In this document: piece by piece, positions 1-64,000 of the stretch
Numbering within the stretch: the stretch's first letter is position 1
Layout of the letters: each line of letters opens with the position of its first letter
Origin: Bacillota bacterium
GTDB taxonomy: Bacteria > Patescibacteriota > Patescibacteriia > Patescibacteriales > UBA12465
Length of the DNA stretch: 64,000 bases
Assembly: GCA_050259635.1 (NCBI GenBank)
Contig: JBLNBA010000002.1
Coordinates: 154,906-218,905 of the forward strand
Reading direction: 5' to 3'
The notes under the pieces: model-generated
Databases searched by the model: none
The model's input: the letters and a program-made list of their open reading frames with translations, nothing else
What the model was told of the DNA's origin: nothing
Position numbers and translations under genes: made by a program

Positions 1-30
1 GCAGACCGCGTTTAAAACCATTATTTGATA

Positions 31-56
31 AAAAGGGCTAATATAAGCCCTTTTTG
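31..56 (+). terminator. rho-independent terminator hairpin (aaaGGGCT-loop-AGCCCttttt) ending an upstream gene outside the window
   Basis: GC stem with T-run directly visible at 31-56. Confidence 0.6.
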
Positions 57-67
57 TTGTATTAGTA

Positions 68-95
68 TTGACAAATGTGATAATTGTGTTATTAT
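68..95 (+). promoter_or_regulatory. sigma-70-type promoter: TTGACA (68-73), 16-bp spacer, extended -10 TGtTATTAT (87-95)
   Basis: consensus -35 and extended -10 about 80 nt upstream of the 176 ATG. Confidence 0.5.
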
Positions 96-115
96 TCAAT
101 ATTCCTTAACAAACA

Positions 116-167
116 GGTTTAATTGGTTTTCCCAGACTATGCGTTAGCCTGAGAAAACCAATTAAAC
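116..167. promoter_or_regulatory. perfect 16-bp inverted repeat (GGTTTAATTGGTTTTC / GAAAACCAATTAAACC, about 20-bp spacer) between promoter and start codon; candidate operator or 5'UTR hairpin
   Basis: exact reverse complements at 116-131 and 152-167. Confidence 0.55.
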
Positions 168-175
168 CTTATAAC

Positions 176-1204
176 ATGAACGACAATAGAGTATTTGTAG
201 GAATGAAATGCTTATTAATGCAGCTTCTAACTGCTGGTTTTCCCTTAGCTATTATACTTTCATATCTCGGAATCAGCTCTTCGACTCTTAATACCTATAT
301 TAAGAAATTAAGAGCCTCTGGAGAGTGGGAGGGACAGGTCATCTCATTTCTGCGCAGCATTCCGGCTGTCGTAAGAACTTACGAGCAGCTACGGAGAAAC
401 AAAATCTCCCTCGAAGGCATTGACGCTGTTAAGCTGAGAACCTCCATAGAAACTGCCCTACAGTTTCCTAGGATTATTGGAATCCTAGATATCTCTTTCA
501 GGGGCCTCTTGAATTTGACTACCGTTGCCTGTTCCAAGGATGTTCCCAAAGAGTATCATGATTTCCTTAACCAGGTATTCTTGCGAGAAGGGTTATGGAT
601 GAACAGATACAGCCCTCGGGATATCAAGATAAAGCTAATTGCTCATCTTTCTTCGAAAGAAGAAATTAAGCCTGGTGCTACTAATGACACCTGGTTTATT
701 CCAACCGTTGATGATATCATCACTGAACGTATCGCAGACATGCGGGAGCTTGTTGGTCCATACTTTGATGCTAAAGTCTTAGAACACGTTGATTACCTTC
801 TGTCTCAACTGACAACAAGGGAAGCCGAGGTGCTTAAATATTATTTCGGCATCTGTGGCTGTCCTAAAACTTCTCTCGAACAGATAGCCCCGAAGTTCGA
901 TCTTACTGACGAGCGAACACGGCAGATCAAAGAGAAGGCTCTTAGAAGGAGTAGGGCTCGCAAAGATATCCTTTTACACCCCTTGCCCCAGCCGGCCCCG
1001 GCGATAGAATTGCCGCATTCAACTCCGTTAGAATCCTTAGGATTAACTGTCAGAGTAATGAATGCTCTTGCTCAATTGGAAGTTAAGACTGTCGAGGAGC
1101 TTATCGTCCATCGTGATTCACTTCTCGCCTATAGAAATATGGGCATGAAAAGTAAGCAGGAAATTGATGAGGCTCTCAACAAGTTTCTGCATCCACAGAC
1201 ATAG
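176..1204 (+). CDS. predicted transcription regulator: N-terminal HTH-like segment, sigma-70 region-4-like HTH in the middle, RNAP alpha-subunit C-terminal-domain-like (HhH) module at the C-terminus
   Basis: segment LTTREAEVLKYYFG...SLEQIAPKFDLTDERTRQIKEKALRR aligns to the sigma r4 consensus; segment LESLGLTVRVMNALAQLEVKTVEELI...NMGMKSKQEIDEALNKF aligns to alpha-CTD. Confidence 0.5.
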   Translation: MNDNRVFVGMKCLLMQLLTAGFPLAIILSYLGISSSTLNTYIKKLRASGEWEGQVISFLRSIPAVVRTYEQLRRNKISLEGIDAVKLRTSIETALQFPRIIGILDISFRGLLNLTTVACSKDVPKEYHDFLNQVFLREGLWMNRYSPRDIKIKLIAHLSSKEEIKPGATNDTWFIPTVDDIITERIADMRELVGPYFDAKVLEHVDYLLSQLTTREAEVLKYYFGICGCPKTSLEQIAPKFDLTDERTRQIKEKALRRSRARKDILLHPLPQPAPAIELPHSTPLESLGLTVRVMNALAQLEVKTVEELIVHRDSLLAYRNMGMKSKQEIDEALNKFLHPQT

Positions 1205-1224
1205 AAGACATTGGTCTTCATAAA

Positions 1225-1251
1225 AGCCATCTTTCAAAGATGGCCTTTTTT
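1225..1251. terminator. bidirectional terminator hairpin (GCCATCTTT c AAAGATGGC + T-run)
   Basis: perfect 9-bp stem with T7 run; sits between convergent genes. Confidence 0.65.
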
Positions 1252-1269
1252 TGTCTGTCAGATAATTTA

Positions 1270-3153
1270 TTACCTCTCGTATTTGAAGAAGTGCAAATCT
1301 CCCTGTCCTATCCGTTGCCAGGAATCGGCGCTGAGCTTGGCTTCGGCGATTATCTTATCACTTGCCCACCAGTATCTGTTGACCACCAAGAAGGCTTGGT
1401 CCACGCCGGCGGCATCCATGGCCTGGACCATAGTTTCTTTTTCGGCTTTCTCATAAACCATCTTCAGATAATACTGGTAAAGCTCGCCGCCGGTAGGAAT
1501 GGGATAGAAATACATTTGCCCTTCTTTGAGATAACGGTTGTGGAATCCCAGTTCTTTTAGGGCGGCAGCACTCACTTGTTGGTTGGCTAAGACGATATAG
1601 GGTTTACCGGCGGCGTTTCTTTCAATATCTAACACCGCCTCGATGTCGGAAGCGGAGGTCGAGTATCCTCTTGAATTATGGTAGTTATCGAACCGGGGGT
1701 AGGAGGCATAAACGGCTAGGACCAATAAGGAAGAAATACCAATTGCAGCAATTAAGCGTACCGGTTTGCTTTGTCTTCCCACTCTTTTGCTCGCTTCTCT
1801 AAGAAGTTCCCAGAAGAGAGGCAGGGAAATAGCTAGGGCAATAATAGGAAGGCGCGCGGCATAATCGCCCTGTTCATAAGCAATCAAGCCTTCGATCCGG
1901 AATCCGCGGCTGATCAAATAAGCACAGAGGGCAGCCAGGGAAATTACCGCCAGGGTAGCTGCGCGTTCTTTGAGGCGGCTTTCTTTTTCCGGCCAGAGAT
2001 TATGGCGGCAAAAAAAGATGCCGAGCGCAGCCAGCAAGATAATCCAGAAATGGTTCGTTATGAACAAATATGCCAGATCAAGAAGATATGTTTCCTGGTT
2101 AGGCAGGGAGGGCATGAGAAGATTGAGATCAAAACTTTGGAAATGCAGGGTGCCAAATCCGGAGATCAGCCAAATCAGGAAAGAGAAAGCAAGGAAGCTG
2201 GCTATGAAGAGGATCGCCGGTTTGAATAAGATTTTTGGCAGCTTCTTTTTTTTCCCGAGGATTGCCAGACAAAGAATTACGGCCGGGACTCCCGCCAGAG
2301 GATGGATGGCGAAAGCGGCAGCGGCTGTTACCAGAGGAAGGACGGCAGGAGCGCCCGCATAAAGGAAAATAGAGACGGCTATCAGGAGCAGGTAGGAAAA
2401 ATTCTGGGGGGTCGTCATGATGAAGGGTGAGAAACTCAAAAAGAAGAGAAGGAGAGCCCCTAACCACCCGGCGGAGCTATGCCCGCGGCTGCGGTTGAGA
2501 TATGAAAAAAGGAAGGGGAGCGAAAAAGCGCTTAAAATGGGAAGGAGCCAGCGATTAAGCGTGCCTAAGGGCAGGCCAAGCCTAACCAGGGCAGTAATGA
2601 GAGCGTATTGCCCTAGATAATAGGGAGTCTTAGGTTGGATCACGCCATATCTGACGATTTCTTCCATAGCGGCCTGATGGATGAAAGGATCGTAGCCGTA
2701 ACCGATGGAAAATATAATGGCAGCTAGCGAGAAGGAACTGATTAGAAAGGGGATCATGGCTGCAGCTTTATAAGGAAAAGAAGCCTTAGAGCTTAGGGCA
2801 AAAACCAGAGATAAAGCGGAAGCGCCGAGGGAGGCTAAAAGCCAGGGGTTGGCAACGGTCCAAGGAGAGATGATCGCTTGGGAGGTAGCTGAGTTTGAGG
2901 CGATTATCAAGGATATAGCTGCGAAGGCGATTGTGCTAACCGACCAAATCCAATAGGGGCGTTCCGGACGGGGATATTTTTCCGTCTCGGTCTTCAAATG
3001 AGCTTTCAGGCCTAAAAAGAGGACGATGGTAATTGCCAGACTGGCTAAAAGGCCGACGGCATTCAGGGAATATACGAAATATACCAAGGCGCCTGCAAAA
3101 AGGAAGACCATGAGGAAGAGCCAAATTAAAGATGGAAGTCTGTTATGGCGCAT
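1270..3153 (-). CDS. polytopic membrane protein (about 12 TM helices plus C-terminal soluble domain), possible GT-C-type membrane glycosyltransferase
   Basis: long hydrophobic N-terminal two-thirds, soluble C-terminal third; family not resolved. Confidence 0.4.
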   Translation of the reverse strand: MRHNRLPSLIWLFLMVFLFAGALVYFVYSLNAVGLLASLAITIVLFLGLKAHLKTETEKYPRPERPYWIWSVSTIAFAAISLIIASNSATSQAIISPWTVANPWLLASLGASALSLVFALSSKASFPYKAAAMIPFLISSFSLAAIIFSIGYGYDPFIHQAAMEEIVRYGVIQPKTPYYLGQYALITALVRLGLPLGTLNRWLLPILSAFSLPFLFSYLNRSRGHSSAGWLGALLLFFLSFSPFIMTTPQNFSYLLLIAVSIFLYAGAPAVLPLVTAAAAFAIHPLAGVPAVILCLAILGKKKKLPKILFKPAILFIASFLAFSFLIWLISGFGTLHFQSFDLNLLMPSLPNQETYLLDLAYLFITNHFWIILLAALGIFFCRHNLWPEKESRLKERAATLAVISLAALCAYLISRGFRIEGLIAYEQGDYAARLPIIALAISLPLFWELLREASKRVGRQSKPVRLIAAIGISSLLVLAVYASYPRFDNYHNSRGYSTSASDIEAVLDIERNAAGKPYIVLANQQVSAAALKELGFHNRYLKEGQMYFYPIPTGGELYQYYLKMVYEKAEKETMVQAMDAAGVDQAFLVVNRYWWASDKIIAEAKLSADSWQRIGQGDLHFFKYER

Positions 3154-3204
3154 ATATCCTTATAATAGCAAATTCTTGCTTAATCGGACAATTTTGGTTA
3201 CTAT

Positions 3205-5028
3205 ATGGATAAGAGCATTATTGCGCTTATATTTATGAAATTTTCCTATCTTTGGCAAAAAAGGCACTATTTTTTTCTAATCCTTCTGGCTTTGGGCTTT
3301 TTTTTGGCAACTTCACTATATAACCTTGCCACTCAAGAATCCGGTTATGTAAAGTTCCTTTCTCCTGATGAGACGGCGAACTACTTTTTTGCCCGCCAAT
3401 ATGCAGAAACGGGGAAGATATCGACTTTTGAACCAGCCAACCTCATTGCCGAAGAGGTAGTGCATCCGCGGAGCATCCGCAGTGATCACGGGATATTGAA
3501 GCCCGTTAGCTTCCTGGGTATTATCCTGGTATACGGGAAGATCGGCGCTTTAGCGGGGACGACTGTAATCCCATATATCACTCCATTATTAGCGGCGATC
3601 GGATTATTGTTTTTTTATGGTTTCGTGCGGCGCCTTTTCGGCCGGAAAACGGCGCTTTATTCCGCCGCGCTTCTAGCTTGTTTCCCTGTATACTTTTTCT
3701 ATACGACGAGGAGCATGTTCCATAATATCCTTTTTATTTTCTTCCTATTAGGCGCCTCCTATTTCTTCCTTCGAGCCATACCGCTAAAGTCCGAAGAAAA
3801 GCGCCCTTTCATTTCCTTCAAGATAACGGGGAAGCAGGCGGTCACTTGGTTTTTTTCAGTGGCGGCCGGATTGTTTGTCGGCGGAGCAATCGGGGCGCGC
3901 GCGTCCGAATTACTTTGGCTGGCTCCGACTCTGTTTATCGCTTGGGTTTCTTTCGCTAAGCGGATCGGGATAACGCGTCTGGTGTTGATGGTGGCGGGGA
4001 TGATTATCGCTTTGCTCCCGGTCTTCTATTGGAACCAGATATTATACTCCTCTCCTTTCTACGGCGGTTATGGAGAAATGAACCGATCCATTAGCGAACT
4101 TTCCCAAGCAGGCGGAAGCCTGATCCAGTCTACCGTCCATGGTAATTTTTCCCAATACCGGGCGGTCGGGCAGGCCTTAATCGATAACATCTTTTATTTT
4201 GGCTATCAGCCTTACCAATCTTTACGGATGTTTTATTACTATGTCGTCGCTATGTTCCCTCTTTTTTGCGGCCTGGTATTCATTGGCGGGGTGATCTTCC
4301 TTATCCGCTTAAGACGCCGGTCTCTCCGGCCGGCTTTGGTGTATCTGTCTTGTTGGCTCACTTTATCCCTTATCCTCGTCTTTTATTACGGTAGCTGGAA
4401 GTTCAATGATAATCCTGATCCGAGCCGGTTTACTATCGGTAATTCGTATACGAGATATTGGCTGCCGATGTATATTATGGCCATCCCTTTTGCTGCTTTG
4501 GCCTTGGAAAGCGTGGGGCGCTGGCTTGGGACTCTCATTCCTAAGGAGCCGGCTTTGCTATGGAAAGAACGATCCAGGAAAATGATCATGGTTTCTGTTT
4601 CGGCTATGGCTACCGCTTCCGTCTGCTTCCTTTTCTTGATGTATACTGTTTTCGGTTCGGAGGAAGGCTTGGCTAATCTTTATTACAATCATTTTATAGA
4701 CAAGGAGAATGCCGAGGCTATCCTTTCTCGTACTCCTGACAATGCGATTATCATGACACAGTATCATGACAAGCAATTATTCCCTGAAAGGAAGGTTATC
4801 AATGCGCTTTTAACTAACGAACAAATTAATATCAGCGTTGGGCGGATACTGGAACATTATCCGATCTATTATTTTAATTTCGCCTTCCCCGAAAAGGATT
4901 ATCTTTACCTTAAAGAACGGCGTTTGCCGACCTATGGATTCACCTTTGAACTCTTGGAACGCCGTGGCCGTTTTGGGTTGTATGAATTAAAGCCAGCGGA
5001 AGCCGGACAAGTTTCTTATGAAAGATAG
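3205..5028 (+). CDS. ArnT/PMT-like (GT39/GT83-type) membrane glycosyltransferase
   Basis: multi-TM protein with DE motif in the first extracytoplasmic loop (SPDETANYFFARQYAETGK); start may be the internal Met at about 3235. Confidence 0.45.
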   Translation: MDKSIIALIFMKFSYLWQKRHYFFLILLALGFFLATSLYNLATQESGYVKFLSPDETANYFFARQYAETGKISTFEPANLIAEEVVHPRSIRSDHGILKPVSFLGIILVYGKIGALAGTTVIPYITPLLAAIGLLFFYGFVRRLFGRKTALYSAALLACFPVYFFYTTRSMFHNILFIFFLLGASYFFLRAIPLKSEEKRPFISFKITGKQAVTWFFSVAAGLFVGGAIGARASELLWLAPTLFIAWVSFAKRIGITRLVLMVAGMIIALLPVFYWNQILYSSPFYGGYGEMNRSISELSQAGGSLIQSTVHGNFSQYRAVGQALIDNIFYFGYQPYQSLRMFYYYVVAMFPLFCGLVFIGGVIFLIRLRRRSLRPALVYLSCWLTLSLILVFYYGSWKFNDNPDPSRFTIGNSYTRYWLPMYIMAIPFAALALESVGRWLGTLIPKEPALLWKERSRKMIMVSVSAMATASVCFLFLMYTVFGSEEGLANLYYNHFIDKENAEAILSRTPDNAIIMTQYHDKQLFPERKVINALLTNEQINISVGRILEHYPIYYFNFAFPEKDYLYLKERRLPTYGFTFELLERRGRFGLYELKPAEAGQVSYER

Positions 5029-6322
5029 CTATCACATCATAACGATCGGCTGCCAGATGAATAAGGCGGACAGCGAGCGCATAGCCGCTTTTTTGTCGTC
5101 CGCGGGTTACAAAGAACAGAAGGGTTGGATCGGCGCTAAATTGGTAGTCCTTACTACCTGCGGCATCAGGCAATCCGCGGAGGACCGGGTCTATGGCTTG
5201 GTTAACCATATCAGGCAAAATAATCCTAGCGCAAAAATAGTCATTACCGGCTGCTTAGCCAAGCGCCAGGACGTCATGCGCCGCCTCAAAGGCAAGGTTG
5301 ATCTATTTTTGCCCATTAATGAGCTGCCTCTTCTGTTAGAAAAATTAGCGGGGAAAGAAGATGTCCAGGGCTTGGAAAAGGCCAGGGAAATGGCCGGTGA
5401 AAAGTATCTTCTCATTGAACCTGAATATGAGAGTGCATTCAGTGCCTATCTTCCTATCGGGAATGGCTGCAATAATTTCTGTTCATATTGCGTTGTGCCT
5501 TATGCGCGAGGGCGGGAAGTGTATCGCCCCGCTACCCATATATTGGCGGAGGCAAAATCATTGGTGGAGAGAGGCTATAGGGAAATTATCCTCATTGCTC
5601 AGAATGTTAATAGCTATAAGAGCGGCTGTACGGATTTTCCCTTGCTCCTGCAGAAGCTAGTGAAAATAAAAGGAGATTTTTGGATCCGTTTTTCTTCGAG
5701 CCACCCAAAGGACCTTTCACCTGAGCTGATTAAAACTCTGGGGACCTCGGATAAGATCTGCCATCATCTCCATGTGGCCGTGCAGTCCGGAGATGACGCC
5801 GTCCTTAAAGCTATGAATCGGCAGTACACAGCCGCCCGCTTTAAGGAGCTAATCGCGGCCATCAGGAAGGCTAAACCGGGGATAGCCGTGACCACGGATG
5901 CAATCGTCGGTTTTCCCGGGGAGACTTTGGCTCAGTTCAAGAATACCGCCAGGCTTTTCAGGGAGATGGATTTCGATATGGCGTATACCGCACAGTTCAG
6001 TCCTCGCCCGGGGACGGCTGCTTGGAAGATGAAAGATAACGTCAGTCGCGATGAGAAGAAAAGACGCGAGAGAGTCCTTAATGCCATCCTTGCCAAGAGC
6101 GGGAAGAAGATAAACAAAACATATCTGGGCAAGAAAATTCGTGTCCTGACGGAAGGGAAGAATTCTAAGGGAAAATATTACGGCAAGAGTTCCACTTTCA
6201 AGACGGTTGTTTTCAAGGCGGAAGGCATTAGGCCCGAAGAAATTATCGGCTCTTTCGTTAAAGTGGGTATAGGCAAGATAAATGATTTCGGTTTAGAAGG
6301 AAAATATGAAGGCAAGGACTGA
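5018..6322 (+). CDS. miaB: tRNA-i6A37 methylthiotransferase MiaB (radical SAM, TRAM domain)
   Basis: MiaB-type N-terminus; radical-SAM CNNFCSYCVVP motif; followed directly by miaA. Confidence 0.8.
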   Translation: MKDSYHIITIGCQMNKADSERIAAFLSSAGYKEQKGWIGAKLVVLTTCGIRQSAEDRVYGLVNHIRQNNPSAKIVITGCLAKRQDVMRRLKGKVDLFLPINELPLLLEKLAGKEDVQGLEKAREMAGEKYLLIEPEYESAFSAYLPIGNGCNNFCSYCVVPYARGREVYRPATHILAEAKSLVERGYREIILIAQNVNSYKSGCTDFPLLLQKLVKIKGDFWIRFSSSHPKDLSPELIKTLGTSDKICHHLHVAVQSGDDAVLKAMNRQYTAARFKELIAAIRKAKPGIAVTTDAIVGFPGETLAQFKNTARLFREMDFDMAYTAQFSPRPGTAAWKMKDNVSRDEKKRRERVLNAILAKSGKKINKTYLGKKIRVLTEGKNSKGKYYGKSSTFKTVVFKAEGIRPEEIIGSFVKVGIGKINDFGLEGKYEGKD

Positions 6323-7244
6323 CAAGATTAAAGCAGTCGTAATTCTCGGCCCGACTGCCTCCGGAAAGACTGCTTTAGCGGTCCGTTTGGCGCGGGCTTA
6401 TAATGGCGAAGTGGTTTCGGCTGATAGCCGGCAGGTATATCGTGGCATGGATATTGGCACGGGAAAAGATTTGGATGAATACGCAAAAAGCGGTGAACCG
6501 GTGGGACACCATCTTATCGATGTCGTGGGCCCGATGGAAGAATTTAATCTGGCAAAATATCAAAAGCTGGCGTGGGAAGCGATCCAAGATATACATCGAC
6601 GGGGTAAATTACCGATTATTGCCGGCGGGGCGGGCCTGTATCTGCAGGCCATAGTGGATGGGTATGAACTTAGCGAGGGAGGACCGGATAAGGGAAAAAG
6701 AGCGGAGTTGGAGTCTTTAGGGAAGGATGAACTGTTTTCCAGGCTCCATGGCCTAAAACCGGAGTTTGCAGATAAACTCAATAATAGCGACCGTAATAAC
6801 CCTAGGCGATTAGTGAGGTACCTTGAGATCTTTTCTACGGATGCTAAGCCCGCTGGCAAGAAAACACCCGACGCGGACTTTTTACTGATTGGCCTTGACG
6901 TGGATGATGGAGAAATGAGGGAAAGGATACGTTCGAGGATACTCCGCCGCCTAGAAGAGGAGGACATGGCAGGGGAAGTAGACCGGTTGCATGATGCCGG
7001 GGTGGATTGGAAAAGACTGGCTTCGTTTGGGTTGGAATATCGCTTCATCTCATATTATCTGACCGGAAAGCTAGAATACGATGAGATGGTCGAGAAGCTC
7101 TCGGATGCCTCATACCGTTTCGGCAAGCGCCAGAAAACTTGGTTCCGTCGCTGGGAGAAGCAGGGAAGAAAGATATGGTGGGCAAAGAGCCAGGACGAGG
7201 CGGAGAGAATGACAAGGGAATGGTTAATGAATAGGACATCTTAA
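6306..7244 (+). CDS. miaA: tRNA dimethylallyltransferase MiaA
   Basis: P-loop GPTASGKT, DSRQVYRGMDIGTGK motif. Confidence 0.85.
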   Translation: MKARTDKIKAVVILGPTASGKTALAVRLARAYNGEVVSADSRQVYRGMDIGTGKDLDEYAKSGEPVGHHLIDVVGPMEEFNLAKYQKLAWEAIQDIHRRGKLPIIAGGAGLYLQAIVDGYELSEGGPDKGKRAELESLGKDELFSRLHGLKPEFADKLNNSDRNNPRRLVRYLEIFSTDAKPAGKKTPDADFLLIGLDVDDGEMRERIRSRILRRLEEEDMAGEVDRLHDAGVDWKRLASFGLEYRFISYYLTGKLEYDEMVEKLSDASYRFGKRQKTWFRRWEKQGRKIWWAKSQDEAERMTREWLMNRTS

Positions 7245-7274
7245 TATTTATTGCCCTAGATGGATGTCAATATA

Positions 7275-7305
7275 AAAAGCACCTTTTTTGTAAGGTGCTT
7301 TTTTA
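7275..7305. terminator. bidirectional terminator between miaA and gatB
   Basis: AGCACC-loop-GGTGCT stem flanked by A-run and T-run. Confidence 0.65.
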
Positions 7306-7322
7306 CGGAAAACAAATAATAT

Positions 7323-8831
7323 TTACTTCATCAGCAATTTTTCCAACAGGTCTCTTACCTTTTCCGGATTAGCTTTTCCTTTGGTTTCCGCCATAGCTTT
7401 ACCGACGAAGAATTGGATTAAAGGAGTTTTGCCATCGCGGTATTCTTGTGCTTGCCTGGGGTTCGCTCCGATAACGGCGCGGATCGCCTTCTCTAGTTCT
7501 TCCTCGTTATCCATCTGTTCCAGGCCTAATTTAGCCATGATATCCGTGGGGTCACCGCCTTCCGAATACATGATTTCCATGATACGCTGACCCGCGCTGG
7601 AGTTTACCTTGTTCTGCCAGATCAGAGCCATGAGTTCCGCAAAGTTCTCGGCGGTCATCTTGAGATCCTCCACTTTCTTCTTGTCGGCATTGAGATTTTT
7701 CAGGAGTTCGCCGCTTATCCAATTGGCGGCCATCTGCGAGGCGTTTTTGTCCTGTCGCTCAAAGTCATCGCCGTTCGCCTCGATCCAAGCGCCCATTTCG
7801 GATACGACGTTCTCAAAGAAACCGGCAAGATCCTTGTCGTTGGCAATCACTTCCGCAGTGTCTTCCCGCAGGGCGTACTGGCGGACGAAACGTTTTGTCT
7901 TGGCGGTTGGTAATTCCACTAACATAGTTTTTATTTGGTTAATCCATTCATCGTTTATTTGGATCGGAGGGATGTCCGGTTCGGGGAAATAGCGGTAGTC
8001 TGCGGCTGTCTCTTTGCGGCGCTGGGCGATAGTGATGTTTTTCTTGTCATCCCAACCCCTGGTTTCCGGGATGATTTCTTCTCCCTTTTCCAGAGCCTCG
8101 GTTTGACGGTTAATTTCGTGGTTGATGGCTTTTTCCACTGCTCGGAAAGAGTTGAGGTTCTTCACTTCCACCTTAGCGTTGAGCTTCATCCCTTTTTCCG
8201 GGTAGACCAGTCCGCCCGATATCTTATAGGCACCCTCTTCTTGAACGCTAATGTTGGCTTCACAGCGCATTTCTCCCTTTTCCATATCGGCGCCGCTAAC
8301 GCCTAGGAAGCGCAGGACGCGCTGATAGGATTGGCAAAAGCGCTTGGCTTCCTCGGCGCTGGTAATGACCGGGTCCGTCACTAGCTCTACGAGCGGAGTC
8401 CCGGCACGGTTGAAGTCTATGAGGGTATCGTTACTGCCAGCCCGATGGAAGGATTTTCCCGTGTCTTCTTCCAGATGTATGCGGGTAATGTCTATTTCCC
8501 GGCCGCCAATATCCAACTTCCCGCCTCGGCAGAAAGGCTGGTCGTATTGAGAAATCTGATACCCTTTTGGAAGATCGGGATAGAAGTAGTTCTTCCGGTC
8601 GAATTTTGAATCACGGGCGATATCGCTACCTAAGGCCAGGCCGATGAGAATGGTCCAGTCTATCGCTTTCTTATTTGGTACGGGAAGGGTGCCGGGATGG
8701 CCTAAGCAGATGGGGCATACCAAGGTGTTGGGCGCTTTGCCCTCGCTGTTATTTCCGCAGGAGCAGAACATTTTGCTTTCGGTCTTCAGTTCAGCATGGA
8801 TTTCGAGTCCGATAATGGCTTTATACTTCAT
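7323..8831 (-). CDS. gatB: Asp-tRNA(Asn)/Glu-tRNA(Gln) amidotransferase subunit B
   Basis: N-terminus MKYKAIIGLEIHAELKTESKMFCSC typical of GatB; about 500 aa. Confidence 0.85.
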   Translation of the reverse strand: MKYKAIIGLEIHAELKTESKMFCSCGNNSEGKAPNTLVCPICLGHPGTLPVPNKKAIDWTILIGLALGSDIARDSKFDRKNYFYPDLPKGYQISQYDQPFCRGGKLDIGGREIDITRIHLEEDTGKSFHRAGSNDTLIDFNRAGTPLVELVTDPVITSAEEAKRFCQSYQRVLRFLGVSGADMEKGEMRCEANISVQEEGAYKISGGLVYPEKGMKLNAKVEVKNLNSFRAVEKAINHEINRQTEALEKGEEIIPETRGWDDKKNITIAQRRKETAADYRYFPEPDIPPIQINDEWINQIKTMLVELPTAKTKRFVRQYALREDTAEVIANDKDLAGFFENVVSEMGAWIEANGDDFERQDKNASQMAANWISGELLKNLNADKKKVEDLKMTAENFAELMALIWQNKVNSSAGQRIMEIMYSEGGDPTDIMAKLGLEQMDNEEELEKAIRAVIGANPRQAQEYRDGKTPLIQFFVGKAMAETKGKANPEKVRDLLEKLLMK

Positions 8832-8869
8832 ATGCTTATATTTTAACGGAAAGTACGCCCTAAGGAAAG

Positions 8870-10204
8870 CTAGCGGAGTCCCGTGCTGCCGAAACCGCCG
8901 TCTAAGCGGCTGGTATCATTTTCCACCTTTCCTTCTTCTATCTTGGGAAATTCTACTTTCTGGATTAAGAGCTGAGCTATTTTCTGTCCCGCTTGGATAT
9001 TATATATATCTTCGCTCAGATTCTTGAAGACGACCATGATTTCTCCGCGGTAGCCGGAATCTATGACTCCGCCCATCGTCTTATATCCTTGGGCGGCTAA
9101 GCCGCTCTTATCCCAGATCAAACCGGCATACCCCTCCGGAATCATGAGCTTGACGCCGGTGCGGATGCGATCCGTGCCATAGGCGGGGACGGAGACGTTT
9201 TCGCAGGCATAAAGATCAAGGCCGGCATCAGTGGCATGTGCCCGCGTGGGCAGCTTGGCTTCTGCGTGAACTCTCTCGGCAAGGATTGCTGGTTTCTCAT
9301 TATCCGTGACAGAGGCAGGGAGGGCAGTGGCAGCGGTAACGGGGGTAAGATTCTCTCGCGTGTCTTCCGGGTGGGCGGGGACTCCTTTTTCTCCCCTGTC
9401 TGTTTGCCCGATCTCCGCTTTGGGGGTGTCGATGAACTGTGGCAGGTTACTGCCGATTTTTCCCTTGCCTACGAGGATATCCGCCACCGGTTGCATGCCG
9501 GCCGGCTTTTTCGTACCGCCGATGCTCAGGATGCGGTTGACATAGAGCCAGACAAGGTAGTTTATATCTTCTCGGCTCATAATCTCGCCGTTGCGGGTGC
9601 AGCGGATGAGACGGAAGTCCGGCATCGTCTGTGCTATTTCCAGATATACCTGTTCTGCTTTTTTGAGATGCTGCAGGTTTTCTTCGTGGATGTCTTTGGT
9701 TTTTCCTTTCCAATCCTCGCGTCCGCGGTCCTGAGCCATCTTTTGGGCTATTTCCGCCTCTACATGCAGGATGAGATAGAGATCGGGCTTGGGAATACGG
9801 AAGATCTTGTATTCGATCTCGCTTAACCAGTTGAAGAATAACTTCCTTTCCAAAGCGTTTTCTATTTTCCCCCCCTGGTGGGCGAAGCTGGCGGAAACAT
9901 AACGGTTACAGACCACGATCTTGCCCTGGGAAAGCCATTCGCGGATCTTGAAGCTGGCATCAAAACGATCGGTGGCGTATAAGATCGAGGCTGCATACGG
10001 ATTGACGTCATCTGCGCCTCCGTATTTTCCTGAGAGATATTCTTCCACCATGCCCGCGGATTTCTGATTATATTGCGGAAAGTCTGCCAACTCCACGTCG
10101 TATCCTTCGGCCGCGAGCTTGGATACCAAAAGTTGCAGCTGTGTAGTTTTGCCGCTGCCGTCGGTGCCGTCTATGACAATGAATTTTCCGGGATAGGATG
10201 ACAT
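8870..10204 (-). CDS. tmk-dut: fusion protein: thymidylate kinase (N-terminal) + dUTPase (C-terminal)
   Basis: Tmk P-loop IVIDGTDGSGKTTQ and DRFDAS motif; all five dUTPase motifs at the C-terminus (AGLDLY, KSG, GVIDSGYRGE, KIAQLL, RLDGGFGSTG); low-complexity linker about 100 aa. Confidence 0.8.
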   Translation of the reverse strand: MSSYPGKFIVIDGTDGSGKTTQLQLLVSKLAAEGYDVELADFPQYNQKSAGMVEEYLSGKYGGADDVNPYAASILYATDRFDASFKIREWLSQGKIVVCNRYVSASFAHQGGKIENALERKLFFNWLSEIEYKIFRIPKPDLYLILHVEAEIAQKMAQDRGREDWKGKTKDIHEENLQHLKKAEQVYLEIAQTMPDFRLIRCTRNGEIMSREDINYLVWLYVNRILSIGGTKKPAGMQPVADILVGKGKIGSNLPQFIDTPKAEIGQTDRGEKGVPAHPEDTRENLTPVTAATALPASVTDNEKPAILAERVHAEAKLPTRAHATDAGLDLYACENVSVPAYGTDRIRTGVKLMIPEGYAGLIWDKSGLAAQGYKTMGGVIDSGYRGEIMVVFKNLSEDIYNIQAGQKIAQLLIQKVEFPKIEEGKVENDTSRLDGGFGSTGLR

Positions 10205-10263
10205 AGGGATAAGAAAAAAGCGCCGGCATACGCCTGAGCACTCCTCCTTGCTTTTTTAAACTA

Positions 10264-10821
10264 TCATTTATTCTTTATTTCCTCAATAAGATTATCTAGC
10301 TGGGATTCCAGATTTTCCAGGTCGCCGTTATTATCCAGATGGAATGAGGCGGCCGCCATGGTTTCAGGGATCTGTTGCTCTGCTTCTCGGTTTTCGTCGG
10401 CCAGGAATTCCGGGTAGGTTTTTTCCGCGTCGCCGGCATTTTCATTGCGCTGTTTCATGCGTTCGTATCTGGTGTTGGGGTCGGCCTCGATACTGATCAG
10501 ATAGAACCCCGGTATGTCTTTTAGGGAGGAGATATCTTCCAAGCGGCGGACGCCGTCGATAACAACGATTTCGCTATCATTTTTAAGAGCATCTTCGGCA
10601 ATGACTCTCGATAATATATCGGCTCCAAAACGGTTACGTAGGTCCAGGGAAAGCCCTTGGAGGCCTTCACGGGTGGCAGGAAGGTACAGGCGGTCCATGA
10701 TGTCGCGTAGGGGCGTGGAGAAACGGGCGCTTTTGGCACCATATTTCTCACCTAAATATTTTTGGCAGACCGCTTTGCCACTTGCCAGGCGGCCGACGAA
10801 TCCGAGGACGAATCTTGCCAT
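10264..10821 (-). CDS. small P-loop kinase, dephospho-CoA-kinase(CoaE)-like fold with non-canonical Walker A (GRLASGKAV)
   Basis: P-loop near the N-terminus; VVIDGVR and HLDNNGDLENL segments resemble CoaE; function inferred only. Confidence 0.35.
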   Translation of the reverse strand: MARFVLGFVGRLASGKAVCQKYLGEKYGAKSARFSTPLRDIMDRLYLPATREGLQGLSLDLRNRFGADILSRVIAEDALKNDSEIVVIDGVRRLEDISSLKDIPGFYLISIEADPNTRYERMKQRNENAGDAEKTYPEFLADENREAEQQIPETMAAASFHLDNNGDLENLESQLDNLIEEIKNK

Positions 10822-10822
10822 A

Positions 10823-12121
10823 TTAGCGTTGTTCCTTCAATACGATGTCATGGAGTCCGCGGCGCACATCCCAATCATCCAGGTCTAGATCGCAGTGGAG
10901 CGCCACTTCCGGCAGATTCTGGCGGAGGGCTTCATACATCTTGTGGGCCACTCGTCTGAGACTAGGGTGGACAGTCTTTCCCGAGCGTAGTTCGGTTACA
11001 TAGATGGCGGAAGTGAGAGGGTTGGTGATGTGGCAGAAGACATTGAAGCCCATGGCGATGTAGTATTGCTTGAGTTCGGGGCTTGCTTCGAGTGCATCCA
11101 CCTTGGTTTTCTGGGAAGCGATGAGGTTCTCCGCATCAAGGCGCATCTCTTCTGGCAGCTGTTCTAGGTACCAAGATTGGAAACCGAGTTGCGTGGTGAG
11201 CAGAGGAGTGCGGGCGATAGCACTGCGGTGGCGCTGAATATCCCGATATGAACCGTAATCGAGTAGGAACTCGAAGCGGCAATTTCCGAGGTCGGCCATG
11301 AAATAGGGAAGATTGGTTTTGATCGGGCGCTTATCCAATGCTTCCTGGAAATTCTTCAATTCATTACGGTCGATGTCGGTTGAGAATGAGAATTCCTTGG
11401 GGTCTTTCGGGGCGAAATATGAATATTTTGCCATCATCTCTTCACGGTAGGCTTCTTGTTCCGGATATTGCTGGTGGGAAAAGCTGTTTTCATAACGGGA
11501 GCGCAGTTCGGCAAGAATCTGTTCGGCTAATTCGCGCATCTCCTGGAGAGGATGATGCCTGAGAAGAGAGAGCTTATCCCAGGCTTGGCGCAGATTGGTG
11601 TGCCAGCTGAGCTGAGTGGTGATGCCGGCCGGCAAAAAGCCGCGCATGATGTCGAAGGAGCGGGCGCTGATTGCCTTGTCATACATTTTCTCGTCCTCTT
11701 CGTCTCGGCGGGGGTATTTTTCCTTGAGGAAGGGAGTGATCCTTTCACGCCCTTTGATATAAAAATCCATCCAGGCATCGATAATCGCTTTGGATTCGGC
11801 AGTCGCTAAAGGGTCTATTATCGCTTGGCTGGCCATGTCGATGTAGCGGGTGCTGGTCTCCTGTCCGCTATATAGTGGCCAGTCCTGCACCGCCTTATCG
11901 GCTAGGATGCTCAAGCCTTCGATGAAGATGGTAGTGCTGCCGCAATCCGCAATAGAAGCGTGCCCGTAACCGACGTAGAACGTGGACATGAATTTGCCGG
12001 AGCCGCTCTGCCTTACTTTTTCCACATGCTCTTCGACGCTTTTTGGGCTGCGGGAATATAGCGCCTGCATCATGGCGGTGTCCTCCGGGTTGAACTCATC
12101 GTAGACGAATACTTTTGCCAT
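10823..12121 (-). CDS. thyX: FAD-dependent thymidylate synthase ThyX-like, long form (432 aa)
   Basis: N-terminal GYGHASIADCGSTTIFIEGLS resembles the ThyX core, and ...STRY follows; an RHR motif is present only in the second half (QRHRSAIAR); context with dCMP deaminase, Tmk and Dut. Confidence 0.5.
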   Translation of the reverse strand: MAKVFVYDEFNPEDTAMMQALYSRSPKSVEEHVEKVRQSGSGKFMSTFYVGYGHASIADCGSTTIFIEGLSILADKAVQDWPLYSGQETSTRYIDMASQAIIDPLATAESKAIIDAWMDFYIKGRERITPFLKEKYPRRDEEDEKMYDKAISARSFDIMRGFLPAGITTQLSWHTNLRQAWDKLSLLRHHPLQEMRELAEQILAELRSRYENSFSHQQYPEQEAYREEMMAKYSYFAPKDPKEFSFSTDIDRNELKNFQEALDKRPIKTNLPYFMADLGNCRFEFLLDYGSYRDIQRHRSAIARTPLLTTQLGFQSWYLEQLPEEMRLDAENLIASQKTKVDALEASPELKQYYIAMGFNVFCHITNPLTSAIYVTELRSGKTVHPSLRRVAHKMYEALRQNLPEVALHCDLDLDDWDVRRGLHDIVLKEQR

Positions 12122-12131
12122 ATGTTTGAAA

Positions 12132-12659
12132 TTATTGGTCTTTATATACTGTCATCATTTCGGAGGCCAGAAAGAATTCTACTTTTGCCAGTCCGAAAAT
12201 TTCTTTGCTTCGTGAACCGGCGTGGTAGTCCTGGGCGCAGACGACCCGTTTTATCCCGGCATTGATAATCATCTTGGCGCAGGTATAGCAGGGAGTCATC
12301 TTGCAATATAGCGTACCGCCTTCTAAGGGGATGCCCATGCGAGCCGCCTCGCAGATGGCATTCTGTTCGGCATGGGTAGTGCGGATGCAATGTCGGCTTG
12401 AGGTGCCGTCTTCGTGAGTAACGGTGTGCATCTCGTGCCCCACCTCATCGCAGTGGGGAGCGCCTACGGGGGAGCCGACATAGCCGGTCGCCACGATGCG
12501 GCGGTCTTTCGTTATCACACAGCCCGCGCGTCCCCGATCACAGGTACCGCGAGTGCCGACCATTACGGCGATTTTGAGGAAATATTCATCCCAAGCCGGG
12601 CGAACGTAGCTGTTTTCTTCGCTCATAGATTTCAGGTGAGATAATGAGGTTAAAAGCAA
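12132..12659 (-). CDS. dCMP deaminase (zinc-dependent cytidine/deoxycytidylate deaminase family)
   Basis: HAEQNAI ... PCYTCAKMI zinc-binding motifs; start may be the internal Met at about 12626. Confidence 0.8.
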   Translation of the reverse strand: MLLTSLSHLKSMSEENSYVRPAWDEYFLKIAVMVGTRGTCDRGRAGCVITKDRRIVATGYVGSPVGAPHCDEVGHEMHTVTHEDGTSSRHCIRTTHAEQNAICEAARMGIPLEGGTLYCKMTPCYTCAKMIINAGIKRVVCAQDYHAGSRSKEIFGLAKVEFFLASEMMTVYKDQ

Positions 12660-12798
12660 TTATATTGTAGTATAGAATGCTTAATTATTGAATATTGACA
12701 ACCTGGCCTTATCGTACCGGCGTTGATTTTTTCTCATAAATCGGTTACACTAGCCATAGGATTTTCTTTTATTCTCGCAAAAAATTTCTTCTTATTTT

Positions 12799-14037
12799 AT
12801 GAAATATTGGCTATATATCTTCCTTGTCTTCGCCGGCCTGCTCGGTTTCGCTTCGGGAAGGGCTCAAGCGGCAGGGATAGCAGAAAATCTCTCCGGCCGG
12901 ATTGTCTTGAGCGTGCAGGAGCATGGCGAAGCTTGGTATATTAATCCGGTTGATCTCCGCCGTTACTTTCTGGGACGTCCTTCTGATGCTTTTGGAGTAA
13001 TGAGAGAGCTGGGGTTGGGGATCAGCGAGCAGCAGTTCCAGGAAATCGCCCAAGCTGGCTTGCCGGTGGAAGGGAACAAAGAATTGGCAGCTAAGCTTTC
13101 CGGCAAAATTTTGCTTCAGGTGGAGAAGAATGGCGAAGCTTGGTATGTTAATCCGGTTGATCTTAAAAAATACTATCTCGGCCGCCCCGATGATGCGTTC
13201 CGTATCATGCGCGAATTGGGTTTGGGCATAACCAGGGAGGACCTGGCTCGGATACATAAGCCGGGCTTGAGCGAAAGCCTTGATCAATTTAGCTCCTATG
13301 ACCTGAAGACGATCTCGACTGAGCGCGGTGATTTTAAGGCGGATGTGATGAAGATCAGCTTGAAGGATCCGGATTTAAAGATCATGACTATCACTGCTTC
13401 CGGGGCGGATTGCAAGGATGGACCTTGCCCGGCGGGAACCCTTGGCTCATTCGTATTTGATAATAATAGCTTCGCCGGGGTAAATGGCAGCTATTTTTGT
13501 TCCGGCAACGGGTGTGGCGCCGCCAATTATTTCTTCTTTCCTATCTATGACAGCCGGACGGGAGTGATGGTTAATCAAGACCAGCTAAAATATTGGACGA
13601 CCGGTCCGCTCATCGTCTTTGATGCTGATAACCGCTTTTATTACTTCAAGGACTCGCGGGAGTTTAAGAGCGTGGCGGACTTTGAAAGCACTTATGGTAC
13701 CCGCATACAGGCAGCTATCGGAAACAAGCCCAGATTGGTGGAAAAAGGGATGAATGCACTCATCGACTGGGAACTGGATAAGTCCCAGCGAACGGGGAAA
13801 TACTGGCGTAATGCCATCGGCTATATGGAAGATCCTTTGGATCCGGGGAAGGGTGATTTGTATATCGTGATCGCTCGAGCGGCTACGGTGGACGACTTGG
13901 CGGTCGTCATGAAATCCATGAATATGGATTATGCCTTGAATTTGGATGGAGGATCGTCTTCTGCTTTGATCTATAACGGCGAATACATGGTCGGACCCGG
14001 ACGGAATATTCCCAATGTCCTGGTATTCAAGCATTGA
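12799..14037 (+). CDS. secreted protein: signal peptide, two tandem copies of an about 50-aa repeat, C-terminal phosphodiester-glycosidase-like (DUF2233/NAGPA) domain
   Basis: repeats LSGRIVLSVQEHGEAWYINPVDLRRYFLGRP / LSGKILLQVEKNGEAWYVNPVDLKKYYLGRP; C-terminal ALNLDGGSSS motif. Confidence 0.5.
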   Translation: MKYWLYIFLVFAGLLGFASGRAQAAGIAENLSGRIVLSVQEHGEAWYINPVDLRRYFLGRPSDAFGVMRELGLGISEQQFQEIAQAGLPVEGNKELAAKLSGKILLQVEKNGEAWYVNPVDLKKYYLGRPDDAFRIMRELGLGITREDLARIHKPGLSESLDQFSSYDLKTISTERGDFKADVMKISLKDPDLKIMTITASGADCKDGPCPAGTLGSFVFDNNSFAGVNGSYFCSGNGCGAANYFFFPIYDSRTGVMVNQDQLKYWTTGPLIVFDADNRFYYFKDSREFKSVADFESTYGTRIQAAIGNKPRLVEKGMNALIDWELDKSQRTGKYWRNAIGYMEDPLDPGKGDLYIVIARAATVDDLAVVMKSMNMDYALNLDGGSSSALIYNGEYMVGPGRNIPNVLVFKH

Positions 14038-14038
14038 T

Positions 14039-14311
14039 ATGAATATTGAAGAAATAAAACGGGCCTTAGCCAGCAAGGGTAAAGCATCCTTCCATGTTAA
14101 GGTATCGCCGGGGGCTGATCGCACGGAATGGCAAGAGCCACTGGCAGACGGGACTTTGCGCCTTAAAGTTAAGTCTGCCCCCGAAAGGGGCAAGGCAAAT
14201 GAAGAGGTGGTCAGCTTTATTGCGTCGGAATTAGGTATAAGGAAGAAAGAACTTGAAATTACCGCCGGGGGAGGGGCGCGTTTGAAACGTTTAAAGGCTC
14301 GCAAGGGATAA
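14039..14311 (+). CDS. DUF167 (YggU-like) small protein
   Basis: sequence HVKVSPGA...LRLKVKSAPERGKANEEV typical of DUF167. Confidence 0.6.
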   Translation: MNIEEIKRALASKGKASFHVKVSPGADRTEWQEPLADGTLRLKVKSAPERGKANEEVVSFIASELGIRKKELEITAGGGARLKRLKARKG

Positions 14312-14316
14312 TTTAT

Positions 14317-15162
14317 ATGGACATATCGGTCATAATCGTTTCTTGGAAAGTCAAAGAGAAGCTCAGAGAGAATCTGCTGTCTTTAAGGCCGGCTTTGAGC
14401 GGTTTGCAGGCAGAAGTATTTGTCGTGGATAACGCTTCCCAGGACGGGACGGCAGAGATGATAAAGAAAGAATTCCCTGAGGTCAGGCTAATCGCTAACG
14501 ATGAGAATTTGGGCTTTGCCAAAGCGAATAACCAGGCGATGAAGAAGGCGACGGGAGATTATTTCCTCTTGTTAAATCCCGATATGAGGGTTTTCCCCAA
14601 TACCATCCAGCGGAGCCTGATTTTTGCTGCTTCTAAACCTCGAGCGGTTGTTACCGGCGTGAAGCTAATCAGTGAAAGCGGAAACTTGGTTCCCCATGTG
14701 CGCCGTTTTCCGAGAATCGGCGATCAATTGGCAATCGTCTTGAAATTACCCCATCTTTTCCCGAAAGTCCTTGATGGTTACTTGCAGGAAGGCTTTGATT
14801 ATTCCCAGGAGGCGAAAGTGGATTCCATCCGTGGCGCCTTCTTTCTCATAAACCGGGGCTATTGGAAATCCCTAAGCAATGAAGACAAGCCTTTATTAGA
14901 CGAACGCTATTTCATTTGGTTTGAGGAGGTTGACTTTTGCCGACGAGTGTATGAGAATGGCGGGGAAGTCTGGTATACGCCGGATGCGGCCTGTGTGGAC
15001 TACGTGGGGCAGAGCTTCAAGAAAGTGAAAAGATCATCAAAGCAGCTTTATTTCCAGGAATCGATGATCGCCTATTTCCGCAAATGGGAGTCTCCCTGGA
15101 AGGCCTCGGTGCTTTCGCTTGCCTGGCCGATCGGGCGCTTAATCGCCAGAATATTTTCTTGA
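14317..15162 (+). CDS. glycosyltransferase family 2
   Basis: sequence SVIIVSWK...VVDNASQDGT is a GT2 N-terminal signature. Confidence 0.7.
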   Translation: MDISVIIVSWKVKEKLRENLLSLRPALSGLQAEVFVVDNASQDGTAEMIKKEFPEVRLIANDENLGFAKANNQAMKKATGDYFLLLNPDMRVFPNTIQRSLIFAASKPRAVVTGVKLISESGNLVPHVRRFPRIGDQLAIVLKLPHLFPKVLDGYLQEGFDYSQEAKVDSIRGAFFLINRGYWKSLSNEDKPLLDERYFIWFEEVDFCRRVYENGGEVWYTPDAACVDYVGQSFKKVKRSSKQLYFQESMIAYFRKWESPWKASVLSLAWPIGRLIARIFS

Positions 15163-15163
15163 T

Positions 15164-16216
15164 ATGAAAATTGGTCTCGTGCTGGTAAATTATAAGGATT
15201 ATGCGGAGCGCTTCTTAGCGCCTTGTTTGGCGTCCATCCGCGCCTTAGATCCGGCCTTGAAGCCGGATATTTTCATTGTTGATAATGCTAGTACGCCGGC
15301 GACAGCAGGCTTTCTGGCAATTGAAGCTCCAGAGGCACGACTGATCATAAATCAGAATAACGATGGTTTTGCCAAGGGGAACAACGATGCTATGCGGGTC
15401 ATGCTGGAAGAAGGATATGAATATATTCTGCTTCTAAACATGGACGCTTCTTTGGCACCCGATGCTTTATTAGAGATGGTGCACAAGCTGGAAACATCAG
15501 GGAAAGCCGGCGCAGCCCAGGCTAGGATAATGCTCGATCCCGATAAGGAATTAGTTAACAGCGTAGGCAACGCGACGCATTTTTTGGGTTTCGGCTACTG
15601 TTTGGGATATCGCCAGCCATATGGAGGAAAGGCGAAGGAAAAGATTGCCTATCCGTCGGGGGCTTGTGTCCTTTTGCGAGCGTCGGCATTGAAAGCGGCC
15701 GGGTTGTTTGATGAAGAATTTTGGATGTATAATGAAGACCAAGACTTGGGATGGCGCCTCTGGCTTTCCGGATGGGAATGCTTGTTGGCGGAGAAGGCGG
15801 TAGCTTACCATCATTATGAATTCAGCCGCTCTCAGAGCAAATATTTCTGGATGGAACGTAATCGCTTGATTGCCGCTTGGAAAAATTATTCCTGCCTGGC
15901 TTTGATTCTGGCTTTTCCGGCGCTTATAACGATGGAACTCGGCATGAGTTTCTTTTCTATCCGCTCCGGCTGGTTTGCGGAAAAGAGGCGTGCTTGGGCA
16001 TACTTCTTTAATCCTAAGAATTGGGGCTATCTTTATCGTGCAAGGAAACAAGCACAGTCTTTGCGCCAAAGGCCGGACCATGATATTTTAGAACTCTTTA
16101 CGGGGCGAATCTGGTATCAGGAGATAGACCATCCTCTCCTGCGTTATGTGGCTAACCCGATTTTTTCCGCCTATTTCGTTCTGCTTAAGGCGATCTTGAG
16201 ATTAGCCAGCAAATGA
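15164..16216 (+). CDS. glycosyltransferase family 2
   Basis: sequence VLVNYKDY...IVDNAST, with DxD-type region. Confidence 0.7.
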   Translation: MKIGLVLVNYKDYAERFLAPCLASIRALDPALKPDIFIVDNASTPATAGFLAIEAPEARLIINQNNDGFAKGNNDAMRVMLEEGYEYILLLNMDASLAPDALLEMVHKLETSGKAGAAQARIMLDPDKELVNSVGNATHFLGFGYCLGYRQPYGGKAKEKIAYPSGACVLLRASALKAAGLFDEEFWMYNEDQDLGWRLWLSGWECLLAEKAVAYHHYEFSRSQSKYFWMERNRLIAAWKNYSCLALILAFPALITMELGMSFFSIRSGWFAEKRRAWAYFFNPKNWGYLYRARKQAQSLRQRPDHDILELFTGRIWYQEIDHPLLRYVANPIFSAYFVLLKAILRLASK

Positions 16217-16217
16217 T

Positions 16218-17039
16218 ATGGAATTATCCGTTATTATCGTAAATTATAAGAGCAAAGAGAAGCTGGCAAATTGCCTGCGATCTTTAGCACTATCCGATTT
16301 AAAGGGGATCGAGTATGAGGTCTTGGTAGTGGAAAATTCTTCCGGAGATGATCTTTCCGATTTATTGGCAGCCTATCCTGAAGTGAGGCTTTTTGAGAGC
16401 CCCTCTAATCTTGGCATGGGCGGAGGAAATAATTTGGGGATCGGTAAGACGGCCGGCGAATATATCCTTATCGCTAACCCTGATATCGTTTTTTCTCCCT
16501 CCTCGATCCGAGAGCTCCTGGATTTCATCCGTCGCCATCCTGAAGCGGCAATCGTGGGACCGAAACTCCTGAATACTAATGGGACTCTGCAATATTCCTG
16601 CGCGCGTTTTCCCGGCTTCTTCGTCCCCTTCCTTCGGCGCACGTTCATCGGCCGCTATTTGCCTAAAGCAGTTGATCGTTACCTGATGAAAGATGAAGGC
16701 CATGATCGGACGGCAGCGGTGGATTGGATTATGGGAGCCTGCTTGTTGGTTAGGCGGGGCGAACTTTTTGAAGACGGGAAGCTTTTTGACGAACGGTTCT
16801 TTATGTACTTCGAAGATGTCGATATCTGCCGGCGAGCCAGGGAGAAGGGAAAGTATACGATTTATCTTTCCGAAACCGCCGTTACCCATGATCATCAGCG
16901 GGAAAGCGCCCGTTTGCCTTGGTATCAGGCGATTTTGAAAGATAAGCTAGCCCGCGAACATATTAGCTCCTGGTGGAAGTATTTCATTAAATGGGGTCTG
17001 AAAGCCGCCCCTAAATTAAATCCATATGCAAAAGATTAA
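16218..17039 (+). CDS. glycosyltransferase family 2
   Basis: sequence SVIIVNYKSKE...VVENSSGDD. Confidence 0.7.
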   Translation: MELSVIIVNYKSKEKLANCLRSLALSDLKGIEYEVLVVENSSGDDLSDLLAAYPEVRLFESPSNLGMGGGNNLGIGKTAGEYILIANPDIVFSPSSIRELLDFIRRHPEAAIVGPKLLNTNGTLQYSCARFPGFFVPFLRRTFIGRYLPKAVDRYLMKDEGHDRTAAVDWIMGACLLVRRGELFEDGKLFDERFFMYFEDVDICRRAREKGKYTIYLSETAVTHDHQRESARLPWYQAILKDKLAREHISSWWKYFIKWGLKAAPKLNPYAKD

Positions 17040-17898
17040 GAAAGCGATATTGCCCGTAGCGGGTTTCGGTACCCGTTTCCTTCCCGCCACTAAAGCCCAG
17101 CCGAAAGAAATGCTGCCGGTGGTGGATAAGCCCGTTATTCAATATTTGGTGGAAGAAGCAGTGGCTGCCGGAATCGAAGAGATAATCTTTGTCACCGGTC
17201 GAGGGAAGAGGGCGATAGAGGATCATTTTGATTATTCCTTCGAACTATCCAAGACTCTGGTGGAGAAGAATAAGCTGGACTTGGTGAAGAAGGTACAGGC
17301 GATTGAGAATTTGGCCAAATTTTCCTATGTCCGGCAACCCATCCCTTTAGGGGACGGGCATGCGATCAAGTGCGCTTCACATTTGGTTCGTGAAGACGAA
17401 CCGGTCCTGGTAATGTTCGGCGATACTTTATACGACTCTAAAGTTTCTCCGGCCAAGCAGGTGATCGAAGCTTATGAACGCTATGGGGATCCGGTGGTCG
17501 GATTATCTGAAGTAGATCCGGAAGAAGTGAATAAGTTCGGGGTGATCGACGGACTTGATTTGGGAGAAGGAAACTTTGAAATCAAGAAGTTTGTCGAGAA
17601 ACCGGCTGTGGGAGAGGCTCCGTCCAACCTGGCGGCGGTGGGTATTTACGTCATTACGCCTGAAGTCCTGCAAATCCTTAATGGCATGGAGAGCGGCAAG
17701 TCCGGCGAGATTCGCTTGGCAGACGCTTTTGACCTCATGCTGGATGCCGGCCGGCCGTTATATGGCAAGCGTTTAGAAGGGGAATGGCTAGATACGGGAA
17801 ATAAGTTTAATTTCATCAAAGCGACGATCAAGCTGGGCTTAAAGGATGAGGAGATCGGAGAAGAGTTGAAGCGGCTTATAAGGGAGTTGGCTAAGTAA
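17026..17898 (+). CDS. galU: UTP--glucose-1-phosphate uridylyltransferase
   Basis: segment KAILPVAGFGTRFLPATKAQPKEMLPVVDKPVIQY. Confidence 0.85.
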   Translation: MQKIKKAILPVAGFGTRFLPATKAQPKEMLPVVDKPVIQYLVEEAVAAGIEEIIFVTGRGKRAIEDHFDYSFELSKTLVEKNKLDLVKKVQAIENLAKFSYVRQPIPLGDGHAIKCASHLVREDEPVLVMFGDTLYDSKVSPAKQVIEAYERYGDPVVGLSEVDPEEVNKFGVIDGLDLGEGNFEIKKFVEKPAVGEAPSNLAAVGIYVITPEVLQILNGMESGKSGEIRLADAFDLMLDAGRPLYGKRLEGEWLDTGNKFNFIKATIKLGLKDEEIGEELKRLIRELAK

Positions 17899-17909
17899 GG
17901 ACAAAAGAC

Positions 17910-17936
17910 AAAACGCTCAGAAATGGGCGTTTTTTG
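17910..17936 (+). terminator. terminator after galU (ACGCTCA-GAAA-TGGGCGT + T6)
   Basis: stem with GNRA loop and T-run. Confidence 0.55.
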
Positions 17937-18117
17937 ATATATATATTGACAGTTGATCAATTATATAATAAGTTTTACGGTTGATCATTACAATTAGTAT
18001 CATTGGTCATAGCCAAGAGATGGCTAAAGAGTTAATCATTTTTTGGCTGTGACCAAAAAGGCACGGTTCCTGCACCGGAAAAGGGCAATTTAAAAGCGCG
18101 TAGCGTAAGGAGGCTTT

Positions 18118-18744
18118 GTGAAAACAGATATTTTGATTTCAAATATCCCGACTTGGAAATTGAATGACATGGTAAAAAAGATTATGGCTCAAACAGGTAT
18201 AACCGAACCCGAAGAAGCGGTTAGGATGATGAATTCGGGCGAACTAGAAGTTCGTGTAAAGAAGTGGATTATTGAGGACGGAATAATTTGTTTCTCAGTA
18301 AAGTCTGATGGAGCGAGCGGAAATGAATGGATAACTCGTTTAAATCGGAGAGATATCCGATTAACCGGAAAGGCGGAAAAATTCTTACTATCAAAGAGGT
18401 TTAAGGCTACGTCAGGAAAATTGAGTAAAATCATAATCCTCAAGAATAGTTTGTTCCAGTTTTATGAACCCGACCTTCTGCAAATTCGCCAATACGCGGA
18501 AACGCTCGGCTTCTCTACTCCTGATGTGGAAACTGCCTGTCTAATCCGTGAAAAACTTTCTAGTAAGGATGTTGCTGAAATGGGATGCAAAAATATTGCC
18601 GTGATGCATAAGCCGATCAGGGTTGATGGCGAGCATCTTATATTTAATATTTGTGATATTGATAATATTACATTATTGAGTGCTATCAGCGAAGATCCTA
18701 ATGAAATTTGGTCTCTCGGTGGAGGATTCGCCTTTACGTCTTAG
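18118..18744 (+). CDS. hypothetical protein (GTG start), AT-rich orphan
   Basis: ORF with AAGGAGG Shine-Dalgarno upstream; no recognisable motifs. Confidence 0.45.
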   Translation: MKTDILISNIPTWKLNDMVKKIMAQTGITEPEEAVRMMNSGELEVRVKKWIIEDGIICFSVKSDGASGNEWITRLNRRDIRLTGKAEKFLLSKRFKATSGKLSKIIILKNSLFQFYEPDLLQIRQYAETLGFSTPDVETACLIREKLSSKDVAEMGCKNIAVMHKPIRVDGEHLIFNICDIDNITLLSAISEDPNEIWSLGGGFAFTS

Positions 18745-18797
18745 TACGGAAATTTGCCTCTGGTAATTTATTATCAGAGGCTTTTTAATTTCATATT

Positions 18798-18826
18798 TAA
18801 AAAAAGCTCCCTTTCGGGAGCTTTTC
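18798..18826. terminator. bidirectional terminator (GCTCCC-tttc-GGGAGC)
   Basis: A-run, GC stem, T-run between convergent genes. Confidence 0.7.
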
Positions 18827-18841
18827 ATATTTTTGGTTTAA

Positions 18842-20173
18842 TCAATGCAACTGCTGCTTGAATACCCCAGCCTGTCCGTCAATCTTCGCGTAGAAATAAA
18901 GGATTTCTTCTTTTTCGTCGATCGCTAATCCTGAAATCTGCTCGGCTTCAAGGACGGTGATGGGCAGTTTTTGTTCAAGGTTGAGATTCACTACTTGGAT
19001 CTTATTGGCACTGCTATAGACGAGGTAATTTTTGGTGCGGTTCCAATCCATGCCGGTAATTTCATCGCTTACTCGGATAAGGAGCTCTTGGCGTCCAGTC
19101 TTCAGATCCAAGGTGTTGATTTCGTAGCCGTTATGCCAGAGCAGGTAGCTTGCGTCCAGCCACTTCCAAGCGACTACCGGCTTTATCTGGCGGACGATGG
19201 GTTGGGAAGGATAATCAGCGAGGATATATAAGGAGTGTTGGCGGCGATCATATAGGTCTAGCCGTCCTTCCTGGCGGCGGAAGGCGTAATTGCCGGAAGG
19301 TATTTCGGAGGATGACTGTCGCAGGGAGGTTGAGGTATCGTAGACGCGCAGAAAACTCTTGCCTTCTTCTTGCTCTACCGTATATATTGAGTTTTCGTTT
19401 ACAGCATAGGAGACGTAATCTCCGCCGGATAAGACCGTGCTTGCCGTGTTGTTATCGGTGAGGAAGCAGCCGATGGTATTGTCCGAGCGATAATATACGC
19501 GGTTCGAGCTTTCATCCCAGAAGAAATCTACCGCTCCTTGGCCGAGCGTTCCAAGATCAAAGCTGGGCGTTCCTCCGTTTAAGCTGAAAAGCTTTCCGCC
19601 AAAGAAGGCTTGCGATCCGCTTTTGGACCATTGGACCGTATCTGCGCTGCCTTGCAGCCGGCTCGTTGTCTCGGTTTTCAGGTTTATCGCCGTGCCGTCT
19701 TTTGGAAGGATAAGGAAATTCTTCTTGGTTTCGGGGAAAGAAAGCTCTTGGGGGGCGCAAAGAGCAAGGCTGGATGGCGTGGAGCGCTTGAACAAGATCA
19801 TGTCTTCCGCAAAGGAAGCCTGTCCCGATTCAATACGTACTTTCTTTTCCAGCGGCCAATAGCCATCTTTCTCTAAGCGCAGTGTGTATTCTCCCGGTTC
19901 CAGGTTCTTGATTTTTGTCGGCGTGGTAATATCATTCCGCCCGATATCGATGAGCCAAGAGCGACGTTGGCGCTCACCATTCAAGTAGATCACGGCGCCT
20001 TGCGGTTCGCTATCGAGGATTAGCATGCCAGTCTTTTCGATCAAGCGATCGAAACGAGGTGGCCAGGTCTTCTTTAAGGTATATCCGGCCGCATGGAAGG
20101 ATACTAAAACTGTCGTCACGACGAAGACGACGATAAAAAGGATGAACAGCAAGTCTCTGATTTTTTTATTCAT
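18842..20173 (-). CDS. membrane-anchored PEGA-domain protein with beta-rich C-terminal region
   Basis: N-terminal TM; PEGA-like PQGAVIYLNGE...TP...NLEPGEYTLRLEKDGY. Confidence 0.45.
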   Translation of the reverse strand: MNKKIRDLLFILFIVVFVVTTVLVSFHAAGYTLKKTWPPRFDRLIEKTGMLILDSEPQGAVIYLNGERQRRSWLIDIGRNDITTPTKIKNLEPGEYTLRLEKDGYWPLEKKVRIESGQASFAEDMILFKRSTPSSLALCAPQELSFPETKKNFLILPKDGTAINLKTETTSRLQGSADTVQWSKSGSQAFFGGKLFSLNGGTPSFDLGTLGQGAVDFFWDESSNRVYYRSDNTIGCFLTDNNTASTVLSGGDYVSYAVNENSIYTVEQEEGKSFLRVYDTSTSLRQSSSEIPSGNYAFRRQEGRLDLYDRRQHSLYILADYPSQPIVRQIKPVVAWKWLDASYLLWHNGYEINTLDLKTGRQELLIRVSDEITGMDWNRTKNYLVYSSANKIQVVNLNLEQKLPITVLEAEQISGLAIDEKEEILYFYAKIDGQAGVFKQQLH

Positions 20174-20179
20174 ATAAGG

Positions 20180-21439
20180 TTATTCGGCACGGACTATATC
20201 GGCGCCTAATCCTTTAAGGCGCTCTTCCAATCTTTCATACCCGCGATCTATCTGGTAGATATTGTCGATTTCTGTCCGGCCCTCAGCGATCAAGCCAGCT
20301 ATCACTAAGGCGATACCGGCTCTTATATCCGGGCTTATCAGGCGTTTTCCATACAGACAGCAAGATCCTTGGACCACGACGCGATGAGGATCGCACATGG
20401 TGATGTTGGCCCCCATCTGAGAGAGCATGTCGGTCCAAAGCAGGCGTCGGTCGTAGATCACTTCTTGGATAAGGGAAGTCCCTTCCGCCTGGGTCATGAG
20501 GACGACATAGGGAGATTGTAAGTCGGTTGGGAAGCCCGGATACTCATGCGTTTTTAAGTCATGGGCGGTTATTTTTGCTCCTTTGAAGACTTTCAGATAA
20601 TCTTTGCCGGCTTCGTATTTCACCCCGATCTTATCAAAGATATCAAGCAGGCTGAGCAGGTGCTCAGGATTGCAGTCGGTGATGGTTATCTCCGCTTTGG
20701 CGGCGGCGGCAAGCAAGGCGAAGGAGCCGGCTTCCATCCGGTCGGGGATTATTCGGCAGAGTCCGCCTCCAAGCTTGGAAACGCCCTCGATCTTGATCAG
20801 GGTGCTGCCGGCGCCGGTAATTTTAGCCCCTTGGGAGTTTAGGTAATCCGCTAAAGCTTCTACTTCGGGCTCCATGGCGCAGTTGCGTAAGATGGTCGTG
20901 CCTTCCGCCAAGCAAGCGGTCATCATTAGGCTTTGGGTGCCGGTAACGCTCATTACGCTAAAAAAATAATCGCAGCCTTTAAGCTTCTTGGCCCGCAGGT
21001 GGTAATAACGGTCGCCATCAGAAATTTCCGCACCCATCTTTTTGAAGCCTTCAATGAAGAGATCGATTGGACGGCCGGCTGCTCCGATAACGCAGCCTCC
21101 GGGGTGAGGGAAATCCACTTGTCCGAAGCGAGCCAACAGGGGACCGACGAACATGACGGAGGTGCGGAATTTATCGGCAATTTTGGGGTCTAATTCGGTT
21201 TTGGTCACGGAGGAGGGATTAAGAACGACGGAATCGCCGTTCCGTTCTACCTTTACCCCCAAGTCTTCCAAAAGCTCCAAGGACTTCTCAACGCCGTCGA
21301 TAATAGGTAAGTTTTCAATTATCATTTTCTCTTCGGATAGCAGGCAAGCAGGCAGCATTATTTGGGCATTATTTTTGGCGCCCCCTACTTTAATCTCGCC
21401 GCTTAAGGGGCGGCCACCGTTGATGATGAATTTGGGCAT
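20180..21439 (-). CDS. murA: UDP-N-acetylglucosamine 1-carboxyvinyltransferase
   Basis: N-terminus MPKFIINGGRPLSGEIKVGGAKNNA; 419 aa. Confidence 0.85.
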   Translation of the reverse strand: MPKFIINGGRPLSGEIKVGGAKNNAQIMLPACLLSEEKMIIENLPIIDGVEKSLELLEDLGVKVERNGDSVVLNPSSVTKTELDPKIADKFRTSVMFVGPLLARFGQVDFPHPGGCVIGAAGRPIDLFIEGFKKMGAEISDGDRYYHLRAKKLKGCDYFFSVMSVTGTQSLMMTACLAEGTTILRNCAMEPEVEALADYLNSQGAKITGAGSTLIKIEGVSKLGGGLCRIIPDRMEAGSFALLAAAAKAEITITDCNPEHLLSLLDIFDKIGVKYEAGKDYLKVFKGAKITAHDLKTHEYPGFPTDLQSPYVVLMTQAEGTSLIQEVIYDRRLLWTDMLSQMGANITMCDPHRVVVQGSCCLYGKRLISPDIRAGIALVIAGLIAEGRTEIDNIYQIDRGYERLEERLKGLGADIVRAE

Positions 21440-21488
21440 AGAATGACAGCTGGGCTTAATTTTTAATAGTCTAATCTTAACTTATTTA

Positions 21489-21517
21489 TTGACATATTTC
21501 AAATATTTGGTAATATT
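21489..21517 (+). promoter_or_regulatory. promoter for rplU: TTGACA, 16-bp spacer, extended -10 TGgTAATAT
   Basis: consensus hexamers at 21489-21494 and 21508-21516. Confidence 0.5.
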
Positions 21518-21576
21518 GAAGGGTAAATCAGCGCACAGCCTGATTTTTTCTAATAATTTTGCTAATATTACATTGT

Positions 21577-21891
21577 ATGGCGAGAATCGCGGTTATTGCC
21601 ACCGGAGGCAAACAATATAAGGTCAAAGAGGGTGAAACTATCAAGGTGGAAAAACTCGAGTCCCAGGCTGGAGATAAGGTAGCTTTTGATACCCTCCTCA
21701 TTGCGGAAAGCGACGGAAGCTCCGTCCAGCTCGGCACCCCTTCTTTAGGGGAGAAGGTCAGCGGCGAAGTGATCGGCACAGCCAAGGAAGACAAGGTAAC
21801 GGTAGTTAAGTACAAGAGTAAAACCCGTTACAAGAGGACCGTCGGACATCGTCAGCTTAAGACTTCGGTCAAAATCCTGAGTATTGCCTAA
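21577..21891 (+). CDS. rplU: 50S ribosomal protein L21
   Basis: N-terminus MARIAVIATGGKQYKVKEGETIKVEKL; 104 aa from the internal Met. Confidence 0.85.
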   Translation: MARIAVIATGGKQYKVKEGETIKVEKLESQAGDKVAFDTLLIAESDGSSVQLGTPSLGEKVSGEVIGTAKEDKVTVVKYKSKTRYKRTVGHRQLKTSVKILSIA

Positions 21892-21910
21892 AATAATTCA
21901 TACCGGTTAT

Positions 21911-21942
21911 TAAAAGCCCGCTTTATTTAGAGCGGGCTTTTT
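21911..21942. terminator. bidirectional terminator (AGCCCGCT-loop-AGCGGGCT + T5)
   Basis: perfect 8-bp stem. Confidence 0.7.
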
Positions 21943-22148
21943 AGTAGGGATAGCATCATGGCGAGCCAAGGCTGGCGCATGAGCTTGGATCTGAGCCGGC
22001 GGAGGAGTGCAAGTACCCTCGCTAGCAACCTCAGAAGCGGTTTCTTCCAGGACGGTTTGAGCCGTACGGAAAAATAAATAGCGAGCCTGAGGAATAATAA
22101 GAAAAGAGCAAGGGACAAGAACATCGTTAATCCTCCATTATTATTTGT

Positions 22149-22739
22149 TTATATATTATTTCTAAATTTCAAGGCGTTGGCTAAAGTAAGTTCATCCGCA
22201 TATTCCAGATCGGAGCCGGCAGGCAGACCGCGGGCCAGGCGGCTGAGCTTGATATCCGGAAAAATCTTTTTCAGATAAAGCGCGGTGCTTTCTCCTTCCA
22301 AGGTGAAATTGAGAGCCAAGATCACTTCCGTTATTTTTCCTTCGCGGATTCTTTCCTTAAGCTTGGCAATAGGGAGCTCCTCGGGTCCGATGCCCTCTAA
22401 AGTGTTGAGCAGGCCGCCAAGCACGAAGTAGCGACCGGTATATTGTCTGGTGTTCTCAATGACGGCCAGGTCCTGGATATTCTCAACAATGCAAAGCGTA
22501 CCCCCCGTACGTTCCTTGTCTGAGCAGATGGGGCAGGGATCTTGGGAGGAATATGCCAGGCAGATTGAACATTTTTTAGCTTTGCGAGGGAGCTCGGACA
22601 AAGAAGCGGCCAATGCTTGGAGGTCGGCGGGAGATGACTCCAGCAAATGAAAAACATAGCGCTCCGCAGTTTTGGGTCCGACACTCGGCAGCTTGGCGAA
22701 GCGGGTGATTAATTCTTGGATGTAATCGGGGTATCTCAT
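22149..22739 (-). CDS. recR: recombination protein RecR
   Basis: HhH N-terminus, C4 zinc finger CSICLAYSSQDPCPIC, Toprim region. Confidence 0.85.
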   Translation of the reverse strand: MRYPDYIQELITRFAKLPSVGPKTAERYVFHLLESSPADLQALAASLSELPRKAKKCSICLAYSSQDPCPICSDKERTGGTLCIVENIQDLAVIENTRQYTGRYFVLGGLLNTLEGIGPEELPIAKLKERIREGKITEVILALNFTLEGESTALYLKKIFPDIKLSRLARGLPAGSDLEYADELTLANALKFRNNI

Positions 22740-23014
22740 TAGCTTAAGCCAGGGAATCCGCCCATTTCCTGCATCTTCTTGGCCATTAAGCGCTGGGTGC
22801 GTTTAATTGCCTCATTGAAGCATGATTTGACGGCGGACGTCTGGGCATCGAGGCCAAGTTCCGGATTGAGGACAAGTTCGGTAATCTCGAGATTGCCGTT
22901 CAAGGTCAGTTTGACCCCGTCTTTTTCCTCGGTCACACTTTCTTTGGAGAGAGCGTTCTGCATTACTTTGGCTTGGCTGCGTAAGTCTTTGAACTGTTTA
23001 AGCTTATTGAACAT
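22739..23014 (-). CDS. ybaB: nucleoid-associated protein YbaB/EbfC
   Basis: N-terminus MFNKLKQFKDLRSQAKVMQN...; overlaps recR by 1 nt. Confidence 0.8.
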   Translation of the reverse strand: MFNKLKQFKDLRSQAKVMQNALSKESVTEEKDGVKLTLNGNLEITELVLNPELGLDAQTSAVKSCFNEAIKRTQRLMAKKMQEMGGFPGLS

Positions 23015-23052
23015 AATGTTTGTACTTTATACTTTTATATCTTATCTAGGCT

Positions 23053-24447
23053 TTATTTAGCTGGGGAGGAGGGGTATGTCTGATTGGACAGATTGCGGAA
23101 GCTGGCGGTGTTCTCGTCGAAGAAAAGGTCTATCTTGCCGGTGGGGCCGTTACGGTGCTTGGCGATATGGACTTCCGCTTTATAGCGTTCATCCATAGGG
23201 AGGTCGTTCGGGTTATATGAGCGGTCTGCCGCTTTGCGATAAAGGAACATAACGATATCGGCATCCTGCTCGATTGAGCCGGAGTCGCGGAGATGGGAGA
23301 GCTTGGGAATGGCGGGGCTGGTTTGTTCCACGGCGCGTGAGAGCTGGGCGAGGGCAAGGACCGGGATATTAAGTTCACGGGCGATGCCTTTCAGGCCGCG
23401 GCTGATTTCACCTATTTCCTGGACGCGATTGTCGTTGTACCGACCCCTGCCTTCCATGAGCTGGAGATAATCGATCACTATCAGACCGAGGCCTTTTTCC
23501 ATTTGGAGACGGCGGCATTTAGCGCGGATTTCCATCACGCTCAGCGTGCTGGAGTCGTCGATGTAGATGGGAGCGTCGGCTAATTCTCCCATGGCCTTAC
23601 CGATCTTGGTAAAATCATTATCTTCTTCGCGGTCCGAAAGATTACCGGTGCGCATTTTCCACAGGTTTACATTAGCTTGGGCGCAGAGCATGCGGTCCAC
23701 TAATTGTTCTTTTCCCATTTCCAGAGAAAAGATGCCGACACCGGCTTTATTGCGTATGGCCGCTTGCCGGGCAATATCCAGGGCAAAAGAAGTTTTACCG
23801 ACGCTCGGACGAGCGGCGAGGATAATGAGATCGGATTTCTGCAGTCCGGCAAGTAGGGAATCTAGATCGGTGAAACCGGTGGAGAGGCCGCGGAGCTTTC
23901 CGCCGCGCTTATGGAGCTCATCTATGCGTTCGAAAGCGTCGGTGAGGAGGCTGTCTAAGGGGAGAAAGGCATTTTTGAGATATTTTCTTGAGACTCCGAA
24001 TATCCTTTTTTCTGTCTCATCAAGGACTTCATCAATATCGCGGTCCTCGTCAAAGCTGGCGCTGGTTATTTCTGCGGCTGCCTGTTGGAGACGGCGGAGA
24101 GTGGCCTTCTTCTGGATGATATTCGCATATTGGGCAACATTGCCGGCGGTAGCGACGGCATTTGCCAGTTTGGCCAGATAGGTACGGCCGCCGATATCGG
24201 CGAGTTGGCGCTTGTCTTCCAGCTTGTTGGCAAGCGTAATGATGTCTATCGGCTCCTGGCTGTTGTACAGTTCCTGGACCGCTTCGTAGATTTTCTGGTT
24301 AGCGTGGCGATAAAAGTCTTGAGGAAGCAGCAAATCTACGACTTTAATGATGGCATCCTTGTCTATAAGAAGACAACCGAGGAGGGATTCCTCTGCTTCC
24401 AGGCTGTGTGGCGGTATCTTTTCGATGAGGCTTTTTTCGGCTGCCAT
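23053..24447 (-). CDS. dnaB: replicative DNA helicase DnaB
   Basis: N-terminus LEAEESLLGCLLID; RecA-like C-terminal domain with Walker A GKTSFALD. Confidence 0.85.
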   Translation of the reverse strand: MAAEKSLIEKIPPHSLEAEESLLGCLLIDKDAIIKVVDLLLPQDFYRHANQKIYEAVQELYNSQEPIDIITLANKLEDKRQLADIGGRTYLAKLANAVATAGNVAQYANIIQKKATLRRLQQAAAEITSASFDEDRDIDEVLDETEKRIFGVSRKYLKNAFLPLDSLLTDAFERIDELHKRGGKLRGLSTGFTDLDSLLAGLQKSDLIILAARPSVGKTSFALDIARQAAIRNKAGVGIFSLEMGKEQLVDRMLCAQANVNLWKMRTGNLSDREEDNDFTKIGKAMGELADAPIYIDDSSTLSVMEIRAKCRRLQMEKGLGLIVIDYLQLMEGRGRYNDNRVQEIGEISRGLKGIARELNIPVLALAQLSRAVEQTSPAIPKLSHLRDSGSIEQDADIVMFLYRKAADRSYNPNDLPMDERYKAEVHIAKHRNGPTGKIDLFFDENTASFRNLSNQTYPSSPAK

Positions 24448-24619
24448 AGACTAATTTCTTAAAATTGCCCTTATATTCTATCTTACATCGCCCTTTGGGG
24501 CAAGGCAAGATATTAACCCGTTTTACACGGATTATACCCAAGGCCCCAGATTTTGGCGCGGTTTGACAGGTAATCCTTCTTATCCTAAAGTGGAAGAGCA
24601 ACTAACAAAGGAGGAAAAA

Positions 24620-25081
24620 ATGAAACGGCAAATAGATGGTTTTTTAAAAATCCTTGGCTTGCATCGATTGAAGATAGATATTGATGCTTTAAGGAAAGAT
24701 ATAGCTCCTTTTGACGAAGAAAATTGGATCAAAATCGGTACCTTAACTAAAAATGAAAAAAGGCTGTACGCTGTCGCTGACTGGTGCGGGAAAAATGGAG
24801 ACCGTTTAAGCAACGAAAGCGGAATCATCGAATTTTGCTCAGAAGAGCTGAGGGAAACACTGGAGATCAATTGTGATCATAAAGATGATAATAGCGTTAA
24901 GTTAAAGGCGCTTGAACTGATGTGTAGTTCATATCTTAATTATCTTCTGCATGAGCGCTTATATATAAGCATGATGATACCATTGCTTGTGTTTGATGAT
25001 TTTTCGGTATGTTATTATGTCCCAAGTACGGTAAGGCCGGTCCCAGGGAAGTGGGTAATTCCCGAGTTCGCCAAAAACTAA
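24620..25081 (+). CDS. hypothetical Cys-containing protein, AT-rich orphan
   Basis: ORF with AAAGGAGGAAAAAATG Shine-Dalgarno; lower GC than neighbours; no motif recognised. Confidence 0.45.
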   Translation: MKRQIDGFLKILGLHRLKIDIDALRKDIAPFDEENWIKIGTLTKNEKRLYAVADWCGKNGDRLSNESGIIEFCSEELRETLEINCDHKDDNSVKLKALELMCSSYLNYLLHERLYISMMIPLLVFDDFSVCYYVPSTVRPVPGKWVIPEFAKN

Positions 25082-25086
25082 ACCTA

Positions 25087-25114
25087 ATCACCTCATAAAA
25101 GAGGTGATTTTTTA
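25087..25114 (+). terminator. terminator (ATCACCTC-ataaaa-GAGGTGAT + T7)
   Basis: perfect 8-bp stem. Confidence 0.65.
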
Positions 25115-25159
25115 TTGTTTATTACAAAAAATCACCCATAAAGGTGATGTTTTTTTCAG

Positions 25160-25233
25160 GAGCCGCCTGTCGGATTCGAACCCACGACCTGCTGTTTACA
25201 AAACAGCTGCTCTAACCAGCTGAGCTAAGGCGG
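25160..25233 (-). tRNA. tRNA-Thr (anticodon UGU)
   Basis: cloverleaf deduced by hand: acceptor GCCGCCT/AGGCGGC, anticodon stem GCUGU/ACAGC, loop UUUGUAA. Confidence 0.8.
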
Positions 25234-25244
25234 CGACAAGCTAA

Positions 25245-25321
25245 ATGGTGCGCCCAGAGGGATTCGAACCCACGACCGTCTCCTTAAAAGGGAGCTGCTC
25301 TACCAACTGAGCTATAGGCGC
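25245..25321 (-). tRNA. tRNA-Lys (anticodon UUU), CCA encoded
   Basis: acceptor GCGCCTA/TGGGCGC, GTTCGAATCC T-arm, anticodon loop CUUUUAA. Confidence 0.8.
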
Positions 25322-25485
25322 GTATGTTTGATAGGGAAGGGCAATAAAAATAGCCCTAAAGCTATATGATTAATTTGATATTAACAAAAACTTTTAGCTC
25401 TGACAATAGGGCGAAGCTTCCGGATAATAAAGGTACCTTGCATAATAAGGTAGTGTATGATATGATGTAATCAAATTAATAAAAT

Positions 25486-25824
25486 ATGGAAAAGATCAAT
25501 CTAGAAAACTCGCAAGCGCAGATGAGAAAAGGCTTTTTGGAATATTGCATCCTTCTTATCATTTCCAGGCAAAAGGCTTACGCCTCTGATATCCTGGCAG
25601 AACTCAGAAAGGCAGACTTGCTGGTTGTTGAGGGAACGCTGTATCCCTTGCTTAGCCGTTTGAAAAATTCAGGCATGCTGGATTACCACTGGCAGGAATC
25701 AAAGAGCGGTCCGCCGCGTAAGTACTATGAGCTTACCGCTCTCGGACGGACGATGCTCAAGCAGTTGGACGGGACCTGGGAAACGCTTCAATTATCAATT
25801 AGCGCCTTACGCGAATTACGTTAA
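25486..25824 (+). CDS. PadR-family transcriptional regulator
   Basis: motif CILLIIS...YASDI...GTLYPLLSRLKNSGML, a PadR winged HTH. Confidence 0.75.
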   Translation: MEKINLENSQAQMRKGFLEYCILLIISRQKAYASDILAELRKADLLVVEGTLYPLLSRLKNSGMLDYHWQESKSGPPRKYYELTALGRTMLKQLDGTWETLQLSISALRELR

Positions 25825-25831
25825 TAAAAAT

Positions 25832-27355
25832 ATGGAAAAGACAATCTCAATCAATTTAGGCGGCAATCTCTTCTATGCCGAAGAGGACGCCTACCAACGC
25901 CTAGACTCTTATCTTAAGGAAGTGGAACGCTACTTCAAAGAGCAGGAGGATGACAGCGAGGAGATCCTTAAGGACATAGAGACCAGCTTGGCCGAGCACT
26001 TTACCGCGGCGGGGGCCGGTGACCTTAAGCGGGCTGTAACCCTTTCCGAGGTGGAGGACGCCTTGAAAGACATGGGTACTATCCATGACTTCTCTGGCGG
26101 CAATGAAGCCCGGGTGGAAGCGCCCTCGGATGGTCCGCGCCGCTTTTATCGCGATAGCGAGCATGCGGTAATCGGAGGCGTTTGCTCTGGGCTCGGGCAT
26201 TATTTCGGCGTTGATCCGGTTTGGATCCGCCTGCTCTTCGCACTGTCAATCTTTTTCTGGGGGTTTGGTGTGGTTATCTACCTCTTGATCTGGATAGCCG
26301 CTCCGGAAGCCAAAACGGTTTCGGAAAAACTGGTAATGCAGGGTGCGGCCGTGAATCTGTCTTCCTTGTCCGCTAAAATGAAGGAAGGGATCGATTCGGA
26401 AAAGGTGAGGCAGACAGGAAATGCTATATCCCGGTTTTTCAATCGCTTGTTTGATCTTATCGGCCGCCTTATCAGAGGTATCGGGCCACTTATCAGAATT
26501 TTGATTGCGCTTTTCTTCGGCTTCTTCGCTCTCGCCGGATTCGTTTTGATCAGCTTGATGGGTGTCGTGGCGGTTTGGAGCGGTCGGCAGTATTTCGACC
26601 CCGGCTTGATCGCCGCCATCGGCTGGCCTTATCCTTGGCTGGTTCTCAGCAGCGTCTTAGTCTTGGTCTTACCTTGTTTAGCGGCCGTTTTCGCCGCTAT
26701 CGCCCTCTTGCGCAAAAAGAATTGGGTTTCGGTCGGAGTTTGGATTGGGCTATTCCTTGTCTGGTTTGTGAGTGTTCTGGCAGCCGGGGCTTTATTCAGC
26801 GATTCCTTTGTGAGAGTGAAGCCATATGTAGAAGAGGTCGGACAGGCATCTATCCCGCTCCAGGGCGAGGCCGATACGGTCCGGCTCGAAGCCCCGTATT
26901 ATCTTTCGGTCGTTCCGGGAGAGAAGCTCGCTTTACATGTCGAGGGCCATCCGGCAGATATCTCCCGGGTAAGGGCGGAGATAAAGGACAAGGTGTTAAC
27001 CATTAGCCGCGATGACCAGGAATGGCTGTATGTCAATTACGGCCGTAACGTGAGACTGGTGTTAGAGGCCCCGGTGTCCATGCGGAAGGTGGAAATACAG
27101 GGAGGTGGCTTTTTGGATGCAGGCCAATGGCCAGGACAGCCCTTGCAGGTTATATATAAGGACAGAAGCCTGGACATAAGGACGGTAAACAGCACTTCAT
27201 ATTATATCCAGGAAGGAATCCCTTCCGCTGGCAGCGCCCAGGCGGGCACATGGGGTGTCACTGAAGGCGATGCTGGAAATATCCGGATGCAGATCATGAA
27301 AGAAGGTCCTCAAATGGAGGCAGTACCCGTGATCAATGCGATTAAGGTCAGATAA
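25832..27355 (+). CDS. PspC-domain membrane protein
   Basis: PspC domain IGGVCSGLGHYFGVDPVWIRLLF; follows padR; ORF-track start at 25727 overlaps padR and was rejected. Confidence 0.7.
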   Translation: MEKTISINLGGNLFYAEEDAYQRLDSYLKEVERYFKEQEDDSEEILKDIETSLAEHFTAAGAGDLKRAVTLSEVEDALKDMGTIHDFSGGNEARVEAPSDGPRRFYRDSEHAVIGGVCSGLGHYFGVDPVWIRLLFALSIFFWGFGVVIYLLIWIAAPEAKTVSEKLVMQGAAVNLSSLSAKMKEGIDSEKVRQTGNAISRFFNRLFDLIGRLIRGIGPLIRILIALFFGFFALAGFVLISLMGVVAVWSGRQYFDPGLIAAIGWPYPWLVLSSVLVLVLPCLAAVFAAIALLRKKNWVSVGVWIGLFLVWFVSVLAAGALFSDSFVRVKPYVEEVGQASIPLQGEADTVRLEAPYYLSVVPGEKLALHVEGHPADISRVRAEIKDKVLTISRDDQEWLYVNYGRNVRLVLEAPVSMRKVEIQGGGFLDAGQWPGQPLQVIYKDRSLDIRTVNSTSYYIQEGIPSAGSAQAGTWGVTEGDAGNIRMQIMKEGPQMEAVPVINAIKVR

Positions 27356-27377
27356 TTGATAAAATGAAGTAAGCAGC

Positions 27378-27412
27378 AAAAAAGCCCTGATTAATCTCAG
27401 GGCTTTTATTTA
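27378..27412. terminator. bidirectional terminator (AGCCCTGA-loop-TCAGGGCT)
   Basis: 8-bp stem between convergent genes. Confidence 0.7.
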
Positions 27413-27427
27413 CTTAATTTAATGCTG

Positions 27428-27616
27428 TCAGAAGACAAATATCTCGTCTATCGTCTTTCCCAGAGCCCGGGCAACGCTATGAGCAAGCTGGAGGGAGGGA
27501 TTATATTTACCTGCTTCCAGAAAAAGGATGGTCTCCCGGCGGACGCCGCAGATCTTTGCCAGTTCGTCCTGGGTCAAACCTTTGCGAAGGCGCAATTCTT
27601 TTATGCGGTTCTGCAT
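27428..27616 (-). CDS. XRE-family HTH transcriptional regulator (Cro/C1-type)
   Basis: segment [45 protein letters not shown]. Confidence 0.8.
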
Positions 27617-27617
27617 A

Positions 27618-28193
27618 TTATTTCGGGCAGGCCACGGTCGGCTTGGGATTTGCCGGGTGCCCGTGCTCTACCCATGATCCGTTTTTACAGATCCAATCAT
27701 CTTCCCCAGTGAATAGCCGGAGGCTGCCGGCGGCAAAAATGAAAGACAGGAAAAAGGCGATAATGAGATACGGCCCGAAGGCTTTTAGCCAAGAGCGGAA
27801 ACCTGGTTTGTCTATTTGGGCTTTCATTCTCAGGTACTGGAAGATGGCGGCGTTAAGCAGGAGCATGGCGATGACCAGGTATGAAAGCAGGATGGCGAAA
27901 GAATATAGTTCGGGCTTCTGCTTGGAAAAATGCATCAAGAGAAAAAAACCGACCATCATGATTACGCTCACCGCGCTGAGAGTATAGCGGGCAGACTGGC
28001 CGGCCAGGGAATAGTCTCGCTCATCGGCCAAGATACCGTCTACATGCTGGCGCAAGTTGTACAGGATGATCCAGCCGAGAAGGGCGGCGATGATGGGGAG
28101 AAGATAATTGCCGGTAGTGACTAAGGTGGAAATGCCAAAAGCCAGGACCATGGCAACTGCCAAGCGGCAGGCTTTGTAACTTTTGAGGGTCAT
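27618..28193 (-). CDS. DUF2178-like 4-TM membrane protein, partner of the downstream XRE regulator
   Basis: four hydrophobic segments; 2-nt gap to the XRE gene. Confidence 0.5.
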
Positions 28194-28306
28194 AACGTTG
28201 ATGTTAATTATTTCTAACTATCTTAATGTTATATTATTCTAACATTGTTGTCAAGTGGTAGTTACCTTTCGTTTCCGCCCTCGTTTGATATAATGGAAAC
28301 AAGACT

Positions 28307-28894
28307 ATGGCCACAATCTTGGAAGACCAAAGCGAAGCTGGAATAATAAATGCCGCCAAAGCCGGGAACTCCGATGCTTTCGGTAGTCTTTATGACGCCT
28401 ATATCAAGAAGATCTATAACTTCGTATATTATAAGACGCTGAATCAGGAAAACGCTGAAGATATCACGAGCACGGTCTTTATCAAAGCCTGGGAAAAGCT
28501 GTCCCAGTTCCAGGATGGGAATTTTGGTGCCTGGCTTTATGCCATTGCCCGGAATGCCGTTGTGGATTTCTACCGGCGGGAAAAGCCGGCGCTCGATATT
28601 GAAGACTGCTGGGATCTGTCCGATGGACAGGATTTCCTCGGCAGCATCGACCGAGTGCTGGAGATTTCTAAAGTGAAGGAGGCAATGTCATCGTTACGTG
28701 TCCAGGAGCGGGAAATCCTTATCATGCGTTTTTGGCAAGAACTGTCTTTCCAGGAAATCGGTGAACGTTTAGGCAAGAATGAGGGAGCAGTAAAAATGGC
28801 TGCCAGCCGTGCCTTGAAAGCCTTAAAAACTAAGATTCCCTTCGCTCTTTTCCTGCTCTTGCCGGGGATCCTACAATTATATGCAAGAAAATGA
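28307..28894 (+). CDS. ECF-subfamily RNA polymerase sigma factor
   Basis: sigma-70 region 2 (YNFVYYK...AEDITSTVFIKAW) and region 4 (LSFQEIGERLGKNEGAVKMAASRAL). Confidence 0.8.
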   Translation: MATILEDQSEAGIINAAKAGNSDAFGSLYDAYIKKIYNFVYYKTLNQENAEDITSTVFIKAWEKLSQFQDGNFGAWLYAIARNAVVDFYRREKPALDIEDCWDLSDGQDFLGSIDRVLEISKVKEAMSSLRVQEREILIMRFWQELSFQEIGERLGKNEGAVKMAASRALKALKTKIPFALFLLLPGILQLYARK

Positions 28895-30518
28895 ACTGAA
28901 TAAAATCCTAGAAGAACTATATCGCTTTGAACCGAGCCTTCGCGGGCACGAACAGGCGCTGCGTTTGCTGATCTTGCAGATGAGCGACATCCGGCCGGAT
29001 ACTCGTTTCACTCCCGATCTGGCGGCTAAGCTCAAGGAAGAAGTGATGCGGACGATTGCCGTTCAAGCGAATAATAAGAAAATAAGCTTTAATATTATGG
29101 ACAAGAAAATCTTTTATTTCGCCGCTCCGGCTTTGATCGTCGGTTTGGCTGCCGTCATGATCCTCCTTAATCCTGGGAAAGGCGGTAAACAAGAGGGAAT
29201 GGGCTTGCTGAGTAATTTCAGGCCAGCCGCTTCCGATGAAGGGGTGAGCCGGTTGGCGGCTAATGCCTTTGGTGCTCTAAACCAGAATCTGGCCAATAAC
29301 CAGAATAAGGAAAGCGGCAATGTTTCTGCGCCGGAAGTAGCCAGGGAAGCGAAAGTCTTCGGAAGTGAAGCGGCGACACCGGTCTTAGGGATGGGCGGTG
29401 ATATCGCGGTCAGCTCGAAGACGGTGGCGGCGGTTGGTTTCGGAGGCGGAGGCGTAGCTATGGATAGCAAAATGATTGCCCCGTGGTTTAACTTTAAATA
29501 TGTCTATAAGGGCGAACCCTTGTCTCTTAGCGAGGGTACAGCCGATGTGTATCGCCGCTTGAAAGGCGGGTCTAATGCGGCCCGTTCTTTGGCGCAGATG
29601 GTGGAGAACTTCGACTTCGGAGGGCTTAAGCTCAATCGCTATAAAGACCTTAGTGCGACTAACCTGACTTTGGCGGAAGACAAGGATAAAGGATTGATGA
29701 TATCTTTCGATTTCCTGGAAGATAATGTCTATATTTCCGAAAACTGGCAGCGCTGGCGCATCCCGGAAAGGGATGCTTGCACTGATGATGCTTGCTGGCA
29801 GCGTTTCCGTCTAGATGTCAACGATGTCCCTGCTGACGACGCCTTGATTGGTATGGCTAACAGTTTCGTTTCCGATCATGAAATAGACTTGAACCATTAT
29901 GGTACGCCGGTGGTGGATAATGCCTGGCGCCAAGGCTATGATCTTGCGACCGACAAAGCTAATTTCTATATTCCCGAATATGCGAGCGTCGTTTATCCTC
30001 TGCTAGTCAATGACGAGCCGGTGCTCGATCAGAGCGGTAATTATTACGGCTTGCGGGTAAGCATTAATCTCCTGCAGAGCCAGGTGTCCGGCCTCTCCGG
30101 CCTTACCCCCTATCGTTATGAAGCCTCTGCCTATAATCTCGAGACCTCTTCCGAGCGCATCCTGAAGGTTGCCGAGAATGGTGGTTGGAACCGGAACTAT
30201 TATAATGGCAGCGAGAATGTGAAGGAAGTTGAACTTGGAACTCCCATCAGATCCTATGTCCAACTATATCGCTATCTTGACGGGCGCAATGAAGAACTGC
30301 TTGTCCCGGCCTTGGTTTTCCCGGTAAATAATCCCGATGTCCTCGGCTATTACGGGCAGCGTTCGGTGATCGTACCTCTTACCCAAGATCTTTTAGGAGA
30401 GCTTGAACAAGATCCGAATAACGGCGGTCCGGTCATTATGATGAGAGAGGGCGGCGCGGCGGATACTGTGCCCGCAGCCACCGGAGCGACCGAAGCGGTG
30501 GAGATACTGAAGCGATAA
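28881..30518 (+). CDS. anti-sigma-factor-like single-pass membrane protein with large extracytoplasmic domain
   Basis: overlaps the ECF sigma stop; cytoplasmic N-terminus, one TM (IFYFAAPALIVGLAAVMILL). Confidence 0.5.
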   Translation: MQENELNKILEELYRFEPSLRGHEQALRLLILQMSDIRPDTRFTPDLAAKLKEEVMRTIAVQANNKKISFNIMDKKIFYFAAPALIVGLAAVMILLNPGKGGKQEGMGLLSNFRPAASDEGVSRLAANAFGALNQNLANNQNKESGNVSAPEVAREAKVFGSEAATPVLGMGGDIAVSSKTVAAVGFGGGGVAMDSKMIAPWFNFKYVYKGEPLSLSEGTADVYRRLKGGSNAARSLAQMVENFDFGGLKLNRYKDLSATNLTLAEDKDKGLMISFDFLEDNVYISENWQRWRIPERDACTDDACWQRFRLDVNDVPADDALIGMANSFVSDHEIDLNHYGTPVVDNAWRQGYDLATDKANFYIPEYASVVYPLLVNDEPVLDQSGNYYGLRVSINLLQSQVSGLSGLTPYRYEASAYNLETSSERILKVAENGGWNRNYYNGSENVKEVELGTPIRSYVQLYRYLDGRNEELLVPALVFPVNNPDVLGYYGQRSVIVPLTQDLLGELEQDPNNGGPVIMMREGGAADTVPAATGATEAVEILKR

Positions 30519-30546
30519 GAATGGAATATTAAGGTAAAACCAAAAA

Positions 30547-30572
30547 GAGCGCCCGGAAAGGGCGCTTTTTTA
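30547..30572 (+). terminator. terminator (GAGCGCCC-ggaaa-GGGCGC + T6)
   Basis: GC stem with T-run. Confidence 0.65.
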
Positions 30573-30620
30573 TTGAGATGTCAGGCTAATGAACGCTCAG
30601 TATTGATTAGTATTGCTATA

Positions 30621-30655
30621 TAAAAAAGCGGACTCCATCTGAGTCCGCTTTATCT
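30621..30655 (-). terminator. terminator for minus-strand membrane-protein operon (GCGGACTC-loop-GAGTCCGC)
   Basis: 8-bp stem; T-run on minus strand. Confidence 0.65.
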
Positions 30656-30661
30656 TTCGTT

Positions 30662-30976
30662 TTAGAATACAACCAGAAGAACGCCGATAATGAATAGGGT
30701 GGTAAACAGCAGCTTATTATACTTAGCTATATAGAGAGGCAGGTAAATATCAAAATTATCTTTCCTGTTTTGGCTGTATTTGGCCATGGCGGTTAAAGGG
30801 CAGCTCCAGCTATTTACCAGTAAGACGGCTCCTTCCAGGGTAATTAAAGCGATACAAGCCCAGAGAAGGGGAGAATAGATATTATAATAGCCGCAGTAGA
30901 CGATATAAAAGGTAGCCGAAGCCATTATCGCCCAGATAATCGTGTGGGTAACCTTTATCAGAGTTAATTTAGCCAT
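30662..30976 (-). CDS. DUF2784-like small membrane protein
   Basis: three TM segments; 104 aa. Confidence 0.45.
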   Translation of the reverse strand: MAKLTLIKVTHTIIWAIMASATFYIVYCGYYNIYSPLLWACIALITLEGAVLLVNSWSCPLTAMAKYSQNRKDNFDIYLPLYIAKYNKLLFTTLFIIGVLLVVF

Positions 30977-30979
30977 GAC

Positions 30980-31153
30980 TTAGAGCTGGAAATATTCAAA
31001 AAGCTTGTGCATTAAGAAGGCGGGCCAGACTAAAGCTTTCAAGAAGCCGACAACTCCCATCCATAAGGAGCTTGCGTGCTGGATGTAGTAAATTAGGGCT
31101 CCGATGAAGGCGAGGCCGTAAAGGCCGCCGCCGACGCCATTGTTTTTGTTCAT
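30980..31153 (-). CDS. 57-aa small membrane protein, below the ORF-track length cutoff
   Basis: hand translation MNKNNGVGGGLYGLAFIGALIYYIQHASSLWMGVVGFLKALVWPAFLMHKLFEYFQL; stop lies 3 nt before the start of the next gene. Confidence 0.4.
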   Translation of the reverse strand: MNKNNGVGGGLYGLAFIGALIYYIQHASSLWMGVVGFLKALVWPAFLMHKLFEYFQL

Positions 31154-31211
31154 ATGTTTTGATGTATTATACTTCCTATTGATTATATCACGTTATTATG
31201 GTGTATAAAAA

Positions 31212-31238
31212 GAACACACAGCAGTGTGTTCTTTTAAA
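31212..31238. terminator. hairpin GAACACAC-agc-AGTGTGTTC flanked by A-run and T-run
   Basis: perfect 8-bp stem downstream of tRNA-Glu. Confidence 0.55.
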
Positions 31239-31240
31239 GT

Positions 31241-31310
31241 AGTCCCTAGGGGAATCGAACCCCTGTTACCAGGATGAGAACCTGGTGTCCTAACCGTTAG
31301 ACGAAGGGAC
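31241..31310 (-). tRNA. tRNA-Glu (anticodon CUC)
   Basis: GTCCCTTCGTCTAACGG...anticodon stem CCAGG/CCTGG with loop UUCUCAU; T-arm GGTTCGATTCC. Confidence 0.75.
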
Positions 31311-31313
31311 CGT

Positions 31314-32249
31314 CTATTTAGCTGTTTGCCCGAGGATATCTTTTGAGCCTTTTAAAAAGTCGGAGGCGTCGAGGGCGTTCCGATTTTCACGCTGTAATTT
31401 TAATATATGAAGAGCGTTTTGTCCACAGTTAAGGATCAGGGCTCCGTTTCGCTCAGTAAACTCGCCAATTTTACCGTAATTTTCGTTTAAAACTTCGCAT
31501 TTTAACACCTTTATTTTCTCTCCCGATTCGAGTTCTAGATAAGTTCCGGGCCAAGGGTAAAGGGCACGCACCTGTCGCTCCAGCACGATCGCGTCCTTTT
31601 TTGGATTGAGATAACCATCTTCTTTATGCATCAGGCCTATATATGTCGCTTGGCTATCATCCTGGGTTTGAGGTTTAATGTCGCCTTGGCAATATCCGAG
31701 AAGGGTGGGGATTAATATTTCCGCACCCAGACTAGAAAGCCGGTCATGTACTTCTTCCAAAGTTTCCCTGCCGTTTAACGGTATCCTTGCTTGCTTGAGG
31801 ATGGGGCCGGTATCCAATCCGGCATCCATGCGCATGATCGTTACTCCGGTTTCTGAGTCGCCATTAAGGATGGGGGCCTGGAGACAGGAGGCGCCGCGAT
31901 ATTTAGGGAGAAGGGAGGCGTGGACATTGATGCAGCCGTAGGCCGGTATATCCAGGATTGACTGGGGAATTATTTTCCCATAGGCAATAACCACGATCAA
32001 ATCCGGTTTGAGGGCGGCTATGGAGTTGGTTTCCGGCTTAATCTTTTCCGGCTGCAATACGGGGATGCCATGCTCCGAGGCAAGTACCTTGATCGGCGGC
32101 GGAGTGAGGATCTGCTTGCGGCCGAAGGGTTTGTCCGGCTGGGTGAAAGCGGCTACTACTTCGAACTCTTCCGCTTCGATCAGCGCCTTTAATCCCAGAA
32201 CGGCGAACTCCGGCGTGCCCATGAATATTGTCCTTATCTTCTTGTCCAT
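31314..32249 (-). CDS. fmt: methionyl-tRNA formyltransferase
   Basis: N-terminus MDKKIRTIFMGTPEFAV...; 311 aa from the internal Met. Confidence 0.85.
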   Translation of the reverse strand: MDKKIRTIFMGTPEFAVLGLKALIEAEEFEVVAAFTQPDKPFGRKQILTPPPIKVLASEHGIPVLQPEKIKPETNSIAALKPDLIVVIAYGKIIPQSILDIPAYGCINVHASLLPKYRGASCLQAPILNGDSETGVTIMRMDAGLDTGPILKQARIPLNGRETLEEVHDRLSSLGAEILIPTLLGYCQGDIKPQTQDDSQATYIGLMHKEDGYLNPKKDAIVLERQVRALYPWPGTYLELESGEKIKVLKCEVLNENYGKIGEFTERNGALILNCGQNALHILKLQRENRNALDASDFLKGSKDILGQTAK

Positions 32250-32325
32250 ATATAGAAAATATCTGATATGGCTCGGAAATGCAAGCATTAGCCTTTTTTA
32301 TTCGATAAGGTATAATAATATCATT

Positions 32326-32937
32326 ATGCTGATCACTATCGTAAACGCACTTTTAGCCTTCTCCCAGGAAATAGGGTACTGGGGCATAGTCTTGCTAATG
32401 GCCTTAGAAAGCTCCTTTATCCCTTTCCCCTCCGAAGTCGTAGTGCCGCCGGCTGCCTATCTTGCCGCCCAAGGAAAGATGAATATCTGGCTGGTCATCG
32501 TATCCAGTGTTGCCGGGAGTATGATCGGGGCGTATTTTAATTATTACATCGCCTACTATCTCGGCCGTCCGCTGGTATATCGCCTGGCCGCCACTAAAGC
32601 GGCTCGCTTCTTGCTGATCAAGCCCGAACAGATCCAAAGAGCGGAATCCTATTTTGCTAAATATGATCGGACATCGACTTTTTTCGGCCGCTTGGTTCCG
32701 GTGGTCCGCCAGCTCATTTCCTTGCCGGCTGGGTTCGTAAAGATGCCATTATGGCGCTTTACCATTTATACTTTCCTTGGCTCGGCGCTTTGGACTTGCG
32801 TGCTAGCCGGGCTCGGATATTTCTTCGGCGCCAATGAAGATCTCTGGCACCGATATTATTCCCAGATTTCCTGGGGCATATTGGCAGCGGTGTTAATCGG
32901 CATTGCAGTGGTGGTGATAAGGAAGAAGAGGAAATAA
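32326..32937 (+). CDS. DedA/SNARE-associated family membrane protein
   Basis: segments LMALESSFIPFPSEVVVPPAAYLAAQGK and FFGRLVPVVRQLISLPAG. Confidence 0.7.
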   Translation: MLITIVNALLAFSQEIGYWGIVLLMALESSFIPFPSEVVVPPAAYLAAQGKMNIWLVIVSSVAGSMIGAYFNYYIAYYLGRPLVYRLAATKAARFLLIKPEQIQRAESYFAKYDRTSTFFGRLVPVVRQLISLPAGFVKMPLWRFTIYTFLGSALWTCVLAGLGYFFGANEDLWHRYYSQISWGILAAVLIGIAVVVIRKKRK

Positions 32938-32959
32938 ATAAATGATGATAATTAAAAGA

Positions 32960-32986
32960 ATCGGCTCCCTCGGGAGCCGTTTTTCT
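32960..32986 (+). terminator. terminator (CGGCTCC-ctcg-GGAGCCG + T5)
   Basis: GC stem with T-run. Confidence 0.65.
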
Positions 32987-32989
32987 TTA

Positions 32990-33018
32990 TTGACACCTAT
33001 GCCGAATTGGTTTATATT
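32990..33018 (+). promoter_or_regulatory. promoter TTGACA, 17-bp spacer, TATATT; followed by 5'UTR hairpin TTCGCC-agga-aGGCGAA
   Basis: consensus hexamers visible. Confidence 0.45.
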
Positions 33019-33098
33019 CAGATGAAACTCAAGATGGGTTTCCCTTATTCGCCAGGAAGGCGAAATACTTTAACAACCTGTAAAAATTGGAGGCAAAA

Positions 33099-33749
33099 AT
33101 GGCCACAAAACAACAGATTCCAAAAATCGCCGCCGCCTTGGTTGAGTTCCAGGAGAACTTCACCAAGCTGTCCACAGAAGATGGGCAATGGCTTATTATG
33201 AACACTAAAGATGCTATCAATCTCTTCATTGAGGCGATAGCTAATCGTCGGAAACAGGATCTCATCCCCAAACGCATCCAAATCCCAGCTTACGATTTCA
33301 ATTTCAAAACGGATGCGTTTAAGGTGGATAAAAGGAAAGACGCTAAAATAAGAATATCCATCATTTGTGAGGAATTCCGCCAGCTGTTTCGTGGCTATAT
33401 TTTAAATCCCAGTCCGGCTAAGCAGATCATTTCAATGGATTTGGATGAGGGCATGACTGTATCTGATGCGGATTTGATAGATTCTCTGGGCAAGATTTCA
33501 GATGATTTTACTCTCACTCTATATGACTTGTATTCATTGCTGCTATTGCAGCCTGATAGTCCTTTTGGCCATCTTTTAGGCGGAGAAGATAACGTTTTCT
33601 ATATCAAGTCAGCAAAAGAACAGATAATACCAGTCCATGTTTACTTGCGACACGAAGGTTGGATTATAGTCGCCAGCGATCATCATGCCGGACATAGATA
33701 TGCTCACCAACGAATCTTTTATCACCCGACAGACAAAAGGAAAGTCTAA
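33099..33749 (+). CDS. hypothetical protein (orphan)
   Basis: ORF with GGAGG Shine-Dalgarno; no motif recognised. Confidence 0.45.
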   Translation: MATKQQIPKIAAALVEFQENFTKLSTEDGQWLIMNTKDAINLFIEAIANRRKQDLIPKRIQIPAYDFNFKTDAFKVDKRKDAKIRISIICEEFRQLFRGYILNPSPAKQIISMDLDEGMTVSDADLIDSLGKISDDFTLTLYDLYSLLLLQPDSPFGHLLGGEDNVFYIKSAKEQIIPVHVYLRHEGWIIVASDHHAGHRYAHQRIFYHPTDKRKV

Positions 33750-33809
33750 TAATAAAACCGGCCCCAAAAAGGAGCCGGTATTTTTTTATCTTCACGATTT
33801 TTTTATTAT

Positions 33810-34286
33810 TTATTTTACCAGCTTGTCGATGAAAAGGATGCCGTCGATGTGGTCCAGTTCATGCTGGATAACGCGGGCGAGATGATTTTCCGCCTGGATC
33901 TTCTTTCTTTTGCCTTCCGCATCGAAGTACTGGCAAGTGACGTGCTTATGCCTCTCTACCTTCCCGTAGATTATCTTCCCTTTGGCATCGATAACCGAGA
34001 GACAGCCTTCTTCGCCGACAACCTTGCCCCAAGAACGGCGGGTGATTTGTGGATTGATCATTACGGTGTCTTTTCCTTCTTTACCCGAGATGACTACCAG
34101 GCGGAGGCTCTCCTTGATCTGAGGAGCAGCCAAGCCGGCGCCGTCCTTGTCTCTCATGGTGGCGATCATGTCCGCGATTAACTGCTTCATGGCCGGAGTT
34201 TTCAGGTCATCCAAAAGGACTTCCGCGGCTTTCAGGCGGAGAATGGGATTTGGTTCCTTGATTATTTCTCGGATATTTCCTTTCAT
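33810..34286 (-). CDS. def: peptide deformylase
   Basis: motifs EGCLS and QHELDH. Confidence 0.85.
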   Translation of the reverse strand: MKGNIREIIKEPNPILRLKAAEVLLDDLKTPAMKQLIADMIATMRDKDGAGLAAPQIKESLRLVVISGKEGKDTVMINPQITRRSWGKVVGEEGCLSVIDAKGKIIYGKVERHKHVTCQYFDAEGKRKKIQAENHLARVIQHELDHIDGILFIDKLVK

Positions 34287-34290
34287 ACTT

Positions 34291-34563
34291 TTATTTCTTT
34301 TCTTCTTTTTCTTTGGCGATATAGCCATCTGCTATTTTGAAAAAGTATTTCCAAGCGGCTCCGGTCTGGCAGAGTTCTTTAGTGTCATTCATTGCCCGTT
34401 CCACTAAGGTGGGGGGCAGCTCCTTGCAGATCTTGAATACTGCTCCGCGTTTGAATCCTGGTATGGTGAGCTGCGCGATGACGCGCAAAGCCAGATCCTG
34501 CCAGGGATATGCCGGGGCCTTCTTCCTTTGCCTTGACTTTAACAGTTCGGCGATATTTTCCAT
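34291..34563 (-). CDS. hypothetical 90-aa protein upstream of def
   Basis: ORF only. Confidence 0.35.
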   Translation of the reverse strand: MENIAELLKSRQRKKAPAYPWQDLALRVIAQLTIPGFKRGAVFKICKELPPTLVERAMNDTKELCQTGAAWKYFFKIADGYIAKEKEEKK

Positions 34564-34564
34564 A

Positions 34565-35374
34565 TCAAATTAGGGCGACTTGGAGATTAAAATTAACACA
34601 TAGGTAGCCCACGCCAAAATCGTTTTGATAAGAGAGGATCTCGGCTTCGTATCCTTCGCCCATAATCCCAAAGAGCAGGGCGAGCTGTTTTAGTCCCCCT
34701 TCTAGGGCCTCCAAGCCCGTCTTTTCATCCATAGCTAATAGCTTGTCTCGCCCGGCGGATTCCTCTTTTAAATACTCCATTACGCGGTTGTCGAAGCGCG
34801 CCCCCTTCGGCGAATAGCCGGCTGGAGAATTTTTCTTTAGTCGGTGGGAGAGGTCCCCGGCGGCAATGACCGCCAGTTTTTCCGGACGCTGGCGCAGGAT
34901 GGCCCCTATTTCTTGGCCGAGATGGTAATGGGAATTAAGATCTAATTTTTCGGCGGTAAACAAGGGGAGAACGAGCGGGGATTTAAGCTCGGCCGAGAGC
35001 AGTTGGAGCGGCACGGCCGATCCATAGTCTAAGTTAGGCTGGCTAATGAAGCGCAGTGCCTGATCACGTCCTAACTTAGCCTTGATCTCGTCGGCCAGCC
35101 CTAAGGCCGGCTGGAAGGAGCGGATAGTGGCTAAGTAGCCGAACTCTTGGAAACTAAGGTCGAGAGAGGGGCCGAGATTGACGCTAATAGTTTCCGCGTC
35201 CAAAGGGCCATTGGGGGAGAGGATGACGATAATTTCCGCCTCTTCGGATTTCAAAATGTCCGCAACGCGTTGGTAGGCGGCAGTCGTCTTTTTCAGGAGA
35301 TTATAGTTTTGCTTCCCGATTTCCGGAATAAGAAGGGGAGAGGGAGGTAGGAAGGCGCTAGCGATTATGGACAT
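34565..35374 (-). CDS. MEMO1 / AmmeMemoRadiSam-system-protein-B-like (class III extradiol dioxygenase fold)
   Basis: motif VIAAGDLSHRL, and overall length. Confidence 0.4.
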   Translation of the reverse strand: MSIIASAFLPPSPLLIPEIGKQNYNLLKKTTAAYQRVADILKSEEAEIIVILSPNGPLDAETISVNLGPSLDLSFQEFGYLATIRSFQPALGLADEIKAKLGRDQALRFISQPNLDYGSAVPLQLLSAELKSPLVLPLFTAEKLDLNSHYHLGQEIGAILRQRPEKLAVIAAGDLSHRLKKNSPAGYSPKGARFDNRVMEYLKEESAGRDKLLAMDEKTGLEALEGGLKQLALLFGIMGEGYEAEILSYQNDFGVGYLCVNFNLQVALI

Positions 35375-35460
35375 AAATTATATAATGAATAGAATGATGA
35401 CATATTTTTAAGGTGTTGGCAAGTCATGCAAAAACTCCCGCTGATGGCGGGAGGATTGGC

Positions 35461-36942
35461 TTAGAGGGCTTGTTCGTAGGTGATCGGTTCTCCCTGCTGG
35501 TATTGGTATAAGAGTTGCGGGGTGACAGAGATGATGTTGGTCCATTTATAGCCTAGTTTTTCGAAATCAGCTCCACTTTGGAATGGTCTCTTTTTGCCAT
35601 TGGCGATGAGATAGACCGCGCTGGAACTATCCGATTTAAGTAATTCGCCGTCATCAAATAGGACCGGTGACACTTTGGTATATAAGGCCAGTTCGGCGGC
35701 GGAAGGACGGAGGATTTGCATTCCTTTAAACTTGGTGGCAAGAAGGACCTTGTCGATAATCGGAGCCTTTTTGCCGTCTTGGGCGAAATAGATACCGCCG
35801 CTTTGGGGGTCGCGGAGAAGGGCGCCGGTGGGATAGACGGAGGTCGCCTTTAGGACCAGGCCGTCGCGATAATAGCTCAGGTCTTGTACGCTCGCCTCTA
35901 TTATCTCTTCGGGATTAAAACCGAATTTCTTGAAGGCTTCGGGGTTTTCAAACTTGCGCTTCTCGTCGCCAGTAATCAGGTACAGGCTCTTTTCCGGCGA
36001 ACGGACGATCGAGTAGTTGGGCAGGCTTATAGGCTGTCCTTTTTCATAAGAATCTAATTCAACTTTATCGACGATTATCACCTTGTCCGGATTATAGCGG
36101 GAAACAAGGGCGCTGCGGCTCAAGAAGGGGCGTTTAAGGCCTCCTTGGATCAGCCAAACACCGGCCTCGCCGCGAGCTTGGAGCAAGCTGCCGTCTACAT
36201 AGCGAGCGGAGCGTTTGGGGAAGTAGCGCTGATAGAGCTTATACACGTTATAGTTACCATTGAAAACGTGGGGGGTGTAATTATAGAGGGCTGCCGTCGC
36301 CTTATTTTCCGGGGTCACCGTCATCGATTCGTTGGAAATAGTGCCGTAGGGGTTGCTAAAGGTATAGGTATTGCCCGCTTTATAGGCATAGCGGGACTGT
36401 TCGTTCATGTAGGCAAGGAACTGCAGGGAGGCGCTGTTTACCTGTTTGCCGAATCCTTTGTAATAGGGATTACAAGTCCAGTTATCCGGGCAGCCGTAGC
36501 CGGTCGCCCAATCCAAACGGGCGGGAGCTGGAGCTGGGTCCTCAATCAGGCTAGCCTCCTTCTGTAAAAGCACTAAAAGAAAACGCGGGCTTACGGTTGT
36601 TATGCGTTCGCATTTGAGTTTTTTTTCTGCCTCGGTGGGGTTATCGCTGAGTTCGACGTCATCGCAGTCATAGTTATTTTTGGCCGCATCATAAATGATC
36701 TCGGCCGCGGATTTCATCGTCCCGTGGGCGTTGAGCGTCGAATAATTCGCCAGGTAGCTGTTCTTACTAGAAAGGAAGGATTGGATCTGTTCCAGGCTCA
36801 TGCTATCCGTATTCATCAGTTCGTCGTCCGTGATGATCATTTCCGGGTCGAAGGCCGGGTCGATGGTCTGTGCTAATGAGGGGGTAGTGATTAAGAGGAG
36901 GGAAAGGGCGGCAAAGGCCCCCGCTTTGATGTTTGTGTTCAT
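35461..36942 (-). CDS. secreted protein with C-terminal tandem repeats of about 45 aa (AVYLIANGKKRPF-type)
   Basis: signal peptide; at least 4 repeats containing [VI]YLIxxGxKRxF. Confidence 0.45.
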   Translation of the reverse strand: MNTNIKAGAFAALSLLLITTPSLAQTIDPAFDPEMIITDDELMNTDSMSLEQIQSFLSSKNSYLANYSTLNAHGTMKSAAEIIYDAAKNNYDCDDVELSDNPTEAEKKLKCERITTVSPRFLLVLLQKEASLIEDPAPAPARLDWATGYGCPDNWTCNPYYKGFGKQVNSASLQFLAYMNEQSRYAYKAGNTYTFSNPYGTISNESMTVTPENKATAALYNYTPHVFNGNYNVYKLYQRYFPKRSARYVDGSLLQARGEAGVWLIQGGLKRPFLSRSALVSRYNPDKVIIVDKVELDSYEKGQPISLPNYSIVRSPEKSLYLITGDEKRKFENPEAFKKFGFNPEEIIEASVQDLSYYRDGLVLKATSVYPTGALLRDPQSGGIYFAQDGKKAPIIDKVLLATKFKGMQILRPSAAELALYTKVSPVLFDDGELLKSDSSSAVYLIANGKKRPFQSGADFEKLGYKWTNIISVTPQLLYQYQQGEPITYEQAL

Positions 36943-37021
36943 AAAGATAGTGCCGATAACGGCGTTTGCATACCTATTATAATATATTTCGACGCAGCGA
37001 CCAAATCAAAGGTCACAGATT

Positions 37022-37055
37022 ACAAAAAACCGCCAGTTGTGGCGGTTTTTTTTTA
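37022..37055. terminator. bidirectional terminator (ACCGCC-loop-GGCGGT + T9)
   Basis: stem flanked by A7 run and T9 run. Confidence 0.7.
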
Positions 37056-37058
37056 TAT

Positions 37059-39713
37059 TTACTTCCTTGTTTTGCTTTCGATCGGGCTGACAGTGATAAG
37101 GTCTTTGCCGCTAATATCGATCTTGACCTGATCGCCCTCCTGGATCTGGTTCTCGATTATCCGCAAGGCGAGCTCGTCGAGGATCAGGTTTTGGATTATT
37201 CTCTTTAAGGGGCGGGCACCGTAGGTGCTGTCATATCCTTTTTCGGCTAATACCTTCTTGACTTTAGGGGCGATGCGCAGGGTGATATTCTTGGCATTGA
37301 GCCTTTTTTCCACCTTATCAAGTTCCAGGGCGACGATCTTTTCCAGGTCGGCGGCCTTGAGGCTCTTGAAGAGGACGATTTCATCGATGCGGTTAAGAAA
37401 CTCCAATTTGAAGTGTTCGCGGAGGATCTTATCCACTTTGTCTTTCATTTGCTTGGAGCGTTCCTCGTCTTTTTTCGGTTCCTCATTCTCTCCGCCGAAA
37501 CCGATGGAAAATTGCTTGATTACCTCGTTGCCCAGGTTGGAGGTCATGATGATCACCGTATTCTTGAAATTGACCGTGCGTCCTTTGGAATCAGTGAGAC
37601 GACCGTCATCGAGGATCTGCAAGAGCATATTGAACATATCCGGATGGGCCTTTTCGATTTCATCGAGCAGGATGACGCTATAGGGATGGCGCCGGACCCG
37701 TTCGGTGAGCTGTCCGCCTTCATCATAGCCGATATATCCGGGAGGGGAACCGATGAGCTTGGCGGCCGAATGCTTTTCCATGTATTCGCTCATGTCGAGG
37801 CGGATAAGAGCATTTTCGTCATCGAAAAGGAAGCGCGCTAAAGCCTTGCCGAGCTCCGTCTTGCCGACGCCGGTAGGACCGATGAAAAGGAATGATCCGA
37901 TCGGGCGCTTTTCTTCATTGATGCTGGCGCGTGAACGGCGGATGGCGCGGGCAACGGCGGCGATCGCTTCATCTTGGCCGATCACTTCGTTACCTAATTC
38001 CTGTTCGGCATTGGCTAATTTTTTCATGTCGTCAGCCAGCATCTTGTTAACCGGGATCCCGGTCCAGCGGGCTACCACTTTGGCGATATCTTCTTCGCCG
38101 ACTTCTTCCTTGAGGATACGTTGACCTTTCTTTTGGATCTTTATTAGGCTGTCTTGCAAGACCTTTATCTTATTTTCTAAATCAGGGATAAGTCCGTACT
38201 TGATTTTTGCCACCTCCGTAAGATCCGCTCCCTGGCGCTGGCTGATTTCGGCGCGCATCTTGAGCTCGTCGATTTCCCGCTTGTGGTCGCGGATGGCCGA
38301 GATGATGTTCTTTTCATTATTCCAATGTAATTCCAGCTGGTTGGCTTTCTCTTTGAGTTTGGCCAGCTCCTGGTTTATACCTCTTAGCTTGGGAGATTTT
38401 TTATCAGACGTAAGCAGGGCCGCCTTATTGATCTCTAATTGTTTGATCCGGCGCTTGAGCTGGTCTAATTCATCCGGCATCGAATCGATTTCCATGCGCA
38501 GGGAAGAAGTGGCCTCATCTATGAGGTCAACGGCTTTATCCGGCAAGAAGCGATCGCTGATATAGCGGTTGGATAATTTGGCGGCGGCGGTCAGGGCGTC
38601 GTCCGTAATGCGGACGCCATGGTGTACTTCGTATTTTTCCTTCAGGCCGCGGAGCATGTTGATAGTATCTTCGACGCTCGGCTCATTGACTATGATAGGT
38701 TGGAAACGGCGTTCTAAGGCAGCGTCTTTTTCGATATATTTCTGGTACTCTTTGGTCGTGGTGGCTCCGATCGTCCGGAGTTCACCTCTAGCCAAGGCAG
38801 GCTTGAGCATGTTGGAGGCATCCATCGATCCTTCCGAGGAGCCAGCTCCGATGAGGGTATGGAGTTCGTCAATAAAGATGATTATGCGTCCATTCTGGCT
38901 TTTAACTTCCTTAAGGACAGCTTTGAGGCGGTCTTCGAATTCTCCTCTAAACTTTGCGCCCGCCACGAGCATACCAAGATCCAGGGTGATGATCTCCTTA
39001 TTCTTTAAGTTCTCGGGAACATCGCCGGCAACAATACGTTGGGCTAATCCTTCGACGATCGCCGTCTTGCCGGTTCCGGCTTCCCCGATTAAAACCGGGT
39101 TGTTCTTAGTGCGGCGAAGCAGCACTTGCATTACGCGCCTCACTTCGGTATCGCGACCCACTACCGGATCAAGCTTCTCTTGCCGGGCAAGCTCCGTGAG
39201 ATTAGTGGTATATTTTTCCAGTACTTTGAATTTTCCTTCGGGAGTGGGATCGGTGATCCGCTCGGTGCCTCGGAGTTCTCCCAGAATAGCGCGTACTTTC
39301 TGGTGTTCAACGCCGAAATTTAAGAGGATGGCTTGGGCCGGCGAAGCGATGCCGATTAATGCTAGCAGGATGTGCTCAGTGGAGATAAATTCATCGCCCA
39401 TGCCGTCTGCTTCCTTTTTTGAGCGTTCCAATATGAGGGCAGTTTCATTCGTTCCTGACACTGCTTGTATCGGTCCGGATTGGATGTCGACTTTGGATTT
39501 TGGCAGTTTCTTGATTTCACCGACCGTGTAATTCTCAAGGATATCCGGGTCGATGGCGAGTTTTTCCAGGACGGGTTTTACCAAGCTTTCCGGCTGTTGG
39601 AGCAGGGCGAGCAGGATATGGACACCTTCGATGTTGGGTTGGCCGAAATTAGCCGCAATCGCTTGGGCGTTTATAATGGCTTCTTGGGATTTTTCCGTAA
39701 ATTTATTAAACAT
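37059..39713 (-). CDS. clpB: chaperone ClpB (two AAA+ domains, long M-domain coiled coil)
   Basis: Clp-N repeats, D1 GEAGTGKT, long coiled coil, D2 [15 protein letters not shown]; 884 aa. Confidence 0.85.
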
Positions 39714-39736
39714 AATTTATTGATTGAGTTTAAAGA

Positions 39737-39763
39737 TAGTTTAGCACTCTGTCATCTTGACTG
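39737..39763. promoter_or_regulatory. CIRCE-like HrcA operator TTAGCACTC-N9-GACTGCTAA upstream of clpB
   Basis: matches CIRCE consensus TTAGCACTC-N9-GAGTGCTAA at 17 of 18 positions. Confidence 0.65.
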
Positions 39764-39887
39764 CTAAGCAATGTACTAGGTTAATAATACTCCAGGATGA
39801 GGCAAAAGTCAATCCATCGCCGTTTATATCAGTGTTCTCAAGCCTTGGTCAGGAGTCGTATTTAATGGTATAATTAAACTAAATTAT

Positions 39888-40259
39888 ATGATCAGAGCAA
39901 ATATCTTATCATCCGGCCTCGAGTTCTTCGCCCGCTTTGCTTGGGGCTTGGTCTATTTCCCCTTATGGTGGTATGGCGCCGGCTTCATACGGCACGCGGG
40001 GCGCGTCTGGCGCTTCCTCAAGGATGAGGAAAGAGCCCTGGGTTTTTCCGTCTGGGCAAGAAACTGGCTGGTGCCGATGTATGGCCAATCGGATTTTGTC
40101 GGGCGCCTGATCAGCTTTGTGATGAGGACGGTTCAAATTATTGCCCGAGGGGCCTTACTTTTCATTTGGGCGCTCCTCGGCCTTCTACTGGCTATTCTTT
40201 GGCTTGCGTTGCCGCCGGTAATTATCCTAGCTTGCGCTTATCAATTAATCGGGGAGTAA
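39888..40259 (+). CDS. small membrane protein co-transcribed with the Clp-like ATPase
   Basis: 3 TM segments; extended -10 TGGTATAAT upstream; 4-nt gap to the next gene. Confidence 0.45.
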   Translation: MIRANILSSGLEFFARFAWGLVYFPLWWYGAGFIRHAGRVWRFLKDEERALGFSVWARNWLVPMYGQSDFVGRLISFVMRTVQIIARGALLFIWALLGLLLAILWLALPPVIILACAYQLIGE

Positions 40260-40263
40260 ACCT

Positions 40264-42924
40264 ATGGAACAAAGGGAACTTCAATTCGAGACCGTTGGCG
40301 GACGTTTTGGCACTTGGCATCTGGGGCGCTTCCTCTATTGGGAGCAACCGCTAAGCCGCTCCAAAGTGACTTCCCGGCGCTTGCGCGAGAAAGCGGACCG
40401 CCTCGTGGATGGCGCCGCTTTTCTGGTATTGGCTGCCGGCTGGTTGTCCCTTATCGCTTGGGTTTATCTCAATTTTGGGTCTATCGCCTCGGATCCTTCT
40501 TCCTTGTTAACCTTCTTTGAAAATCGTCACCCGCTGCTTCTGACTTTCTTCTTTTCTCTCTGGTTCGATCTTTTCCTTTTCTATCGTAAAAGCGAAGCCT
40601 CCTTCCAAAGACAAAAGATTAATTACCGCATTCTCAAAGAGGAAAATAGCAAAGGCAAACAGGATCTCGAGGTTTCCGCTGCTTCCGGGGCGGCTTTGAG
40701 GCGGACGCTCGAAGATTCCTTTTTGATCGCCGCTAAGCTTAAGCAAACGGAAGTCTCGGTCATGCATTTTTTCCGGGCGCTGCTCCTTGATCCGAAAGTG
40801 CAGGAGATGTTCATCCGTTTAGGGATAGATGCCCGGGCTTTGGCTGGCAAAGTGGAGAAGCACATGAAAGGGAAGCAATCTTCCGACCGGCACCCGGCAA
40901 TATCTGCCGCTTTGCAGCAATGTCTCATCTCCGCCTATGCGGATGCCTTCTATCGCCGGCAGGCCTCGATCGAGCCGCTTAATGCCGTAATGTTCTGCTA
41001 TCATGCGGATAAGCTCCTGGCCGAAATTCTTTATGACCTCGAAGCCGATGCGGATAAAATCGCCAATGCTTGTGAATGGTTGCAGATCAATCGTGAATTG
41101 GCCGAGCGCTTACATTCTTTCAGCCGCTCCGCCGCCCTAAAGCCAAAGGGCAGCATGGATCGGGCATATACGGCGGTTGCTTCTCCGACCCTCGATCATT
41201 TTTCCCATGATCTGACCCTGGCTGCAAAATATGGAAGGCTTGAACTTTGCGTGGGGCGCCAGGTGGAGACGGATTCGATCTTTGAGATTATGGAGAGCGG
41301 CCAATGCGGCGTGCTCCTGGTGGGACATAGCGGCAGCGGTAAAACCTCAGTCATCAACGGCATTGCCCAGCTGATGGTTGAGGAGCGAGTCCCTAAATTC
41401 TTGCAGGATAAGCGTTTAGTCGAAATTGATGTTTCACGCTTAGTATCCGGCGCTACGGCTGCGGAGGCGGAATCTCGCCTTCTATCTAGCATCTCGGAAG
41501 CTTCCCGGGCCGGCAATATTGTTTTACATATCGCTAACGTCGAGAACTTGGTGGGAATAAGCGCCGGCAGCGAACAGAGCTTGGATTTATCCGAAGTCTT
41601 GGCTGAAGCTTTAACCCGCCGAGCCGTATATTGCTTGGCGACCATTTCTTCGGCGAATTATGCGGCGGTAATCGAGAAGAGCGCTTTGGGCGAAGCGATG
41701 ACCACCGTGGGAATAAAGGAACCGGCAGATAACCAAGCGATCCAAATGGTCGAGAGCAAAGTATCTTCCCTCGAGGGTGGCTACGGAGTCTTCATTACCT
41801 ATGGAGCTGTGGAGGCGAGTGTGAAATTATCCCAGCGTTTCATCCATGATAAGGCACTGCCTGAGAAAGCGGTCACACTATTGCGCGATGCTGTGATCCG
41901 GGTTGCCAAGCTGAGGAAACATGATCCTCGGCATTCCATCTGCCTGCGTGAACACGTCGCCGGCGCTTTGAGCGAAAAGACAGGAATTCCCCTGCAGAAG
42001 CTTACTGAAGATGAGGGCAAGAAACTTCTGTCTTTGGAAGAAAATATCCACCAGCGCATGGTGGGGCAGGAAGAAGCAGTGGCGGCGGTTTGCGCCAGCT
42101 TGCGCCGTGCCCGTGCGGAAATGAAAGATGCGAAACGGCCTATCGCCAGTTTCCTCTTCTTGGGACCGACTGGCGTGGGCAAGACGGAACTGGCAAAGAC
42201 GGTATCGGAAGTATATTTCGGTCGGGAGGATTATATGATCCGCTTGGACATGAGCGAATACCAAGACGCTGGAAGCACCAGGAAGATGATCGGCGATGTC
42301 GACGGAACGTTAGGTTTTTTGACTGAAGCGGTTAGAAAGAAGCCTTTCTCTCTCATCCTTCTGGATGAAATCGAAAAGGCCCATCCGGATATCTTGAATC
42401 TCTTCTTGCAAATGCTGGATGACGGGCGCCTTACGGACGGCCAAGGAAGGACGATCAGTTTTACGGAATCTATCATTATTGCCACCTCTAACATTGGCGC
42501 CTTGTATATCCAGGAGCAGATCAAAACCGGTACCGATATCAAGCAGATCCGGCAAGAGCTTATCGATAACCAGCTGAACAAGCACATGCGTCCGGAACTC
42601 ATCAACCGCTTTGACGGAATTATTGTTTTCAAGCCTCTTACGGAAGAAAATCTTTACCAGATTGCAACTTTGATGCTAAAAGGCATAAAGAAGCGCTTGG
42701 CCGAAAAAGGCGTTGGCCTCCAAGCGGATAGGATGGGCGCGCAGAAATTGGCTAAGGCAGGATATGATCCGAAGTTCGGCGCTCGCCCCTTGCGTCGTTT
42801 GCTGCAGGAAAAAGTTGAAGACAAGATCGCTAATAAGATCTTAGCCGGTGAACTGAAGCGACGCGATACGGTGGTTATCGACGCGCAAGCGGAGATTGCC
42901 GTAGTAAAAGGGAAGGAGTTGTAG
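40264..42924 (+). CDS. membrane-anchored ClpA/B/C-family AAA+ ATPase paralog (N-terminal TM segments, Clp-N repeats, two AAA modules, D1 Walker B degenerate)
   Basis: 2 N-terminal TM; D1 GHSGSGKT but HIANVEN instead of hhhhDE; D2 canonical ([26 protein letters not shown]). Confidence 0.6.
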   Translation: MEQRELQFETVGGRFGTWHLGRFLYWEQPLSRSKVTSRRLREKADRLVDGAAFLVLAAGWLSLIAWVYLNFGSIASDPSSLLTFFENRHPLLLTFFFSLWFDLFLFYRKSEASFQRQKINYRILKEENSKGKQDLEVSAASGAALRRTLEDSFLIAAKLKQTEVSVMHFFRALLLDPKVQEMFIRLGIDARALAGKVEKHMKGKQSSDRHPAISAALQQCLISAYADAFYRRQASIEPLNAVMFCYHADKLLAEILYDLEADADKIANACEWLQINRELAERLHSFSRSAALKPKGSMDRAYTAVASPTLDHFSHDLTLAAKYGRLELCVGRQVETDSIFEIMESGQCGVLLVGHSGSGKTSVINGIAQLMVEERVPKFLQDKRLVEIDVSRLVSGATAAEAESRLLSSISEASRAGNIVLHIANVENLVGISAGSEQSLDLSEVLAEALTRRAVYCLATISSANYAAVIEKSALGEAMTTVGIKEPADNQAIQMVESKVSSLEGGYGVFITYGAVEASVKLSQRFIHDKALPEKAVTLLRDAVIRVAKLRKHDPRHSICLREHVAGALSEKTGIPLQKLTEDEGKKLLSLEENIHQRMVGQEEAVAAVCASLRRARAEMKDAKRPIASFLFLGPTGVGKTELAKTVSEVYFGREDYMIRLDMSEYQDAGSTRKMIGDVDGTLGFLTEAVRKKPFSLILLDEIEKAHPDILNLFLQMLDDGRLTDGQGRTISFTESIIIATSNIGALYIQEQIKTGTDIKQIRQELIDNQLNKHMRPELINRFDGIIVFKPLTEENLYQIATLMLKGIKKRLAEKGVGLQADRMGAQKLAKAGYDPKFGARPLRRLLQEKVEDKIANKILAGELKRRDTVVIDAQAEIAVVKGKEL

Positions 42925-42927
42925 GAT

Positions 42928-42960
42928 AAAAAAATCGGCCCCTTTTTATAAGGCCGATAT
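42928..42960 (-). terminator. terminator for the minus-strand 101-aa gene (ATCGGCC-loop-GGCCGAT; T-run on minus strand)
   Basis: 7-bp stem; T8 run on minus strand. Confidence 0.55.
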
Positions 42961-42964
42961 ATCA

Positions 42965-43270
42965 TTACGATCGGGAACGCGCAACCTTCCGGTTGAACAT
43001 TGCAGTTTTGAAAATTTTTTGTACCCTTTGGCAACGCTCTATCTTGCTGTTGATGTGCGATAGATTGGCTTCGATGCCTAGGAGTGAGCAACCTTCTTTG
43101 ATAAGAGTGTCTCTTATCCGGTCTCTTTCGTTTCCCAGTTCCTTGTCCCTGACATGCAGAAGATGAGTTATTTCTCCCAAGTCCGAAGGGGATAATTTCC
43201 GAATATCATCACTGATATCGTCTTCTCTGTTTAAATAGTAATCAATACGTTTTGCTGCTTTGTTTCTCAT
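42965..43270 (-). CDS. hypothetical 101-aa protein
   Basis: ORF followed by its own terminator; divergent from the wecA-like gene. Confidence 0.4.
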   Translation of the reverse strand: MRNKAAKRIDYYLNREDDISDDIRKLSPSDLGEITHLLHVRDKELGNERDRIRDTLIKEGCSLLGIEANLSHINSKIERCQRVQKIFKTAMFNRKVARSRS

Positions 43271-43316
43271 GTGTGTTTTAAATTTACTACGATAATCTTA
43301 ACAGTTAATATCAATT

Positions 43317-44888
43317 TTGTCAATTACGTCTATGTTACCTTATATTACTACCTTCATTGCCATTTCTATAATTTCCTTCCTTGTTGGCAGGGGTGTGATT
43401 AGCGTAGCTGAGCGTTTTCATATTGTAGATAGTCCGGATGGAGTTAGAAAGCTGCAATCCAAACCGATTCCTCTTCTCGGAGGGACGGCGATCTTTATTT
43501 CCTTCTTCACCGGCCTGGCAGTTTTCTTGCCGACACTCCTTTCTGGGGACCTGGACATATCTCATTGGATCGGTTTCTTCGCGGGGGCATCCGTCCTGAT
43601 GCTCGGCGGGTTCTTAGATGACAAATATGATCTCAACCCACGCATCCAGATTATTTTTCCCATCATAGCTTCCATTGCTCCCATTATCGGCGGGGTTGGT
43701 ATTGAGCGCTTATCCAATCCTTTCGGCGGTATTTTTGCCGTTCCGGCCTTACTAAGCGCGGCGCTAATCATGGTCTGGCTCTTGGGGATGATGTACACGA
43801 CAAAATTATTGGACGGCGTGGACGGGTTGGTGAGCGGCCTGGGGGTGATCGGTGCTTTGGTTATATTTTTATTCACCTCCACTACCAGATATTTCCAGCC
43901 GGACATTGCCCTAGCAGCATGGATTTTCTCTGCCGCTTGCCTGGGCTTTTTGGTTCTGAATTTTAATCCCGCCAAGATCTATTTAGGGGAAGGGGGCTCG
44001 CTTTTGATCGGTTATGTGCTCGGAGTCTTGGCGATTATTTCCGGCGGGAAGATCGCTATCGCCTTGCTCGTGATGGGCCTGCCTGTCCTTGATGTCGCCT
44101 GGACGATCGTCCGTCGCCTTTTGCGGGGTAGAAATCCCTTCCGCTTCGCCGATCGCTCTCACTTGCATCATCGATTGCTGGATTTAGGGTTATCACCGCG
44201 GCAGACAGTAGTCATATTTTATGCCTTTGCGGCCGCCTTCGGAGCTAGCGGCCTTTTCCTGCAGAGTCGGGGCAAGCTGGTGGCTCTTTCTTTGCTGCTT
44301 GCCATCATGCTCGCCTTGGTGATTTTCTTTTCCCAATATGAGAGGCGCAAGCGCCCCCGCCTCCTTTTCCATGTCTGTTGCGCCCCATGCGCTTCTTATT
44401 CCACCCTTAAGAAGCTTTTACCCCGCTATCGCGTGACTTGGTATTTTCTTAATTCCAACCTGTCTTCTTTCTTGGAATACGAAGCGAGACTGAAAACGGC
44501 AGAGAAGGCCGCGAGGCTTTTGGGGGTCGAACTGATAGCGGTTCCATACGATCATGAAGCGTGGAGCGAAATAGTGAAAGGGCACGAAGATGACCCGGAA
44601 AGAGGTGACCGCTGTCGTATCTGTTATCGCGACCGCCTATCTAATGCTTATAAGTTTGCACAGGACGGCGGCTATGAATTCTTTTCCACGAGCTTGCTGG
44701 TGAGCCCATATAAGGATGACAAGGCTATCCGGGAAATCTGCCGTTCACTGGAGAAAGAAGGGGGGCCGAAATTCCATGACGAGGATTTCCAAGCCGATGA
44801 CGGCTTCCACCGTTCGATCGCTTGGGCGAAAGAAAAGGGGCTGTATTTGCAGAAGTATTGCGGCTGTGAATTTAGTCTAAGAAAATAA
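43317..44888 (+). CDS. fusion: WecA/MraY-family polyprenyl-phosphate N-acetylhexosamine-1-phosphate transferase (N-terminal) + QueH(DUF208)-like Cys-rich domain (C-terminal)
   Basis: GT4 motifs DDKYD, KLLDGVDGLVSG, ADRSHLHHRL; C-terminal LLFHVCCAPCASY ... CRICY ... YCGCEFS resembles epoxyqueuosine reductase QueH; start may be at 43332. Confidence 0.55.
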   Translation: MSITSMLPYITTFIAISIISFLVGRGVISVAERFHIVDSPDGVRKLQSKPIPLLGGTAIFISFFTGLAVFLPTLLSGDLDISHWIGFFAGASVLMLGGFLDDKYDLNPRIQIIFPIIASIAPIIGGVGIERLSNPFGGIFAVPALLSAALIMVWLLGMMYTTKLLDGVDGLVSGLGVIGALVIFLFTSTTRYFQPDIALAAWIFSAACLGFLVLNFNPAKIYLGEGGSLLIGYVLGVLAIISGGKIAIALLVMGLPVLDVAWTIVRRLLRGRNPFRFADRSHLHHRLLDLGLSPRQTVVIFYAFAAAFGASGLFLQSRGKLVALSLLLAIMLALVIFFSQYERRKRPRLLFHVCCAPCASYSTLKKLLPRYRVTWYFLNSNLSSFLEYEARLKTAEKAARLLGVELIAVPYDHEAWSEIVKGHEDDPERGDRCRICYRDRLSNAYKFAQDGGYEFFSTSLLVSPYKDDKAIREICRSLEKEGGPKFHDEDFQADDGFHRSIAWAKEKGLYLQKYCGCEFSLRK

Positions 44889-44889
44889 T

Positions 44890-45639
44890 ATGAAGGGCAT
44901 TGCCATTATAATTATCGTCGGCCTATTCTCGTTTTCGCTGCCGGCATTTGCCAACGGCCTGCCGGATGGCGACCGGGATGGCGTGCCTGATAGGGATGAG
45001 AAAGAGATCTATCATACCAACCCTGCTTCGTCCGATACCGATGGCGATGGTTTTAAGGATTTCGAAGAAATCACTACCGGTTATTCGCCGGTAAATCCCA
45101 AGCCTGTCAGGCTGATTGATAGCGATATCGACAATGACGGCTTAACGGAAGCTTGGGAAATTAAATTTAAGTCAGATCCTTTTGTTGCCGATACCGATGG
45201 CGATGGGAAAAAAGATGGCGAAGAGGTGGACAAGGGTTATGATCCGGTAGCCGGAGAGGGAGCGAAATTAACGAAGAGCCTGCGAATCTCTTTGGGGGCG
45301 CAGAAGCTGGATTATCTCCTAAACGGCTATTCTTGGAAAAGCTTCCCGATATCCAGCGGTCGTCCGGACATGCCGACCACGAAAGGCGAATTCATTATCA
45401 GCAATAAGATTGAGAAGGCGTGGTCCAAATCATACGGCCTGTGGATGCCATATTGGCTTGGTCTCGCCGGGACGAGGATGGGCATTCATGAGCTTCCCGT
45501 CTGGCCCAATGGTTACCGGGAAGGGGAGAATCATCTTGGCAAGCCCGTATCACATGGCTGCGTCCGGCTCGGCGTGGGGGCGGCCAAATATATATATGAA
45601 AGGATGGAACCCGGAGAAAAGGTTGAGATAGTAAGATGA
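44890..45639 (+). CDS. L,D-transpeptidase (YkuD domain) with N-terminal thrombospondin-type-3-like Ca-binding repeats
   Basis: repeats DTDGDGxxD; catalytic SHGCVRL. Confidence 0.7.
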   Translation: MKGIAIIIIVGLFSFSLPAFANGLPDGDRDGVPDRDEKEIYHTNPASSDTDGDGFKDFEEITTGYSPVNPKPVRLIDSDIDNDGLTEAWEIKFKSDPFVADTDGDGKKDGEEVDKGYDPVAGEGAKLTKSLRISLGAQKLDYLLNGYSWKSFPISSGRPDMPTTKGEFIISNKIEKAWSKSYGLWMPYWLGLAGTRMGIHELPVWPNGYREGENHLGKPVSHGCVRLGVGAAKYIYERMEPGEKVEIVR

Positions 45640-45689
45640 AGATTTGTGAATTGGGAATAACTATATTATCATTATAGGGAAATAATCAT

Positions 45690-47888
45690 ATGCAGAGACG
45701 CGTTTTTTTTGCCCTCATCCTCTTGGCCGCGCTTACTTTTTCCGGTTGCACTTTGCCTTGGAAAAAGAAAGCGCAGGAACCGGTGGATTCTGCCAGCGCT
45801 ACGGAACAGCCAGTCGACGATAAATTTTCCGGGCAGCTCAAGAAGTTCAAAGACCTCCAGTCTTTGGATTCTTTCTTGCGCTCTAACGGCGGCAGTTTGA
45901 CCGATGAGGTTGTTATCCGAGATTATAGAGGCGAAACGGTCGCCGCTTCGGGAGATTACGTCTATGCCGCTGTTTATAATGACCTATATATTGTAAAGAC
46001 GGCGGCCGGTGAGCAGGGAAGAGCGGTCGCTAAGATCACCTTTAATTCCCGGCCTTTGGCTGTCTTTGTTTCGAAGGGAAAACTGGTGGTAATCGGAAAC
46101 GATGAGCAGCTGCTCCAGTCCCAGGCATATAAGTCCTTCCGTCGAAAATCTCCCTTTGTTTTTATCAAGGTATTTGATTTGGCAGATCCGGCATCACCCA
46201 AGCAAGTAAGAGATCTGTCGGTCGAAGGTCGTTTGAAGGATACTTCAAATGCCGGCGGATTCCTGCGTTTGTTAATGGAAAATTATAACGGCTATTTTCC
46301 CGGAGAGACTCCAACTCCAAGGCTGGTAGACGGCGGCCGTATATTGGGGAACGATTGCGCCGATGGTAAGAAATGTTTTCTTCCGGAAACATATTATTTT
46401 GATGTCCAATACCCAGGAATCAGGATGGTATCGGTTGATACCATCGACCTTTCTAAAGATGATGCCCCGGTATTAAGTTCCGCTTTTATAGTTTCCAAAT
46501 CCCAGGAGGCCTTCTTTTCTGGTGAAAGCCTTTACCTTAGCTATTTTGGATCCTTTGACGGGAGTGATGCGGTCTTGTCCGCTATCGGCCAAGTGATAGA
46601 ACCGAAGCTTACCGAAAGCGTCCGCGCCTTGATAGGGAAGATCAGCCAAACCGATGCCTCCGTGCTTACACCGAGCGAGAAATCTGAGAAGATCGCTAAT
46701 CTTTACCGGTCCTATCTTAATTCTTTGGATGAGACCCAAGCCTTAACGGTCGATACTGAGATTGAGAATGCCTTGAAGACTGTGTATGTCGAGTCTAAAG
46801 CCTCTACCGCTATATATAAGTTCAGCTTGTCGCTGGTCCAGCCGGCTTATCGGGCGCTCGGTTCTGTGGAAGGGGAATTGGTTGCGAGCGCAGTGTCAGA
46901 AGACTTATCCGGTAATTTTCGGGCTGTTTCAGACAAGACGGTTTCTTTGGATATAACAGGAAAGCCCGCCAGACGCGCCTACGTCAGTGTCCTCGATTCA
47001 GATCTGAAGACCATTGGGACGTCCGTAGAAATTTCTGATAACGGCGACATCAAGCAAGCGGCTTTTTCTGCTCGGAAAATATCGGTCCTCTCCGGAGATG
47101 CCGTCTATTCTGCCGACTTAACCGATCCGCGAGGAATAAAAAGTCTGGGCAAGGTAGGGGTTTCCTCGGCGAAAGCCTTGTATCCATACGATGATAACTA
47201 TGCGGTGGCGGTTGGCGGAGAAGACGGGCAAGTAAAGGCGGTCCTTATCGACATTTCCGGTCAAACCAGCCGAGAAAGTGATATCTTCCGTTTCGGGAAC
47301 GGCTCTGAGACCGTCTTTGACGCCAGTTTCCAACCGATTGATACCAAAAATAACCATATTGTCCTTCCTATTATCAGGAGAGCCGGTTCGGCTATTAGTT
47401 TTAGCGGAATAACAGCCTTAAGCATCGGTGAGGGCCGCTTTATTCTGAGGGGTGATATCGACCACTCCGACGGCGGTCGCTATATTCGGGAGGATGCCTC
47501 TTTTGGGGCTGGTTTTAGGGATAATACGGTCCGGAATACCTGGGTTCAGAATGGTTCCTTATATACTTTTTCCAATAAATATATTAAAGTTAACGCTTTG
47601 GAGGGCGGAGCAGCTCTCCAGGCGATTAAGTTACTCCCTGATACGGAAGCCGATTTAGCTGCTCCCCAACCGGTAAAGACGGAGGAAACACCTGAAACTA
47701 ATTCCGGAGATGGACCGATTGGGCCCGCCCTTCCTCCTGAAGTGGCCCCGGAAACGCCGACCGACACTAATCCGCCTGTCCTTCCGGATGGGACTGAGAC
47801 GTTGCCGGCTGGAACTCAGCCTGAAATTCCGGCTCCGGATCCCCTTGAGACTCCCGTTGATCCGATTGATTTGGCACCACAATCGTAA
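45690..47888 (+). CDS. lipoprotein, large beta-rich (possibly beta-propeller) extracytoplasmic protein with Pro/Thr-rich C-terminal tail
   Basis: lipobox LTFSGC; Pro/Thr-rich tail. Confidence 0.4.
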   Translation: MQRRVFFALILLAALTFSGCTLPWKKKAQEPVDSASATEQPVDDKFSGQLKKFKDLQSLDSFLRSNGGSLTDEVVIRDYRGETVAASGDYVYAAVYNDLYIVKTAAGEQGRAVAKITFNSRPLAVFVSKGKLVVIGNDEQLLQSQAYKSFRRKSPFVFIKVFDLADPASPKQVRDLSVEGRLKDTSNAGGFLRLLMENYNGYFPGETPTPRLVDGGRILGNDCADGKKCFLPETYYFDVQYPGIRMVSVDTIDLSKDDAPVLSSAFIVSKSQEAFFSGESLYLSYFGSFDGSDAVLSAIGQVIEPKLTESVRALIGKISQTDASVLTPSEKSEKIANLYRSYLNSLDETQALTVDTEIENALKTVYVESKASTAIYKFSLSLVQPAYRALGSVEGELVASAVSEDLSGNFRAVSDKTVSLDITGKPARRAYVSVLDSDLKTIGTSVEISDNGDIKQAAFSARKISVLSGDAVYSADLTDPRGIKSLGKVGVSSAKALYPYDDNYAVAVGGEDGQVKAVLIDISGQTSRESDIFRFGNGSETVFDASFQPIDTKNNHIVLPIIRRAGSAISFSGITALSIGEGRFILRGDIDHSDGGRYIREDASFGAGFRDNTVRNTWVQNGSLYTFSNKYIKVNALEGGAALQAIKLLPDTEADLAAPQPVKTEETPETNSGDGPIGPALPPEVAPETPTDTNPPVLPDGTETLPAGTQPEIPAPDPLETPVDPIDLAPQS

Positions 47889-47894
47889 TTATCT

Positions 47895-48659
47895 ATGGTT
47901 AAGAGATCATCTATTATTTTGCAAGTCATCTTCTGGATATCGCCTATATTCTATTGGGCGGTCTGGCAGATAATACAAGCTAATCCCGAACTGCTTTGGA
48001 CTTTAGCTCCCGCCTCTTTCGTTTTGCTGATTCCGGTCGCTTATGAAGCGGCAGCGGAAACAAGGTCATGGCGCTTTTTCTATATCCTTCTAGGATTAGT
48101 TTTAACAATCGTTAGTTTTTTCCTTTTCATTTCTTTTTTGCCAGGCGCTTGGAAGGCGGAAATACTCTGGTTACTTATGATCGCTTTCCTCTACCGTTAT
48201 TTATGGTCGGCCAGGAAGGCTTCGAGAGGCGGACCACCTGAAGATTGGATGCTTGTTTCTCTCTATGGTGGTTTGCTAACCGTCTTTTTGGCTGCATCTT
48301 CCTTATTCGCACTCCAGTCGTTCTTAAGTATCTCGCCGTGGCTTTTGCTAGCTTCTTTCATACCTTTCGTGGTCGCGATCACCCGGCTGATCGCTTATTC
48401 CCAGGGCTGGAACCGGAAACAGGATAAATGGGTCTGGCCGCTTATTTCTATTTTGCCCCTGGAGATTGCCATGGCGTTTTCACTTCTGCCTTTGAATTAT
48501 TTGATTGCCGGAATACTCTGTACCCTGGCGTATTATTCGATGCTTAATTTTTTAAGGCTTTATATGAACGGAGGCCTAACTAGGAGGAAGATAAAGAATT
48601 ATGCCTGGTTTACCGCGGTCAGCCTTATTATTATTTTATTAACGGCACGTTGGCTTTAA
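47895..48659 (+). CDS. polytopic membrane protein, hypothetical
   Basis: at least 6 hydrophobic segments. Confidence 0.4.
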   Translation: MVKRSSIILQVIFWISPIFYWAVWQIIQANPELLWTLAPASFVLLIPVAYEAAAETRSWRFFYILLGLVLTIVSFFLFISFLPGAWKAEILWLLMIAFLYRYLWSARKASRGGPPEDWMLVSLYGGLLTVFLAASSLFALQSFLSISPWLLLASFIPFVVAITRLIAYSQGWNRKQDKWVWPLISILPLEIAMAFSLLPLNYLIAGILCTLAYYSMLNFLRLYMNGGLTRRKIKNYAWFTAVSLIIILLTARWL

Positions 48660-48668
48660 TCTATCTAT

Positions 48669-49787
48669 ATGAAAAACAAATTATTACCCGTCATTCTCAC
48701 CGCGACCGCCTTCGGTTTGCTGGCCGGCGCCGTTGGTGCTTTGATAGCCGGCGTATATGGCTCGAGCAGCCTGAGCGTGGGATCTTTCAATCGGGAGCTT
48801 GATTTAAGCAGCTTGGGTTATCTCTCTCCAAATCTGGTTATCCGCGACGCCAAGAAAGTAGTAGTGAACCAGGATGTAAAGGCGGATGAGACCATCCGCG
48901 ATCTTCGCCAGAGCCTGCTCGGGGTGTTCGTGAAGAAAGAAGGCGAAGCAATATATGAATTACATGCCCCTTTTGCCCAGGCACTGGCCGCCACTAGCGA
49001 TGGCTGGGTAATGGCGGCTTGGCCTAAAGTGCCAAGCAAGGCGGAGATCGAGACTATTAAAGACACTTATGTCGTAGTTGATGATTCTCGTAAGGTATAT
49101 GCAGTTGATCAGGTGCTTTCTTCAGAAGGAGCCGGCGCTTTCATTTTTCTCCATCTCGCGTCTTCCAGCGGTTTGAATGTCCGCCGCCTGTCTCCGGATT
49201 CCGATATCAAGGCGGGCCAGTCCCTGATCATCTCTTCCGCCCTAGATTCATTTCTCCTCGATAGCCTCCAGTCTAAGAGCATGGCTTCTTCTTTGCTTTC
49301 TAGCGATAGCTATCCCCTCACTTTGCGCTTTGCGGCGGGATCGGCGCTTAAGCCTGCATACGCTTTTAACCTCAATGGTGATCTTGTGGCAGCGGTAGAT
49401 GCGCAGGGCAGACAGCTGGCTGGTCCGGTGTTAGACGCTTATTGGCGGTCTCTTTTACGCAAACAGGATTTGTCTTTACCCTCTCTTGGCGTAAACTACC
49501 TGGATTTATCCGCGGTAGCTATCGGCGGGTCGAGATCGTATCCGGAAAAGGGAGCTCTACTGAAAGTTCGTGGTGAATTGCCGGCGGTGATAAAAGGCGG
49601 CCCGGCAGATAAAGCCGGCCTTATCGCCGGTGATATCATCGTGCGCCTTGATGGTATTGAAATTAACGCCGATAATAACCTCTCGGTCTTGTTGGCTACA
49701 TATGAGGCGGGTGATCGTGTCACCGTCAGTTATTTACGGAAGAATTTGCCAGCCCAAGTGGAAGTGACCTTGGGAGAGGCGAAGTGA
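48669..49787 (+). CDS. membrane-anchored PDZ-domain protein, HtrA-like with apparently degenerate protease domain
   Basis: N-terminal TM; C-terminal PDZ (GGPADKAGLIAGDIIVRLDG); no GNSGG serine motif. Confidence 0.45.
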   Translation: MKNKLLPVILTATAFGLLAGAVGALIAGVYGSSSLSVGSFNRELDLSSLGYLSPNLVIRDAKKVVVNQDVKADETIRDLRQSLLGVFVKKEGEAIYELHAPFAQALAATSDGWVMAAWPKVPSKAEIETIKDTYVVVDDSRKVYAVDQVLSSEGAGAFIFLHLASSSGLNVRRLSPDSDIKAGQSLIISSALDSFLLDSLQSKSMASSLLSSDSYPLTLRFAAGSALKPAYAFNLNGDLVAAVDAQGRQLAGPVLDAYWRSLLRKQDLSLPSLGVNYLDLSAVAIGGSRSYPEKGALLKVRGELPAVIKGGPADKAGLIAGDIIVRLDGIEINADNNLSVLLATYEAGDRVTVSYLRKNLPAQVEVTLGEAK

Positions 49788-49791
49788 ATCT

Positions 49792-50967
49792 ATGGCTAAG
49801 GTAAAAAGCATTAGACTGAAACGACAATGGAAGGGCGTAAGGGTGCTGTTGCGGGTCGATTTTAATGTTCCCAAGGACGGGAAGAATATCGCTGAGGATT
49901 TTCGGATTACCGCTGCGCTTCCCACGCTTCGTTTCCTGATCAGCAAAGGTGCCCGGGTGATAATTTTAAGCCACTGGGGAGATCCCAAGGGTTGGGATAA
50001 ATCCCTTTCCACCAAGCCGCTAGCCGCTCGCTTAAGCAGGCTTTCCAAACTAAAGATCAAGCACGTGGCGGATATTGCCGGAAAGAAAGCTTTGGCCGCG
50101 ATTGCAAAATTAGAAGACGGCGAGGTTCTCATGTTGGAGAATGTCCGTTTTGAAGCAGGGGAAAAAGATAATAGCCGGGAATTCGCCAAGCAGCTTGCTT
50201 CTTTGGCGGAGGTGTATGTCAATGACGCTTTTTCCGTTTGCCACCGAGATCAAGCATCGGTGAGCCTGGTTTCTGGTCTCCTTCCTTCGTACGCCGGCCT
50301 CCAGGTGGGGGAGGAAATTCGTAATCTGGATCGCGTCCTTGAGCCGCAGAAGCCACTCATAGTCATCATGGGCGGGTCGAAGATCGCCACGAAGGCGCCG
50401 CTTATCCGCAAGCTCTATCCTAAAGCGGAAAAGATCCTCCTGGGCGGCGGTTTAGCTAATACTTTTTTGAAATGGCAGGGTAAGGAAATTGGAAAATCAC
50501 TAGCCGATGATGACGCCAAGGAATATATAGAGCCCTTCTTCGTTAAGGGAAAACTCAAAGCCAAGATAATACTTCCTGTGGATGCAGTAGTGGAATCTTC
50601 TTCCGGAAGAAATTATTGCAAAATTGTGGAAGGGATTAATAAAGGCGATCGCATCTTTGATATCGGTCCGGAGACGGTGGCGCTGTTTAGCTCCTTGATC
50701 AAGAAGGGTAAGACGATTGTCTGGAACGGGCCTTTAGGAAAGTTCGAGGATGCTCCTTTCCGCCATGGGACTCAGGCGGTGGCGGAGGTCATCGCGGCCA
50801 GGTCTACTGGGAAAGCTTTCGGTTTAGTCGGGGGCGGTGAAACAGTGGATGCCTTGAAACGCACCAAGATGGAGTCATATGTCGACTGGGTTTCTACGGC
50901 CGGCGGTGCCATGCTTTCTTATCTAGGGGGCGAAAAGCTCCCTGGGTTGAAAAATATTCTCAAATAA
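49792..50967 (+). CDS. pgk: phosphoglycerate kinase
   Basis: N-terminus RVDFNVP...; 391 aa. Confidence 0.85.
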   Translation: MAKVKSIRLKRQWKGVRVLLRVDFNVPKDGKNIAEDFRITAALPTLRFLISKGARVIILSHWGDPKGWDKSLSTKPLAARLSRLSKLKIKHVADIAGKKALAAIAKLEDGEVLMLENVRFEAGEKDNSREFAKQLASLAEVYVNDAFSVCHRDQASVSLVSGLLPSYAGLQVGEEIRNLDRVLEPQKPLIVIMGGSKIATKAPLIRKLYPKAEKILLGGGLANTFLKWQGKEIGKSLADDDAKEYIEPFFVKGKLKAKIILPVDAVVESSSGRNYCKIVEGINKGDRIFDIGPETVALFSSLIKKGKTIVWNGPLGKFEDAPFRHGTQAVAEVIAARSTGKAFGLVGGGETVDALKRTKMESYVDWVSTAGGAMLSYLGGEKLPGLKNILK

Positions 50968-50971
50968 AATT

Positions 50972-52273
50972 ATGCCAAAGAAGATTGCGGACAAGATCGC
51001 TTCGGTCAAAGCGAGGGAAATCCTTGATTCTCGGGGTTATCCAACAATTGAGGCTTGTGTCAGACTGGAATCGGGCGTGAAGGCTAAAGCGAGCGCTCCT
51101 GCCGGTATCGAGCCGGACAAGGGAAGCCTGAAAGATCTTCGCGACGGGGATAAGAAGCGGTTCTCAGGGAAGGGGGTGCTTCTGGCCGCCAATCATATTA
51201 ACGAGATAATTTCTTCTCGTCTGCAAGGCCTGGAAATCGGCAACCAGCAGGAGATAGATCGTCTGTTGATAGAGTTAGATGGCAGTTTGGACCGGCGGCA
51301 GCTGGGTGCAAACGCGATCTTTGCGGTATCGGTGGCAGTCGCCCGGGCGGCAGCCATTTCCCAAGGATTAGAGCTTTATGAATATATCTGCCAGGCATTT
51401 GCTCTGGCTAAGCCGGCGAATCTGCCGGTGCCCATGTTTAACATGTTTAACGGCGGCAGGCACGCCGATACCAATTTGGATTTTCAAGAATTTCTGCTCA
51501 TACCTCAGAAAGGAGCGGCCGCCTTTGCCAGTAGCGCCCGCGAAGGAGAAATGGCTAAAATGATTCGCGCCGGGGCCGAAACATATCATTGGCTAGGACA
51601 GGTTTTAAGGGAATCCGGTTTTGATACTGATACCGGCTTGGAGGGCGGCTATGCTCCCGATATGGATTCCAGCCTTAAGGCTTTGGAGATGATCATGGCG
51701 GCAGTTATCCGTGCCGGCTATAAGCCGGGAGTAGATTTTAAGCTTGGTATCGATATCGGTTCGGCCGGTCTTTATGACCAAGCTGCCGGGCGGTATATTT
51801 TCCCCTTGGATGAAGCCAGCCTTACCCCGCAAACATTATCTTCTTTATATAGTGATTGGCTTGAGCGCTATCCTTTGGCCTACCTTGAAGATGGAGTAGG
51901 CGACGAGGATTGGCCGGCCTGGCGGGAGGCGACCGCCGTTTTGGGGGATAAGCTGATCCTTGCCGGCGATGACCTTTTTGCCGGTAGCATTGAACGTCTA
52001 CGGCGGGGAATTGCCGAAAGAGCGGCTAATGCCATAGTGCTTAAGCCGAATCAGATTGGTACGTTGACAGAAGTGGTGGAATGTGCGAAACTTGCGCAAC
52101 GGCAGAATTACCGTCTAATCGTCTCCCATCGGGGGGCGGAAACTAATGACGACTTCATTTCTGACCTGGCAGCCGCCCTGGGTGCTCAATATCTCAAAGC
52201 CGGCTCGCTTTCCCGTGGAGAACGCGTGAGCAAATATAACCGCTTGGCGGAAATAGCGCTCATGCCTGCTTGA
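50972..52273 (+). CDS. eno: enolase
   Basis: segments IKAREILDSRGYPTIE and DLRDGDKKRFSGKGV; 433 aa. Confidence 0.8.
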   Translation: MPKKIADKIASVKAREILDSRGYPTIEACVRLESGVKAKASAPAGIEPDKGSLKDLRDGDKKRFSGKGVLLAANHINEIISSRLQGLEIGNQQEIDRLLIELDGSLDRRQLGANAIFAVSVAVARAAAISQGLELYEYICQAFALAKPANLPVPMFNMFNGGRHADTNLDFQEFLLIPQKGAAAFASSAREGEMAKMIRAGAETYHWLGQVLRESGFDTDTGLEGGYAPDMDSSLKALEMIMAAVIRAGYKPGVDFKLGIDIGSAGLYDQAAGRYIFPLDEASLTPQTLSSLYSDWLERYPLAYLEDGVGDEDWPAWREATAVLGDKLILAGDDLFAGSIERLRRGIAERAANAIVLKPNQIGTLTEVVECAKLAQRQNYRLIVSHRGAETNDDFISDLAAALGAQYLKAGSLSRGERVSKYNRLAEIALMPA

Positions 52274-52279
52274 TATTTT

Positions 52280-53164
52280 ATGTCACAAACCGAAACCGAT
52301 AATGACGGAAGTATGGAGGACGCCGATAAGCCGGCGTTCTTGCTTTGCCTTTTGTTAGACGGTCTTGGGATTTCCCAGGCAACCGAAGCCAACGCGGTGG
52401 CGATAGCAAAGATGCCGAATTTTTCCCGTTTCGTTAAACAATACCCGGTAACCTTGTTATCCGGAGGAGATGCTGATCCTCGCCGCCGATATTATTCCCT
52501 TGGTTGCGGCAGTTTAGAGATCATAGACGGACCATCTCCGCTAGGTGAGGCTTTATCTAATGAAGGCCGCCGTGTCCTTAAGATATGCGGAAGCGAGCAA
52601 TTGACGTCTCTAAACTATCACTTTAACGGCCAAAAAGAATTACCATATCCCGGTGAAGATCGCCTGGCTGTTACCACTCCTTCCCGAGGAAGCAGTCTCA
52701 AGGAATTTGCCAAAGAACTAAGCGGGTTGATTGCTGCCTCATTAAAAAGAAGGAAGCATGATGTGATCATTGCCAGCTTGCCCTTTGCCCAGGAGGCGTC
52801 TGCTAACGGTGATTTCAAAGATACTGTCCGGAGCCTGCAGCAGATAGATAGGCTGATTGGCAAGATAGCCGATATCGTCCTTAATACCTCGGGAATCCTT
52901 ATCATCACCGCTCCTTACGGAAACGCGGAAAAGACCAAGGATCTGGCGGCTGACTGGGAAGACCGGGAACCGACTGAAAATCCTGTTCCATTTCTAGTAA
53001 TTGGCAAGGAATATGAAGGGAAGACGATTGGTCTAGCCGATCCTTTGGAAGGAGATCTGAGCGTTTTGGCTCCGGCCGGGACTCTTGCTGACTTCTCACC
53101 CACTGTCTTGTCCCTGCTAGGTATTGCCAAGCCGGAGGGAATGCTTGGCAAGAGCTTGATTTGA
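52280..53164 (+). CDS. short (294 aa) iPGM/metalloenzyme-superfamily homolog lacking the transferase domain; metal-ligand motifs apparently substituted
   Basis: N-terminal FLLCLLLDGLG...ANAVAIAKMPNF and C-terminal IITAPYGNAE...NPVPFLV...LLGIAKPEGMLGKSLI resemble the iPGM termini; PYGN where DHGN is expected. Confidence 0.45.
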   Translation: MSQTETDNDGSMEDADKPAFLLCLLLDGLGISQATEANAVAIAKMPNFSRFVKQYPVTLLSGGDADPRRRYYSLGCGSLEIIDGPSPLGEALSNEGRRVLKICGSEQLTSLNYHFNGQKELPYPGEDRLAVTTPSRGSSLKEFAKELSGLIAASLKRRKHDVIIASLPFAQEASANGDFKDTVRSLQQIDRLIGKIADIVLNTSGILIITAPYGNAEKTKDLAADWEDREPTENPVPFLVIGKEYEGKTIGLADPLEGDLSVLAPAGTLADFSPTVLSLLGIAKPEGMLGKSLI

Positions 53165-53223
53165 AACATTATATTGATATAATTTAGATAATCGTACAAA
53201 AACAACAAATAGAAGGAGGAAAA

Positions 53224-53466
53224 ATGCAAAATGATGCAAGACTTGCAGTAAATGAGGAGGAAGCCGTCAATAAGATGGCCGAACTCCTTGAGATGTCTCC
53301 TTTCGATAAGAAGGAAGTCATAAGGAAAGCGCTTCAGAGACAATCTTTGAATCCAAAGTTTATGCATGACTTAGGATATACAAGGTTAATGTTTGCCCGG
53401 ATGCTTTCGAAACTCGAAAGCGGACTACGTTCTTATACCTGCCGGCAGTACCTCTTGATCGAGTAA
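53224..53466 (+). CDS. hypothetical 80-aa protein
   Basis: consensus Shine-Dalgarno AAGGAGGAAAAATG and own terminator. Confidence 0.4.
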   Translation: MQNDARLAVNEEEAVNKMAELLEMSPFDKKEVIRKALQRQSLNPKFMHDLGYTRLMFARMLSKLESGLRSYTCRQYLLIE

Positions 53467-53487
53467 TCTCGATTAGGTCAGAAAATA

Positions 53488-53519
53488 AAAAGACCGTTTT
53501 TAAAGCGGTCTTCTTTTTT
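53488..53519. terminator. bidirectional terminator (AAGACCG-loop-CGGTCTT)
   Basis: 7-bp stem with flanking A-run and T-run. Confidence 0.65.
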
Positions 53520-53533
53520 ATCCAAATATTCTC

Positions 53534-53968
53534 TTAAAATCCCAGCATGTATCCTGCCAGACTGACACTCATGCCGATTAAGGCCCCGATTATCACTTGC
53601 AAAGGCGTGTGGCCGATGTGCTCCAGCTGTTTGGGGTATAGATTGTCCAGATAATCGTCTTCTTTGAGATCCTTCACGAGGATGTTCAGGGTTTTGCCAT
53701 GCTGCCCGAGATAGTTCCTTAGTCCGATAGCGTCTGTGATGACGATGGTCATCAAGACAAAAGCAATCGCAAAACTGTTAGACCAGAGTCCGTCACGCAG
53801 GCCGACAACCATGGTCAGCGAAGTAACGGTGGCAGTGTGGCCGCTCGGCATGTCCGAATAGGCGAAGATGTCGCGCCAACGAAAACGCCGGTTCCTGCTC
53901 TTGAGCAGGACTTTCATGCCTTGGGCAAGAGCGAAGGCGATGACTGGATAGATTAAGTATGGAGGCAT
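53534..53968 (-). CDS. DUF212 / divergent PAP2-like membrane protein
   Basis: motif PSGHTATV; 144 aa, multi-TM. Confidence 0.55.
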   Translation of the reverse strand: MPPYLIYPVIAFALAQGMKVLLKSRNRRFRWRDIFAYSDMPSGHTATVTSLTMVVGLRDGLWSNSFAIAFVLMTIVITDAIGLRNYLGQHGKTLNILVKDLKEDDYLDNLYPKQLEHIGHTPLQVIIGALIGMSVSLAGYMLGF

Positions 53969-53969
53969 A

Positions 53970-56054
<2,085 letters not shown>

Positions 56055-56115
56055 TTATATTGATATTATAACAAAATTCAGCGGTCAAAGCAAACGGCTC
56101 TGGGCTAATTACCTC

Positions 56116-56144
56116 TTGACAATCTGGATATTTTTAGGTAATAT
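56116..56144 (+). promoter_or_regulatory. promoter TTGACA, 17-bp spacer, TAATAT
   Basis: consensus hexamers 35 nt upstream of the small ORF. Confidence 0.5.
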
Positions 56145-56179
56145 CATGGTAGTTTAACCACCACAAAAAATCGTTCATT

Positions 56180-56350
56180 ATGTTCAGGAAATTATTAAAG
56201 AATAGCCAGGATCGGCGCCCGGCTAAGAATCCGAAGGCTATTAAAATTAGAAAGAATCTTGGAGAAGGTAAAAAGATCTGCCATGACTGCGGTGGCAGCT
56301 ACCCGGCAAATTACGTGAGCTGTCCCAGGACATATTTACACAATAACTAA
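56180..56350 (+). CDS. 56-aa basic zinc-ribbon protein (below the ORF-track cutoff)
   Basis: hand translation MFRKLLKNSQDRRPAKNPKAIKIRKNLGEGKKICHDCGGSYPANYVSCPRTYLHNN, with a CxxC...C arrangement. Confidence 0.4.
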   Translation: MFRKLLKNSQDRRPAKNPKAIKIRKNLGEGKKICHDCGGSYPANYVSCPRTYLHNN

Positions 56351-56358
56351 GATCAATC

Positions 56359-56387
56359 CGGCTTTGTCTCCACAAAGCCTTTTTTAT
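56359..56387 (+). terminator. terminator (GGCTTTGT-ctcc-ACAAAGCC + T6)
   Basis: perfect 8-bp stem. Confidence 0.65.
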
Positions 56388-56424
56388 TTGGCAAAGATGC
56401 TCTTTTGCGTTATCATTTCCATAT

Positions 56425-57381
56425 ATGGCCAAGATATTAGTGACCGGCGGCGCCGGTTTTATCGGTTCAAATCTAGCTGACCGTCTCCTTTCTGAGGGGA
56501 ATGAAGTTTTTATTATCGATAACCTTTCATCGGGGCGTCGTGATTATGTTCCGGATGGCGCTGTTTTCTGGGAGATGGATATCTGCGATCCTCAGATGAT
56601 TGAGCGCTGTGCTAGCGAAGGCTTTAAGGTTATATATCATTTGGCTGCGCAGATAGATGTGAGGAAGTCCGTGGCGGATCCGGCTGGGGATACCAAGGTG
56701 AATATTCTTGGTGGCATCAATGTCTTGGAAGCGGCTAAGCGCGCCGGGGCTAAAGTCGTCATGGCTTCTACTGGCGGAGCGATTTATGGGGAGACGGAAG
56801 AAATCCCAACGACGGAGAATACTCCGACCTATCCGCTTTCTCCTTATGGAATAAATAAGCTGGCCCTGGAAAAGTATCTGAACTACTATTACTTTGCCTA
56901 TGGGCTGAACTATACCATCCTCCGTTTCGCCAATGTCTATGGCCCGCGGCAATATAAGGGCGGAGAAGCGGGCGTTATTGCCATCTTTACCGAAGCGATG
57001 GCTACCGGGAAGCCATGCACGCTTTATGGGGATGGGAAACAAACACGTGATTTCGTCTATGTGGACGATGTGGTGTCCGCTTTAGTGAAGGCCGGAAAGA
57101 TAGATTGCCGGGGTGAGATCAATATCGGCACCGGGAAAGAGATCGACATGTGGCAGATGGTTTCCGCGATTGAGGCAGCTGCCGGTGGCAAGCTTGCTCT
57201 TGAGCTGGCTCCGGGGAGAATCGGCGAACAGCGCCGCAGCGTCCTGTCTAACCGGCGGGCTCTAGAGACTTTGGATTGGCAGCCGGAAGTGGGCTTTGAA
57301 GAAGGAGTAAAACGCACCTATGATTGGGTAAGATCCCTTTTGGTCGAAGATATTGCAAATAAATCATTTGTTGAAATATGA
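56425..57381 (+). CDS. NAD-dependent epimerase/dehydratase, UDP-glucose 4-epimerase-like
   Basis: motifs GGAGFIGSNL and YGINK. Confidence 0.65.
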   Translation: MAKILVTGGAGFIGSNLADRLLSEGNEVFIIDNLSSGRRDYVPDGAVFWEMDICDPQMIERCASEGFKVIYHLAAQIDVRKSVADPAGDTKVNILGGINVLEAAKRAGAKVVMASTGGAIYGETEEIPTTENTPTYPLSPYGINKLALEKYLNYYYFAYGLNYTILRFANVYGPRQYKGGEAGVIAIFTEAMATGKPCTLYGDGKQTRDFVYVDDVVSALVKAGKIDCRGEINIGTGKEIDMWQMVSAIEAAAGGKLALELAPGRIGEQRRSVLSNRRALETLDWQPEVGFEEGVKRTYDWVRSLLVEDIANKSFVEI

Positions 57382-58106
57382 AAATATTTATCGCTAACTG
57401 GAAGATGCAGGTACCTTTCGCTGAAGCAGAAATCTTGGCGAAATCCTTTGCCCGTGCTTTCAAGGAATATAAAGGCAAGGCAGTAATCTGCCCGGACTTC
57501 TTAGCTTTACCATTGGTGGGGAAGACGCTTATTCCTTCGGCCCTTAAGCTTGGCGTCCAAGACCTAGCTCCGTATTCGCGAGGTGCTTATACCGGGGAAG
57601 TATCTCCGGTGGATATGGCTGTTCTCGGAGCGGAGTTTGCGCTTATCGGCCACAGTGAACGCCGCTCAATCTTCCATGAAGACGATAAGCTTATCGCCGA
57701 GAAGATCCGGTCCGCCGTAGAACAGGGAATGACTCCGGTACTCTGCGTCGGCGAAAACGCGGCTGAGCGGAAACTGGGCAGGGCGGCGTCGGTCGTACGG
57801 AACCAGTTAAAAGGAGCTTTTAAAGGCATGAAAGCCAAGGAGCTAAAATCCTTGGTCATCGCCTATGAGCCGGTTTGGGCGATTGGCACGGGTTCTGTCT
57901 GCGACCCGGCGACGGCTTTTCGTATGAAGGCGACGATTAGTGATTTTTGCCTGCGATCCGGGCTGAAGAAGACGCCCGTGCTATATGGAGGCAGCGTTAA
58001 GCCGGATAATGCCGCTTCCTTTCTGGCTAAGGGCGGCTTCGACGGATTATTAGTAGGAGGAGCCAGTCTGGAAGTAGAAAGCTTCCTTAAAATCTGTAAA
58101 CAATAA
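57378..58106 (+). CDS. tpiA: triosephosphate isomerase
   Basis: motifs IANWKMQ and AYEPVWAIGTG. Confidence 0.8.
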   Translation: MKIFIANWKMQVPFAEAEILAKSFARAFKEYKGKAVICPDFLALPLVGKTLIPSALKLGVQDLAPYSRGAYTGEVSPVDMAVLGAEFALIGHSERRSIFHEDDKLIAEKIRSAVEQGMTPVLCVGENAAERKLGRAASVVRNQLKGAFKGMKAKELKSLVIAYEPVWAIGTGSVCDPATAFRMKATISDFCLRSGLKKTPVLYGGSVKPDNAASFLAKGGFDGLLVGGASLEVESFLKICKQ

Positions 58107-58108
58107 TT

Positions 58109-58921
58109 ATGCTCGATATCATCGCTTGGATTTTAGCCGGCCTTTCATTGGCTGTCATCCTCTACATCGTCATCCGCAAATTTCCTGCTTTGGCTATCCT
58201 TGACGTAGACAATATTCCCGGCCAGAAGGAAGCGAAATTCAAGGAAAAGATCATGCGCCGACGGGTTGAGCGGGATCTAGGCTTGGTGAATTCTTTCCTT
58301 CTTTTATGGCGGAAGCGTATCGGGGGGCTAATCGGTTCCTTCTTAAAGAGAAGGTACCAACGCTTGGCTAAATTAAGGGACGATATCAAGCGTCAGAAGA
58401 AACTAAGTTTCAGCGAGAAGCGCGAGCGTATCGCGGAACTTTTTGCGCAAGCCAAGGCCGCTCTATCCGCGGATAATTTCGAGGCGGCAGAGAAGCACTT
58501 GATCGAGGTTATCAGTTTGGACGCCAAGCGCCTTTCGGCCTTTCTCGAGCTGGGCGAAAGCTATCGTCTGCGCAAGAGCTATAAAGAGGCTAAAGAGACT
58601 TTCGAGCATACCTTGAAGCTCGCCTATCAGCTTCGGAAAGACCCGGAGATGCTCGAGGGCATAAACATATCGGAAATCCGTTTTTCATTGGCTCGTGTTT
58701 GTTATGAGCTTGATCTAATCGATGAGGCTTTGGAATATGGGCGCCAAGCTTTGGACGCTGAGCCCAACAACCCTCGCTACCTTGATTTAATTTTGGATTT
58801 AAGTATAATGAAAAAAGATAAAAATTCAGCGATTGCCTCTTGGGAAAAGTTAGCCGCCGCCAATCCGGAGAATAATAAGCTTCCGGAATGGAAAGCGAAG
58901 ATCGACGCCCTGGAAGAATAG
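58109..58921 (+). CDS. membrane-anchored TPR-repeat protein
   Basis: N-terminal TM; TPR-like helical repeats. Confidence 0.45.
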   Translation: MLDIIAWILAGLSLAVILYIVIRKFPALAILDVDNIPGQKEAKFKEKIMRRRVERDLGLVNSFLLLWRKRIGGLIGSFLKRRYQRLAKLRDDIKRQKKLSFSEKRERIAELFAQAKAALSADNFEAAEKHLIEVISLDAKRLSAFLELGESYRLRKSYKEAKETFEHTLKLAYQLRKDPEMLEGINISEIRFSLARVCYELDLIDEALEYGRQALDAEPNNPRYLDLILDLSIMKKDKNSAIASWEKLAAANPENNKLPEWKAKIDALEE

Positions 58922-58994
58922 GCCGTTTTAGCTCAGTTGGTAGAGCATCTCCATGGTAAGGAGAAGGTCTCGGGTCCGAATCCCGAAAACGGCT
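58922..58994 (+). tRNA. tRNA-Thr (anticodon GGU)
   Basis: acceptor GCCGTTT/AAAACGGC, D-stem GCTC/GAGC, anticodon stem TCTCC/GGAGA with loop AUGGUAA. Confidence 0.75.
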
Positions 58995-59004
58995 CGGAAA
59001 AGAA

Positions 59005-59040
59005 AAAAGCCACCTTTGTTTGGTGGCTTTTGCTTTTTTT
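59005..59040. terminator. bidirectional terminator (AGCCACC-loop-GGTGGCT)
   Basis: stem flanked by A-run and T-run. Confidence 0.65.
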
Positions 59041-59048
59041 AAAACAGT

Positions 59049-59516
59049 TTAGAGTTCAGTTATGTCTTCGATGCTGTTAATTTTTATGGCGCCCGGAATC
59101 TTAAAGCGGGAACCAGTTTTAACGAAAATTTTTAGCTTTGGGTTTTCTCTCAATGCCCGCTTGACGTGGTGTGCTAAGGCTTTTGATCCTTCACCCCTGG
59201 CTGGTTCATTCTCTGGGCGTTCACGGAAGTCAACATAGAAGATGTCCGCTATTTCCAAGACTCTTTCTAGTTGCTGGCCATTGGCACAGTCGTTCAGATA
59301 TCCGCCGAAAGCATACCAGCAAAGATTGGCATCGTGCTTTAGGCACATTTGCCGGTGGATTTCCCCTCCTGCGCTCAGGGTCCCAGTACTCATCACCAAC
59401 ATGTTGGATGATGAGTCATAGACAATTATACACTTATGCTTCTTACTTTTTTTATTAAGCTCTTTTTTCGTTGCGCCAACATAAAGGCGCAAATTCTGGT
59501 CATCTAGTCTTCCCAT
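59049..59516 (-). CDS. hypothetical 155-aa protein (possible Rossmann-like fold)
   Basis: ORF; AT-rich flanks; no confident motif. Confidence 0.4.
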   Translation of the reverse strand: MGRLDDQNLRLYVGATKKELNKKSKKHKCIIVYDSSSNMLVMSTGTLSAGGEIHRQMCLKHDANLCWYAFGGYLNDCANGQQLERVLEIADIFYVDFRERPENEPARGEGSKALAHHVKRALRENPKLKIFVKTGSRFKIPGAIKINSIEDITEL

Positions 59517-59643
59517 GCTGTTTTTTTTAGTAATGAACGATTGTTTTGTTCGTATATAATATTAGGATATTAGATAATTGTCAATAGAGAAGGGAAATGG
59601 TAATAACTTTAAAGTTAGCCAATATTAAACCAAACTATATATA

Positions 59644-59672
59644 TTGACATTTATCATAAAATGTGCTATATT
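59644..59672 (+). promoter_or_regulatory. promoter TTGACA, 17-bp spacer, extended -10 TGcTATATT
   Basis: consensus hexamers in a 265-nt AT-rich gap. Confidence 0.5.
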
Positions 59673-59782
59673 TATGGGGTTGATATGCTGGATTTCTAAG
59701 CCGTCAACTTGGACATTAAAAAGTAAATATAAACTAAAATAAACGAGACCCATGGACGAGAAAAGTAAGCCTGGGATAAACA

Positions 59783-60730
59783 ATGGAAACAATCTATGTG
59801 GTAATCATTGCCAGCTTGCTGGTAGCCTCCTATGTGGCAAGTGGTATAGTGATGGTGCATGAGAATTTTCATATCGTTACCGAACTTTTCGGTAAGAAAT
59901 GGAAAGAACTAGGACCGGGGATAAAGTGGATTCCGCCGTTAATCGTCAGGAAGGCACATATAGTATTTATGGGAACATTCCCTTATGAGCTTAAATTAGG
60001 AAGCGATGGTCCGGGTGGCGATGTCGTCGAGTTCGCAGATGAGTCCTCCATTGTAGCGGTTATTATCCATTTTAAGATAATAAAACCAATGAAGGCGGTG
60101 TATGTAGCCGCTTCACCCGACGAGCTTATGCTAATGGTCATCGATTTATTTGATTCGGTAATTCGCGGGTTCCTAAGAGGATTTACCGTCCAAGATGCAG
60201 ATAAATACAAGAACAAGTTTTCGCTGGAAGTCATTGCTCAAGGAGTTAAGTTGGCAGAAGGCGAAGAACTGGTTCCTTTGGATGAAACTGCCTTCGGTAA
60301 AAAGCTTGCTGAATGGGGTATTAAGCCTGAATTGATATCAATCAAGGATATTGGTTTGCCTGAACGGATCATGGAGCAAATGCGACGGACTATGCAGGTT
60401 GCCAAGGATCTGGAAATCGCAACCTCGGAATTGGACGTTGCGAATAAGGTTGCCCTGAAAGCCGAGATTGTTGCTAAAAGCAAAAGAGAAGTAACCGTGA
60501 TCGAAGCTAAAGGTGAAAAGGAAGCTATGCAAGAACTCGCCGAAGGAGAAACCGCAAGATTAAAAAAATTAATGGAGAACGGCTTAAGTGCAAACGACGC
60601 CGCTAACCATATAATTGAATTGGAAAAAACTGAGGCTTTGAAGAAAGCTGGAAGTGTAACATGGGTCGGTGGCAACACTGATCTCGCATCTATCGGAGCC
60701 GCAATCGGCGCCGGATTGAAAAGTAAATAA
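59783..60730 (+). CDS. SPFH/band-7 (stomatin/prohibitin-like) protein
   Basis: N-terminal TM, SPFH core, C-terminal coiled coil. Confidence 0.65.
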   Translation: METIYVVIIASLLVASYVASGIVMVHENFHIVTELFGKKWKELGPGIKWIPPLIVRKAHIVFMGTFPYELKLGSDGPGGDVVEFADESSIVAVIIHFKIIKPMKAVYVAASPDELMLMVIDLFDSVIRGFLRGFTVQDADKYKNKFSLEVIAQGVKLAEGEELVPLDETAFGKKLAEWGIKPELISIKDIGLPERIMEQMRRTMQVAKDLEIATSELDVANKVALKAEIVAKSKREVTVIEAKGEKEAMQELAEGETARLKKLMENGLSANDAANHIIELEKTEALKKAGSVTWVGGNTDLASIGAAIGAGLKSK

Positions 60731-60750
60731 CAGAAAAAAAGAAATCAGAC

Positions 60751-61437
60751 ATGGCAACTTACAGACCAGTACCTCCGGTTACTAACCCTGCGCCAACGGT
60801 GCGACCGACAAACCCAGCACAAACAGGACAACCGGCTCCTCAACCGCAGGCTAATCCCGCTCCTGCTCCTGCTCCTACTCCCGCTCCTGCCCCCCTTACT
60901 CTCAAGGGTATAGGAGTAAATATTTTGTGTGCAGCTTTAGGGGTAGTCGTATTTATCATTATAAGAGTGATTATGCCCGATGGTATATCATGGTGGGCAG
61001 TAAATATTATCGCCCTGGGTATTTCGATGCTATTCTTGGCAGGAGCCGCTGCATTGGGCAATAAGAATGAGAAGCTAGCCGTAGCAACTCCTTTGTTTAT
61101 CCTTACAGTTTTCTTTCTCTTTATGGTTTTTGATTATAATAGCCATAGAGGGGAGGTAACCGATGCTCAGCCAAAAATTGTTGTTCTTTCCGCCGGAGCG
61201 CATAGTTTCGAATTAAAACCCGGAGAAAAGACCCCCTGGCTTCGTTTTGAACCAAATTCTATAGTTCGTTATAATATCTCATCGCATTCATCGGAATACG
61301 ACGTCTGTTATTCGGATGGCAAGATCTTCCCCGGTACGAGCGAGACGATACCTGACCAAAGGAATCCTTCGTTCTACGTGCAAAGCAAGTCAGATGCATT
61401 CCAATTGGTAACGATAATAGTTAGGAATGATATTTGA
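60751..61437 (+). CDS. membrane protein with Pro-rich N-terminal tail (PAPAPAPTPAPAP)
   Basis: 2-3 TM segments; low-complexity N-terminus. Confidence 0.4.
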   Translation: MATYRPVPPVTNPAPTVRPTNPAQTGQPAPQPQANPAPAPAPTPAPAPLTLKGIGVNILCAALGVVVFIIIRVIMPDGISWWAVNIIALGISMLFLAGAAALGNKNEKLAVATPLFILTVFFLFMVFDYNSHRGEVTDAQPKIVVLSAGAHSFELKPGEKTPWLRFEPNSIVRYNISSHSSEYDVCYSDGKIFPGTSETIPDQRNPSFYVQSKSDAFQLVTIIVRNDI

Positions 61438-61444
61438 TCCTTAT

Positions 61445-61474
61445 AGAGGTTGCCCTAAAGCAACCTCTTTTTTA
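61445..61474 (+). terminator. terminator (AGAGGTTGC-loop-GCAACCTCT + T6)
   Basis: perfect 9-bp stem. Confidence 0.7.
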
Positions 61475-61518
61475 TTTAGGAAATCGTTGTTATAATAAAA
61501 GTATAATAATGCAACTCT

Positions 61519-61917
61519 ATGAGGATTTTTATTTATACACTCTGTTTAATAAGTTCGCTGTTTATTTCTTTTCCTGTACTTGCCCAAGGCAGTGGTGCTC
61601 AGACTGACAATGGGATTGGCAGCGGGGCGCAAACGATTCCGCCAACGGCAGCGACGGATGAATTGACTAATCCTCTCAAGGGAGTGGATACTCCTCAGGA
61701 ACTTATAGGGTCCGTTATTGAAAAGCTTTTCGGGATTATCGGGTCCCTCGCTCTGGTAATGTTTATCTATGGCGGTCTGATTTGGATGACTTCCTCCGGC
61801 AGCTCTACCCAAGTCAAGAAGGGAAGGGATATAATTGTCTGGGCGATTGTCGGCATGGTGGTTATCTTTTCTGCCTATGCCCTAGTCCGGTTCGTTATAC
61901 AGGGGATTGGAGCTTAA
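61519..61917 (+). CDS. TrbC/VirB2-like pilin-type small membrane protein (signal peptide plus two C-terminal TM helices)
   Basis: architecture only. Confidence 0.3.
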   Translation: MRIFIYTLCLISSLFISFPVLAQGSGAQTDNGIGSGAQTIPPTAATDELTNPLKGVDTPQELIGSVIEKLFGIIGSLALVMFIYGGLIWMTSSGSSTQVKKGRDIIVWAIVGMVVIFSAYALVRFVIQGIGA

Positions 61918-61942
61918 TATAGATTACATCTTAAGTATTACA

Positions 61943-61972
61943 AAGGCCGTCTAATGACGGCCTTTTCCTTTT
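61943..61972 (+). terminator. terminator (AGGCCGTC-taat-GACGGCCT + T-run)
   Basis: perfect 8-bp stem. Confidence 0.65.
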
Positions 61973-62041
61973 GTTTGACATTCGCCCGTATTTTTATATA
62001 ATGGATACAGCCTGTATGCAGGCCTTTGTTTTATTGATAGA

Positions 62042-62127
62042 GGGTCGGTACCGAAGCGGTCAAACGGGACAGACTGTAAATCTGTTGGCTCACGCCTTCG
62101 CAGGTTCGAATCCTGCCCGGCCCACCA
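62042..62127 (+). tRNA. tRNA-Tyr (anticodon GUA), type II with long variable arm, CCA encoded
   Basis: close match to canonical bacterial tRNA-Tyr (..CAGACTGTAAATCTG..GGTTCGAATCC..CCACCA). Confidence 0.85.
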
Positions 62128-62230
62128 AGAAAAGATCTCACAATGGGGTCTTTTTTATTGCTCCCTAAGCCTATTGACTAGATGTGTATATTGTGGTAAT
62201 GTCTGACGGTGGTTCATTACAATGGATGGG

Positions 62231-62273
62231 TTGATAATCGAATTCGTCTTTTAAAGGTGGCGTCGATTATCAA
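62231..62273. promoter_or_regulatory. perfect 11-bp inverted repeat TTGATAATCGA-N21-TCGATTATCAA upstream of the 62295 gene; candidate operator
   Basis: exact reverse complements. Confidence 0.45.
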
Positions 62274-62294
62274 TCAATCCTAAAAAACAAACAA

Positions 62295-62840
62295 ATGGAA
62301 AGCAGATTATCAATGAATTCATTAGAAAAGCTGGTTAAAAAAACCGGTCAGGCTTTTTGCAGGTGTTTTCGAATAAATACGGTTGCAAGGGCAATGTTGT
62401 TCAATTCTATATTGGCTCGGGTAATATTTTTTACCGAAGCAATATTGGTAGGGCTGATGAGCCTTGCTGTTTATCTGATTAAGGATAATTTTTCGGTGGC
62501 GATAATCATAGCCACAGCGATTACCCTGTTGGGAGTTGCATGCCTACTTTATTACTTGAGTAAGCTCATGGGAGCACTCCTTTACCCCACTAGATGGAAA
62601 CTAAGTTCCGAGCAGCGTCAACGTCTGTGGGGAGATAACTACCCCAAGCTATTAGCCGGCAATATTTGTGCGTTAGATGATGACGTATTTTTTTACGGGT
62701 GTTTAGTTTATGAGCCGTACGAAGAAAAGAAAATAGCCAAAGCTATCATCGAAACGCCTTTTGTTTCTTCGGCAGAAAAAATTCGCGGTGACCTTGATTC
62801 TATTTTGGAAATAAAAAGCAAGTTCACTAAATGTTTGTAA
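62295..62840 (+). CDS. hypothetical membrane protein
   Basis: 2-3 TM segments. Confidence 0.4.
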   Translation: MESRLSMNSLEKLVKKTGQAFCRCFRINTVARAMLFNSILARVIFFTEAILVGLMSLAVYLIKDNFSVAIIIATAITLLGVACLLYYLSKLMGALLYPTRWKLSSEQRQRLWGDNYPKLLAGNICALDDDVFFYGCLVYEPYEEKKIAKAIIETPFVSSAEKIRGDLDSILEIKSKFTKCL

Positions 62841-62849
62841 AATACGATA

Positions 62850-62878
62850 GGGCAGTAGCAATCGCTACTGCTTTTTTA
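62850..62878 (+). terminator. terminator (GCAGTAGC-aatc-GCTACTGC + T6)
   Basis: perfect 8-bp stem. Confidence 0.7.
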
Positions 62879-63008
62879 TTGGGTCTGATATAATATCTAT
62901 ATATGCCCTTAATTGATCCGGACAAAACAGGCCTTAGCCTGCTCAAGATATTTGCCATTGAGTTTTTGGCTTTGGCAATCATCATAACCGTTATTTTAGT
63001 CCTCTGAT

Positions 63009-63896
63009 ATGCCGGAACTGCCTGAAGTGGAAACTGTGCGGCGAGATCTGATTAAATATCTTGTCGGCCGTCGCTTTTTCTCGACTAAGATTTATGATTT
63101 TAAAAACGTCGCTCCCGGGGCGGCTTTTTTAGCGCGCTATCTCAAGGGGGCAAAAGTACTGGGCTTGAGGAGGAGGGGAAAGCTCCTGATTATCGATTTA
63201 GATAAAGAAGGGAATCGAGACCGTCACTTGCTTATCCATCTCAAGATGACCGGACAGTTGGTGTACCGCCAAGGTAAGGACATCAAGGCGGGAGGGCACA
63301 GCCTGGGAGGAACGAGCATATCGGAGATGACGGGCGGCTTTTTGCCCAACAAGCATACACGGGCGGTCTTTGCTTTTGAGGGTGGCGCTTATCTATATTT
63401 TAACGACTTGAGGAAGTTCGGATATATAAAATTGTCCACGGATGAAGAATTGGAGAAAATCATTTCAGCGGGATATGGTCCCGAGCCGGGAGAGAAGGAG
63501 TTCTCGGTTTCATATCTCAGTTCCATTCTTAAGAGGAAAGCCCCGGTGAAAGCCGTTATTCTCAATCAAAAATTAATTGCCGGCTTGGGCAATATTTATG
63601 CGGATGAGTCATTGTTCGCTGCTAAAATAGATCCCTCTCGGAGCGCTTCCAGCCTTAAGGATGGGGAGATAAGGGAGCTCCATAGGGCGATTGTGAATAT
63701 TATTAGAAAAGCGGTGAAGGCAAGAGGTACGACATTCCGAAATTATGTTGACGCTTTTGGAAAAAAAGGTAAGTTTTCATCTTTCCTGAATGTTTATCAA
63801 CGATCCGGGCAAAAATGTCCCCGTTGTGGCCGAAAAATCCTGAAGAAACGAGTGGCCGGCAGAGGAACACATTATTGCGCACATTGTCAAAGATAG
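63009..63896 (+). CDS. mutM: formamidopyrimidine-DNA glycosylase
   Basis: N-terminus MPELPEVETVRR; C-terminal zinc finger CPRCG...CAHCQ. Confidence 0.85.
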   Translation: MPELPEVETVRRDLIKYLVGRRFFSTKIYDFKNVAPGAAFLARYLKGAKVLGLRRRGKLLIIDLDKEGNRDRHLLIHLKMTGQLVYRQGKDIKAGGHSLGGTSISEMTGGFLPNKHTRAVFAFEGGAYLYFNDLRKFGYIKLSTDEELEKIISAGYGPEPGEKEFSVSYLSSILKRKAPVKAVILNQKLIAGLGNIYADESLFAAKIDPSRSASSLKDGEIRELHRAIVNIIRKAVKARGTTFRNYVDAFGKKGKFSSFLNVYQRSGQKCPRCGRKILKKRVAGRGTHYCAHCQR

Positions 63897-64000
63897 AGAA
63901 TTTAGCCTGATATTTGACTTTTTTACTGTTTTTATCTATTGTATTAGGGTAATTAATAAGTAAAAGAACAATGCTATGTCACAGGACAACATGATCAAGC

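Follow-up and report, generated by a model that had tools for sequence, protein, structure and literature searches.

Textbook accounts of RNA polymerase describe how sigma region 4 (r4) and the C-terminal domain of the alpha subunit (alpha-CTD) work together on the upstream half of strong promoters: r4 reads the −35 element, and alpha-CTD reads the A/T-rich minor groove of UP elements and serves as a target of activators, while sigma2 provides core binding as well as recognition and melting of the −10 element. Here we describe a gene, found in a 64-kb window (the whole stretch of DNA analyzed), whose product carries both r4 and alpha-CTD in one chain. The primary sigma factors (RpoD/SigA) share r4 with this protein, but their regions 1.2–3 are absent from it, and thus it has neither core binding through sigma2 nor −10 recognition; in addition, its r4 sits mid-protein between unrelated flanks and has D at the position of R584. 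RpoA has the same helix-hairpin-helix CTD, and its 265-determinant residues are kept in the window protein, whereas the alpha N-terminal dimerization and assembly domain is absent and the acidic residues of the 261 determinant are replaced by S and G. PhyR combines an ECF-like sigma2–sigma4 with a receiver domain and has NepR as its partner; the window protein lacks all of these. MzaA (r4) and the BREX protein PglW (alpha-CTD-like helix-hairpin-helix) likewise employ these modules as general-purpose DNA-binding units, but the window protein matches these by module only and far under the NCBIfam cut-offs (47.3 bits vs 800 for MzaA, 20.9 bits vs 990 for PglW), and it comes with no kinase, ATPase or adjoining system genes. 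Certain large, unstudied proteins (for example P0084, P0085, P0091 and P0105), which carry 1–8 alpha-CTD repeats and r4, with or without HARE-HTH, Spo0A_C or helicase domains, likewise join r4 and alpha-CTD in one chain, but their CTD repeats mostly precede r4, their copy number and size differ, and they lack the N-terminal helix-turn-helix (HTH) and helical domain described below. Finally, the genes of autoregulated HTH repressors likewise have a strong promoter with a long palindrome behind it; here, in contrast, the arms are unusually long (16–27 bp, with loops of 5–21 nt) and the pairing itself is conserved, so that RNA and cruciform readings are just as open as that of a palindromic operator.

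Gene structure and completeness

The gene and its control elements are arranged as follows (window coordinates).

26–59 (+): terminator-like hairpin belonging to the upstream gene, AAAAAGGGCTAAT/ATAAGCCCTTTTT with a trailing T run
68–95 (+): sigma-70-type promoter, with −35 TTGACA at 68–73, a 16-nt spacer and extended −10 TGtTATTAT at 87–95
115–169 (+): hairpin-forming palindrome, with 25-nt arms at 115–139 and 145–169 and a perfect 16-bp core at 116–131 and 152–167
176–1204 (+): complete ORF of 342 aa, encoding a member of an uncharacterized family (N-terminal HTH, helical domain, sigma r4, alpha-CTD)
1226–1254 (+): intrinsic-terminator-like hairpin, GCCATCTTTCAAAGATGGC with a trailing T run, between the gene and the convergent gene 1270–3153 (−)

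The ORF starts with ATG and has no Shine-Dalgarno (SD) sequence ahead of it, and the genome as a whole is SD-poor, which fits badly with the NCBI label of its MAG as 'Bacillota'. Its upstream neighbor is a 121-aa gene that ends at about window position 15 (L005, 9475–9840), from which the terminator-like hairpin at 26–59 sets it apart; the gene is monocistronic, and has its own promoter and its own terminator-like hairpin. The first-pass annotation had raised the concern that the window edge or the assembly might have truncated a full-length sigma or alpha gene, which is ruled out, since a longer contig runs 10 kb further upstream through housekeeping genes and the family keeps both the length and the N-terminus (relatives are equally long and have MNDxR in common); together with the hairpin at 26–59, the upstream contig marks a complete, stand-alone gene. 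The same protein is present in two assemblies made independently of each other, one from NCBI and one from Logan. Compositionally, the gene is AT-rich relative to its surroundings as had been noted, with 43.7% GC against 49.1 ± 3.3% for 48 ORFs, but only mildly so (rank 4 of 48, about −1.6 sd).

The promoter matches the consensus at 11 of 12 positions and carries TG at 87–88 ahead of TATTAT at 90–95, which agrees with its earlier description as a near-consensus extended −10 promoter and places the predicted transcript start at about 102. The window holds 12 promoters of the form TTGAC[AT]-16..18-TAnnnT, and the same promoter type also lies upstream of the relatives' family genes; this is an ordinary strong promoter for its genome, to which the first-pass annotation had given too much weight. 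A second promoter–hairpin–ATG arrangement, of different sequence, occurs in the window at 62175–62297.

Protein domains and structure

Four segments follow one another along the protein.

176–319 (+): N-terminal three-helix HTH, aa 1–48, with conserved MNDxR...LLxLGMP...IS.sT..nY...L
347–775 (+): all-helical family-specific domain, aa 58–200, with a conserved DVPxGY motif (Y127)
788–961 (+): sigma-70 region-4 domain, aa 205–262
1016–1189 (+): alpha-CTD-type helix-hairpin-helix domain, aa 281–338

The proposal that this protein joins sigma r4 to an alpha-CTD in the absence of region 2 and of the alpha N-terminal domain is borne out by Pfam, NCBIfam and structure comparison alike. Both Sigma70_r4 (PF04545; 37.6 bits, cut-off 24.1, aa 208–258) and RNA_pol_A_CTD (PF03118; 47.0 bits, cut-off 23.8, aa 281–335) score above their Pfam cut-offs, and Pfam returned no Sigma70_r2, r3, alpha N-terminal (RNA_pol_L / RNA_pol_A_bac) or Response_reg match anywhere in the 342 aa. 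In NCBIfam, RpoD models are matched only at their r4 end and RpoA models only at their CTD end, with scores far under the cut-offs; for the rpoA models the match covers the C-terminal 55 residues (41.5 bits vs a cut-off of 227.8). The structure model, for which 36 sequences of the family were used, is confident (pLDDT 92.5, pTM 0.71), is weak only at the linker (aa 270–280) and the last residues, and supports both the r4 and the CTD module.

Functionally, the residues with which the two modules touch DNA are largely in place. Region 4, which is closest to that of primary sigma factors (46–59% identity to RpoD region 4, and at most 64% in a pattern-selected Bacteroidota set), has the equivalents of sigma70 E585, R586, R588, Q589 and R603, with R584 being the exception. 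The CTD, which matches solved RpoA chains with E-values down to 4e-24, has R293, N296, G323, K325 and S326 as the equivalents of alpha R265, N268, G296, K298 and S299; at the 261 determinant, where the window protein has S and G, most of the family has D or E.

For the third HTH proposed near the N-terminus, support comes from other members and from the structure model. In the window protein itself it stays below threshold (GerE, 16.3 bits vs 23.5, aa 14–45), and LuxR/GerE-type membership is thus not supported; across the 36 members, on the other hand, weak HTH matches recur (HTH_23 in 6, GerE in 5, HTH_11 in 4 and HTH_28 in 4), and the model shows a confident three-helix unit (helices at 4–19, 24–31 and 35–47). 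An origin of this HTH as a duplicated r4 was unsupported in the sub-domain profile comparison. For the helical domain (aa 58–200), no relative outside the family was detectable.

Protein family and genomic context

An exhaustive profile search with per-segment HMMs recovered the same architecture in other genomes as a rare, uncharacterized family of roughly 40–55 clusters at 50% identity, with about 40 full-length representatives holding all four segments in order. Members are 340–420 aa long and, in an alignment of 36 sequences, conserve the motifs MNDxR, LLxLGMP and DVPxGY, and they share a confidently modeled fold of the N-terminal HTH and helical domain; the window protein aligns with them over its full length and has the complete layout. 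The alpha DNA-contact residues are retained in most of the 36 members (R265 in 33, N268 in 31, G296 in 35, K298 in 28, S or T at S299 in 33, E302 in 32), as are those of sigma70 (E585 in 22, R586 in 31, R588 in 21, Q589 in 30), and the R603 equivalent is kept in 15 of 22 aligned members. A scan of genome contigs was dominated by r4 of Bacteroidota RpoD and otherwise gave only the MAG of P0002. A literature search for the architecture found nothing relevant, and the family, in which both polymerase modules conserve the residues that touch DNA, is new here. The combination of r4 and alpha-CTD as such is less singular than the first-pass annotation implied, as besides this family more than 100 other proteins join r4 to 1–8 alpha-CTD repeats.

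In all contexts seen, family genes are chromosomal and monocistronic, and lie among housekeeping neighbors that differ between loci, with no synteny. Across seven contexts there was no conserved operon partner, and in the contexts compared no conserved anti-sigma factor, kinase or receiver gene lay beside a family gene. The earlier suggestion of a phage-style hijacker of transcription found no backing: an IMG/VR protein search returned no relatives, PHROGs gave an r4 match only, no viral structure in BFVD resembled the protein over its whole length, and the neighbors are housekeeping genes at every locus. A DNA-pattern scan of viral contigs for the palindrome likewise yielded chance AT-rich matches (best 36 bits, vs 57–73 for true copies), with no family gene near them.

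A conserved palindrome ahead of the start codon

The perfect 16-bp inverted repeat (arm core TTTAATTGG / CCAATTAAA) that had been spotted between promoter and ATG is indeed there, and extends into 25-nt arms with 92% complementarity whose 3′ end lies 6 nt ahead of the ATG. It is the longest inverted repeat of the 64-kb window, and its predicted RNA fold reaches −30.2 kcal/mol (z = −6.4; none of 200 shuffles matched). The window holds no further copy, so that the sole copy sits at this gene and a REP or MITE repeat element was rejected. Searching Rfam 15 over 113–171 gave only sub-threshold matches to generic hairpins and none at the gathering score, which in the window is reached by tRNAs alone; a known RNA family for the hairpin was thus not found in Rfam 15.

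Across relatives, the palindrome lies upstream of five family genes (that of the window and those of L004, L006, L088 and L089), whose proteins are just 26–43% identical in pairs. These copies share the core TTAnTTG...CAAnTAA, with arms that carry TTTAnTTGAATTA-like sequence and with 35, 40, 41 or 42 bp between the TTG cores; all fold very stably (z from −4.9 to −7.6). In the covariation analysis, 90% of cells were paired and 13 of 27 pairs had changed on both sides, a value that none of 500 shuffles reached and below which slid controls fell far. Departures from pairing on the sense strand were of the G.U type 13 times and of the C.A type five times; since such departures are shared among related loci, these counts lack independence. 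Extra copies with the same core, weaker and scoring just E 0.04–0.07 under a model that is only roughly calibrated, precede other ORFs in two relatives (L091, 3208–3267 and 4456–4514; L089, 118–170), where they lie 6–21 nt upstream of the start codons of small envelope-type genes. The arms of the window and L091 have the 11-mer AACCAATTAAA in common, and the palindrome ends 6 nt before the ATG in three copies (the window and both in L091). In both L088 and L089, a single promoter-like site lies nearby on the gene's strand, and the palindrome overlaps it. L001, a close relative, has a different palindrome upstream of its strong promoter. L091 has merely a half-site at the family gene itself, and the long subfamily has no palindrome upstream. 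We conclude that the palindrome is a conserved cis-element with compensatory changes, kept in other lineages, which strengthens the earlier suggestion of either autoregulation or a stable 5′UTR hairpin.

Possible self-regulation and alternative readings

From these sequence features, we tentatively favor a possible scenario in which the gene encodes a self-regulated DNA-binding regulator, with the palindrome as its putative operator. The protein would be a stand-alone, sequence-specific DNA-binding regulator, and neither a sigma factor nor a polymerase subunit, with three DNA-binding modules in one chain: an HTH packed on the helical domain, r4, and alpha-CTD on a flexible linker. Produced from its own strong sigma-70-type promoter and with transcription stopping at its own terminator, it would read, on DNA, the palindrome that separates the promoter from the start codon. 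In each arm of this palindrome, an A/T tract followed by TTG resembles a proximal UP element together with the first bases of a −35 hexamer. By binding at this site, the protein would block or modulate its own expression (negative autoregulation), and in relatives the element before a few small envelope-protein genes would make up a small regulon. We count in favor of DNA binding the domains above cut-offs and the DNA-contact residues kept family-wide, and in favor of an operator the recurrence and covariation of the palindrome upstream of family genes in divergent lineages, its weaker copies before other ORFs of relatives, the placement of the sole window copy at a family gene and the overlap with a promoter-like site in L088 and L089, where an operator would be expected. 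Against an operator we count that the r4 recognition helix is nearly invariant in the window's clade although the arms differ (TTGGTT in the window, TTGAAT in the others), that L001, L091 and the long subfamily deviate, and that the extra copies score weakly.

Taken further, and more speculatively, the protein might imitate, in one chain, the half of the holoenzyme that recognizes the upstream part of promoters, with sigma4 beside alpha-CTD as at the junction of the proximal UP element and the −35 element; its putative operators would be A/T-tract-plus-TTG half-sites arranged as long, hairpin-capable palindromes near start codons, and its regulon small, lineage-specific and inclusive of its own gene. 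This reading as a whole we regard as doubtful. In a broader version, the hundreds of proteins that join r4 to alpha-CTD repeats may be an unrecognized class of regulators or silencers of promoter-like DNA.

As the main rival reading, the palindrome could instead be a 5′-leader RNA hairpin, independent of the encoded protein, that sets translation efficiency or mRNA half-life, for example by occluding an A/U-rich ribosome landing site or as the target of a double-strand-specific RNase, with the protein's own targets elsewhere, a reading that we hold to be somewhat unlikely. At the genes of the window, L004 and L006, the element comes after the predicted −10 and would therefore be transcribed; the stability of the folds fits, as do the SD-poor genome and the unrelated promoter–hairpin–ATG arrangement at 62175–62297. 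The variable spacing of the TTG cores is easier to reconcile with a hairpin than with a rigid dimer operator, the pairing kept along the whole stem at lineage-variable positions, with the excess of G.U over C.A (13:5), leans towards RNA, and the three copies that end 6 nt before ATG suggest a role in translation. Yet the arm sequence is conserved beyond pairing between lineages at 26–36% protein identity, which points to a sequence-specific reader. L088 and L089 have no convincing promoter upstream of the element, the palindrome of L001 lies upstream of its strong promoter, the G.U counts are shared by related loci, and no Rfam family matches.

By analogy with sigma mimicry by PhyR, the protein might also act on RNA polymerase or its partners and not on DNA, as the decoy or anti-sigma-like factor that had initially been considered, with r4 on the beta-flap or capturing an anti-sigma factor or an r4-binding activator, and alpha-CTD capturing its own regulators. 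Its r4 is nearest to that of primary sigma factors, a strong promoter would suit a titrating factor, and the equivalent of R603, which Ross et al. in 2003 reportedly found to touch alpha-CTD in the holoenzyme, is kept in most aligned members. Nothing observed favors this idea specifically, and we consider it improbable, as the residues conserved family-wide are those that contact DNA, the 261 determinant is S and G in the window protein, no conserved partner gene adjoins and the conserved cis-element would be left unexplained.

A complete but highly divergent sigma factor, with a degenerate sigma2/sigma3 N-terminal half and an acquired alpha-CTD, is very improbable: profile comparison of aa 1–204 with an RpoD alignment gave a probability of 0.3% (and nothing for its sub-domains), Foldseek matches had E-values of 0.01 or worse, TM 0.16–0.19, and are explained by r4, and no family member examined has a Sigma70_r2 or r3 Pfam match; sigma2/sigma3 in this half was rejected. 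Equally improbable is a mobile-element, phage or defense component like MzaA or PglW, or an assembly or truncation artefact, since the weak PADLOC and NCBIfam matches, to MzaA through r4 and to PglW through the CTD-like part, are limited to shared modules, the viral searches above gave no relatives, the neighbors are housekeeping genes, and two independent assemblies and family-wide length conservation speak for a real gene, even though its GC is slightly low and a distant protein with alpha-CTD and r4 (P0049) comes after a cluster of helicase, SMC-like ATPase and Dnd-associated genes.

Implications

The palindrome is a testable regulatory device in SD-poor organisms, with a sequence kept between lineages of divergent proteins and often placed few bases from the start codon. 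Only once a host grows in culture, or the parts are tried in a heterologous system, would the practical value be more than modest. A conserved family in which just these two promoter readers are freed from the polymerase and joined to a third HTH would mean that bacteria reuse them as free-standing regulators. Such proteins would offer a natural system for what sigma4 and alpha-CTD recognize without the remaining enzyme, and would allow asking whether they compete with polymerase at promoters.

Gene structure and domain architecture

The gene is complete and lies between two terminator-like hairpins, with the following features in the window:

26-59: terminator-like hairpin closing the upstream gene
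68-95: promoter, -35 TTGACA (68-73), 16 nt, then TGtTATTAT (87-95); extended -10, 11/12 matches
115-169: palindrome, with perfect 16-bp arms at 116-131 and 152-167 within 25-nt arms at 115-139 and 145-169 (92% complementarity)
176-1204, + strand: coding sequence of the 342-aa protein
1226-1244: terminator-like hairpin closing the gene

Both the near-consensus extended -10 promoter and the perfect 16-bp inverted repeat of the first-pass annotation were thus confirmed. The gene as a fragment, truncated from a sigma or alpha gene, was ruled out, since the identical protein is encoded on an independent Logan contig (L005) that reaches 10 kb further upstream and carries ATP synthase, GroES/EL, YceG and DUF3160 genes there, and since terminator-like hairpins stand at both ends. 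The AT-richness ascribed to the gene stood as a mild effect only (GC 43.7% versus 49.1 +/- 3.3% across 48 ORFs, rank 4/48). In the genomic contexts compared, the family gene always stands alone behind its own near-consensus promoter (TTGAC(A/T)-16/17-TAnnnT), and because 12 such promoters occur in the 64-kb window, the one found here is strong, not special. Just downstream, two large multi-pass membrane proteins are encoded divergently (1270-3153, - strand; 3205-5028, + strand), one without a Pfam match and the other a glycosyltransferase-like DUF6541 protein with weak PMT_2 similarity.

Structurally, the protein joins sigma-70 region 4 (Sigma70_r4, aa 208-258, 37.6 bits against a Pfam cut-off of 24.1) to an RNA polymerase alpha C-terminal domain (RNA_pol_A_CTD, aa 281-335, 47.0 bits against 23.8), and Pfam gave no match to sigma region 2, region 3 or the alpha N-terminal domain, all as first annotated apart from region 3. 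NCBIfam models of RpoD, RpoS and RpoA matched only at the region 4 or CTD ends, far under their cut-offs. The third HTH proposed near the N-terminus did not reach the cut-off in this protein (GerE, 16.3 bits; threshold 23.5), but other family members gave weak HTH matches and the structure model contains a confident three-helix unit there. With a 36-sequence alignment, AlphaFold2 reached a pLDDT of 92.5 and a pTM of 0.71, weak only in the linker between region 4 and CTD and at the extreme C-terminus; four input sequences gave a pLDDT of 58. We also considered whether the N-terminal half is a degenerate sigma2/sigma3 and rejected it: against an RpoD alignment, aa 1-204 scored a profile-profile probability of 0.3%, and the N-terminal sub-domains were unrelated to region 4, CTD or sigma regions, so this half is treated as an HTH and a helical domain particular to the family.

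A rare family with conserved DNA-contact residues

The family is rare and comes from uncultured organisms: word-index searches of 5.8 billion clusters recovered only four relatives, and an exhaustive profile search found 56 proteins at E <= 1e-30. About 40 representatives (50%-identity clusters, 340-420 aa) share a four-segment layout that runs from N-terminal HTH through helical domain and region 4 to alpha-CTD. Across 36 aligned sequences the motifs MNDxRxF, LLxLGMP, IS.sT..nY and DVPxGY are conserved together with CTD motifs, and the glycine of the region 4 'YFGL' is invariant.

The predicted DNA-contact residues of both polymerase modules are conserved across the family, at positions that we take from the E. 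coli literature (the alpha '265 determinant' and the sigma70 -35 contacts). Equivalents of the alpha residues were counted as R265 in 33/36 sequences, N268 in 31/36, G296 in 35/36, K298 in 28/36, S299 (as S or T) in 33/36 and E302 in 32/36; those of sigma70 as E585 in 22/36, R586 in 31/36, R588 in 21/36 and Q589 in 30/36. The 342-aa protein has every one of these, with D at the R584 position. It is established that the protein belongs, over its full length, to a conserved family built from DNA-binding modules whose contact residues are intact. Both modules most resemble Bacteroidota RpoD and RpoA, despite canonical TTGACA/TATAAT promoters in the host.

A conserved palindrome upstream of family genes

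The palindrome at 115-169 is the longest inverted repeat of the window, with an RNA fold of -30.2 kcal/mol (z = -6.4) and no matching Rfam family. Long inverted repeats also stand 5' of family genes in loci L004 (19-nt perfect arms), L006, L088 (27-nt arms) and L089, although the proteins of these lineages share only 26-43% identity with one another and with ours, the sole close pair being P0003 and P0028 (62%). The arms have TTTAnTTGAATTA in common, in the window as TTTAATTGGTTTT. In an alignment of the five hairpins, 90% of cells were paired and 13/27 pairs had changed on both sides; 0/500 shuffles reached any of five measures and slid registers gave 25-54% pairing, statistics to be read knowing that the structure was derived from those same five sequences. 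The earlier hint of autoregulation or a stable hairpin proved the most informative part of the annotation. The palindrome is established as a cis-element under selection, associated with this family's genes and with a few others.

A covariance model found a single copy within the 64-kb window; with filters off it also detected copies in relatives, at weaker scores (E 0.04-0.07 across 72 kb, rough values). Additional copies precede other genes:

L091 3208-3267: followed after 6 nt by the ATG of a 119-aa lipoprotein-like ORF
L091 4456-4514: followed after 6 nt by an ATG at 4521
L089 118-170: perfect 16-bp arms TTTGGTTAATTGTTAA; a 65-aa membrane ORF starts 21 nt further on

The L091 arms (AGTTTTGATTGGT...ACCAATTAAAACT) closely match those of the window, sharing the 11-mer AACCAATTAAA, and the position of these copies before small ORFs hints at a small regulon. 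In L001 and L091, a 'ATTGAACCTT..AAAAC' stretch resembling the window's right arm precedes the ATG of the family gene. As 'ATT(G/A)AACCTT..(A)AAAC' it lies at L001 9965-10000, L091 7970-8000 and window 158-175, closing the right arm in the window and standing alone, half-site-like, in the other two. The palindrome of L001 is a different one and lies upstream of the promoter, and none was found in the long subfamily (L090, L094-L100), whose leaders are A-rich. L004 (340-400) and L006 (255-283) have a further inverted repeat, shorter and of the TTCAAAG...CTTTGAA type, between promoter and main hairpin, giving each 120-170-nt leader two hairpins.

DNA operator versus RNA hairpin

Mechanistically, we posit that the protein would bind the palindrome, because family gene and palindrome co-occur, because arm sequence and not structure alone is conserved across deep divergence, and because the arms show an A/T tract followed by TTG, a layout like a proximal UP subsite beside a -35 hexamer. 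Alpha-CTD and sigma4 reportedly touch at this UP-proximal/-35 junction in holoenzyme, a finding attributed to Ross et al. 2003. The residues of that contact are mostly kept in the family (R603 equivalent in 15/22, an acidic residue at the E261 position in 24/36, G in our protein). An autoregulating DNA-binding regulator is the favoured reading here, though a tentative one.

A leader hairpin acting independently of the protein seems somewhat unlikely to us, set against the conserved arm sequence, yet several observations speak for it and against a DNA operator: the arm cores are not evenly spaced between loci (35-42 bp), variable stem positions are still paired, sense-strand G.U outnumber C.A 13 to 5 (counts not independent across related loci), and three copies lie at a constant 6 nt from an ATG in a genome without Shine-Dalgarno sequences, which are missing from almost all genes of the window. 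A second promoter-hairpin-ATG arrangement points the same way:

62175-62297: TTGACT-17-TAATGT with TG, long hairpin, ATG
62224-62241 and 62263-62280: inverted repeat, 18-nt arms (89%), RNA fold -25.8 kcal/mol, z -3.8

Its arms show no clear relationship to the element at 115-169 (13.6 bits, E 4.2, model R1), and 14 nt after the second arm begins a 181-aa membrane-like ORF of low GC (39.7%) with no Pfam match.

Beyond the DNA-binding regulator and the hairpin, a decoy of polymerase or its partners, built from the same detached modules, is unsupported and improbable for a family whose predicted DNA contacts are kept. A divergent sigma factor is very improbable in a protein without region 2.

Genomic context and comparison with known proteins

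All seven family-gene contexts compared (window/L005, L001, L088, L091, L093, L090 and a JGI record without DNA) lie on chromosomes, and each is different, with neighbours including mreBC, ruvA, proS, aroA, RNase Y, clpP, tig, ddl, scpAB, mraY and ftsW. A search for viral relatives or analogues of the protein found none, and with all seven contexts chromosomal the phage-style hijacker once proposed is unsupported; a mobile-element, defence or artefact reading is likewise barely credible. Elsewhere in the window, a 444-aa ORF (8870-10204, - strand) adjoining a ThyX gene matches both thymidylate kinase and dUTPase families in Pfam, apparently a fused Tmk-Dut protein. The SD-poor genome with canonical TTGACA-17-TATAAT promoters fits poorly with the NCBI MAG label 'Bacillota bacterium'.

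The protein differs from a sigma factor in having no region 2 and from RpoA in having no N-terminal domain, and it lacks what defines PhyR-type mimics, MzaA and PglW; a multi-module HTH regulator is what it most resembles. The joining of region 4 to alpha-CTD is not unique, since more than 100 of the best 150 exhaustive profile-search hits combine region 4 with between one and eight CTD repeats, in some cases together with HARE-HTH, Spo0A_C or helicase domains. Proteins P0072-P0196 (200-1700 aa), a large and apparently undescribed set, carry region 4 plus one to eight tandem alpha-CTD repeats, and HARE-HTH, Spo0A_C, MerR-type HTH or SF2 helicase domains occur in some of them. One protein joining these modules, P0049 (L007 7107-8939, 610 aa), has an N-terminal alpha-CTD and a central region 4, and comes after a defence-system-like cluster on the same strand (DEAD/ResIII helicase, SMC/AAA_23-like ATPase, Dnd-associated protein). 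Within a limited literature collection, we found no papers on architectures combining region 4 and alpha-CTD. The family is a regulator family assembled from the promoter-reading modules of polymerase and accompanied by a conserved cis-element of palindromic or hairpin form, and this unusual protein and its conserved element make a clean, testable pairing.

Follow-up and report, generated by a model that had tools for sequence, protein, structure and literature searches.

The tmk-dut gene of the 64-kb window (the whole stretch of DNA analysed, 64,000 nucleotides) probably encodes a genuine bifunctional dTMP kinase/dUTP diphosphatase, with both activities predicted from sequence and structure comparison and with the two members of a coupled pair joined in one polypeptide; we give this reading a probability of roughly 0.8. 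The Tmk-Dut fusion is real, an ordinary, tidy pathway fusion rather than a surprise, and across a large group of very small, uncultured bacteria it is what one normally finds. The gene and its parts are laid out as follows:

8870..10204, minus strand: entire tmk-dut ORF of 444 aa with its TAG stop
9521..10204, minus strand: dTMP kinase (Tmk) domain, aa 1-228, from Pfam, NCBIfam and structure matches
9290..9520, minus strand: linker of 77 aa between the domains, aa 229-305, predicted to be intrinsically disordered
8873..9289, minus strand: trimeric-type dUTPase (Dut) domain, aa 306-444, from Pfam, NCBIfam and structure matches

On the minus strand, the ORF starts with ATG at 10204 and ends with TAG at 8870-8872, and its product is identical to the NCBI protein MGE5425768.1. 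A sequence-only reading of this DNA had described a single ORF of 444 aa, which was borne out when the ORF was re-read and no internal stop was found. Promoter/terminator consensus matches for tmk-dut numbered 7 versus 5.6 and 12 versus 8.1 in shuffled sequence and were not commoner than in the shuffled sequence.

The N-terminal domain matches the Pfam family Thymidylate_kin (PF02223) over aa 11-200 (E 5e-26, 91.9 bits versus a cut-off of 27), and the NCBIfam dTMP kinase model TIGR00041 scores 89.7, above its curated cut-off of 83.25. Its score against NF005923 is 118.8, under the cut-off of 193, which rules the domain out as an ortholog of the actinobacterial subtype. Among solved structures, Mycobacterium tuberculosis TMPK (1g3u) comes closest, with an E-value of 1e-20 by sequence and a TM score of 0.80, normalised to the target, in Foldseek. 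The AF2 model of the domain has pLDDT values mostly of 80-93, and the last helix ends at residue 228. The following motifs were located:

10142..10168, minus strand: P-loop GTDGSGKTT, aa 13-21, by motif and alignment
9953..9970, minus strand: DRFDAS, aa 79-84, the thymine/dTMP-binding Asp-Arg motif, by invariance and alignment
9683..9736, minus strand: LID region AQDRGREDWKGKTKDIHE, aa 157-174, with R160 and R162 invariant

Across 31 homologues, G13, D15, G16, G18, K19 and T21 of the P-loop and D79, R80, D82 and S84 of DRFDAS are invariant. In the alignment with M. tuberculosis TMPK, D15 and K19 fall on D9 and K13, and DRFDAS falls on D73-R74; the P-loop Asp at the D15 position is presumably the residue contacting the 3'-OH of dTMP. 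R101-Y102 (the RY motif) and Y76, which corresponds to the stacking aromatic F70 of the M. tuberculosis enzyme, are conserved as well, and LID residues 165-169 have AF2 pLDDT values below 50, as expected of a mobile lid. Like M. tuberculosis TMPK, the domain has the P-loop, FPxY, DR and RY motifs and the LID arginines; unlike it, the domain carries His109 in place of Tyr103 and is extended at its C-terminus by the linker and Dut. The view that GTDGSGKTT and DRFDAS belong to a complete Tmk therefore holds, with Pfam and NCBIfam scores above the cut-offs and the catalytic residues kept.

The C-terminal domain matches the Pfam family dUTPase (PF00692) over aa 315-442 (E 3e-33, 114.6 bits versus a cut-off of 22), and in NCBIfam it scores 125 against TIGR00576 dut (cut-off 102.55) and 115.3 against NF001862 (cut-off 103). 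In the AF2 model, it adopts a jelly-roll fold with pLDDT values mostly of 80-92, the first strand beginning at residue 308. Human and M. tuberculosis dUTPases match it in Foldseek with TM scores of 0.73-0.86, normalised to the target. All five dUTPase motifs, which the sequence-only reading had taken to mark a complete enzyme, were confirmed by the motif alignment and the above-cut-off Pfam and NCBIfam scores:

9212..9229, minus strand: motif I DAGLDL, aa 326-331, with D326, A327, G328 and D330 invariant
9095..9112, minus strand: motif II DKSGLA, aa 365-370, with Lys for the usual Arg
9041..9073, minus strand: motif III GGVIDSGYRGE, aa 378-388, where D382 is the catalytic Asp and G378, G379, D382, Y385, G387 and E388 are invariant
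8969..8989, minus strand: motif IV GQKIAQL, aa 406-412, with K408, A410 and Q411 invariant
8879..8908, minus strand: motif V RLDGGFGSTG, aa 433-442, with R433, F438, G439, S440 and G442 invariant

Motif V forms the C-terminal arm, which the fusion leaves unattached, and the low pLDDT at residues 438-444 fits a mobile arm. Among solved structures, the best sequence match of the domain is FIV dUTPase (1dut, E 1e-26), a characterised, active enzyme that likewise has Lys in motifs II (GKSS) and IV (QKIAQL). In its five motifs and jelly-roll fold, the domain resembles the homotrimeric dUTPases of FIV (1dut), human (2hqu), M. tuberculosis (1six) and Escherichia coli (1dud); unlike these stand-alone enzymes, whose trimeric state it is predicted to share, it is tethered at its N-terminus to a second enzyme. 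In both domains, the residues for catalysis and substrate binding do not vary in sets of 31 to 120 homologues, and they line up with those of M. tuberculosis TMPK and of the FIV and human dUTPases. Among the points against a bifunctional enzyme are the change from Tyr103 to His109 in Tmk and the Lys for Arg in Dut motifs II and IV, the latter shared with the active FIV enzyme.

The linker between the two domains had been taken for a low-complexity stretch of about 100 aa. Its biased composition (53% of its residues are G, P, T, A or K) and predicted disorder (pLDDT below 50 at residues 232-302 in AF2) stand, but it is about 77 aa long rather than about 100 and contains no simple repeat. No Pfam match was found in the linker, even up to E 10, and no chain in the PDB covers both Tmk and Dut domains. 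Across the 120 homologues listed, the linker is hypervariable with indels, and its length among related fusions ranges from 7 to 100 aa. Its composition varies with genomic GC with a slope of 1.66, about four times steeper than the 0.42 of the folded domains. One segment stands out:

9449..9511, minus strand: semi-conserved linker peptide, aa 232-252, consensus roughly K-x4-FQA[IV]sDI[LI]

Within this peptide, I243 is conserved in at least 90% of the homologue alignment, and residues 240-246 are modelled as a helix at low confidence. Because aa 232-252 are semi-conserved, the spacer is not wholly neutral. On inspection by eye, nothing in the peptide matched a clamp-binding motif or PIP-box. 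The possibility that Dut is also translated on its own, starting within the ORF, was rejected, as the only in-frame ATG/GTG codons of the linker are codons 237 and 240, without a Shine-Dalgarno sequence.

Genomes with the fusion locus belong to Patescibacteria and are mostly Falkowbacteria-like. Both Pfam domains are present in 120 of 120 homologues among the matches listed, and a search for the same fusion in related genomes found it intact, in frame and in the same operon slot in about 60 of 80 species-level genomes. The architecture, earlier not recognised as a standard one, is therefore common among these relatives, and the same domain order recurs in baculoviruses. In four relatives, tmk and dut are separate genes in that slot, with an ATGA overlap or gaps of 4-5 nt, and one split-gene relative is a single in-frame stop away from the fusion. 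With the stop of one gene overlapping or almost touching the start of the next in these relatives, the fusion arose in situ from a translationally coupled tmk-dut gene pair. A phage or viral origin was rejected, since 50,697 phage records gave 1321 single-domain tblastn matches, of which 0 covered at least 80% of the query, and an IMG/VR scan found no viral relative of the fusion.

The related loci also vary in the state of the Dut domain. Four of them (L069, L072, L074 and L077) have a catalytically dead Dut fused to an intact Tmk, and L066 retains a Dut remnant; in L048, L052, L053, L055 and L079, the motifs are variant (GVYD, RHGSSG) yet intact, and these loci were counted as intact. The retention of a dead Dut in four relatives hints that the Dut fold may also be structural. 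In L052, L053 and L055, a second, stand-alone Tmk adjoins the fusion. Members of this Tmk subfamily occur in further fusions, with Tdk, with a ThyX-like domain, with Tmk, or with Dut in reverse order (Dut-Tmk). The Tmk-Tdk and Tmk-ThyX-like sister fusions share the CPR-type Tmk (FIVI[DE]G.DGSGK..Q, DFPQY) as the N-terminal module and differ in the partner: Tdk and ThyX catalyse steps next to Tmk, whereas the Dut of the window protein does not.

The fusion lies in an operon with the conserved order dCMP deaminase, ThyX or ThyA, small kinase, Tmk-Dut and GatB, with the following neighbours in the window:

12132..12659, minus strand: dCMP deaminase (ComEB-like), Pfam dCMP_cyt_deam_1 E 2e-23, conserved in relatives
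10823..12121, minus strand: ThyX-like thymidylate synthase, 432 aa, Pfam Thy1 E 1e-19 over aa 15-208
10264..10821, minus strand: AdkA-like/UPF0200 P-loop kinase, 185 aa, operon partner
7323..8831, minus strand: gatB, 38 nt downstream of the tmk-dut stop, conserved neighbour

In nearly all of the 80 related loci, the gene directly upstream of tmk-dut is that of the 185-aa kinase. The thymidylate synthase slot is kept in these loci too, where many relatives carry ThyA plus a DHFR-like gene. In a comparison made to see whether the 432-aa ThyX is a tandem duplication, its two halves have no mutual BLASTP similarity, and its C-terminal half matches Thy1 weakly (E 0.044). The genes around tmk-dut are 62-81% identical to their Falkowbacteria counterparts, and the region has thus been inherited vertically. 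Beyond the fusion, the 64-kb window contains no Tmk or Dut; further stand-alone copies of either gene may lie elsewhere in the genome.

In the mechanism that we favour, an ancestral coupled tmk-dut pair within the Patescibacteria thymidylate-synthesis operon would have fused in frame, giving a protein whose two catalytic domains fold independently on either side of a disordered tether of about 77 aa and probably each work like their stand-alone relatives. The C-terminal Dut, its motif-V arm unattached at the end of the chain, would trimerise and convert dUTP to dUMP and PPi. The ThyX-like enzyme encoded two genes upstream would turn dUMP, of which the dCMP deaminase of the same operon would be a second source, into dTMP, and the N-terminal Tmk would dimerise and convert dTMP to dTDP, so that the fusion would bracket the thymidylate synthase step. 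Because ThyX acts between them, the Tmk and Dut reactions are not consecutive. The earlier proposal of a coupling between uracil exclusion and dTDP formation claims more than the evidence supports, given the intervening thymidylate synthase step, a linker that is disordered and variable in length and sequence, close relatives that manage with separate adjacent genes, and the various fusion partners of the same Tmk subfamily (Tdk, ThyX-like, reversed Dut). These varied partners appear to point to a general consolidation of a co-expressed pathway and not to a specific kinetic coupling. In a reduced genome, the benefit would most likely come from co-localisation and from co-expression at an obligatory 1:1 ratio, and not from direct substrate channeling.

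Three other readings were weighed against a bifunctional enzyme. An error of sequencing or assembly in the linker could have merged separate tmk and dut genes, and some relatives do have the two as separate neighbours, while the frame is broken in the linker of L058, a low-quality 2.3-kb contig. However, a second assembly (Logan), made independently from the same sequencing run, SRR24085901, agrees with the tmk-dut region at 100% identity across 17,335 bp, neither this assembly nor the ORF contains a frameshift or stop that would split the linker, and the Dut domain has no Shine-Dalgarno-preceded internal start upstream. Across different projects, moreover, the frame is maintained through an indel-rich, hypervariable linker in about 60 species-level genomes and in at least 120 protein clusters. 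The read-through is thus genuine and an artefact is effectively refuted. One half of the protein might instead depart from its textbook role, with Dut being mainly structural or regulatory, or Tmk preferring another (d)NMP. This is in keeping with the four dead-Dut fusions and the Dut remnant, with the extra stand-alone Tmk beside three fusions, and with His109 at the position where M. tuberculosis TMPK has a sugar-contacting Tyr. It is nevertheless very improbable: the catalytic motifs of both domains are invariant or nearly so in the clade of the window protein, Tmk and Dut both score above equivalog-level NCBIfam cut-offs, and the window offers neither enzyme a substitute.

A further reading holds that the fusion is a scaffold or metabolon. 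Members of the Tmk family are dimers, and dUTPases of this family are trimers with inter-subunit active sites. Combining trimeric Dut with dimeric Tmk in one chain could force a higher-order particle, such as a D3 hexamer or an open lattice, with kinetic coupling, and the linker peptide could dock ThyX/ThyA or the small kinase, such that dUTP would pass through dUMP and dTMP to dTDP inside one assembly. Such a particle would accord with the dimer/trimer mismatch, which is drawn from general knowledge of the oligomeric states of the families, with a fusion that flanks the ThyX step among partners encoded in one tight conserved operon, and with a Tmk subfamily very often joined directly to ThyX-like domains. 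The semi-conserved peptide of the long-linker clade and the dead Dut kept in some lineages, which suggests a structural role, fit as well. Yet the linker is largely unconstrained over its range of 7 to 100 aa, the conserved peptide is absent from short-linker fusions, close relatives function with separate genes, and the single-chain AF2 model shows no domain-domain or domain-linker contact, leaving a scaffold unlikely. More doubtful still is its fullest form, in which a thymidylate-synthesis particle would be organised around the fusion, with the dimer-by-trimer symmetry mismatch building a defined hexamer or lattice and aa 232-252 recruiting partners. If it were true, dUTP sanitation and dTDP formation would be kinetically coupled in genome-reduced symbionts, dead Dut domains would be retained for scaffolding, and the recruits would be ThyX/ThyA or the AdkA-like kinase.

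A full-text literature search found no paper on a bacterial Tmk-Dut fusion, only papers on baculoviruses. The baculovirus Tmk-dUTPases (PeluSNPV Pelu112, ErelGV Erel005 and OpMNPV Op031) are about 37.5 kDa with both active sites judged intact, were seen uncleaved by immunoblot, and speed viral DNA replication when expressed (PMC4895240). Like the window protein, they have an N-terminal Tmk, a C-terminal trimeric-type dUTPase and intact active-site motifs; they differ in probably having little or no spacer, as judged from their size, compared with a 77-aa disordered linker in a protein of 444 aa. The tmk part of the baculovirus fusion groups with nudivirus and apicomplexan genes. Since the bacterial fusion came from genes that were already neighbours in the operon, the bacterial and viral fusions, the latter compared by description, are likely independent in origin. 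Two other cases of one polypeptide with two dTTP-synthesis activities are the protozoan and plant DHFR-TS, in which consecutive steps are fused and channeling is documented, and the bifunctional dCTP deaminase-dUTPase (DCD-DUT), in which two reactions share one active site. The window fusion differs from both in linking non-consecutive steps by a flexible tether.

The importance of the Tmk-Dut finding is modest. In public annotation, these proteins appear under one name or the other, 'dUTP diphosphatase' or 'dTMP kinase', and since a single name loses one activity, Patescibacteria reconstructions may score tmk or dut as missing; a pan-genome study describes tmk as 'poorly represented' in Parcubacteria (PMC4508563). 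The series from split genes through short-linker to long-linker fusions is a natural system for testing the kinetic benefit of tethering non-consecutive enzymes. Seen beside the Tmk-Tdk, Tmk-ThyX-like and deaminase-kinase fusions, the Tmk-Dut fusion shows that the dTTP branch has repeatedly been consolidated into multidomain proteins in these reduced genomes.

The tmk-dut gene is a real fusion, and was correctly described as a single 444-aa ORF in the sequence-only reading. The reading frame is uninterrupted, with zero internal stops:

8870-10204 (-): tmk-dut, one 444-codon ORF, ATG at 10204, TAG at 8870-8872

An artefactual joining of tmk and dut is ruled out. An identical protein is on deposit (MGE5425768.1). 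In a second, independent assembly of run SRR24085901 (Logan), 17,335 bp including the whole gene are identical to the window. Both Pfam domains are present in all 120 homologues among the matches listed (54-72% identity, 100% coverage, 414-477 aa), and no internal start with a preceding Shine-Dalgarno sequence was found upstream of the Dut domain. The fusion is already in public databases, where its annotation carries only half of the function.

A domain search of the ORF assigns both enzymes, in Pfam (Thymidylate_kin at aa 11-200, E 5e-26; dUTPase at aa 315-442, E 3e-33) and, above curated cut-offs, in NCBIfam (TIGR00041 dTMP kinase, score 89.7, cut-off 83.25; TIGR00576 dut, 125, cut-off 102.55; NF001862 on the Dut half, 115.3, cut-off 103). 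In alignments of 120 and 31 homologues, aa 1-228 and 306-444 are strongly conserved. The Tmk strings GTDGSGKTT and DRFDAS, quoted in the sequence-only reading, lie at aa 13-21 and 79-84, and alignment of this half to M. tuberculosis TMPK (1g3u, E 1e-20) reveals one notable difference, His109, which is invariant, where the mycobacterial enzyme has Tyr103. The family also keeps both LID arginines, R160 and R162.

Table. Tmk residues of Tmk-Dut and their counterparts in M. tuberculosis TMPK (alignment to 1g3u)
P-loop D15, K19: D9, K13
F42-P43-x-Y45: F36-P37-x-Y39
Y76, stacking aromatic: F70
D79-R80: D73-R74
R101-Y102: R95-Y96
H109, invariant: Y103

The dUTPase is likewise complete, with all five motifs present as had been claimed (DAGLDL, DKSGLA, GGVIDSGYRGE, GQKIAQL and RLDGGFGSTG). 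Among PDB entries it matches FIV dUTPase best (E 1e-26), a characterised enzyme that also carries Lys for Arg in motifs II and IV (FIV: GKSS, QKIAQL), indicating that this substitution is compatible with activity. The AlphaFold2 model, built from the 31-sequence alignment, contains two confident domains. In Foldseek, the target-normalised TM is 0.73-0.86 between the Dut domain and solved dUTPases and about 0.8 between the Tmk domain and solved Tmks; no PDB chain spanning both domains was found.

A spacer does join the two domains, although it is shorter than the 100 aa or so first proposed: the last Tmk helix stops at residue 228, the first Dut strand begins at 308 and pLDDT is below 50 across residues 232-302, giving a length of about 77 aa. 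The linker has a high content of G, P, T, A and K but is no simple repeat, and Pfam gives no match to it. It is the sole hypervariable, indel-rich region of the protein in both alignments, and the distance between domain envelopes in related genomes ranges from 7 to 100 aa (median 66 among intact fusions). The amino-acid composition of the linker responds to genomic GC with a slope of 1.66, about four times that of the folded domains (0.42), as weak sequence constraint would yield. Set against this variability, a short peptide at aa 232-252 is semi-conserved, its consensus in the family being roughly K-x4-FQA[IV]sDI[LI]; it is confined to the long-linker clade.

One genome per GTDB species was scanned, which gave 543 relatives; the best 80 loci were examined. 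Nearly all of these come from Patescibacteria/Falkowbacteria MAGs; 'uncultured Gammaproteobacteria' titles on some of them look like bulk-binning placeholders, because their synteny and sequence are common to the Falkowbacteria loci. About 60 of the 80 loci carry an intact fusion. The architecture, not recognised at first as a standard one, is therefore the standard state in a large uncultured lineage, and it has a published viral counterpart as well. In four loci the Tmk is intact and the fused Dut has lost catalytic motifs I, II, III and V, and in another the Dut is reduced to a remnant. Two loci have Tmk fused to thymidine kinase (Pfam TK, E 6e-27) in place of dUTPase (L061 5989-7326 and L068 5959-7326), as does the cluster-representative protein P0127; this form unites two consecutive salvage steps. 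The linker contains a frame break in one short contig (L058), separate adjoining tmk and dut genes fill the slot in four loci, and the remaining loci have Tmk alone, some because of a contig end. As a separate observation, a stand-alone second Tmk paralog lies directly downstream of Tmk-Dut in L052 (7768-8583), L053 (7352-8128) and L055 (7611-8384), whose Dut halves have the variant motifs DIGYDL, GVYDPGFRGE and RHGSSG.

Table. Loci with a degenerate Dut after an intact Tmk
L069 5947-7053: dead Dut
L074 1946-3052: dead Dut
L077 124-1200: dead Dut
L072 5445-6593: dead Dut
L066 5941-6921: Dut remnant of about 80 aa

The split genes are mostly tightly joined, by an ATGA stop/start overlap in L078 and by gaps of 4-5 nt in L060 and L075, the latter being one in-frame TGA away from fusion; the gap in L064 is about 60 nt. 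In a rough neighbour-joining tree of Tmk domains, the long-linker fusions form one large clade, and a second clade has short-linker fusions intermixed with split forms. The junctions and the tree pattern show that the fusion descends from a translationally coupled tmk-dut pair, and that it dates far back in the Falkowbacteria-like lineage, with more than one event of fusion or fission. Neither the 50,697 phage records searched nor IMG/VR yielded a fused relative.

Gene order is kept throughout the loci (dCMP deaminase, ThyX, 185-aa kinase, Tmk-Dut, GatB); MiaA and MiaB are encoded on the other strand. In the window, the genes 5' of tmk-dut are:

10264-10821 (-): 185-aa AdkA-like/UPF0200 P-loop kinase (PDB 3lw7, E 7e-12)
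10823-12121 (-): 'ThyX', 432 aa, roughly double the usual length
12132-12659 (-): dCMP deaminase

In many loci the ThyX slot is taken by ThyA and then a DHFR-like ORF (e.g. L002 4020-5350), many with a 1.3-kb gap between dCMP deaminase and kinase. This is a non-orthologous displacement of thymidylate synthase in an otherwise identical gene order. A run of eight window genes shows synteny with Falkowbacteria/Patescibacteria MAGs at 62-89% identity, so the NCBI label 'Bacillota bacterium' for the source MAG is probably wrong; the 62-81% identity of the neighbouring genes to the nearest Falkowbacteria loci also indicates that the region is vertically inherited.

The window ThyX is possibly a tandem or pseudo-dimeric form that has diverged. 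Pfam Thy1 covers no more than aa 15-208, and the TIGR02170 score is 30 bits (cut-off 88). The N-terminal half keeps SGQETSTRY without the RHR motif, and the C-terminal half has YRDIQRHR without the subsequent Ser/RY; the halves show no similarity by BLASTP, and the C-terminal half matches Thy1 only at E 0.044. The 185-aa kinase gene lies immediately 5' of tmk-dut in nearly all of the best 80 loci. The halves of NCBIfam NF041025 ('anti-phage dCTP deaminase') match this kinase and the operon dCMP deaminase, which form a single ORF, deaminase first, in L076 (3268-4572). MiaB (aa 18-446) and MiaA (aa 451-757) share one ORF in L057 (8787-11075), a further fusion of neighbouring genes in the lineage. 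Between kinase and tmk-dut (10205-10263 (-)), no Shine-Dalgarno sequence adjoins the tmk-dut start; the sole strong candidate, AAGGAGGAG (nt 10243-10251), lies 38 nt 5' of the conserved ATG, from which a GC-rich hairpin and T-run (10218-10235) separate it, and sits 5' of a 57-codon out-of-frame ORF (10068-10241). Around this region, matches to promoters and terminators do not exceed chance.

Beyond these loci, 1.84 billion cluster representatives (50% identity) were searched and the best 150 matches classified. They include 15 Tmk-Dut clusters, 34 plain Tmks, one Tmk-Tdk (P0127), one Tmk-Tmk (P0181) and one Dut-Tmk (P0135, 376 aa; dUTPase aa 12-139, Tmk aa 159-333), whose reverse order means that the two enzymes have been joined in both orientations. 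About 92 consist of Tmk followed by a ThyX-like region (412-779 aa; P0144-P0269, e.g. P0146, P0162 and P0175), a large and apparently undescribed fusion family. A direct Pfam Thy1 match is found in 29 of 70 tested, the others being linked by iterated profile, and the canonical RHR-x(6-9)-S motif occurs in only 2 of 89 proteins of at least 480 aa. This Tmk subfamily is therefore often fused with dTTP-pathway enzymes, Dut being one partner among several.

Tmk-Dut is predicted to be a real bifunctional enzyme (probability about 0.8), with each half expected to behave as an ordinary enzyme. Dut would convert dUTP to dUMP and PPi. From this dUMP, and from that supplied by the operon dCMP deaminase, the ThyX-like enzyme, whose gene lies two places upstream, would make dTMP, and Tmk would then form dTDP. 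In trimeric dUTPases the motif-V arm has to close over the neighbouring active site, and the N-terminal placement of Tmk would keep this arm free at the C-terminus. Direct channeling between Dut and Tmk is argued against by their non-consecutive reactions, by the long, disordered and variable tether, and by close relatives in which separate genes suffice. On the same grounds, the favoured benefit of fusion is that both enzymes are co-expressed at fixed stoichiometry and co-localised, within a streamlined genome. A scaffold or metabolon role is unlikely, even though joining a dimeric Tmk to a trimeric Dut should build a higher-order assembly, Tmk and ThyX are often fused, a semi-conserved peptide lies in the linker and some lineages keep a dead Dut domain.

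A Tmk-then-dUTPase fusion has been published for three baculoviruses, PeluSNPV, ErelGV and OpMNPV, with both active sites judged intact, a product that migrated uncleaved at about 37.5 kDa, and expression that sped up viral DNA replication (PMC4895240). The domain order is identical, whereas the bacterial Tmk-Dut has a long linker and arose in situ from operon neighbours. A full-text literature search found no description of a bacterial Tmk-Dut fusion. In the Parcubacteria pan-genome, tmk is reported as 'poorly represented' (PMC4508563), and atypical or fused Tmks may contribute to this.

Follow-up and report, generated by a model that had tools for sequence, protein, structure and literature searches.

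A putative tandem ThyX with catalytic residues divided between its two domains, and a likely deoxynucleotide kinase beside it, in a dTTP-precursor operon of a Patescibacteria bacterium

ThyA makes DHF and needs DHFR, ThyX depends on FAD and NADPH and yields THF, and a thymidylate synthase without DHFR is the classic signature of ThyX. Canonical ThyX is a 222-symmetric homotetramer in which each active site is built from three subunits. It is a studied antibacterial target, and the identity of its subunits makes it hard to assign the function of a residue to one of them. It has been reported that subunit A provides RHR and R199, subunit B provides S71 and R190, and subunit C provides R87, S105, R107 and Y108 (PMC6514825); the roles given in PMC3498832 agree. 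For the other proteins discussed below, AvcD has been found to deaminate both dCTP and dCMP (PMC10511110), and TK1334 and TK2192 of T. kodakarensis, CoaE-like P-loop proteins of arCOG01045, have no DPCK activity (PMC6650551). A literature search on ThyX or dNMP kinases in Patescibacteria/CPR found nothing relevant, and another on UPF0200/SSO1041 found no reported function for SSO1041.

The features of the locus are listed in Table 1, with positions counted in the window, that is, the whole stretch of 64,000 nucleotides that was analysed. Open reading frames and coordinates confirm the minus-strand order of dCMP deaminase, ThyX-like protein, kinase, Tmk-Dut and gatB given in the original prediction, and the Pfam/NCBIfam identities agree. 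The upper limit of 10 nt given there for the gaps applies to two of the four junctions, namely dcd–thyX (10 nt) and thyX–kinase (1 nt), and is exceeded at kinase–tmk/dut (59 nt) and tmk/dut–gatB (38 nt). For dcd, the ATG at 12626 is the more likely start compared with the TTG at 12659, and the shorter form agrees with the orthologue in a related locus (L003); the deaminase matches TIGR02571 with an E value of 4e-33, under the family cut-off. In the Tmk-Dut protein, a dTMP kinase (residues ~6–203) is joined by a low-complexity linker of ~100 aa to a dUTPase (~305–442), and this in-frame fusion recurs in 39 of 45 related loci. The downstream gatB is a conserved neighbour (55 of 80 related loci) and probably stands functionally outside the nucleotide module. 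Scans of the operon for promoters and terminators gave nothing above shuffled expectation.

Table 1. Features of the putative dTTP-precursor operon, with window positions.
Feature	Positions	Strand	Evidence
dCMP deaminase, zinc-dependent, ComEB-like	12132-12659	-	PF00383 E 1.9e-23; HAE and PCxxC in translation
Long tandem ThyX, 432 aa, predicted flavin-dependent thymidylate synthase	10823-12121	-	PF02511 71 bits, residues 15-208
N-terminal ThyX domain, residues 1-213	11483-12121	-	Alignments to M. tuberculosis and T. maritima ThyX; column counts over 67 sequences
C-terminal ThyX domain, residues 214-432	10826-11482	-	AF2 and Foldseek; hhalign to T. maritima ThyX; column counts
185-aa NMP-kinase-fold protein, UPF0200/DNMK clade, predicted dNMP kinase	10264-10821	-	SSO1041, PRK08356 and phrog_139 matches; family alignment
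Tmk-Dut fusion, 444 aa	8870-10204	-	PF02223 E 5e-26; PF00692 E 3e-33
GatB, last gene of run	7323-8831	-	PF02934 E 5e-111

The explanation preferred here, to which a probability of roughly 0.7 is given, sees in the locus a housekeeping operon for dTTP precursors in a Patescibacteria (CPR) bacterium, where a tandem ThyX synthase with partitioned catalytic residues stands next to a kinase of the UPF0200/DNMK clade that is likely a dNMP kinase and not CoaE. By this route, dUMP would be supplied from dCMP by the deaminase and from dUTP by Dut, the long ThyX would convert dUMP to dTMP, and Tmk would carry dTMP to dTDP. The neighbourhoods of the kinase gene were compared in 80 loci with up to 6 kb of flank on each side, and a thymidylate synthase was found near it in 73, dcd in 65 and tmk in 57. 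The slot between dcd and the kinase holds long ThyX in 28 of the 80 loci, ThyA in 45 and both in none, and a DHFR-like gene is present in 37 of the 45 ThyA loci; DHFR goes with ThyA and not with long ThyX. Since the long ThyX occupies the same slot as ThyA and the two never occur together, it is predicted to be the thymidylate synthase of the operon, functionally equivalent in this context to ThyA with DHFR in the sister genomes. A functional link between the kinase and ThyX in particular was also considered and rejected; the kinase is equally present in operons of the ThyA type.

PF02511 matches the 432-aa protein in its N-terminal half only (71.3 bits, cut-off 24.8, E 1e-19), and the equivalog model TIGR02170 gives 30.3 bits against a cut-off of 87.9. 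Standard annotation accordingly shows a single Thy1 domain, which hides the two-domain architecture. The full-length AlphaFold2 (AF2) model is single and compact (pLDDT 93.9, pTM 0.91), and the order strand-helix-strand...helix-helix-strand-helix-helix occurs in it twice. When this model was compared with the PDB by Foldseek, all 50 of the listed matches were ThyX, each spanning about one half, with TM scores of 0.6 by target and 0.36 by query. The C-terminal half modelled alone (residues 214–432) has a pLDDT of 92.8 and gives 137 PDB matches at E≤1e-3, of which the 50 best listed are all ThyX, the top one being 4fzb (E 2e-6, TM 0.58/0.65). Profile and structural alignment of both halves, the check proposed with the original prediction, indicates that each half folds as ThyX (AF2 pLDDT 93–94). 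At the sequence level, the C-terminal half reaches Pfam Thy1 below threshold (E 0.03–0.04), its profile has no match among PDB sequences, and hhalign of the N- against the C-terminal half gives a weak alignment (E 0.011), part of which is off register; hhalign of the C-terminal half against T. maritima ThyX places the RHR in register. The duplication is therefore supported by fold and motif register and not by sequence statistics.

Proteins of this kind are widespread. For the long ThyX, 3744 homologues were found, of which 512 clusters at 50% identity have E<1e-30, and the form occurs in Patescibacteria and further uncultured prokaryotes as well as in large phages; full-length relatives by both structure and sequence are found in Vibrio jumbo phages and in Microcystis phage Ma-LMM01. 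Natural fusions of dCMP deaminase to long ThyX were found as well. Chlamydial ThyX proteins may be ~530 aa long; a 531-aa relative of the long ThyX (P0373), used as a query, returned metagenomic proteins only and none from Chlamydia.

The conservation of single residues was counted in 67 diverse relatives (35–84% identity), and the registers were taken from a HMMER alignment to M. tuberculosis ThyX and from hhalign to T. maritima ThyX, whose sequence was verified against 1KQ4. Translation together with the M. tuberculosis alignment bears out the earlier statement that DWP stands at the RHR position and that RHR occurs in the C-terminal half only: DWP (residues 80–82, positions 11876–11884) lies exactly beneath RHR 95–97 of the M. 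tuberculosis enzyme and is followed by SGQETSTRY (residues 85–93), while the sole RHR is at residues 297–299 (positions 11225–11233). The N-terminal domain retains H54, S56, K76, Q87, E88, S90, R92, Y93, R160 and R178, with D80-W81-P82 in the RHR slot. Across the relatives, GHxS, SxQExSxRY and the R147 and R165 equivalents are kept in this half; H54, S56, K76, S90, R92 and R160 are each present in 67/67 and E88 and Y93 in 65/67, R178 in the R165 slot is arginine in only 55/67, and the RHR slot reads D, a variable residue, then P or Q. The C-terminal domain retains R293, R297-H298-R299, R379, H385 and R389, of which H298 is found in 65/67 and all the others in 67/67. From the catalytic set it keeps only RHR and the R74 and R174 equivalents; its S88, R90, R147 and R165 slots are hydrophobic or tyrosine, and the Y91 slot is also lost. 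The RHR of the C-terminal half is followed by hydrophobic residues, the N-terminal half reads DWP-LY-S-G-Q-E-T-S-T-R-Y, and the ThyX motif RHRx7–8S (with S-x-R-Y) is complete only when the halves are taken together. Most mapped canonical dUMP/FAD residues are conserved in a single half, but for R74 there is a conserved counterpart in each (K76 and R293). The tandem or pseudo-dimeric ThyX that had been suggested is upheld by the ThyX fold of both halves (AF2/PDB) and by complementary catalytic residues in 67 of 67 relatives.

When this division is read against the published subunit roles, a dimer with two sites is predicted. Role A (RHR and the R174 equivalent, R199 in M. tuberculosis) would be supplied by the C-terminal domain alone, whereas the N-terminal domain would supply both role B (the GHxS serine and the R165 equivalent, R190 in M. 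tuberculosis) and role C (the S-x-R-Y loop and the upstream basic residue). Two fused chains would then form a pseudo-tetramer with two complete and two dead active sites, each live site being made of one C-terminal domain and both N-terminal domains. From conservation and the published roles we infer a fused-chain dimer with two live active sites, not four. The analysis itself shows that the ThyX fold occurs twice, that conservation in the halves is complementary and that the gene is equivalent in genomic position to ThyA with DHFR; in addition, two FAD/dUMP sites and enzymatic activity of the long ThyX may be expected.

The kinase has 103 close homologues. It carries the P-loop GRLASGKA (residues 10–17, positions 10771–10794), which departs from the Walker A consensus GxxGxGK[ST]. 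In 24 aligned family members the residue after the P-loop lysine is A, D, E or G and never S or T, so the non-canonical Walker A ending in GKA that had been pointed out is real and yet not peculiar to this gene. In T4 gp1 the P-loop reads GVKRSGKDT (sequence verified) and its lysine aligns to K16; judged from these alignments, the P-loop without S/T is a family trait, common to the active T4 gp1 (GKD). The family alignment has K16, R39, R51, R62, D89-G90, R92-R93, R121, R125 and D131 as invariants, and this set of Lys, Arg and Asp is consistent with NMP-kinase catalysis and phosphotransfer. Among solved structures, SSO1041 is matched at E 7e-12 with the single sequence and end to end at 5e-22 with the profile; PRK08356 (NF006226) is matched at E 6e-22, with 78.4 bits against the NCBIfam cut-off of 189. 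Residues 3–184 align to positions 83–265 of phrog_139, the dNMP kinase profile (E 1e-15), other CPR kinases match it at E 1e-17 to 1e-20, and T4 gp1 aligns to this range too, at E 2e-65. The CPR kinase itself has no match to Pfam DNMK (PF21448), and Bacillus-phage members of phrog_139 lie above the cut-off of that model. Direct alignment of the kinase profile to T4 gp1 covers the first 37 residues only (E 0.0017), and the kinase of phage Bastille has no significant match among PDB sequences, so that the link to T4 gp1 rests on the PHROG and Pfam profiles. In the phages Bastille, BCU4, Goe3 and Goe20, the kinase homologue directly follows the thymidylate synthase.

The original prediction of a deoxynucleotide kinase rather than a dephospho-CoA kinase is supported by the phrog_139 homology and the dTMP-operon context, and as far as sequence and context can tell the protein is most likely an ATP:dNMP kinase of the pyrimidine deoxynucleotide branch. 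The evidence favours a phage-type dNMP kinase of cellular origin, placed in the module for deoxynucleotide salvage and dTTP on which the reduced CPR bacteria depend. Two observations weigh against this assignment. A canonical Tmk adjoins the kinase and already takes care of dTMP, the obvious acceptor. In addition, the kinase is homologous to the non-deaminase N-terminal domain of anti-phage dCTP deaminases, a domain whose role may be nucleotide binding and not phosphotransfer.

In another reading, considered unlikely, the kinase-like protein would not act as a kinase in its own right but would chiefly bind nucleotides for the dCMP deaminase, the two forming a split version of the AvcD-type fusion and so being able to sense or accept dCTP. 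The PADLOC dCTP-deaminase model aligns kinase residues 4–183 to its positions 155–334 (E 3e-13) and the operon deaminase to 437–498, NF041025 matches the kinase at E 2.5e-10, 65/80 loci have dcd within flanks of up to 6 kb and 19/80 have it immediately upstream of the kinase, AvcD acts on both deoxycytidine nucleotides, and the dUTP formed could be processed by the Dut of the same operon. However, the thymidylate synthase lies between the two genes in most loci, dcd was not seen nearby in 15/80, the phage homologues are paired with thymidylate synthase and not with a deaminase, every arginine of the NMP-kinase set is invariant, and the operon deaminase resembles housekeeping ComEB (E 4e-33) more closely than it does the anti-phage enzyme (E 2e-19). 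The single-chain architecture of a kinase-like domain plus deaminase is replaced here by two separate genes, each matching only its own part of the NF041025 profile (39.8 bits for the kinase and 70.1 for the deaminase, against a cut-off of 400), and neither an antitoxin nor a defence context was noticed around the operon. A more specific and somewhat more doubtful form holds that the two proteins are a split housekeeping counterpart of AvcD, in which the S/T-less P-loop would bind a triphosphate and the pair would deaminate dCTP and dCMP. If this were true, the route would run from dCTP to dUTP, through Dut to dUMP, through the two-site tandem ThyX to dTMP and through Tmk to dTDP; the fusion of Dut into the operon would be explained, and the CPR operon would be a cellular ancestor or relative of the defence enzyme.

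For the ThyX-like protein, it is improbable that it is another kind of flavoenzyme, for example a C5-methylase of UMP/dCMP or a hydroxymethylase that serves modified DNA, or that its C-terminal half is a non-catalytic scaffold. The TIGR02170 score below the cut-off, the lack of the canonical RHR...S motif in any single domain and the relatives in jumbo phages, which frequently modify their own DNA, would fit such a view. Against it stand the exact slot of ThyA and DHFR in the sister genomes, never shared in 80 loci, the tracking of DHFR with ThyA and its absence with long ThyX, and the conservation of most canonical dUMP/FAD residues in exactly one half. The invariants of the C-terminal half fall at catalytic positions (RHR and the R174 equivalent) and not on a generic surface, and the natural fusion partner, dCMP deaminase, is the maker of dUMP.

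JGI annotations name several homologues dephospho-CoA kinase, but for the 185-aa protein a true CoaE identity is very improbable. TIGR00152 is matched weakly (E 5e-4) and the CoaE structures 2grj and 2if2 partially, but the TIGR00152 score is 20 bits against a cut-off of 65.55 with only residues 5–29, the P-loop, aligned, PF01121 gives no match at E≤0.1, and UPF0200 and phrog_139 are better end-to-end matches. Of the CoaE-like layout noted earlier, a resemblance at the level of the P-loop stands, and 'UPF0200/DNMK-like' is the fitting description. The gene is inside a dTMP operon in 73 of 80 loci, the phage homologues adjoin a thymidylate synthase, where CoA synthesis would be senseless, and the archaeal CoaE-like TK1334 and TK2192 are without DPCK activity, TK1334 being apparently a UPF0200-type relative as judged by its primer-encoded N-terminus. 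CoaE membership is rejected, with the family models unmatched and a deoxynucleotide context; the label 'dephospho-CoA kinase' would wrongly imply a step of CoA synthesis in CPR metabolic reconstruction. Finally, the idea that the 432-aa frame arose as an error of assembly or annotation, with two adjacent thyX genes joined by frameshift or misassembly, has nothing but the unusual length in its favour and is refuted by family-wide conservation, with thousands of independent homologues of equal length (428–441 aa and 63–84% identity in the best 120), the 512 clusters, the single compact AF2 model and phage homologues of the same architecture.

Compared with known systems, bacterial CoaE shares the P-loop NMP-kinase fold and a similar size with the CPR kinase, but only the P-loop and C-terminal fragments align, and the CPR context is deoxynucleotide metabolism. 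In the anti-phage dCTP deaminases of AvcD type (NF041025, PADLOC dCTPase), the N-terminal domain is homologous to the kinase and the C-terminal domain to the operon deaminase; here the genes are separate and in reverse order, usually with the thymidylate synthase between them, and lie in a housekeeping operon. UPF0200/SSO1041 (PDB 3LW7, 3H0K) and PRK08356 resemble the kinase in their NMP-kinase fold and in having a DGVR motif, and SSO1041 is its best end-to-end match among solved structures; unlike it, archaeal UPF0200 proteins have a canonical GKS P-loop. T4 gp1 (PHROG 139, DNMK PF21448) is likened to it by the full-length profile match and the absence of S/T directly after the P-loop lysine, and phage kinases of the DNMK type have the C-terminal N-x-G...L motif in common with it. 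The basic motif after the central strand is DGVRR in the CPR kinase and VRQ or ARQ in the aligned Bacillus-phage kinases, and in contrast to T4 gp1 the CPR kinase is cellular, has 185 instead of 241 aa, is missing the T4 insertion and is accompanied by a separate Tmk.

ThyA with DHFR, found in the identical slot of sister genomes, is unrelated to long ThyX in fold and chemistry. Canonical ThyX (T. maritima TM0449, M. tuberculosis Rv2754c, PBCV-1 A674R; PF02511) shares its fold with both halves of the long form, which as a whole holds the equivalents of H53, S/T55, R78-H79-R80, E86, S88, R90, Y91, R147, R165 and R174 and is predicted to have the same genomic role of sole thymidylate synthase without DHFR. 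The long form differs in having two domains in ~430 aa with the full motif in neither, and in being a predicted dimer with two sites instead of a homotetramer with four. With three subunit roles placed on two distinct domains, the long ThyX would offer a natural asymmetric form of the enzyme on which mechanism and structure could be studied, and it appears to be a clean case of complementary degeneration following the tandem duplication of a homo-oligomeric enzyme.

Five consecutive open reading frames fill 7323-12659 of the minus strand, with identities by Pfam and NCBIfam that agree with the gene run of the original prediction, and both readings attached to that run, a tandem ThyX and a kinase other than CoaE, were supported. 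Gaps of 10 nt or less had been claimed throughout, which holds for the first two junctions (10 and 1 nt) but not for the last two (59 and 38 nt). The quoted motifs were verified: in the ThyX-like protein (long ThyX), DWP occupies residues 80-82 and is followed by SGQETSTRY, the sole RHR lies at 297-299, and the P-loop of the kinase reads GRLASGKA. The dCMP deaminase gene (dcd) opens with TTG at 12659, and an ATG 33 nt downstream (12626) gives a 164-aa product, in agreement with orthologues, among them one of 165 aa in L003, a locus around a kinase relative; this ATG is probably the true start. In the Tmk-Dut fusion, dTMP kinase and dUTPase are joined by a ~100-aa low-complexity linker, and this in-frame fusion was also found in 39 of the 45 related loci with both parts detected. 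A terminator-like hairpin and a promoter-like site lie around the kinase 3' end, and in the operon scan counts of such sites were no higher than shuffled expectation. The divergent 412-aa neighbour, also found in L003, starts with a hydrophobic segment, possibly a signal peptide, and has two ~70-aa tandem repeats (GRIVLSV..GEAWY.NP.DL..Y.LGRP.DAF..MRELGLGI) and a C-terminal NAGPA phosphodiester-glycosidase domain. Five tRNAs (Thr-TGT, Lys-TTT, Glu-CTC, Thr-GGT, Tyr-GTA) are the sole Rfam matches in the window.

Features of the window and of the compared loci (L081-L083, phage loci)
Feature	Location	Strand	Remarks
MiaA (IPP transferase)	6306-7244	+	adjoins gatB, opposite strand
GatB	7323-8831	-	502 aa; Pfam/NCBIfam
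Tmk-Dut fusion	8870-10204	-	444 aa; Pfam/NCBIfam
Kinase/tmk-dut gap	10205-10263	-	59 nt
Terminator-like hairpin	10218-10235	-	in gap; then T run
P-loop kinase-like protein	10264-10821	-	185 aa; Pfam/NCBIfam
Promoter-like site	10291-10319		within kinase 3' end
ThyX-like protein	10823-12121	-	432 aa; Pfam/NCBIfam
Zinc dCMP deaminase	12132-12659	-	175 aa as listed; Pfam/NCBIfam
Divergent 412-aa protein	12799-14037	+
tRNA genes	25159-25321	-	Rfam
	31239-31311	-	Rfam
	58922-58995	+	Rfam
	62042-62127	+	Rfam
ThyA and DHFR/RibD_C protein	L003 4669-5995		between dcd and kinase
Bastille thymidylate synthase and kinase	L081 5917-7594
Long ThyX of vB_VmeM-Yong MS32	L082 5938-7323
BCU4 thymidylate synthase and kinase, then DHFR	L083 2561-4076

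The kinase gene had been proposed to encode a deoxynucleotide kinase and not a dephospho-CoA kinase. Grouping with genuine CoaE was examined and rejected: PF01121 gave no match, and TIGR00152 matched residues 5-29 only, with 20 bits against a cut-off of 65.6. The protein aligns end-to-end with the uncharacterised archaeal SSO1041/UPF0200 structure (E 7e-12 with the single sequence, 5e-22 with the family profile), and it matches PRK08356 (E 6e-22) and, over its full length, PHROG 139 'deoxynucleoside monophosphate kinase' (E 1e-15; 1e-17 to 1e-20 for other kinases of Patescibacteria, CPR); T4 gp1, a characterised dNMP kinase whose sequence was checked against X03016.1, covers the same phrog_139 range as the CPR kinases at 2e-65. 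It has been reported that TK1334 and TK2192 of T. kodakarensis (arCOG01045, CoaE-like P-loop) are without dephospho-CoA kinase activity (PMC6650551); TK1334 appears, from its primer-encoded N-terminus, to be of the UPF0200 type. Sequence comparison places the kinase in the UPF0200/DNMK clade as a cellular member, and the label dephospho-CoA kinase that it has in some databases is a mis-annotation.

Across an alignment of 24 family members, G10, G15 and K16 do not vary, and the position after K16 holds A, D, E or G, in no case S/T. The P-loop of T4 gp1 is GVKRSGKDT, with its K aligned to K16, and adenylate kinases carry GKG; the missing S/T is thus characteristic of the family, is compatible with an active enzyme and does not point to inactivation. 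The non-canonical Walker A ending in GKA is therefore present as described, but it is common to the kinase family and not peculiar to one gene. In addition, the invariant R39, R51, R62, D89-G90, R92-R93, R121, R125 and D131 fit the usual NMP-kinase catalytic set.

Within up to 6 kb of flank per side at 80 loci, the CPR kinase is accompanied by thymidylate synthase in 73, dcd in 65 and tmk in 57, and tmk is the gene immediately downstream in 46. Full-length homologues were found in 44 Bacillus and Paenibacillus phage records, and in phages Bastille, BCU4, Goe3 and Goe20 the homologue lies directly 3' of thymidylate synthase, so the linkage of the two recurs independently of the CPR operon. Both phage kinases tested exceed the Pfam DNMK cut-off. 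The Bastille and BCU4 homologues (phrog_139) bear canonical GKS/GKT P-loops; annotations of the phage homologues vary between 'dNMP kinase', 'adenylate kinase' and 'dephospho-CoA kinase'. With the UPF0200/PHROG 139 matches and the dTMP-operon context, the most likely role of the protein is that of a dNMP kinase in the pyrimidine deoxynucleotide branch, a prediction given a probability of roughly 0.55; the gene for a canonical Tmk adjoins it. The kinase also resembles the kinase-like domain at the N-terminus of anti-phage dCTP deaminases (NF041025, E 2.5e-10; PADLOC dCTP-deaminase model, E 3e-13 over residues 4-183), and AvcD-type enzymes deaminate both dCTP and dCMP (PMC10511110). The main alternative, rather improbable, is that the kinase serves above all to bind nucleotides in partnership with the deaminase, and the pair would then be a split counterpart of AvcD-type enzymes.

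When the 80 loci, all genomic regions that encode relatives of the kinase, were probed for neighbours by tblastn, the long ThyX was found in 28 and classical ThyA in 45, of which 37 also had a DHFR-like gene; no locus held both enzymes, and in 7 the flanks contained neither. In L003, the interval between dcd and the kinase is taken by a 271-aa ThyA (PF00303 E 4e-119) and a 168-aa DHFR/RibD_C protein, and close kinase relatives (64-71% identity) adjoin either type. The long ThyX and ThyA are mutually exclusive, a case of in-situ non-orthologous displacement. DHFR travelling with ThyA only is a textbook mark of ThyX function; since this pattern is seen here, with both enzymes exclusive in the same slot, the long ThyX is predicted to serve as the thymidylate synthase of the operon. 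Natural dCMP-deaminase::long-ThyX fusions of 613-629 aa also occur (proteins P0454, P0459 and P0463; deaminase domain PF00383).

The long-ThyX family gave 3744 matches (512 clusters at 50% identity, E < 1e-30), mostly of 430-500 aa. An NCBI MAG holds identical copies of the long ThyX and the kinase (P0001, P0121), and relatives of both belong to Patescibacteria, e.g., Falkowbacteria and Paceibacterota. That MAG is labelled 'Bacillota bacterium' and many ENA relatives 'uncultured Gammaproteobacteria' (loci L004, L008 and others); both labels are probably mistaken, because gene content and all named relatives indicate Patescibacteria. Beyond Patescibacteria, the long ThyX occurs in MAGs labelled Acidimicrobiaceae and Methanosarcina and in the Vibrio jumbo phages Yong and BONAISHI, whose copies are 32-33% identical across 91-98% of the query and mostly annotated 'hypothetical'; the relative in Microcystis phage Ma-LMM01 (BFVD A0A7D4) has 491 aa. 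Full-length structural matches reach TM 0.93 (Vibrio-type protein) and 0.74 (Ma-LMM01). In the literature searched, no paper describing the long-ThyX architecture was found, and the kinase was likewise undescribed there.

The Pfam Thy1 profile is nearly complete within residues 15-208, leaving the C-half (residues 214-432) unexplained. An AlphaFold2 model of the full-length protein, built on 67 relatives (pLDDT 93.9, pTM 0.91), contains the order strand, helix, short strand, long helices, strand, helix, helix twice, at 62-209 and 280-402, and DWP and RHR each directly follow the equivalent helix of their copy. In a Foldseek search of the PDB, all 50 matches listed were ThyX, each aligned to roughly one half of the protein, with TM 0.6 by target and 0.36 by query. 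The C-half modelled separately (pLDDT 92.8) gave 137 PDB matches at E<=1e-3, all ThyX among the matches listed, with PBCV-1 ThyX at the top (E 2e-6, TM 0.58/0.65). At the sequence level, Thy1 matched the C-half in the correct profile region with a weak E of 0.03-0.04, sub-threshold PBCV-1 matches fell on profile positions 330-412, and hhalign against T. maritima ThyX (identical to PDB 1KQ4) aligned RHR to RHR at E 0.0055; direct alignment of the N-half (residues 1-213) with the C-half was unconvincing. These weak signals are consistent with a ThyX origin of the C-half. Structural comparison gave ThyX for both halves, as the tandem reading had proposed, and the catalytic residues are divided between them. 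Fold and profile make the long ThyX a member of the ThyX superfamily; it departs from the single-domain ThyX motif and scores below the TIGR02170 equivalog threshold.

Canonical ThyX positions in 67 long-ThyX family members (35-84% identity), in registers from HMMER alignment to M. tuberculosis (Mtb) ThyX and hhalign alignments to T. maritima (Tm) ThyX
Tm residue	N-half	C-half
H53	H54 67/67	not conserved
T55 (Mtb S71)	S56 67/67	not conserved
R74	K76 67/67	R293 67/67
R78-H79-R80	D / variable / P-Q	R297 and R299 67/67, H298 65/67
E86	E88 65/67	lost
S88	S90 67/67	hydrophobic
R90	R92 67/67	hydrophobic or polar
Y91	Y93 65/67	lost
R147	R160 67/67	Y353
R165	R178 55/67	L369
R174	variable	R379 67/67

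It has been reported that each active site of canonical ThyX forms where three subunits of a tetramer with 222 symmetry meet (PMC3498832), in which, for Mtb ThyX, subunit A provides RHR and R199 (Tm R174), subunit B provides S71 and R190 (Tm T55 and R165), and subunit C provides R87, S105, R107 and Y108, the last three being Tm S88, R90 and Y91 (PMC6514825). Set against these subunit roles, the residue counts indicate that role A alone survives in the C-half, and roles B and C alone in the N-half. Degenerate slots of the C-half include I302, L307 and T309. With roles in lower case, the tetramer sites are (A:a, B:b, C:c), (B:a, A:b, D:c), (C:a, D:b, A:c) and (D:a, C:b, B:c); with C-domains in positions A and D and N-domains in the other two, the first and last sites would be complete, the middle two would have none of the required residues, and the degenerated residues would be precisely those serving the dead sites only. 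Conservation and the published structures together predict that the fused chains, of 49 kDa each, form a dimer of about 99 kDa with two active sites, and that each chain would bind about 1 FAD, half the canonical density per ThyX domain. Neither the long ThyX nor the kinase is categorically new; beside canonical ThyX, the long ThyX, fused and functionally asymmetric, is best regarded as a new variant in architecture.
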